A DNA stretch of 27,077 nucleotides. It comes from Treponema sp. Its GTDB lineage: Bacteria > Spirochaetota > Spirochaetia > Treponematales > Breznakiellaceae. Below, piece after piece: positions 1-27,077 of the stretch. The stretch covers positions 1 to 27,077 of the forward strand of contig JAISND010000129.1 of NCBI GenBank assembly GCA_031276615.1, written 5' to 3'. A program made the translations under genes and the position numbers. Below the pieces are notes generated by a model. The model searched no databases and was not told the origin of the DNA. It saw only the letters and a list, made by a program, of their open reading frames with translations. Each line of letters opens with the position of its first letter. Within the stretch, counting starts at the first letter, position 1.

Positions 1-1
1 A

Positions 2-139
2 ATACCCGGCAACCTCAGGATTATCGACGCCCTGCTTGCCGGAAACTGGAACGAGAAGACCTTCCTGATAGCGCCGCCGGGGTTAAGCGTAAGCTTCGAG
101 GATTCCCTCACCACCGGCACGGCCCAGGGCGCCGGCTGA
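2..139 (+). CDS. 3' end of a DUF1638-like protein (partial, runs off window start)
   Basis: Frame 2 reads IPGNLRIIDALLAGNWNEKTFLIAPPG...GAG*, resembling the G-L-L-LL-G-W-FL-PG C-terminus of DUF1638 proteins; TGA at 137-139. Confidence 0.65.
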   Translation: MPGNLRIIDALLAGNWNEKTFLIAPPGLSVSFEDSLTTGTAQGAG

Positions 140-339
140 ACGGGAACACGGCAGGGACGGGAGACGCCGGGAAGCGGGCCGGCGCTTATGACAAAACCCG
201 GAAACTGGTAAAAGTCCGGATGCGGGACTGCGATTTCAGCGGGGCCATACGGCGGCCGGGTTTTGTTCCCGGCCCCGGCGGCGCCCTGATCCAGGGCATC
301 GGCGTTTACTTTGATATCAAGGGAAAATGAAGAATATTC

Positions 340-434
340 ACCACAGAGGACACATCAAACCGGAGATTTGCGATCACAGAGAAAAGGTGTCCCTGTGGTT
401 TTTTTCTCTCCACTCCTCTGTGTGCTCCTGTGTT
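340..434. repeat. Imperfect inverted repeat / REP-like CACAGAG cluster
   Basis: accacagaggacac (340-353) pairs with gtgtccctgtggt (387-399) with one indel; further cacagag/ctctgtg units at 375-381 and 413-434. Confidence 0.5.
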
Positions 435-451
435 TTATGTCAAGGGAATTT

Positions 452-1120
452 TGGACCTTACCCCCTCTGGCAGACACAAAGACAGGCGTGAAATACAACG
501 GAAGAGGAGAAAAAGACGGGAAAGAAAGACAAAGAACGGTGGGTATAACCCGAAGGAATTCAAGGCTGAAGCGATAGCGCCGGCTGAAAAGCACGGGAAA
601 CCGGTACGCCGGGCAGCCGCGGGATGAAGAAGTATCCCGCCTGCGGAAAGAAAACAAGACGCTGCGGGAGGCGCTTCGCCGGGAGTACGGCAAACGGGCA
701 AGCCGCAAGAAAGTGGCGCGATTGATGCGGGAAAACGGCTTGCACGCCCGGCAGAGGCGGAAATTCATCCCCACGACCAACCCGGACCACGGGCTTGAGG
801 TCTGCGAAAACCCGTTGAACCGTAAGTTTCAAGCCGGAGGGACCGGAGAGAAATGGGTATCTGACATCACCTGTCTGCGCACGACCTCCGGCTGGGTGGT
901 CCTTGACCTTTTTGACCGGAAGGTCATTAAAACCCTCAAACGGGAGCTGGAAACCCCGGACGGTAACCATTCGGCAGGGGAGGTCAGACAATCGGTGTTC
1001 ATGTATCTTGAGGCATATTATAATCGGGTTCGGCTTCATTCGGTACCGACTATGTAGCGCCTGATGTGTTTAACTCAGGGCAAGTCGCTTAATAGTGTCT
1101 ACCCAACGGGGTAAAGTCCA
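452..1120 (+). mobile_element. IS3-family element, internally deleted (669 bp)
   Basis: 28-bp terminal IRs with TG...CA ends: tggaccttaccccctctggcagacacaa (452-479) and tagtgtctacccaacggggtaaagtcca (1093-1120); IS3 orfA/orfB fragments inside; no target duplication visible. Confidence 0.9.
521..1057 (+). pseudogene. IS3 transposase orfA/orfB remnants
   Basis: KEFKAEAIAPAEK (orfA HTH), EEVSRLRKENKTLRE (orfA end), RKKVARLMRENGL, EKWVSDIT, VLDLFDRKVI joined directly to KTLKRELE, YLEAYYNRVRLHS; the central rve segment with the second Asp and the Glu is missing. Confidence 0.88.
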
Positions 1121-1143
1121 TCCGGCGGCGGGGGAACCCAGGT

Positions 1144-1178
1144 AATGAATAATTAAGAATGAACAGTGAAAAATGAAG
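1144..1178 (+). repeat. Degenerate heptamer tandem repeat x5
   Basis: aatgaat-aattaag-aatgaac-agtgaaa-aatgaag. Confidence 0.6.
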
Positions 1179-1184
1179 GGAGGG

Positions 1185-1220
1185 AAAGGCCGTCCTTGGC
1201 GGGGCGGCCTTTTTTGTTTT
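1185..1220 (+). terminator. Rho-independent terminator
   Basis: aaaggccgtcc / gggcggccttt 11-bp stem with one G-U pair, 6-nt loop, followed by tttgtttt. Confidence 0.75.
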
Positions 1221-1485
1221 ATACATCATCGAATAAAAGCGGCTGGTCTACATCTTCCATCAGGTGGAACTTTTTGAGTATCGCCTTTTGAAGCGGCGAT
1301 TTGTGGCAATGACACATGCAAGGTGGCGTTTTTCGTTTGTAGCGGCTTTTTCCCGCATAAATGCGGCAGTCTATAACCGCTATGCTGTTGTCGGTATTGA
1401 TACACTGAAAACCGTGTATCAATTCTTTTCTGTCTCTGAAAGACATATTTCTTTTGTTTTCTTTTAATATCTCCGGAATGAACAT
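1219..1485 (-). CDS. Hypothetical 88-aa AT-rich ORF, possibly a remnant
   Basis: ORF track; AT-rich compared with the flanks; no family recognised; starts 2 nt from the IS630 TA site. Confidence 0.3.
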   Translation of the reverse strand: MFIPEILKENKRNMSFRDRKELIHGFQCINTDNSIAVIDCRIYAGKSRYKRKTPPCMCHCHKSPLQKAILKKFHLMEDVDQPLLFDDV

Positions 1486-1517
1486 ACTAATGTTCCGTCC
1501 AAGACATTAGACGATAT

Positions 1518-1638
1518 TAGACTTGTTCAATAACCCGGGTGGTGATTTCACAAGTCTTGCAATTTCTCGCCGATGGCTACGAAATTGCGTTATTTTTTGC
1601 GGTTGTTGTTTAAAAACTGAAGTTTTTAAACAACTCTA
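1518..1638. mobile_element. MITE (~120 bp, TA-flanked) nested in IS630
   Basis: Ends tagacttgttcaataac (1518-1534) and gtttttaaacaactcta (1622-1638), 14/17 inverted match; internal IRs gcaatttc/gaaattgc and a 14-bp-arm palindrome at 1605-1634; its removal restores the transposase end ...AYNNIV*. Confidence 0.8.
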
Positions 1639-2704
1639 TTATAAGCCTGCCGTGCTTTGGCAATGGAGGCAAGGATTTTATCAGCCGGCTTGGTCCAGGT
1701 GAAAGTCCGGCCCGACCGGTTCCACCCCTCGATAAAGCTCCGGATAGCCTCAATCAATCGCTTTACCGATTCCCGGCTCTCCCGCCGTATCCGTTTGTTC
1801 GTCAGTTCCCCAAACCACCGTTCTACCATGTTCAGCCACGATGAATGGGTCGGTATGAAATGCAGTACAAACCGTTTTGCCTTCCCCTCAAGATACTTTT
1901 TCGTCTCTTCCGACTTATGCGCGGAGTAATTATCAATGATGATGTGCAGCGCCTTCCCCTGTTCGCATGCGTTGTCCGGTTTTTCAAGAAACCCGATGAA
2001 GTCCTTGCTGTTATGGCTCGCCTTACATTCACCGGTGACATTTCCGGTAAGCATATCCAGCGCCGCAAACAGGGTCGTCGTTCCGTGCCGGCAGTAATCA
2101 GCGCTGTGCCCCGCCGGAACATGCGGCAGAAGCGGTAACAATGGGGCGCTCCGTTCCAGCGCCTGTATTTGCGACTTTTCGTCCACGTACAGAACTATCG
2201 CGTTGTCAGGCGGATTCATATACAGCCCCGCCACATCGGTCAGTTTTTCCCCGAAATGCCGGTCGGTGCTGAACCGGAACTCCTTTTCCGGATGCGGTTT
2301 TATCCCCCGTTCCCGGAGGATAGTGTTGACCGTACTTTTACCCGGCGAAAACCGTTTCGCCAGGGCGCGGGTACTCCAATGGGTCCGTCTTTCGGCTTTT
2401 CCGTGCACGCCGCGGTACAAACCCGGTTTTTTACCGCTTCGCTGACCGGCGGCGTACCGCTTTTACGGGTTTTATCCCGTAAAAGCAATTCCAGGCCGCC
2501 CCGGTTATAGCGGTTGATGAAGGAACTGACGGTCGCCCGGTGTATCCCGACCCCGCAGGCGACCCCGGCCACCGATTTTCCGTTTGCCCTGCGCAACACG
2601 GTTTGCAGCCGTATGGCGTATTTATACATGATATTCCCGGCTGCCAATACTTTTTCCATGAGCGCTTTGTCTTCCGGCACTATGTCCGGCACTACGCTTT
2701 TCAT
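1626..2704 (-). pseudogene. IS630 transposase, frameshifted
   Basis: N-terminal HTH in 2300-2704 and DDE half in 1626-2420 (YVDEKSQ, IIIDNYSAH, WLNMVERWF); KDG|THWSTR junction is one base short at ~2384. Confidence 0.9.
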
Positions 2705-2931
2705 ACGCTCGTTGTAACATTTCCGGGCCGTCTTGTCGCTATATCGCCATTTGTCTCGGACGGAACACTAGTACCCCGATTGGACTAAAAATATGGTCAA
2801 GAGGAAACCACGACGAAGCTCCGGTTCGACCACACTGACATCTGCATGAAATTCCTGTTTTCATCCGCGAGCTTCGCGGTTTCCCGGCTCTTTGCTGAAA
2901 CCGGGAATTGCCGCGGAATACGGGCAAAGTG

Positions 2932-2960
2932 TTGTAAGAAAGGGTAAAGCCGGTTAAAAT
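2932..2960 (+). promoter_or_regulatory. Sigma70-type promoter
   Basis: TTGTAA (2932-2937), 17 bp, TAAAAT (2955-2960); ATG begins 7 nt after the -10 hexamer. Confidence 0.65.
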
Positions 2961-2966
2961 GTCTGT

Positions 2967-4826
2967 ATGAAGAAGAAAAGGATATTTTTCACTGCTCTGC
3001 TGGTTTCGGCTTCCTTTCTCGGCGCGCAGCAATTTAACTCCGTTCCCCTTGATCATGACGCCTATAATGTAATCGACCTTGCGGTCCTCAAGGGTATTGT
3101 CTCGCCCCTGCCTTCGGCAAAGCCCTGGCCGGAATATACAGTCAGGGCAAAGCTCGGGGAAATTCTGGATGATCCCGCCGACACCCTCAGCCCCGCGGAA
3201 TACGCCATTGTATCCAATATCCTTGCCTCCTTTGAACGGAAAGAGGGCCTTGATTTCCGGCGGGGAAGGTATCACAGGGAAAACGCCCTGGGGGGGCACC
3301 GTTTTTCCATTGAGACCGGCGTCAACTGGGACAGCTGCTTTAACGTCAGCGCCCCCGACCCGGCCATCGCAAGCGTCAACATGGGGAAGCTCTATCTTAC
3401 CGGCGATATGGGGGAACACTTTTCATGGAATTTCGATGTCCGGGGAGGTTTCTTCAGCATCGGCAGGGAAGAGACGGGGCGGCGCGAGAACGCGCCCTAT
3501 GTGGATCCCAAATACGGAGAGTACGACGGCAACCCCAACAGCGAAGGCCACACCTATTACTACGATATTCCGGAGCCGGGTACTTCGCCGGTATACGATA
3601 TCCCCGCCTATTTTCCCTACACCTTTACCAAACCCTGGGATGCGGCGGTAATGCCCCCCTCGGATCTGGGGGGCTACCATGAATGGCCGGATGAATTTGC
3701 CTTTGGATACGAGATGATCTCCGAACTGAACGCCAGCCTTTTTGAAAACCGGATGACCCTCCGCTTCGGCAGGATGCGCCGCGACTGGGGCCCCGAATCG
3801 AACGGCACAAGCCTGTTCATGAATTCCCGGGCGCGTCCCTTTATGGCCTTTGAGGGAACCGCCGTCCCCGTAAACTGGCTGCGCTTTTCCTTTCTTACCG
3901 GCGCGCTGGAATACCTCAAGGGCGCGAATCAATGGGAGGACGCCGACCCTTACCAGAATCTTTTTTCCCTCGCCTGTGTGGAATTTGATACGGGAAAACA
4001 TTTTCATTTTGACTTCGGCAGCGCCACCGTCTGGCCCAAGCGCCTTGACCTGGGTTACATCTTCCCCATAAACAGCAACTTCTTTTATCAGAACAACGTA
4101 GGCGACTTTGACAACCTTGCCCTCTTCGCCGACCTGGAACTCAGGTTTCCGGGCATCGCGAAAATTTGGGGTTCCCTCTATGTTGATGAAGTAAACCTAA
4201 GCCACGGCCCCTTCCTTCATCTGGACAGGCAGATGTACGCCTATCAGGGCGGCGTCAAGGCAAATATCCGCTGGCTGCCCTTTGCCTCGCTCACCCTGCG
4301 TTATACCAAAGTTGAACCTTACTGTTATACGCACGAGTATACGGAAACTCCCTGGAACCGGGTTCCGACGGATACCTCCTACCTCAACAACGGCGAATCC
4401 CTTGGCTTCTACCTGCCGCCGAACAGCGACGAATTCCTCATCCGCCTCGATTCGATGATCCTCCCCGAATTAAAGGCGCATATCCAGTATCAGATGATCC
4501 GCCACGGCGTGGAGTACGGTTACGGCAGGGTCGACGGTTCTTCCCTTTACGACAAGATCGTCAAGGACGACGATTCCACCAAGTATTTCCTGATGGACGG
4601 CGTGTACCGGTGGGACAATGTGATTAAACTGGGCGGCTCCTACAGTTTCGGGAACCGCGGCATACCCCTTGCGTTTTACGCGGAAACGGGCCTGGTGATT
4701 ACCCGCTTTACGATTAACGGCAGCGCCGGCATCGGCGAAGAGGGCGATTACGAACCCCTCGACAACGCGGTATACCGGGCGGGTACGGGCTTTATCTTTT
4801 CAATCGGCTTCAGGCTGTACCCTTGA
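2967..4826 (+). CDS. Secreted/outer-membrane protein, capsule-assembly Wzi-like beta-barrel (619 aa)
   Basis: Signal peptide MKKKRIFFTALLVSASFLGA; N-terminal helical part with KPWP; RFGRMRRDWGP..SLFMN..ARPF motif typical of Wzi-family proteins; aromatic-rich alternating strands; C-terminus GFIFSIGFRLYP. Confidence 0.6.
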   Translation: MKKKRIFFTALLVSASFLGAQQFNSVPLDHDAYNVIDLAVLKGIVSPLPSAKPWPEYTVRAKLGEILDDPADTLSPAEYAIVSNILASFERKEGLDFRRGRYHRENALGGHRFSIETGVNWDSCFNVSAPDPAIASVNMGKLYLTGDMGEHFSWNFDVRGGFFSIGREETGRRENAPYVDPKYGEYDGNPNSEGHTYYYDIPEPGTSPVYDIPAYFPYTFTKPWDAAVMPPSDLGGYHEWPDEFAFGYEMISELNASLFENRMTLRFGRMRRDWGPESNGTSLFMNSRARPFMAFEGTAVPVNWLRFSFLTGALEYLKGANQWEDADPYQNLFSLACVEFDTGKHFHFDFGSATVWPKRLDLGYIFPINSNFFYQNNVGDFDNLALFADLELRFPGIAKIWGSLYVDEVNLSHGPFLHLDRQMYAYQGGVKANIRWLPFASLTLRYTKVEPYCYTHEYTETPWNRVPTDTSYLNNGESLGFYLPPNSDEFLIRLDSMILPELKAHIQYQMIRHGVEYGYGRVDGSSLYDKIVKDDDSTKYFLMDGVYRWDNVIKLGGSYSFGNRGIPLAFYAETGLVITRFTINGSAGIGEEGDYEPLDNAVYRAGTGFIFSIGFRLYP

Positions 4827-4838
4827 GGCCCGCGCGGC

Positions 4839-5654
4839 TCAGGGCAGGGGCCAAAGCATACGCCCGCTCAGGCCGACCTTCCCGCCTATGGAGACGCGCT
4901 GAACAGCGCCGCCCCGCCAGGAAACCCGCGTCTCGATAATCCCCCCCGGCTGGCTGACCATACAGGCCGCTTCTCCGTCACCCTGACGCCGGGTTTTCCA
5001 TACCGCCAGCGCGGCGGAACCGGAACCGCAGCTTGATTCAACAACCAGGGAACCGGTGCCATAGACATATACCGCGGGGCGCATACACGCGGCGGAGGTA
5101 TCGTAAAACAAAACCCCCAGGGCCGCGGGCCGGGCAAAGGCCCCCTCAAGTCCGGCCCGGATTCGGGCAAAGGTTTTTTCATCCGGGGGAATATCCGGGG
5201 CAATGACGTGGGTAATGCCGTCAAAAACATAGGCCGGAAGACGGCGCCCCTCAAAATCAAGGGTCTCCGCCGCCAGGGGGCCGGGAACTTCCACTGCCGC
5301 CCATCCCTCCTCTACCCTGACCCTCACCGGAAGCTCTTCCGTCACGCCGCTCATGCCGATTGCAACGGTCTGATCCCCCGAAAGCCCCTCTTCGCGGGCC
5401 ACGAAGAGGCCAAAACTCCGCGCCGCGTTCCCGCAGAATTCGCCGCCCATCATCCGGAGCCGCCACAGCCGCGCCGCGCTGCCGGCCGCGGAACCGCCGG
5501 GGGCCGCCGGTGGAATCACAAAACCCACCTGTTCGGCTTCCAGGCTTCTGTCCGCCAAAAGTTCCCGGGCCGCGGCGGCCCGGTCCGCGACGGGGTTCAG
5601 CACAAAAATCGTGATGTTTTTCGCCGGATCGGCAACAACAATTTCAAAATTCAT
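4839..5654 (-). CDS. PLP-independent racemase/epimerase, DapF fold, CntK/histidine-racemase-like (271 aa)
   Basis: DPAKNITIFV, EQVGFV, MMGGEFCGNA, GVLFYD, ESSCGSG, QPGG; two catalytic Cys motifs. Confidence 0.8.
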   Translation of the reverse strand: MNFEIVVADPAKNITIFVLNPVADRAAAARELLADRSLEAEQVGFVIPPAAPGGSAAGSAARLWRLRMMGGEFCGNAARSFGLFVAREEGLSGDQTVAIGMSGVTEELPVRVRVEEGWAAVEVPGPLAAETLDFEGRRLPAYVFDGITHVIAPDIPPDEKTFARIRAGLEGAFARPAALGVLFYDTSAACMRPAVYVYGTGSLVVESSCGSGSAALAVWKTRRQGDGEAACMVSQPGGIIETRVSWRGGAVQRVSIGGKVGLSGRMLWPLP

Positions 5655-5800
5655 CAGGTTTCAAGTTTACATTGTCCCCGGTTTGAAGTATAGTGAGCTG
5701 ATTTTAAAATTATGGTCCGGGATTATCACAATTTCGGACCCGGCCCGGTTTTTTTTGGAGGTCGGGAAAGGAGCCAAACCTGCCCGGTTTTTCCAATGAA

Positions 5801-5919
5801 ATGAAAAGGATAGCTGCTGTTCTGTTTTGCCTGGCTTTCATGGCGGGAACTGTTTTTTCCGGCGGAAAAAGAACCTTCTCTTCACTCCGCCCTACCTCAA
5901 GAACGCGCAGGTGATCGTG
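5801..5919 (+). pseudogene. Vestige of an amino-acid ABC transporter substrate-binding protein
   Basis: MKRIAAVLFCLAFMAGTVFSGGK (signal peptide, 5801-5869) joined out of frame to KNLLFTPPYLKNAQVIV (5869-5919), a family-3 SBP-like FTxPY motif; the first frame stops at 5914. Confidence 0.6.
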
Positions 5920-5933
5920 GCAAATGAACTTCC

Positions 5934-5985
5934 CCCGCCGAAAGGCGGGTTCTTGGGTACAATTTCACGCCGCTGTATAGCGGCG
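5934..5985. other. Tandem hairpins
   Basis: cccgcc-gaaa-ggcggg (5934-5949) and cgccgct-gtat-agcggcg (5968-5985). Confidence 0.55.
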
Positions 5986-6084
5986 CATATATCCTTCCTC
6001 TAATTGCCGGCCCAAAGGGCTGATTAGACCCCACCGCAATAAGGCGCAATTCGCCGGAACCGATGCGGGCCGCGGGTTCCCGGC

Positions 6085-10413
<4,329 letters not shown>

Positions 10414-10430
10414 CGTACTCTCCTCTGTCT

Positions 10431-13400
10431 TTAGAAATTACTTCCCGACTTCGAAATCAGCTCTTCGTCCTTTTCGGTCAGCGGTATCTGTTTGCCCTTG
10501 GCGTCGAAGATCGTCAAATCAAGGGCCAGCCCCCGCAGTTCCTGTACCAGTACGTTAAACGATTCCGGTATGCCCGCGGTGGTTGAAGGCTCTCCCTTCA
10601 CAATGGCTTCGTAAATTTTGGAACGGCCGGTCATATCGTCGGACTTGATGGTCAGAAGTTCCTGCAGGGTATTGGCCGCGCCGTAGGCTTCCAGCGCCCA
10701 GACTTCCATCTCTCCCAGGCGCTGTCCGCCGAACTGCGCCTTTCCGCCCAGAGGCTGCTGGGTCACCAGCGAATAGGGGCCGGTGGAACGGGCGTGCATC
10801 TTGTCGTCAACCAGATGGTGGAGTTTGAGGAAGTAAATAATCCCGCAGAAGATGGGGTTGACAAAGGGTTCGCCGGTTCTGCCGTCCCTGAGCAGGGTTT
10901 TGCTGGTAACGGGTAGTCCCGCTTCCCGAAGCTTCTCTTCAATCTGTCCGGTTGAAGGCGACTGGAAAACCGGCGTCGAATACCACTCGTCCAGGGTGGA
11001 GCCCGCCCAGCCCAGCTCCGTTTCCAGAAGCTGGCCGATATTCATGCGGGAAGGAACGCCCAGGGGCGTAAGGCAGAGATCCAGGGGCGTGCCGTCCTCC
11101 ATGTAGGGCATGTCCTCCTCCGGAAGGATCCGCGCGACAACGCCCTTGTTGCCGTGGCGGCCCGCCATCTTGTCGCCCTCACGGAGTTTGCGCTTGGTGG
11201 CGATAAGCACCTTTACCACCTCGTCAACGCCGGGGTTCAGATCGTCGCCTTCGGTACGCTTGAGCCGCTGAATGTCGATGATCGTTCCCTCTATGCCGTG
11301 GGGCACTTTAAGGGAAGAATCCCGGACTTCCTTGGCCTTTTCGCCGAATATGGAGTTGAGCAGTTTGAATTCCGGGGTGGTTTCCGTCTCGCTCTTGGGC
11401 GTCACCTTGCCTACCAGGATGTCGCCGGAACGCACCTTGGCGCCCACCCGGATAATGCCTTCGCCGTCGAGGTTGTCAAGGCTCTTTTCCGACGTGTTGG
11501 GAATGTCCCGGGTGATCTTTTCGGGGCCCAGTTTTGTCTCCCGCACTTCGGTAAGAAATTCCTTGATATGGATTGAAGTGAACATGTCGTCCTTCACCAC
11601 GCGCTGGGAAATAAGAATGGAGTCTTCGTAGTTGTAGCCGTTCCAGGGCATAAAACCCACGAGAATATTCCTTCCCAGGGCAAGCTCGCCGTTGTGGGTG
11701 GCCGGCCCGTCGGCAATGACCTGGCCGGCGCTTATTTTTTCACCGACCCTGACAATGGGACGCTGGTTGTAACAGGTGTCCTGATTCGTCCTCTGGAACT
11801 TTACCAGCCTGTATACGTCGTTGCCCTCTTCATTGATTGTCGCCTGGGCCGAAGGCCTGGCGTCGCCCGGCTTGTCGGGTTTGATGGTAATTTTATGCGA
11901 GGTAACCCTGACAACCGTTCCGCCGCGGCGGGCCTTGACAAGCACGCCGGAATCGTAGGCGCATTTCCCTTCCATTCCCGTGCCGACCCTGGGGGCTTCG
12001 GGAAACACCAGGGGCACCGCCTGGCGCTGCATGTTGGAACCCATCAGCGCCCGGTTGGCGTCGTCATGCTCCAGGAAGGGAATAAGCGAAGCGGAAACCG
12101 AGATGATCTGTTTGGGAGACACGTCCATGTACTGGATATCCTCGGGCGTGCGGGTGGTGTAATCACCCTGGCGGCGGCAGGAAACCTGATCGTCGGCGAA
12201 GCTGCCGTTGTTGTTGAGTTTTGCCGAGGCCTGGGCAATGTAGTAACGGTCCTCGTCCATGGCGGAAAGGTACTCGATCTCCCTGGTTGCCACCCCTTTC
12301 GCCACCCTGCGGTAGGGGGTTTCCAGAAATCCGTATTCGTTGACCCTTGTGTAGTTCGCCAGCGAAACGATGAGGCCGATGTTCGGACCTTCGGGAGTCT
12401 CAATGGGGCACATGCGGCCGTAGTGGGTGTAGTGAACGTCGCGGACTTCGAAGCCGGCCCTGTCGCGGGAAAGGCCGCCGGGGCCAAGGGCGTTGAGCCT
12501 GCGTTTGTGGGTCAGCTCCGCCAGGGGGTTTACCTGATCCATGAACTGCGAAAGCTGGCTTGACCCGAAAAATTCCTTTATGGCGGCAACCACCGGTTTT
12601 ATGGAAACAAGATCCTGGGGCTTGATGGTATCGGTCTCTTTAAGGCTCATCCGCTCCTTGGCAATCCGCTCCATCCGGCTGAAGGCGGTTTTCATCACGT
12701 TCACCATAAGCTCGCCCACCGAGCGCACCCGCCGGTTGCCCAGGTGATCGATGTCGTCCTGGTTTTCGTCGCCGGCATGCACCTTGATGAGGAATTTCAT
12801 GGTGGCGATAATGTCCTGTCTGGTCAGGGTAAAGTCTTCCAGGGGCGGCTTGAAGTCGAATTTTTTATTCAGCTTGTAACGTCCCACCTTGCCAAGGTCG
12901 TAACGGCGGCTTGTAAAAAACATTCCGGTAAGATCCTTTTCCGCGGCGTCAACCGTGATGGACTCTCCCGGCATCAGTATCGAATACACCTCAAGTAGGG
13001 CGTTTTCCTTCGAAGGTTCATCCTGATCGGCATCCTTCTTGATGTATTTGATCTCCTCCCGCTCAAAACAGTTAAGGAGTATCGTGGAATTGAGGGAATC
13101 TTCAGCCTCGAAATTGATCACCTCAATGGATTTGATCCCGTTTGCCAGAAGCTCATCCACATTATGGGGGTGCAGTTTTTCGCCCGCCCGGTAAAGTTTC
13201 TTCCTGCCGCCGTTTCCGTTTTCCGCCGCGGCCTTTCCGCCTTTCCCGCCGCCGCCTTCGCCCTTAATCCAGACCGCGGAAGCCAGCACCCGCCCGGAAA
13301 TTTTCTCCCTTGTCTCCCGGTCATCCTTGACCTTAAGGGTATCGATCCGGTAAAAGCAGCGGATGATCTCTTCCCTGGTTTCAAACCCCAGGGCGCGGAG

Positions 13401-14006
13401 GAATATGGTTCCCAGTATCCGTTTTTTCCGGTCTATCTTCGCGTAGATAAGCTCCCGCTTCTGGTCGATCTCGAATTCCAGCCAGGAACCGCGGTAGGGA
13501 ATAATGCGCGAAGAGTAAATTCCTTTTTCGTGACTGAAGATTACGCCCGGCGAACGGTGAATCTGGGAAACGACTACCCGCTCCGCGCCGTTTATGATAA
13601 AGGTACCCCGCTCGCTCATGATCGGAATATCGCCCATATAAATATCTTTCTGGCGGATTTCCCCGGTCTGCTGGAAGATAAGATTCACCCGCGCCTTAAG
13701 GGGAACCGCGTAGGTAATGCCCTTCTGTTTGCAGTCCTGCTCGGAAAATTTGACGGCCTCTTCATCCAGGGAATAATATTCGTATTCAAGAACCATATCC
13801 CCGTTGGGACTCTCGATGGGGAAGGTTGACCTGAAAACTTCCTCAAGGCCGTATGCTTCGGGCTTCTCTCCGCCCCTGATCTTTTCGCGCTGCAGGAAGC
13901 GTTCGTAGGAACGAAGCTGGATATCGATAAGATCCGGCAGTTCCATCACGTCCTGAATGTCTTTCCCGATATAGATTCGTTTGCTGGCTGATTTTCCCTT
14001 TGTCAT
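10431..14006 (-). CDS. rpoB: DNA-directed RNA polymerase subunit beta
   Basis: [50 protein letters not shown]; ATG at 14006 with a GAGGGG SD preferred over the GTG at 14021. Confidence 0.99.
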
Positions 14007-14062
14007 TACTTTCCCCCTCACGCTTTAAGAATCGCTTTTTTAAATAGTTAATTCCAGGGTTA

Positions 14063-14091
14063 CGATTTCAAAATCTGATATTTTGAAATCG
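14063..14091. repeat. AT-rich palindrome upstream of rpoB
   Basis: cgatttcaaaat-ctgat-attttgaaatcg, perfect 12-bp arms. Confidence 0.75.
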
Positions 14092-14156
14092 CCCCGGTTC
14101 TGTCCGCCAAGCCGCCCGCTTTGCGGACAAGCCGTCCGGCTGCCGGGCAGGTCAGT

Positions 14157-14208
14157 AAAACACAAAGATCGCAGAGAACAGACTCTTTCCCTGTCCTCTG
14201 CGATTTTT
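14157..14208 (-). terminator. Intrinsic terminator/attenuator between rplL and rpoB (possibly bidirectional)
   Basis: 14-bp stem atcgcagagaacag / ctgtcctctgcgat with one wobble or mismatch; the minus strand continues CTTTGTGTTTT, the plus strand TTTT. Confidence 0.65.
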
Positions 14209-14302
14209 GAGTAAAACCCGCGCATCTGAGGCAAAGCCGGCGGCCAGGCCCCCGCGGTTTCTTTTCCCTGTCCCGGCCGGGGCCGGGAACAACACGCCCC
14301 TG

Positions 14303-14689
14303 TTACTGAATCTCAACGGTACCGCCGGCTGCAGTGACGGTTTCCTTGATTTTCGCGGCCTCTTCCTTGGAAACATTTTCCTTGAGGGGCTTGGGCGCCC
14401 CTTCGACAAGGTCTTTGGCTTCCTTGAGGCCAAGGCCGGTAACGGCCCGGACTTCCTTGATGACCGCAATCTTCTTGGTGTCGTCAAAGGCTTTAAGAAT
14501 GACATTGAATTCGGTTTTCTCCTCCGCGGCTGCCGCGGGAGCGGCGCCGCCCGCGGGAGCAACGGCCGCCACTACGGGAGCGGCGGCGGAAACGCCGAAT
14601 TTTTCTTCCATCGCTTTAACCAATTCCGAAACTTCCAGAACCGTCATGGAAGCAATTGCCTCCAAAATCTCTTCTTTCGTAGCTGCCAT
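14303..14689 (-). CDS. rplL: 50S ribosomal protein L7/L12
   Basis: [19 protein letters not shown], Ala-rich hinge, [25 protein letters not shown]. Confidence 0.99.
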
Positions 14690-14865
14690 GTTATCTTCTC
14701 CTGTTACATAATTACGCGCTTCCTACAAAGCGCGTCCGGGCGAACCCGGTTATAAAACCCGACAGGACAGCAGCTTCGGACTTTGTCCGATGAAGCCTGA
14801 AGGGCGAAACCAAAACCGGATGTCCTGGTTTCCCGGGGTCTTTTCCGGAACCCCGTATTTTTCTT

Positions 14866-14905
14866 TAGACTTGTCCGGAAACTTCGGTTTCCGGACAACA
14901 GCCGC
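14866..14905 (+). repeat. MITE-end/REP-like hairpin related to 1599-1638
   Basis: tagacttgtccggaaac-ttcg-gtttccggacaacagccgc; perfect 12-bp stem with a c(UUCG)g loop on the + strand; 29/40 identical to the reverse complement of 1599-1638. Confidence 0.7.
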
Positions 14906-14917
14906 TTGAAGAAGGCA

Positions 14918-15454
14918 TTAACCGGCCTTTTTGTCGGCGATGGCCTTGACGGTGCGAACCAGCCGCGCCGGCACGTCGTTGAGGGCGGCGGCAAGGTTCC
15001 TGACGGGGCCGTTCATTACCGACATGAGCATGGAGACAAGCTCCAGCCTGCCGGGAAGCCTGGAGAAAGCCTCGGTCTGGGCCGCGGTATACACCGAATC
15101 GCCTACCAGGGCGCCTTTTACCTGAAGGGCGGGCGCTTCCCTGGCAAAATCAAAAAGAATCCTGGCGACCTCGTTCGCGTCCTTTGGCGCGATGGCCACC
15201 GCCGTAGGCCCGACAAGGCAGGACGACACGTCCGGGACGGAAAGCTGCTCAAAGGCGATCCGCGCAAAGTTGTTCTTTACCACCTTGTAATGAACTTCTT
15301 TGGCGCGGAGCTGCGTCCGCAGGGCGGTGATCTGCTCTACCGTGAGCCCCCGGTAATCGGTGAAGATGAAATCCTTTGACTTGCCGAAGGATTCCTTCAG
15401 CGCGTCAATGGCCCTGACTTTACTGTCCTGTATTTTTTTCGCGACTATTGCCAT
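14918..15454 (-). CDS. rplJ: 50S ribosomal protein L10
   Basis: FTDYRGLTVEQITALR, VVKNN, GPTA, LPGRLEL. Confidence 0.98.
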   Translation of the reverse strand: MAIVAKKIQDSKVRAIDALKESFGKSKDFIFTDYRGLTVEQITALRTQLRAKEVHYKVVKNNFARIAFEQLSVPDVSSCLVGPTAVAIAPKDANEVARILFDFAREAPALQVKGALVGDSVYTAAQTEAFSRLPGRLELVSMLMSVMNGPVRNLAAALNDVPARLVRTVKAIADKKAG

Positions 15455-15485
15455 TCTGTTCTCCTGATTAAAAACCCGAAGGTAT

Positions 15486-16166
15486 TCATTCCTCGTCCCT
15501 TACCGAAACCCACACGCCGGGGCCCATCGTAGAGGCTACTGATACGGTCTGAATAAACTCGCCCCTGGCGTCGACAGGCCGCTTTCTTCTAATCTCGGTT
15601 ATTACGGCCTTGACGTTTTCGGCGATCTTCACCGGCTCCATCGAAACCTTGCCGACCGCAAGGTGTACGACGCCGGTCTTGTCCGCGCGGAATTCAACCC
15701 GCCCTTTTTTCAGCTCCGACAGCGCGCCTTTGAGGTCAAAGGTGACGGTGCCGGTTTTGGGATTGGGCATCAGGCCCCTGCGGCCGAGCACCATGCCGAG
15801 TTTGCCGACATCCTTCATCATGTCGGGGGTGGCGACCGCAACGTCGAAGTCCAGCCAGCCGCCTTTTACCTTTTCGATAAACTCCTCGGCGCCCACATAG
15901 GTTGCTCCCGCTTCCTGGGCTTCTTTCTCCTTTTCGGCCTTGCAGAACACAAGGATCTTCTTTTCGCCCCGGAACTGGTTGGGCAGTACCACCGTATCCC
16001 GGACGGACTGGTTCTTCTTGAGGCTCACCTTGACCGAAAGGTCCACGGTCTCGTCAAATTTGGCGTAGGCCAGGGTCTTGACCAGCCCCAGCGCTTCGTC
16101 AAGCTCGTAGGTACTGTCGGGGTTGTACTTCTTGAGGCTTTCCTGGTATTTCTTTCCGCGGCTCAT
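15486..16166 (-). CDS. rplA: 50S ribosomal protein L1
   Basis: [35 protein letters not shown]. Confidence 0.99.
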
Positions 16167-16594
16167 TGTTCCACCTCAACGCCCATTGACCGGGCAGTGC
16201 CGGCGATAATTTTCATGCCGGCGCCGACATCGTTGGCGGAAAGATCCGCCATCTTCAACCTGGCAATCTCTTCGAGTTTTGCCCGTGAAATCTTGCCCAC
16301 CTTGGTTTTGTGCGATTCGGGAGATCCCTTCTCCAGTCCAATCGCCTTCTTGATCAGAACAGACGCCGGAGGCGTTTTCAGAATGAAGGTGAAGGATTTA
16401 TCCGTATAAACGCTGATCACCACCGGGATAATGAGTCCCGGTTCCATGCTTTTTGTCCGCTCATTGAACTGCTGGACAAACTGGGGCGCGCTGACCCCGT
16501 GGGGGCCAAGGGCAGGGCCTACGGGCGGGGCAGGCGTAGCCTTTCCCGCCGGGCACTGCAGCTTGATAAAAGCGGCAACCTTTTTCTTTGCCAT
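16163..16594 (-). CDS. rplK: 50S ribosomal protein L11
   Basis: [31 protein letters not shown]; 4-nt overlap with rplA. Confidence 0.99.
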
Positions 16595-16605
16595 ATTTTC
16601 TCCTT

Positions 16606-16664
16606 TGTAGTGGGCCCGGACGCTGCCGGATCTGCGGGGCTGTTAATCCCCTTCTACAATTATA
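16606..16664 (-). promoter_or_regulatory. rplK promoter -10 and putative L1-binding leader
   Basis: TATAAT at 16664-16659 with no clear -35; leader GUAG-AAGGGG...CCCC...CUAC resembles L1-binding rplK leaders. Confidence 0.4.
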
Positions 16665-16685
16665 CTCCGCAAAACGCCGCGCGTT

Positions 16686-17249
16686 TTACAGCTTTTCAAC
16701 CTGCAACAAATCGACCTCTACCGGGGCATTCCGGCCGAAGATGCCGACCATGACCTTGAGCTTGTTCTTCTCCTGGTTGACCTCTTCAATGGTCCCGGTA
16801 AAGGACTCAAAGGGGCCGTCGATTATCTTTACCTGCTCGCCCGGAGAGAAGCTCTGGCGCGATCTGACCGGACGCTCGCCCTTGATCTCTCCGGATTTTT
16901 GCAGTATCGATCTTGCCTCGTCGCCGCTCAGGGGCTGGGGCCTGCGATCCGCGGGGGTACCCACAAAACCGATTACCCCCTGAATCTTCTTTATTTTGGA
17001 ACAGGTCATCTTCCAGCCCGTCTCGGCGTCGGGCAGATCCATCTCCGCAAGGATGTATCCGGGAAGGAATTTTTTGATCATGGTACGCTTCTTGCCGTCC
17101 CGAACCTCTACCACTTCCTCGGAGGGAACCTTGACATCGCGGACAACTTCCCTGTCCAGATCCCCCGATTCGATCATCATGCGGATGGTTTTTTCTATTT
17201 TGTTCTCATATCCTGAATAGGTGTGGAGGACATACCAGCCTGTAGCCAT
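16686..17249 (-). CDS. nusG: Transcription termination/antitermination factor NusG
   Basis: MATGWYVLHTYSGYENK, LPGYIL, KOW motif VKIIDGPFESFTG; start set at MATGW (187 aa), not the longer ORF-track start. Confidence 0.98.
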   Translation of the reverse strand: MATGWYVLHTYSGYENKIEKTIRMMIESGDLDREVVRDVKVPSEEVVEVRDGKKRTMIKKFLPGYILAEMDLPDAETGWKMTCSKIKKIQGVIGFVGTPADRRPQPLSGDEARSILQKSGEIKGERPVRSRQSFSPGEQVKIIDGPFESFTGTIEEVNQEKNKLKVMVGIFGRNAPVEVDLLQVEKL

Positions 17250-17266
17250 TTTTCCCTTATATATTC

Positions 17267-17446
17267 TTAAAATATTGCCCTGATGCCAAAGAGCAGGAGC
17301 ACATCCACCAATCCCAAGGCGGCTGCTACAATTATAGTAGAAATTATAACAACCTTTACCGAGCTGATCACGTCCTCCCTGCCCGGCCAAATTACTTTCC
17401 GGAGTTCGGCGTAAGATTCCTTGATAAATTGAACCAGTTTATTCAT
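17267..17446 (-). CDS. secE: Preprotein translocase subunit SecE (59 aa; not in ORF track)
   Basis: MNKLVQFIKESYAELRKVIWPGREDV followed by one TM helix; GGAGAGG SD upstream. Confidence 0.96.
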   Translation of the reverse strand: MNKLVQFIKESYAELRKVIWPGREDVISSVKVVIISTIIVAAALGLVDVLLLFGIRAIF

Positions 17447-17497
17447 GCCTTCCTCTCCAAACGATATTCATCCCGGCCGGCGGATCTCCCGCCCCGC

Positions 17498-17538
17498 CCT
17501 TCACAGGCGCCGCGTTTCCCCAGGCGCAACAGGCTTCG
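17498..17538 (-). repeat. Duplicate of the tRNA-Trp 3' end and trailer
   Basis: ccttcacaggcgccgcgtttccccaggcgcaacaggcttcg vs 17661-17702 ccttcacaggcgccgcgtttttcccaggcgcagtaggcttcg (about 38/42). Confidence 0.85.
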
Positions 17539-17684
17539 CCTTCCGCTTCTCAGCCTCCTGCTTCGAAGCTCCAGGCCGGGGTCCGCTCCTGACGGGCGCG
17601 TCCGTGCGCCCTTTTCCTCCCCCTGGTCGGCGGAGCAGACCCTTCGAAGCCTCCTGCATTCCTTCACAGGCGCCGCGTTTTTCC

Positions 17685-17757
<73 letters not shown>

Positions 17758-17762
17758 CTTCC

Positions 17763-17936
17763 TTATTTTATCTTTGTCTCTTTGTGGAGCGTATGCTTCC
17801 GATCAAAGGGGCAATACTTCCTGAATTCAAGTTTTTCCTGGGAATTCCGGCGATTTTTCTTGGTGGTGTAATTCCGCCGCTTGCATTCGCTGCATTGCAG
17901 GGCTATCAGCTCTACCGCCTGTTTTTTGCTCGCCAT
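17763..17936 (-). CDS. rpmG: 50S ribosomal protein L33 (57 aa; not in ORF track)
   Basis: [57 protein letters not shown]. Confidence 0.97.
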
Positions 17937-18013
17937 TTTATTCTCCTACCTTGCTTCAGGCGGACAGGCAAAAACCGCCGCCCTGCGTATCTGGTTTCCA
18001 GGAGGAAACAACC

Positions 18014-18086
18014 AGCCCTCAAGCGGAATCGAACCGCTGACCGCATCCTTACCATGGATGTGCTCTGCCAACTGAGCTACAAGGGC
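18014..18086 (-). tRNA. tRNA-Thr(GGT)
   Basis: Cloverleaf; anticodon arm CATCC-ATGGTAA-GGATG, T-arm AGCGG-TTCGATT-CCGCT; 3' CCA not encoded. Confidence 0.97.
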
Positions 18087-18109
18087 CTGAAATCACCTCA
18101 ATTCTAGAA

Positions 18110-18138
18110 AAGATAACAAAAACAGCGGATTTGGTCAA
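18110..18138 (-). promoter_or_regulatory. Sigma70 promoter of the tRNA-Thr-rpmG-secE operon
   Basis: TTGACC, 17 bp, TATCTT, with an extended TGn. Confidence 0.65.
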
Positions 18139-18198
18139 TAGGCCGCGTTGCCTTTCGTATTGTCTCGCGTTAAATCCCGCCCCGGGGTAAACCGCGCG

Positions 18199-18227
18199 TT
18201 GCATCCCCGGAGATTCTGTAGTAAACT
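18199..18227 (+). promoter_or_regulatory. Divergent sigma70-type promoter
   Basis: TTGCAT (18199-18204), 17 bp, TAAACT (18222-18227). Confidence 0.5.
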
Positions 18228-18413
18228 TTGGCTGTGAGTGTCAACGCCGGCCGCACAGACAGCGTATTCTCTTTCCTTTTCAACCCCGCCGCCCCGGGGG
18301 ACAAAGCCGCATCCCGAACCGAAGCTTAACGCGCCGGGGGCAGGCGCCGGAACAGACGGAAAAAACACCGGCTTCGGAGATTTCCGGGGGTCCGCGGGAG
18401 GTAAACCGGAGCA

Positions 18414-21173
18414 ATGAAAAAAGAAGGCGGGAAAAAAACAAAAAGGCCGGTCAGGATCGTCATTGCCTTTCTTCCTGTTCTTGCCGGCCTTCCCCTGCTG
18501 TGCGCGGCGCTCTCGCTTTTCGGCCGCGTCGATCCCGGCTCGCTTATCCCCGGTTCCTTCGTCCTGCGCGCGCGAATTCCCGGGCCTCTCCGTCTGGCCG
18601 AGGCCCTGGCAAACCACGGGCCCCTGCCCGAAATTCTGAACATACCGGGCCTTGCCCCCGCGGCGCCTGTCCTGGGCGCGCTCGGAAAACTGCCCTTCAA
18701 AAATCCCGTCCTGCGTTTCGCGGCCCGGGGAGACCTTGAGGCGGCCCTGTTCAGGGACGAAGCTCCGGCCGCGGGGGAACAGGCGGCGCCAGTGTTCATT
18801 GCCGCCTGGGACACGGGTTTCCTTTCCCCCCTGCTCCGTTTTCTGCCCTTTGCCTCAAGGTTTACCGCCATACCCGGGCTGTACGCCGTAAGGGGAAAGG
18901 AAAATTCCCGGCTTGAGTACCGCGCGGGCGGAAAAACCTTTTTTATCGGATACCGGCGGAACCTGCTTGTCCTCTGCGACAATCAGGCGGTTTTTGAATC
19001 GGCGGTCAGGGACGGCGGGGGGTTCCGGGGCGGTACGGGAAAGGCGCCCGGCGCGCCGGGAAACGGCGGCGATTATGACGCCGCGTTTCTGCTTTCCCCC
19101 GCGTATCTCCGCGCCGTCCTCGCGGAGCAGAATCCGGGCATTGCCGCGGTTCTTGAAAATATCGAATTAAACGAAAGCATGGAACTTTATCTTTCCGTCG
19201 CGGAAGAAAAAATCGATCTCCGCCTGGAGACGCGGATTTCTTCCCGCAGCCCCGTCCTGAGCCGGCTTCTTGAAAAACGATCCCCTGTTCCGGGCCTTGC
19301 GGAAATTCTGCCCGCCGCGACCCAGTACGGGACGATCCTTTCCGCGGGAAGCCTGGAAGAACTGTTCGCCGCGGCCGCCCTGTTTCCGGGGGCCGAATTC
19401 GAACCGGCCCTGCGCCGCGCCGGGGCTTCCTCCCGGTTCCTCCTGGGCATGGACATCGAGGAGCTGCTCTATTCCTGGACGGGAAACGAATTTGCCGTTT
19501 TCGCGCTGGAGGGGCGCCCCGCCCAGGTCTACGCGGTTCAAATAGCGGATGAACGGAAACGCCGTCATGTCTTTGACCGGGCATTCAGAACCATGGCGCC
19601 TGACGAAAATATCAGCATGAATCCGGACGGCACAGGAATTCCCCGTATGGAACTTCCCGGCTTTTTAAGGTCCCTGCCCGTCTTTCGGGATTTCCGCGTC
19701 CCCGCGCCCTGTTACACGGTACACGGGGATTACCTTTTTATAAGCGAATCCGCGGAAACGCTTCTCGCCGTGATCCGCTCCGCGCAGAAAAACGAGGTGC
19801 TTCCGAAAACGGCGCTCTGGCGGAATCTGGCGGGAAGCGGCGCGCCTGCCGGGGACAGCCGGGGCAGGTTCCGTTCGGACGGGAGCGCCGCCAGCGTCTT
19901 TTACTCCCTGGACCGGACCCTTCCCTTCTTCCTCCGGGAAAAGACCCTGCTGAGTTCCGTATTGGGAATATACCGGCGGGGCCTTGTCCGGCTTGGTTTT
20001 GAAAACGGCGCCGCCTTTCTCTCCCTCTCTCTGCTTTCCGGAGGCGGCGGCGGGCTTGTTCCCGTGCCCGGTTATCCCCTTGATCTCGCGGGGAATCCGG
20101 GGAACCAGGTATACGCGGCGGCCGGCGGCAGGGCCTCCGAAAACAGAATCCTCTTCTCCAGGGACAATTACGCCGTCGCGCTAAACCCGGGCGACAACAG
20201 CATATACGAATACGAAGGCCAGGGGCCCCTGTGGCTTGTCCCCGCGGCCGGCCTTGACCCAAAGAAGGCCGGGGACGGAACAGCCTGGGCGGTAAGCGTC
20301 CAGGGAAGGGTAAGCCTGTTGAACGGCAATATGGAAGTCCTGCGGGGCTTTCCCCTGCTTACCGGATTGAGGCTTTCCGCCCCTCCCGCCGCGCGGGGGG
20401 GCAGACTTTTCCTCTGCGACGAGGAAGGAAGGGTCTATACGGTTGATACGGACGGCCTCCTCAGCCCCTGGAAAACGGTTTTTCCCGCGGCCCTCCGTTC
20501 CCCCCCTTCCTTCCTTGACACTCCGGCCGAAGACGGGAAGCCGGGGGACAGGGACGCGGGGAAAGGAAAGGCGGGCCGCGTTCCTGACGCGGCGGTTTAC
20601 CCGAAAAGTTTCCTCGGCGAAATCTGGCTGCTTGATTCGGAAGGCGAAGCGCTGCCCGGCTGGCCCGTGCCGGTATCGGGCATCGCCTTCGGATCGGCGG
20701 CGGTCTTTGCGTATAACGGTGAAATCCTCACCGCCTTTGTCACCCAGGCCGGCGAGCTTTCGGTATTTGACGAAGGCGCCGTTTCCTCCGGCCCGTTCCC
20801 CCTGGAACTGGACGGCGTCTTTTTTATCCAGCCTGTTTTTGACGGCGAGTTCCTCTGGCTTGTCTCGGCCGGCGGCGTACTCTTCAGGGTAAGCCTTGAG
20901 GGAGTTGTTCTCCGCCAGTCCATCCCCGGCCTGACCGTAAAAGAAGAAGGCTTCCTCTCCGTCTTTGATTCCGGCGGCGACGGAATCCCCGAAATTTTTA
21001 TTTCCGGGGAAGGAAACGCCCTGTACGCCTGCACGCGGAATTTCGAATCCCTCAGCGGTTTCCCCCTGCCGATCCGGGGCAGGCCGGCCTTCGCCGACTT
21101 CAACGGGGACGGCAGGCCGGAAATAGCGGGCATAGGGATGGACAAAAAACTGTACAGATGGCAGTTCAGGTAG
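18414..21173 (+). CDS. Membrane-anchored hypothetical protein with C-terminal FG-GAP/VCBS-like beta-propeller repeats (919 aa)
   Basis: Basic N-terminus plus a hydrophobic segment; WTGNEFA (DUF3352-like, tentative); repeated GYPL/GFPL/GWPV/GFPL motifs; DSGGDGIPEIF and DFNGDGRPEIAG Ca-binding-type loops. Confidence 0.75.
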   Translation: MKKEGGKKTKRPVRIVIAFLPVLAGLPLLCAALSLFGRVDPGSLIPGSFVLRARIPGPLRLAEALANHGPLPEILNIPGLAPAAPVLGALGKLPFKNPVLRFAARGDLEAALFRDEAPAAGEQAAPVFIAAWDTGFLSPLLRFLPFASRFTAIPGLYAVRGKENSRLEYRAGGKTFFIGYRRNLLVLCDNQAVFESAVRDGGGFRGGTGKAPGAPGNGGDYDAAFLLSPAYLRAVLAEQNPGIAAVLENIELNESMELYLSVAEEKIDLRLETRISSRSPVLSRLLEKRSPVPGLAEILPAATQYGTILSAGSLEELFAAAALFPGAEFEPALRRAGASSRFLLGMDIEELLYSWTGNEFAVFALEGRPAQVYAVQIADERKRRHVFDRAFRTMAPDENISMNPDGTGIPRMELPGFLRSLPVFRDFRVPAPCYTVHGDYLFISESAETLLAVIRSAQKNEVLPKTALWRNLAGSGAPAGDSRGRFRSDGSAASVFYSLDRTLPFFLREKTLLSSVLGIYRRGLVRLGFENGAAFLSLSLLSGGGGGLVPVPGYPLDLAGNPGNQVYAAAGGRASENRILFSRDNYAVALNPGDNSIYEYEGQGPLWLVPAAGLDPKKAGDGTAWAVSVQGRVSLLNGNMEVLRGFPLLTGLRLSAPPAARGGRLFLCDEEGRVYTVDTDGLLSPWKTVFPAALRSPPSFLDTPAEDGKPGDRDAGKGKAGRVPDAAVYPKSFLGEIWLLDSEGEALPGWPVPVSGIAFGSAAVFAYNGEILTAFVTQAGELSVFDEGAVSSGPFPLELDGVFFIQPVFDGEFLWLVSAGGVLFRVSLEGVVLRQSIPGLTVKEEGFLSVFDSGGDGIPEIFISGEGNALYACTRNFESLSGFPLPIRGRPAFADFNGDGRPEIAGIGMDKKLYRWQFR

Positions 21174-21176
21174 GTA

Positions 21177-22325
21177 ATGATGAAAATTCGGCGATTGGGA
21201 ATGCCGGCGGCCGCGGCGGCGCTGTTTGCCGGCCTGCTGCTTTTTTTGCTTCCGGGCTGCCAGTCAATCCGGAAGGATGTTCCCGTCGAAAGTCCCGGGG
21301 AAGAACGGGAACCGGACATGGCGGAACTGGAACGGATGATCGTCGCCCTTGACAGTGAGGGGGAAGCGGCGGCGCGGCGGACAAAGGCGGCCGCCGCGCG
21401 GCTGATGATCGGGGACATGGAAAAGGAAGCCGCCGCGGACGCGGACCTCGAGGCGCGGCTTGCGGCCTGGTCGGGAAGGCTTTCCATTATCGAAGGCCGG
21501 TACAGCGAGGCCGTAAGGCAGCAAAAAATTTCCCGCTCCCTTTCGCCGGGCAATACCCCTTCGATAATTCTGGGTATCCGCCTTGAAGGGGATCCGGCCA
21601 GGCGGCTGGAACTGATTGACCGGGAGATCGGGATTCTGCCTGCCCGGACGCAGCGGGGCGCCGGGGAACTGCAGATTGAACGGGGAAGGGCCCTTTTTGA
21701 ACTTGGCCGTTTCGGCGAGGCGGCCGGCGCCTTTGACGCCGCCTTTGCCTCGGGGCTTGATCCCGTTTACCGGGAAACCTGGCTGTGGACAAGGGACAGG
21801 TCCCGGGAACTGCGAAACGCCGAGGGCTTCGGCGGCAGCATCGGGATTTTCGGGCGCGGCGGCCTGAGCTGGAAGGACTGCATAGGCCTCGCGAAAAACG
21901 AAACCCGGCTGCTGCGCTTCCTTACCGCGGGAAGGGACATGGACGAGGAAGAACTGTTCAACCGTCTCCTCGACCGCTCCTTTATCCCCTACACACAGGA
22001 CATCGGCCTGGACAACTGGCCCCGCGCCAAACCCGGCATCAATGACCCAATCTTCCGCTCCGGGGCGGCGTGGTTTGTCTGGCGCCTTTACGCGGAAGCG
22101 CGCGGAAACCGGGGCATCCTTACGCGCTACTCGGCGCGTTACGCTTCCGGAAGCAGCCCCCGCAGCCCCATAGCGGATCTTCCCCCGCTCTCCCCCTTTT
22201 TCGACTGCATCCTCGGCTGCGTCGAAACCGAATTTATGTCCCTTCCGGACGGCCGGAACTTCAGACCCGCCGAGCCTGTCCGGGGAACGGAAATGCTGGC
22301 CATGCTGAAAAAAGCGGAAAATTAG
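21177..22325 (+). CDS. Lipoprotein with TPR repeats and a C-terminal SLH-like motif (382 aa)
   Basis: Lipobox LLPG-C; TPR-like ERGRALFELGRFGEAAGAFDAA; C-terminal IADLPP...GCVETEFMSLPDGRNFRPAEPVRGTEML; starts 3 nt after the upstream stop. Confidence 0.7.
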   Translation: MMKIRRLGMPAAAAALFAGLLLFLLPGCQSIRKDVPVESPGEEREPDMAELERMIVALDSEGEAAARRTKAAAARLMIGDMEKEAAADADLEARLAAWSGRLSIIEGRYSEAVRQQKISRSLSPGNTPSIILGIRLEGDPARRLELIDREIGILPARTQRGAGELQIERGRALFELGRFGEAAGAFDAAFASGLDPVYRETWLWTRDRSRELRNAEGFGGSIGIFGRGGLSWKDCIGLAKNETRLLRFLTAGRDMDEEELFNRLLDRSFIPYTQDIGLDNWPRAKPGINDPIFRSGAAWFVWRLYAEARGNRGILTRYSARYASGSSPRSPIADLPPLSPFFDCILGCVETEFMSLPDGRNFRPAEPVRGTEMLAMLKKAEN

Positions 22326-22330
22326 AGTCT

Positions 22331-22356
22331 GCCCGCGAAGCCGGGAGCTTGCGGGC
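22331..22356. terminator. Hairpin between convergent genes
   Basis: gcccgcgaagc / gcttgcgggc with a 1-nt bulge; no U-tract. Confidence 0.35.
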
Positions 22357-23873
22357 TACCGTTTGAACTTCAGCGTTTCCAGGCTCGAATCGCCGCGGAT
22401 AAAGTTGAACCAGAGTTCCCGGTCGGTCTTTTCGCGGAGAAGCCTGTAGAACGCGGCAATATCCTTTACCTCTTCGCCGTTGATGCCGGTTATCCTGTCG
22501 TTTACCCTTAAACCGATGATGTCCGCGGGGCTGTTGCTTATCACGTTGCCGACAAAAAGGCCTTGGGCGTCTTTTTCCAGCTTGAGGGCATTGCGCAGTT
22601 CATCGGTAAGGGGCGCCACATAGACGCCGGGCCAGAGCTTCTTGTTGTCCGAAGCCACCTGATCGGTGCGCGCCTCAATGCGAACCTGGATTTCCCGGGA
22701 CACGCCGTCACGGATAAGCGCAAAGGCGGCGCGATCGCCGGGCTTGAGGTCGCCTACCATCATGGTAAGCTGGTTCATGCCGCGCGCTTCCCTGCCGTTT
22801 ACGCTGGTAATAAAATCGCCGGGACGTATGCCGCCCTTGTCGGCGGGGGAACCGAGGAAAACCTGCGAAGCCAGGGCGCCGCGCTTCCCTTCAAGCCCGA
22901 GGGCGGTGAGGGTTTCCTTGCCGGGATCGTTAAGGGACACGCCAAGCCAGCCGTAGCTGATGGACCCGGAACTGATAAATTCGTCGATGGAACGCTTCGC
23001 GTTGTTGATGGGAATGGCAAAGCCAAGCCCCACCGATCCGCCGCCGTTGTTGCTGGCGATCCAGGTGTTGATGCCGATCACTTCACCCCGGATATTGACA
23101 AGGGCGCCGCCGGAATTCCCCTGGTTGATGGGGGCGTCGGTCTGGATAAAGTCATTGATATTGCCGCCGGGGCCGCCGGTACGTCCCACGGCGCTCACAA
23201 TACCCATGGTAACCGAAAAGGAAAACTGCTCGCCCAGGGGATTCCCCATGGCAATTGCCCAGTCTCCTACTTTGACCATGTCGGAATTGCCCAGAACCGC
23301 CAGAGGATAGTGATCGCCGGTTTTGAACGACACCATCGCAAGGTCTTTTCGTTCGTCCTTGCCCACGAGTTCCGCCGGATATTCCTTGCCGTCCATGGTG
23401 GCAATGCGGATCTCGTTTGCCTCGCTGACCACATGGTTGTTGGTCAGGACATAATACTTCCCGTCCTGATTCCGGACAATAATCCCCGAACCCAGGCCCT
23501 GGGAGCGGAATTCCCTTTCCTGGCCCCCCCTGTCCTGGCCGTCGCCCCTGTCCCGGGGGCCAAAGAAAAATTCCCAGGGGATTCCGTTAAACTGGGGAAT
23601 CTGCTGCTTTCTGATCGACACGGTTTTAAGCTCCACCACCGAGGGGAGCACCCTGTCCGACACCGAATTGAAAGCGCTCTGGAGTCCCTCGGCCACCGCG
23701 AGGGCGTTTTCGGGGATAATTACCTGATTCACCTGGGCCTGGGCGGTTTTCTGCGACTTGGGAGTCGAGCAGGAAAAGGACAAAAAAGCCAGGGAAAACC
23801 CGAAAATCACCCCGATAAAGACCAGGTTGAAAATGAACAGATTCTTTGAGGAAAGTTTTGATAAAAAGTTCAT
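22356..23873 (-). CDS. htrA: Do/DegQ-family HtrA serine protease with two PDZ domains (505 aa)
   Basis: GLGSGII, TNNHVV (His), DERKDLA (Asp), IQTDAPINQGNSGG (Ser); two PDZ-like segments. Confidence 0.95.
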   Translation of the reverse strand: MNFLSKLSSKNLFIFNLVFIGVIFGFSLAFLSFSCSTPKSQKTAQAQVNQVIIPENALAVAEGLQSAFNSVSDRVLPSVVELKTVSIRKQQIPQFNGIPWEFFFGPRDRGDGQDRGGQEREFRSQGLGSGIIVRNQDGKYYVLTNNHVVSEANEIRIATMDGKEYPAELVGKDERKDLAMVSFKTGDHYPLAVLGNSDMVKVGDWAIAMGNPLGEQFSFSVTMGIVSAVGRTGGPGGNINDFIQTDAPINQGNSGGALVNIRGEVIGINTWIASNNGGGSVGLGFAIPINNAKRSIDEFISSGSISYGWLGVSLNDPGKETLTALGLEGKRGALASQVFLGSPADKGGIRPGDFITSVNGREARGMNQLTMMVGDLKPGDRAAFALIRDGVSREIQVRIEARTDQVASDNKKLWPGVYVAPLTDELRNALKLEKDAQGLFVGNVISNSPADIIGLRVNDRITGINGEEVKDIAAFYRLLREKTDRELWFNFIRGDSSLETLKFKR

Positions 23874-23885
23874 AATTACTCCTAT

Positions 23886-23907
23886 AAAAAGCGGCGGTAT
23901 CGCCGCT
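23886..23907 (-). terminator. Terminator-like hairpin immediately 5' of the htrA SD
   Basis: Minus strand AGCGGCG-ATAC-CGCCGCT-TTTT then ATAGGAGTAATTATG. Confidence 0.6.
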
Positions 23908-23921
23908 GGCGTTCAACCGGA

Positions 23922-23942
23922 CATTAACACGAAGTGTTAATG
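23922..23942. promoter_or_regulatory. Operator-like palindrome upstream of htrA
   Basis: cattaacac-gaa-gtgttaatg, perfect 9-bp arms. Confidence 0.5.
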
Positions 23943-24026
23943 ATTACTCCTGTTCAACCGCGTCCCGCTGCCGGGGCATTAATATAATTCTAGAACAGCC
24001 CGAATAGTTACACGCCGCCGCGTCCT

Positions 24027-24800
24027 TCAGGCCAGATCCTGATCCAGGGCATCGGTGAGAATTTCGGCCCTGTCGTGGATAAGGGCGACCGTGTGCTCCC
24101 AGTGGGCGGAAATTCTGTCATCCGCGGTAACCACGGTCCAGCCGTCGTCAAGGATGCCGACCTCACCGCTTCCCATGTTTATCATGGGCTCGATGGCGAT
24201 CACAAGGCCGTTGCACATGCGGGGGTTCGGCCCGTGGGGGTAATTGGGAACCTGGGGATCTTCGTGAAGGGCAAAGCCTACCCCGTGGCCGCAGAATTCG
24301 TGTACCACCCCGTAGCCCAGGGAAAGGGCATGCCCCTGTACCGCGCGGGACACCTGGAGGAGCCTGTCCCCGGCCTTCACCGCGGCGATTCCCCTGTAGA
24401 GGCAGTCCCTTGTGGCAACGTTAAGGGCGTGCGCCGCCCCGCTTACCCGCCCCGCTTCCACGCTCACCGCCTGATCGCTGATAAAGCCGTCAAGGTCTAT
24501 GCCGCAGTCCAGGGAGACCAGGTCTCCCTCCCGTATTTTCCGCCTTGAGGGAATGCCGTGGATCACCTCGTTGTTAATCGAAACGCAGATGGCCGCGGGA
24601 AAGGGATTCTTTGCCGGACCGTAGCCCAGAAACGCGGGCTTTCCGCCGGCCTTCTTTATCCAGTCCCGCGTCCAGCGGTCAATCTCAACTGTTTCCAGCC
24701 CCGGTTTTACCTGGGGCAAAAGCTCCCGGTACATGGCCGAAAGCATCTTGCAGGATTTTCTGATGCCGTCTATCTGCTTTTCGTTTTTCAGGCGTATCAT
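24027..24800 (-). CDS. map: Type I methionine aminopeptidase
   Basis: SINNEVIHGIP, DCG...SDQA, CGHGVG...HEDP, AIEPM, AHWEHT metal ligands. Confidence 0.97.
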   Translation of the reverse strand: MIRLKNEKQIDGIRKSCKMLSAMYRELLPQVKPGLETVEIDRWTRDWIKKAGGKPAFLGYGPAKNPFPAAICVSINNEVIHGIPSRRKIREGDLVSLDCGIDLDGFISDQAVSVEAGRVSGAAHALNVATRDCLYRGIAAVKAGDRLLQVSRAVQGHALSLGYGVVHEFCGHGVGFALHEDPQVPNYPHGPNPRMCNGLVIAIEPMINMGSGEVGILDDGWTVVTADDRISAHWEHTVALIHDRAEILTDALDQDLA

Positions 24801-25573
24801 AACACAAGTTCCCTTCTCAGGCGTTTTGTGTTGGGAAGGGCCGGATCCCTCTTGAGCGCCCCGGCGATAACCGCGCGGGCCGACGCGGAGTCTCCCATCA
24901 TGAGGAGGGTCTCCGCCATGGAACGCATCCAGCGCGCCTCGTCCCGCGGGGAAAAGCCGAGTTCCAGAAGGGTCTCCATACAGTCAAGCCAGGTTTCATC
25001 ATCGACCTGGGGCCTGAGGCGGAGACGGACCAGTTCCCTGAGGAAGGTTTCGATCTCTTCCATAAAATGTCTGAAATAGGGAAGCCGGCGCTCTTCCCGC
25101 ACGAGGACAACCAGCAGCCTGAAGGATTCGTAAAAGCACAGCCGTTTGCCCAGCTCCTCGGCAAGTATGAAAAGACAGTCCATCCAGTCTTCCCTGTCGA
25201 GGTAATTTTCCATGTGAAAATCGATCCCGCCGTTATTCCGCCAGACGCGTATCGCCTCGTCCTCTTCAAGGTGGAGGAGTTCAAAGAACACGAGCTTCGC
25301 CTGGCAGTCAGGGCTGTTCCCCTGTTCCCGCAGCCAGCTGCGGTAGTCAAACCCGACTTTTTCAATGAACCGGAAACAGGCCCGATCGTATTCAAAACGG
25401 CGCTCCCTGTCCGAGAGAACCTCGTAGGCGGTGAGGAGCCGGCGCATTCCCTCTTCGGCCGTTTTGCCCGCGATGTCGGGATGGAGCCGTTTTGCTTTTT
25501 CCCGAAAGGCTTTTTTTATTTCAGGGCCGGTGGCGTCCCGTTTCAGGCCCAGCAGATCGTAGTAATTGGTCAT
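24797..25573 (-). CDS. J-domain (DnaJ class C-like) protein with TPR-like C-terminus
   Basis: NYYDLLGL, RLHPD, AYEVLSD..RR.EYD; stop overlaps the map start (ATGA); start set at MTNYY because the 25588 start lies inside the upstream gene. Confidence 0.88.
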   Translation of the reverse strand: MTNYYDLLGLKRDATGPEIKKAFREKAKRLHPDIAGKTAEEGMRRLLTAYEVLSDRERRFEYDRACFRFIEKVGFDYRSWLREQGNSPDCQAKLVFFELLHLEEDEAIRVWRNNGGIDFHMENYLDREDWMDCLFILAEELGKRLCFYESFRLLVVLVREERRLPYFRHFMEEIETFLRELVRLRLRPQVDDETWLDCMETLLELGFSPRDEARWMRSMAETLLMMGDSASARAVIAGALKRDPALPNTKRLRRELVL

Positions 25574-25577
25574 CGCG

Positions 25578-25985
25578 TCAGGCGCCAATCCTCTTGCCTA
25601 TTGCTTCGGCATGGGAAGGGCCAAAGAGTACGTCGCTCCAGTTTACAAGCATTCCTTCTTTTTCCATTACCCGCATCAGGTTCGCGAGGGACCTTGCGGT
25701 AAAAAGTCCGCCCTTTTTCACAAAGGCGGCGCTTTTCTTTCCCCCGAGCCCGCTCCCCCCCGCGAGCATCTTCGGAAGCGCTTCGGAGATTTTCCCCGAA
25801 AAAAAGGAAACCGCTTCGGTAACAACCGCGATGTACTCATAGGCGGGAAGCCGGAGACCGTCCTCCGTCCAGGCGTCGACAATATCGACCCGGTGCCCCA
25901 TCGATTCCATGCCCCGGGCAAGGGATTTTACATACCCGGGGGGAGTTCCACGCGCCGCCGGCGCGCTGACAACCGCAATTCTCAT
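25578..25985 (-). CDS. Flavodoxin-like fold hypothetical protein (135 aa)
   Basis: MRIAVVS..., LARGMESMGHRVDIVD, YEYIAV, GKKSAAFV; no canonical SxTGNT FMN loop. Confidence 0.55.
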   Translation of the reverse strand: MRIAVVSAPAARGTPPGYVKSLARGMESMGHRVDIVDAWTEDGLRLPAYEYIAVVTEAVSFFSGKISEALPKMLAGGSGLGGKKSAAFVKKGGLFTARSLANLMRVMEKEGMLVNWSDVLFGPSHAEAIGKRIGA

Positions 25986-25991
25986 ATAATC

Positions 25992-26474
25992 TCAGGCCTG
26001 TTTGTAAATTTGATCAATGCTGGCTTCCTTGACAAGGAGAACGGAGCACTTGGCGCTCACCATGATTTCCCGGTGCGCGTGGGATATTATGTCACGGGCG
26101 CTGCGATCCTTCTCCCAGCCCCCAAGAACGATAAGATCGGCTTTTTTCTCGTCGGCCGCCGTAAGAATTTCCGTGTAAACGGCGCCTTTGCGTATCTCCC
26201 TTTCTATTTTGACGCCCTTGGCCCTGGCAAGTTCCTCCACAAAGGAAAGATAGCGCTCGCCGTTGGCCTCAAGGCTCTTTTCGTACTCGGTGCTTTCTTC
26301 CTGGATGAATATCTTGCTTAAAGTCAACTGTCTGATGGTGGCGATATCCACAACATAGACCGCCGTAAGTTTGCAATGGTACGTTTTGGCCATAACGATG
26401 GCGTACTTTGCCGCAAGAATGGACGCGTCCGAGCCGGTAATTACCGCAACAATGTTGGAGATAAGGGGTTTCAT
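25992..26474 (-). CDS. Universal stress protein (USP domain, 160 aa)
   Basis: NIVAVITGSDAS..A, LTAVYVVD, G....EIL..A....ADLIVLG, CSVLLVK. Confidence 0.9.
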   Translation of the reverse strand: MKPLISNIVAVITGSDASILAAKYAIVMAKTYHCKLTAVYVVDIATIRQLTLSKIFIQEESTEYEKSLEANGERYLSFVEELARAKGVKIEREIRKGAVYTEILTAADEKKADLIVLGGWEKDRSARDIISHAHREIMVSAKCSVLLVKEASIDQIYKQA

Positions 26475-27076
26475 AGTTCTCTGCCGGCCTTCCTTTTCAA
26501 AAGTTTACTGGTGAAGAAGGAATCCCTGTCCCTTTCTTCAAGCGCCGCCTCAATATACGCTTTTGTGTCCCGCGCGGCGGGAATAACCACCTTTTCCAGG
26601 GCGTTTACCCTGCGCTGGGTTTTGCGAACTTCCCTGGCAAGGCGCCAGGCGATGGTACGTACCGCCGCAAGTTCGGTACATATTTTCAGCATTTCGAAGA
26701 ATTCTAGCACGGTTTCATCACATTCCGCAAATGAATTTGCCGGGGAATATTTCAATTCCGCGGCCGGGAGCCGGATTTCCAGGCCCGGAAGTTTCATTCC
26801 GGCGGCGCTTACCTGCTTTTCCCGCAGCTCAAAACGGTAGCGGATGTTCCGGGAAAGCCGTTCCGCCCTCTCCCGGCCAACCACGATGAGCATCCGCTTG
26901 AGGGCGGGATAGGCGGTACCCATCCTTGCAAGCAGATCGCGTTCCAGGAGTTTTACCTGCTCCACCTTCCGCATCAGCTCCATGACAAGAATCTCCCGTT
27001 TCTGCTCAAGGAGATCGTAGCCTTCCCCGGCCGTGGCAAGCCGCTCCTTTACGCGAAGAAGGTTGCTCTTGGTGGG
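26471..27076 (-). CDS. atpD: V-type ATP synthase subunit D (5' partial)
   Basis: Upstream of the ORF-track start the frame reads PTKSNLLRVKERLATAGEGYDLLEQKREILVMEL; C-terminal KTQRRVNALEKVVIP...LEERDRDSF; overlaps the USP start by 4 nt. Confidence 0.93.
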   Translation of the reverse strand, partial: PTKSNLLRVKERLATAGEGYDLLEQKREILVMELMRKVEQVKLLERDLLARMGTAYPALKRMLIVVGRERAERLSRNIRYRFELREKQVSAAGMKLPGLEIRLPAAELKYSPANSFAECDETVLEFFEMLKICTELAAVRTIAWRLAREVRKTQRRVNALEKVVIPAARDTKAYIEAALEERDRDSFFTSKLLKRKAGREL

Positions 27077-27077
27077 G

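What the first reader, a model, noticed from the sequence alone, without database searches (positions are those of the whole stretch)
4839..5654. Orphan histidine-racemase-like enzyme outside any metallophore operon
Seen: DPAKNITIFV / EQVGF / GGEFCGNA / ESSCGSG / QPGG, lacking the MHGxGNDF start of true DapF. Known: this motif series matches staphylopine CntK and Fusobacterium histidine racemase, recalled from memory. No CntL/CntM-like genes are in the window. Inference: this spirochaete may make or consume a D-amino acid such as D-His for an uncharacterised purpose (peptidoglycan editing, catabolism, metal chelation).
Basis: partly seen in the sequence, partly recalled or inferred. Interest (0 to 1): 0.65.

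Follow-up and report, generated by a model that had tools for sequence, protein, structure and literature searches.

The report
Orphan histidine-racemase-like gene in Treponema
This termite-gut spirochaete gene encodes an intact enzyme of the same family as the two known cofactor-free histidine racemases, not the lysine-pathway enzyme DapF it is usually labelled as; it is an ordinary new member of that family, and it sits beside the wreck of an amino-acid uptake gene.

Summary

Sequence profiles, a confident AlphaFold model and fold search all place it with the two proven histidine racemases, HisR (Fusobacterium) and CntK (Staphylococcus), and far from DapF. The catalytic cysteine pair (C74, C209) and the proposed histidine contacts (N13, E41, E72, E206) are conserved. 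DapF's distal-carboxylate elements are missing.

No CntL or CntM homologue was found in this genome or in four relatives. Four of five Firmicutes genomes with a family member also carry a true DapF.

The family is large (termite-gut Treponema plus many gut Clostridia), and Pfam 38.1 already names it CntK_N. It scores far below the HisR and CntK equivalog cut-offs.

New here:
- The gene is not primarily an orphan. The 430-bp gap to rpoC holds a decayed relic of a basic-amino-acid ABC binding protein that is intact next to the racemase in sister lineages.
- Other relatives pair the racemase with a D-aminoacylase-like hydrolase or with hutU/hutI.

Best reading: a two-thiol histidine racemase used for D/L-histidine interconversion, probably salvage.

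Side puzzle: this Treponema family has a DapL lysine pathway but no recognisable DapF.

The parts
4839..5654 (-). Intact 271-aa HisR/CntK-family (Pfam CntK_N) cofactor-independent racemase gene; catalytic C74 and C209; N13, E41, Q42, E72, N76, E206, S211 conserved
   Evidence: pairwise dN/dS 0.14-0.31 against five Treponema orthologues
5701..5729 (-). Sigma-70-like promoter match (GTGATA-17-TAAAAT, 9 of 12) about 47 bp upstream of the racemase ATG; weak evidence only
   Evidence: 3 sites found against 0.7 expected in shuffles; no Rfam element in 4700-6200
5801..5872 (+). Relic of the partner family-3 solute-binding-protein gene: signal peptide, residues 1-24 (MKRIAAVLFCLAFMAGTVFSGGKR)
   Evidence: tblastn with the orthologous SBPs of relatives: 58% identity to L054, E 4e-7; sequence read
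5863..5943 (+). Second piece of the same relic in another frame: SBP residues ~115-141 (RKKNLLFTPPYLKNAQVIV...). Residues ~25-114, everything after ~141, and the permease and ATPase genes are gone
   Evidence: 70% identity to L054 SBP, E 1.3e-9, with eight further SBP orthologues matching the same fragment
6085..10413 (-). rpoC, the conserved upstream neighbour on the same strand; the racemase lies downstream of rpoC in many Treponema relatives
2967..4826 (+). 619-aa secreted/outer-membrane-like protein with no family hit, converging on the racemase with a 12-bp gap. It is context only: it is a neighbour of the rpoC region in relatives, but in a different arrangement
   Evidence: 89% identical copy beside the racemase in G001 and a 36% copy just after rpoC in L036

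Best explanation
The gene encodes a cofactor-independent, two-base amino-acid racemase of the HisR/CntK family. It has two DapF-like alpha/beta domains that close over the substrate. The Cys74 thiolate removes the alpha-proton from one face and the Cys209 thiol reprotonates from the other, and the roles swap for the reverse direction. The alpha-amino group would be held by N13 and E206. The alpha-carboxylate would be held by the backbone amides of G75-N76 and G210-S211. The imidazole would be held by the acidic residues E72, E206 and E41. Its most likely substrate is histidine (L-His <-> D-His).

It is not part of a staphylopine-type metallophore pathway and it is not the canonical DAP epimerase. 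In the ancestor of this lineage it sat back-to-back with a basic-amino-acid ABC importer downstream of rpoC. In this genome that importer has decayed to a relic while the racemase stayed intact and constrained. The most likely physiological role is interconversion of D- and L-histidine for salvage, turning imported or hydrolytically released D-His into usable L-His.

What is shown: the fold, family placement, residues, gene contexts and the relic. What is inferred: the substrate, and above all the direction of flux and the physiological role.
For: Family placement: a profile of 22 family members scores 201.5 bits on HisR, 194 on CntK and only 27.8 on the best DapF. P0001 alone gives NCBIfam HisR 107.9, CntK 86.1 and DapF 22.5 bits. 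The AF2 model has pLDDT 95 and pTM 0.92. Foldseek ranks CntK 6jis (1.1e-21) and HisR 9cr6 (4.4e-21, TM 0.78-0.81) first, with DapFs at 3e-13 or worse and TM 0.6-0.7. Pfam 38.1 PF26317 CntK_N is precomputed on it and on all listed homologues.

Residues: N13, E72, N76, E206 and C209 are invariant, and E41, Q42, C74, G75 and S211 are at least 90% conserved across the family. These are the positions proposed to bind histidine in HisR and CntK (PMC11602996). HisR turned over only His, plus very slowly lanthionine, among 35 compounds.

Not DapF: the N-x-D-G-S loop, GNPH and E-R-G-x-G-E-T are absent. 4 of 5 Firmicutes genomes with a family member also have a true DapF at 277-314 bits.

Histidine or basic-amino-acid links in relatives:
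- hutI-hutU / regulator / racemase in Faecalispora and Ca. Fimivivens.
- A CntK-like paralogue next to hutU on G026 C111.
- An SBP3-permease-ATPase cassette adjacent in at least 7 Treponema loci, in both divergent and convergent arrangements, and independently in 3 Lachnospiraceae loci.
- That SBP's nearest solved structures bind Arg, His, Lys or Orn.
- A D-aminoacylase / N-acyl-D-Glu deacylase-like hydrolase directly upstream on the same strand in 5 Treponema loci.

Constraint: dN/dS 0.14-0.31.
Against: No assay exists, so the substrate is inferred from roughly 28% identical enzymes. The protein scores far below both equivalog cut-offs, so it is a separate branch that could have a different specificity.

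I could not put HisR and CntK themselves into the tree (no sequence reference), so I do not know whether they bracket this clade.

The role is weakly supported. The family makes its own histidine (hisD in 30 of 36 genomes) and lacks Hut, and D-His is not known to be abundant in the termite gut.

The partner SBP orthologue also occurs in 11 genomes of the family that lack the racemase. Within Treponema the adjacency may therefore be one inherited insertion beside a pre-existing cassette rather than functional coupling.

Contexts are heterogeneous: PBP1A downstream in 4 loci, and MatE, GH20, peptidase M29 or FTHFS elsewhere. In this genome the importer is gone, so any coupling to it no longer operates.
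Confidence: 0.6

Rival explanations
1. It is the organism's DAP epimerase: a HisR-type enzyme recruited to convert LL-DAP to meso-DAP for the DapL lysine pathway, as JGI and UniRef annotation and a 2014 review assume.
For: The genome has dapL (487 bits against a 364.7 cut-off), asd, a lysA-like gene and dapA on contig C292, but no TIGR00652 DapF. The same holds for 0 of 36 genomes of the family, including two closed ones. In closed G033 (= L. azotonutricia) this is the only DapF-fold gene found, and PMC4176475 states that dapF lies 'in another location' there. Its distribution does not overlap with that of a second, faint DapF-like ORF in the family. HisR has slow activity on the DAP analogue LL-lanthionine. 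In one MAG (L064) the gene is 2 kb from dapA.
Against: All DapF distal-site elements are missing. The gene is present in only 10 of 36 genomes of the family. At least four genomes that are 90% or more complete (G007, G013, G025, G027) have DapL but neither DapF-like gene, and no Ddh was found in the one of them searched (G007). So the family has another, unidentified solution. 4 of 5 Firmicutes carriers also have a true DapF. No dap or lys gene lies next to the racemase in the 80 loci searched, apart from the dapA fragment 2 kb away in L064.
Confidence: 0.08
2. It is a racemase of the same fold and mechanism but for another substrate, for example another basic amino acid (Lys, Orn, Arg) or a D-amino-acid derivative.
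For: It scores far below the HisR and CntK equivalog cut-offs. The acidic pocket (E41, E72, E206) would suit any cationic side chain. The linked SBP is nearest to Arg-, Lys/Orn- and His-binding proteins, with L-Arg-bound Tv2483 as the top fold hit. Treponema peptidoglycan contains ornithine (my own knowledge). The neighbouring D-aminoacylase-like hydrolase is not histidine-specific.
Against: HisR has the same three glutamates and did not turn over Lys, Arg or any other of the 20 proteinogenic amino acids. The pocket motifs are nearly identical to those of HisR. hut-gene contexts in two branches point to histidine.
Confidence: 0.2
3. It is a histidine racemase, but it works in the producing direction: it makes D-His for cell-wall editing or for an unknown D-His-containing metabolite or metal-related function.
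For: A class A PBP (transglycosylase plus transpeptidase) lies directly downstream on the same strand in 4 Treponema loci. A ZnuA/ZnuC/ZnuB-type metal importer follows the gene in G033 and G026. CntK is a producer, and the HisR knock-out was not rescued by D-His.
Against: The PBP and Znu contexts are each confined to one small subclade, and in G033 a transposase-like gene and another ORF intervene. No CntL/NAS or CntM was found. More contexts involve uptake, deacylation, peptidases or Hut.
Confidence: 0.1
4. It is a leftover on its way to decay: after loss of the partner importer the gene no longer has a function in this genome.
For: The adjacent cassette is reduced to a roughly 140-bp relic. 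An IS630-like element lies 2 kb away. The family distribution is patchy.
Against: The ORF is full-length with every catalytic and conserved residue intact. dN/dS is 0.14-0.31. The same-genus genome G001 keeps the gene in the same racemase-OMP619 arrangement, and no SBP remnant was found beside it there.
Confidence: 0.03

Closest known systems
HisR (FN1732) of Fusobacterium nucleatum, PDB 9CR1/9CR6 (Lamer et al. 2024, PMC11602996)
   Same: Same two-domain fold (TM 0.78-0.81). Same Cys pair in the same motifs (MMGGEFCGNA; E-x-S-C-x-S-G). Same proposed substrate contacts (N18/E49/E65/E206 correspond to N13/E41/E72/E206). It is also mis-annotated as DapF, also lies outside any metallophore cluster, and also has an unknown physiological role.
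   Different: About 28% identity. 107.9 bits against the 400-bit equivalog cut-off. Different neighbours: HisR sits by V-ATPase and pabABC genes, whereas this gene sits after rpoC beside a decayed amino-acid importer. It has an extra low-confidence loop at residues ~48-62.
CntK of Staphylococcus aureus, PDB 6JIS/6JIW (staphylopine pathway)
   Same: Same fold (top Foldseek hit, E 1.1e-21), same catalytic pair and same glutamates. The Pfam family CntK_N covers both proteins.
   Different: 22-23% identity. 86.1 bits against the 300-bit cut-off. No cntL, cntM or Opp-type cnt importer nearby, and none found in the genomes searched.
DapF, diaminopimelate epimerase (TIGR00652, PF01678)
   Same: Same superfamily fold and the same two-cysteine, cofactor-free mechanism. 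Shares N13, the C-G-N motif, the H of GxxH, E206 and the C-G-x-G motif. Public annotation calls the gene DapF.
   Different: 22.5 bits against the 114.65 cut-off. It lacks the N-x-D-G-S loop, the Asn of GNPH and the Arg-containing E-R-G-x-G-E-T segment that hold the distal end of DAP (the roles of these residues are from my knowledge of the DapF-aziDAP structures). It coexists with true DapF in Firmicutes.

Membership tests
HisR/CntK cofactor-independent histidine racemases (Pfam PF26317 CntK_N) | Two-domain DapF-like alpha/beta fold that is closer to HisR/CntK than to DapF | tested here: met
   AF2 pLDDT 95. Foldseek: CntK and HisR at E ~1e-21, DapF at 3e-13 or worse.
HisR/CntK cofactor-independent histidine racemases (Pfam PF26317 CntK_N) | Catalytic cysteine pair in G-G-E-F-C-G-N-A and E-x-S-C-(G/A)-S-G | tested here: met
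   C74 and C209.
HisR/CntK cofactor-independent histidine racemases (Pfam PF26317 CntK_N) | Proposed histidine contacts: Asn18, Glu49, Glu65, Glu206 (HisR numbering) | tested here: met
   N13, E41, E72 and E206 are invariant or at least 90% conserved in the family. The roles come from PMC11602996, and there they are proposals, not proven.
HisR/CntK cofactor-independent histidine racemases (Pfam PF26317 CntK_N) | Hit to the family's Pfam model | tested here: met
   PF26317 is precomputed on P0001 and on all listed homologues and is named CntK_N in the atlas. The model is not in the local library, so I could not rerun it.
HisR/CntK cofactor-independent histidine racemases (Pfam PF26317 CntK_N) | Racemisation of histidine, specific for histidine | not testable with these tools
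   This needs an enzyme assay.
NCBIfam NF052224 HisR (Fusobacterium equivalog) | Score at or above the 400-bit curated cut-off | tested here: not met
   107.9 bits. It is not an equivalog member.
NCBIfam NF033599 CntK (staphylopine equivalog) | Score at or above the 300-bit cut-off, and location in a cntKLM-type cluster | tested here: not met
   86.1 bits. No NAS/CntL (PF03059) or CntM (PF10100) in G000, G033, G026, G012 or G034. The CntM model rang in no control genome, so that negative is weak.
DapF diaminopimelate epimerase (TIGR00652) | Score at or above the 114.65-bit cut-off | tested here: not met
   22.5 bits. It is not detected as DapF in the genome search.
DapF diaminopimelate epimerase (TIGR00652) | Distal-site elements that bind the far end of DAP: the Asn in N-x-D-G-S, the Asn of GNPH, and Arg after the conserved Glu | tested here: not met
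   In the alignment with five true DapFs the loop is deleted, GNPH becomes GITH, and E-R becomes E-S with a 6-residue deletion.
DapF diaminopimelate epimerase (TIGR00652) | LL-DAP / meso-DAP epimerase activity | not testable with these tools
   This needs an assay or dapF complementation. The missing-DapF context keeps this possibility alive at low probability.

The most novel reading that the evidence does not exclude
The HisR-type enzyme is the otherwise missing LL-DAP epimerase of the DapL lysine pathway in those termite-gut treponemes that carry it. It would then be a DAP epimerase that works without any of DapF's distal-site residues, recruited from a histidine-racemase scaffold, which already shows trace activity on the DAP analogue lanthionine.
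Probability: 0.07. Interest if true: 0.6.

Novelty: new member of a known kind. Interest (0 to 1): 0.35.

Why it matters
Only two cofactor-independent histidine racemases have been characterised. One of them, HisR, has no known physiological role, and the authors left the other clusters in their similarity network uninterpreted.

This gene belongs to a very large, mostly mis-annotated ('diaminopimelate epimerase') branch found in termite-gut Treponema and in many human and animal gut Clostridia. The recurrent partners seen here are a basic-amino-acid ABC importer, a D-aminoacylase-like hydrolase, and hutU/hutI. They give a testable idea for what orphan histidine racemases are for, namely salvage or catabolism of D-histidine.

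Correcting the DapF label also exposes a real gap. Termite-gut Treponema have a complete DapL lysine pathway but no recognisable epimerase, contrary to what a 2014 review assumed.

For this window alone the finding is ordinary: one more member of a family that Pfam already recognises.

Tried and rejected
2. PF26317 is not in the local Pfam copy, so I rely on the precomputed hits.
3. I could not bring the HisR and CntK sequences into a tree. The tree therefore has DapF as its only outgroup, and placement relative to HisR and CntK rests on profile and fold scores.
4. The CntM search (PF10100) rang in no control genome, so it is a weak negative.
5. Staphylopine-like metallophore role: rejected, because no CntL or CntM was found.
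6. Hut-type histidine catabolism in this organism: rejected, because hutU was found in 1 of 36 genomes of the family, and there on a small contig of a MAG with 6% contamination.
7. Histidine auxotrophy as the reason for salvage: rejected, because hisD is present.
8. A Ddh bypass of DapF: found only in G029 among the five genomes searched.
9. The G032-type 313-aa DapF-like ORF as a universal cryptic DapF: rejected, because it is in only 8 of 36 genomes.
10. Strict co-occurrence of the partner SBP with the racemase: rejected, because the SBP orthologue also occurs in 11 genomes without the racemase.
11. No Rfam element was found in the intergenic region.
12. A literature search for Hollandina plus racemase found nothing useful.
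13. Apparent SBP hits inside racemase genes came from one mis-called long ORF (L068) and were ignored.

Full report
THE OBSERVATION

Window 4839-5654 (minus strand) is a clean 271-aa ORF starting with ATG. It lacks the K-M-H-G-I-G-N-D-Y start seen in true DapFs.

The resemblance to histidine racemases is far beyond chance:
- NCBIfam HisR: E 6.8e-31, 107.9 bits.
- NCBIfam CntK: E 2.6e-24, 86.1 bits.
- NCBIfam DapF: E 6.5e-5, 22.5 bits (all).
- PDB HisR 9cr6/9cr1: E 7.6e-20. PDB CntK 6jis: E 9e-14.

All three NCBIfam scores are below the curated equivalog cut-offs (400, 300 and 114.65 bits). The protein is therefore a relative of HisR and CntK, not an equivalog of either.

WHAT IT IS

A profile built from 22 diverse family members scores 201.5 bits on HisR, 194 on CntK and only 27.8 on the best DapF.

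An AlphaFold2 model from the same alignment is confident (pLDDT 95, pTM 0.92). The only weak stretch is a variable loop at about residues 48-62. Foldseek against the PDB ranks CntK (1.1e-21) and HisR (4.4e-21, TM 0.78-0.81, 28% identity) first. DapF structures follow at E 3e-13 or worse with TM 0.6-0.7.

Across the family, N13, E72, N76, E206 and C209 are invariant. E41, Q42, C74, G75 and S211 are at least 90% conserved. These are the catalytic cysteines and the residues proposed to hold histidine in HisR (Asn18, Glu49, Glu65, Glu206) and in CntK (Glu46, Glu208) (PMC11602996).

I also aligned the protein with five bona fide DapFs. The family lacks the N-x-D-G-S loop before the first cysteine. 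It has GITH in place of GNPH. It has E-S-S-C in place of E-R-G-x-G-E-T-x-x-C. From my knowledge of the DapF-aziDAP structures, these are the elements that bind the distal end of DAP.

Pfam 38.1 already files the protein under PF26317 'CntK_N'. One NCBI record for a homologue (Hollandina sp. SP2) is already named 'putative histidine racemase'. JGI and UniRef call family members 'diaminopimelate epimerase', and NCBI mostly calls them 'hypothetical'.

DISTRIBUTION

The family is large:
- 1707 clusters at 50% identity match at E 1e-3 or better, and 127 at E 1e-30 or better.
- The closest members (50-78% identity) are termite-gut Treponema / Spirochaetia MAGs, T. primitia ZAS-2 and Leadbettera (Treponema) azotonutricia.
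- At 33-48% identity come many gut Clostridia: Intestinibacter bartlettii, Blautia, Oscillospiraceae, Aminipila, Moryella and Faecalispora.

In a quick maximum-likelihood tree all 30 spirochaete sequences form one clade (SH-aLRT 100). That clade sits among the Clostridia sequences, and DapF is separated by a very long branch. This fits a single acquisition, but I did not test a donor or a direction.

Within the window's own family the gene is patchy. It is in 10 of 36 other genomes, and in none of 24 genomes from other families of the order.

SURROUNDINGS IN THE WINDOW

The gene lies 430 bp downstream of rpoC on the same strand, at the end of the nusG-rplK-rplA-rplJ-rplL-rpoB-rpoC block. It converges, with a 12-bp gap, on a 619-aa protein that matches no family. 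An IS630-like element lies 2 kb away. No CntL- or CntM-like gene is in the window.

The position downstream of rpoC recurs in many Treponema relatives. In those relatives a three-gene polar-amino-acid ABC importer (family-3 binding protein, permease, ATPase) usually lies between rpoC and the racemase, transcribed divergently from it.

- 5801-5872 (+) encodes the signal peptide, residues 1-24.
- 5863-5943 (+), in a different frame, encodes residues ~115-141 (70% identity, E 1.3e-9).
- The rest of that gene, the permease and the ATPase are gone.

No close orthologue of the cassette was found elsewhere in this genome, but the genome is only 59% complete. The sister sequence in the tree (L036, 76% identity) still has the intact cassette. 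So the 'orphan' state is secondary.

The racemase itself looks constrained: pairwise dN/dS is 0.14-0.31.

WHAT THE CONTEXTS SAY

I clustered the neighbours of the racemase across 80 loci.

In Treponema:
- The importer cassette lies beside the racemase in at least 7 loci. It occurs in both divergent and convergent arrangements (L057, L003).
- A 462-aa amidohydrolase lies directly upstream on the same strand in 5 loci. Its nearest solved relatives are N-acyl-D-glutamate deacylase and D-aminoacylases (E 1e-39 to 2e-37).
- DUF4912 upstream and a class A PBP downstream occur in 4 loci.

In Clostridia:
- A family-3 binding protein lies directly upstream on the same strand in 3 Lachnospiraceae loci. 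This is an independent recurrence of the pairing.
- Other neighbours are MatE, GH20, an unknown 227-aa protein and a Na:alanine-family symporter in Blautia; peptidase M29; and FTHFS.
- In Faecalispora jeddahensis and Ca. Fimivivens the order is hutI-hutU (both over cut-off), a large regulator, then the racemase.

A second, CntK-like paralogue in G026 lies next to a hutU fragment. That contig is small and the MAG has 6% contamination.

The Treponema binding protein's nearest solved structures bind L-arginine (Tv2483), histidine (4OHN, 38% identity), Arg (ArgBP), Lys/Orn/Arg (TTC0807) or Arg/Lys/His (ArtJ).

Taken together, the partners are mostly about uptake, release or breakdown of amino acids, with several pointers to histidine or basic amino acids.

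One caution applies. The binding-protein orthologue also occurs in 11 genomes of the family that lack the racemase. Within Treponema the adjacency could therefore be one inherited event.

RIVALS

Metallophore role. No NAS/CntL and no CntM was found in this genome or in G033, G026, G012 or G034. The CntM negative is weak, because the model rang in no control genome. Znu-type metal importer genes follow the racemase in only two genomes, and in one of them other genes intervene.

DapF. This rival deserved a real test. The genome has a DapL-type lysine pathway: dapL at 487 bits, plus asd, a lysA-like gene and dapA on contig C292, and the six-gene cluster in L. azotonutricia. That pathway makes LL-DAP and so needs an epimerase. 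Yet no genome of the family has a DapF above the cut-off (0 of 36). A 2014 review counted a 'dapF elsewhere' in T. azotonutricium (PMC4176475). That is most likely this gene, because it is the only DapF-fold gene I found in that closed genome.

Against the DapF reading:
- The distal-site elements are absent.
- Only 10 of 36 genomes carry the gene.
- G007, G013, G025 and G027 are all at least 90% complete and have DapL over the cut-off, yet they have neither this gene nor the second faint DapF-like ORF. No Ddh was found in G007, the only one of the four searched for it.
- Four of five Firmicutes carriers also have a true DapF at 277-314 bits.
- No dap or lys gene lies next to the racemase in the 80 loci searched, apart from a dapA fragment 2 kb away in L064.

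I put this rival at about 8%.

Another substrate of the same mechanism remains possible at about 20%, because the protein is a separate branch well below the equivalog cut-offs. However, HisR has the same acidic pocket and rejected Lys, Arg and all other proteinogenic amino acids.

MECHANISM AND ROLE

Shown: the fold, the cysteine pair, the conserved pocket, the family placement, the gene contexts and the relic.

Inferred: a two-base 1,1-proton transfer between Cys74 and Cys209 on histidine. The physiological direction is inferred more weakly still. I favour D/L-histidine interconversion for salvage, because the commonest partners are importers, a D-aminoacylase-like hydrolase, peptidases and hut genes.

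That role is uncertain. The organism makes histidine (hisD) and lacks Hut, and here the importer is lost.

VERDICT

This is a real, intact, constrained gene and a new member of the HisR/CntK (CntK_N) family. It is commonly mis-annotated as DapF.

It is not categorically new, because orphan histidine racemases are already described and Pfam covers this protein.

The added value is threefold:
- the decayed importer next door;
- the recurrent partners that suggest a role for orphan histidine racemases;
- the exposure of an unassigned epimerase step in the lysine pathway of termite-gut treponemes.

Noticed in passing
G000 contig C292 (L024:1-4668); L025 (G033:C1:1094000-1106000): This Treponema family has a full DapL lysine cluster (lysC-dapB-dapA-asd-lysA-dapL), but no DapF above the cut-off in 0 of 36 genomes. 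At least four genomes that are 90% or more complete have DapL and no DapF-fold gene of any kind, and no Ddh was found in the one of them searched (G007). The LL-DAP epimerase step is unassigned.
   Followed up: partly
L027:733-1674 (-) = G032:C1:1080215-1081153: A 313-aa ORF next to ddl has only a faint DapF-like N-terminus (PF01678 16 bits; PDB DapF E ~4e-4). It is present in 8 genomes of the family, and none of those carries the P0001-type racemase. It could be a cryptic epimerase or racemase linked to the cell wall.
   Followed up: partly
window 1626-2704 (-): An IS630-like element: an HTH ORF (2300-2704) overlapping a DDE_3 transposase ORF (1626-2420) in another frame. It is either frameshifted or broken. 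It lies beside the rearranged rpoC-downstream region.
   Followed up: no
window 2967-4826 (+): A 619-aa protein with a signal-peptide-like start and no Pfam or NCBIfam hit. It is 89% identical in the same-genus genome G001 and 36% identical in L036, where it directly follows rpoC. It looks like a clade-specific outer-membrane-like protein of unknown function.
   Followed up: no
L013:13936-17906 (+) and L015:5635-9682 (-): In L. azotonutricia (G033) and G026 the racemase is followed on the same strand by a conserved 460-467-aa protein with no family hit, and then by ZnuA/ZnuC/ZnuB-type metal-uptake genes. G000 has the Znu genes on another contig (C288).
   Followed up: partly
L012 (G026:C111:1-3161): A second, CntK-like paralogue (179.6 bits on CntK, 36% identity to P0001) lies directly upstream of a hutU fragment on a 3-kb contig. 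The MAG has 6% contamination, so the contig may be foreign.
   Followed up: partly
window 18414-22325 (+): A G+C-rich stretch (0.60-0.63 against about 0.56 elsewhere) encodes a 919-aa protein with one weak FG-GAP repeat hit and a 382-aa protein with no hit.
   Followed up: no
window 26474-27076 (-): A V-type ATPase subunit D gene lies at the window edge. In F. nucleatum, hisR sits directly after V-ATPase subunit D. Here the two are 21 kb apart, so this is probably coincidence.
   Followed up: no
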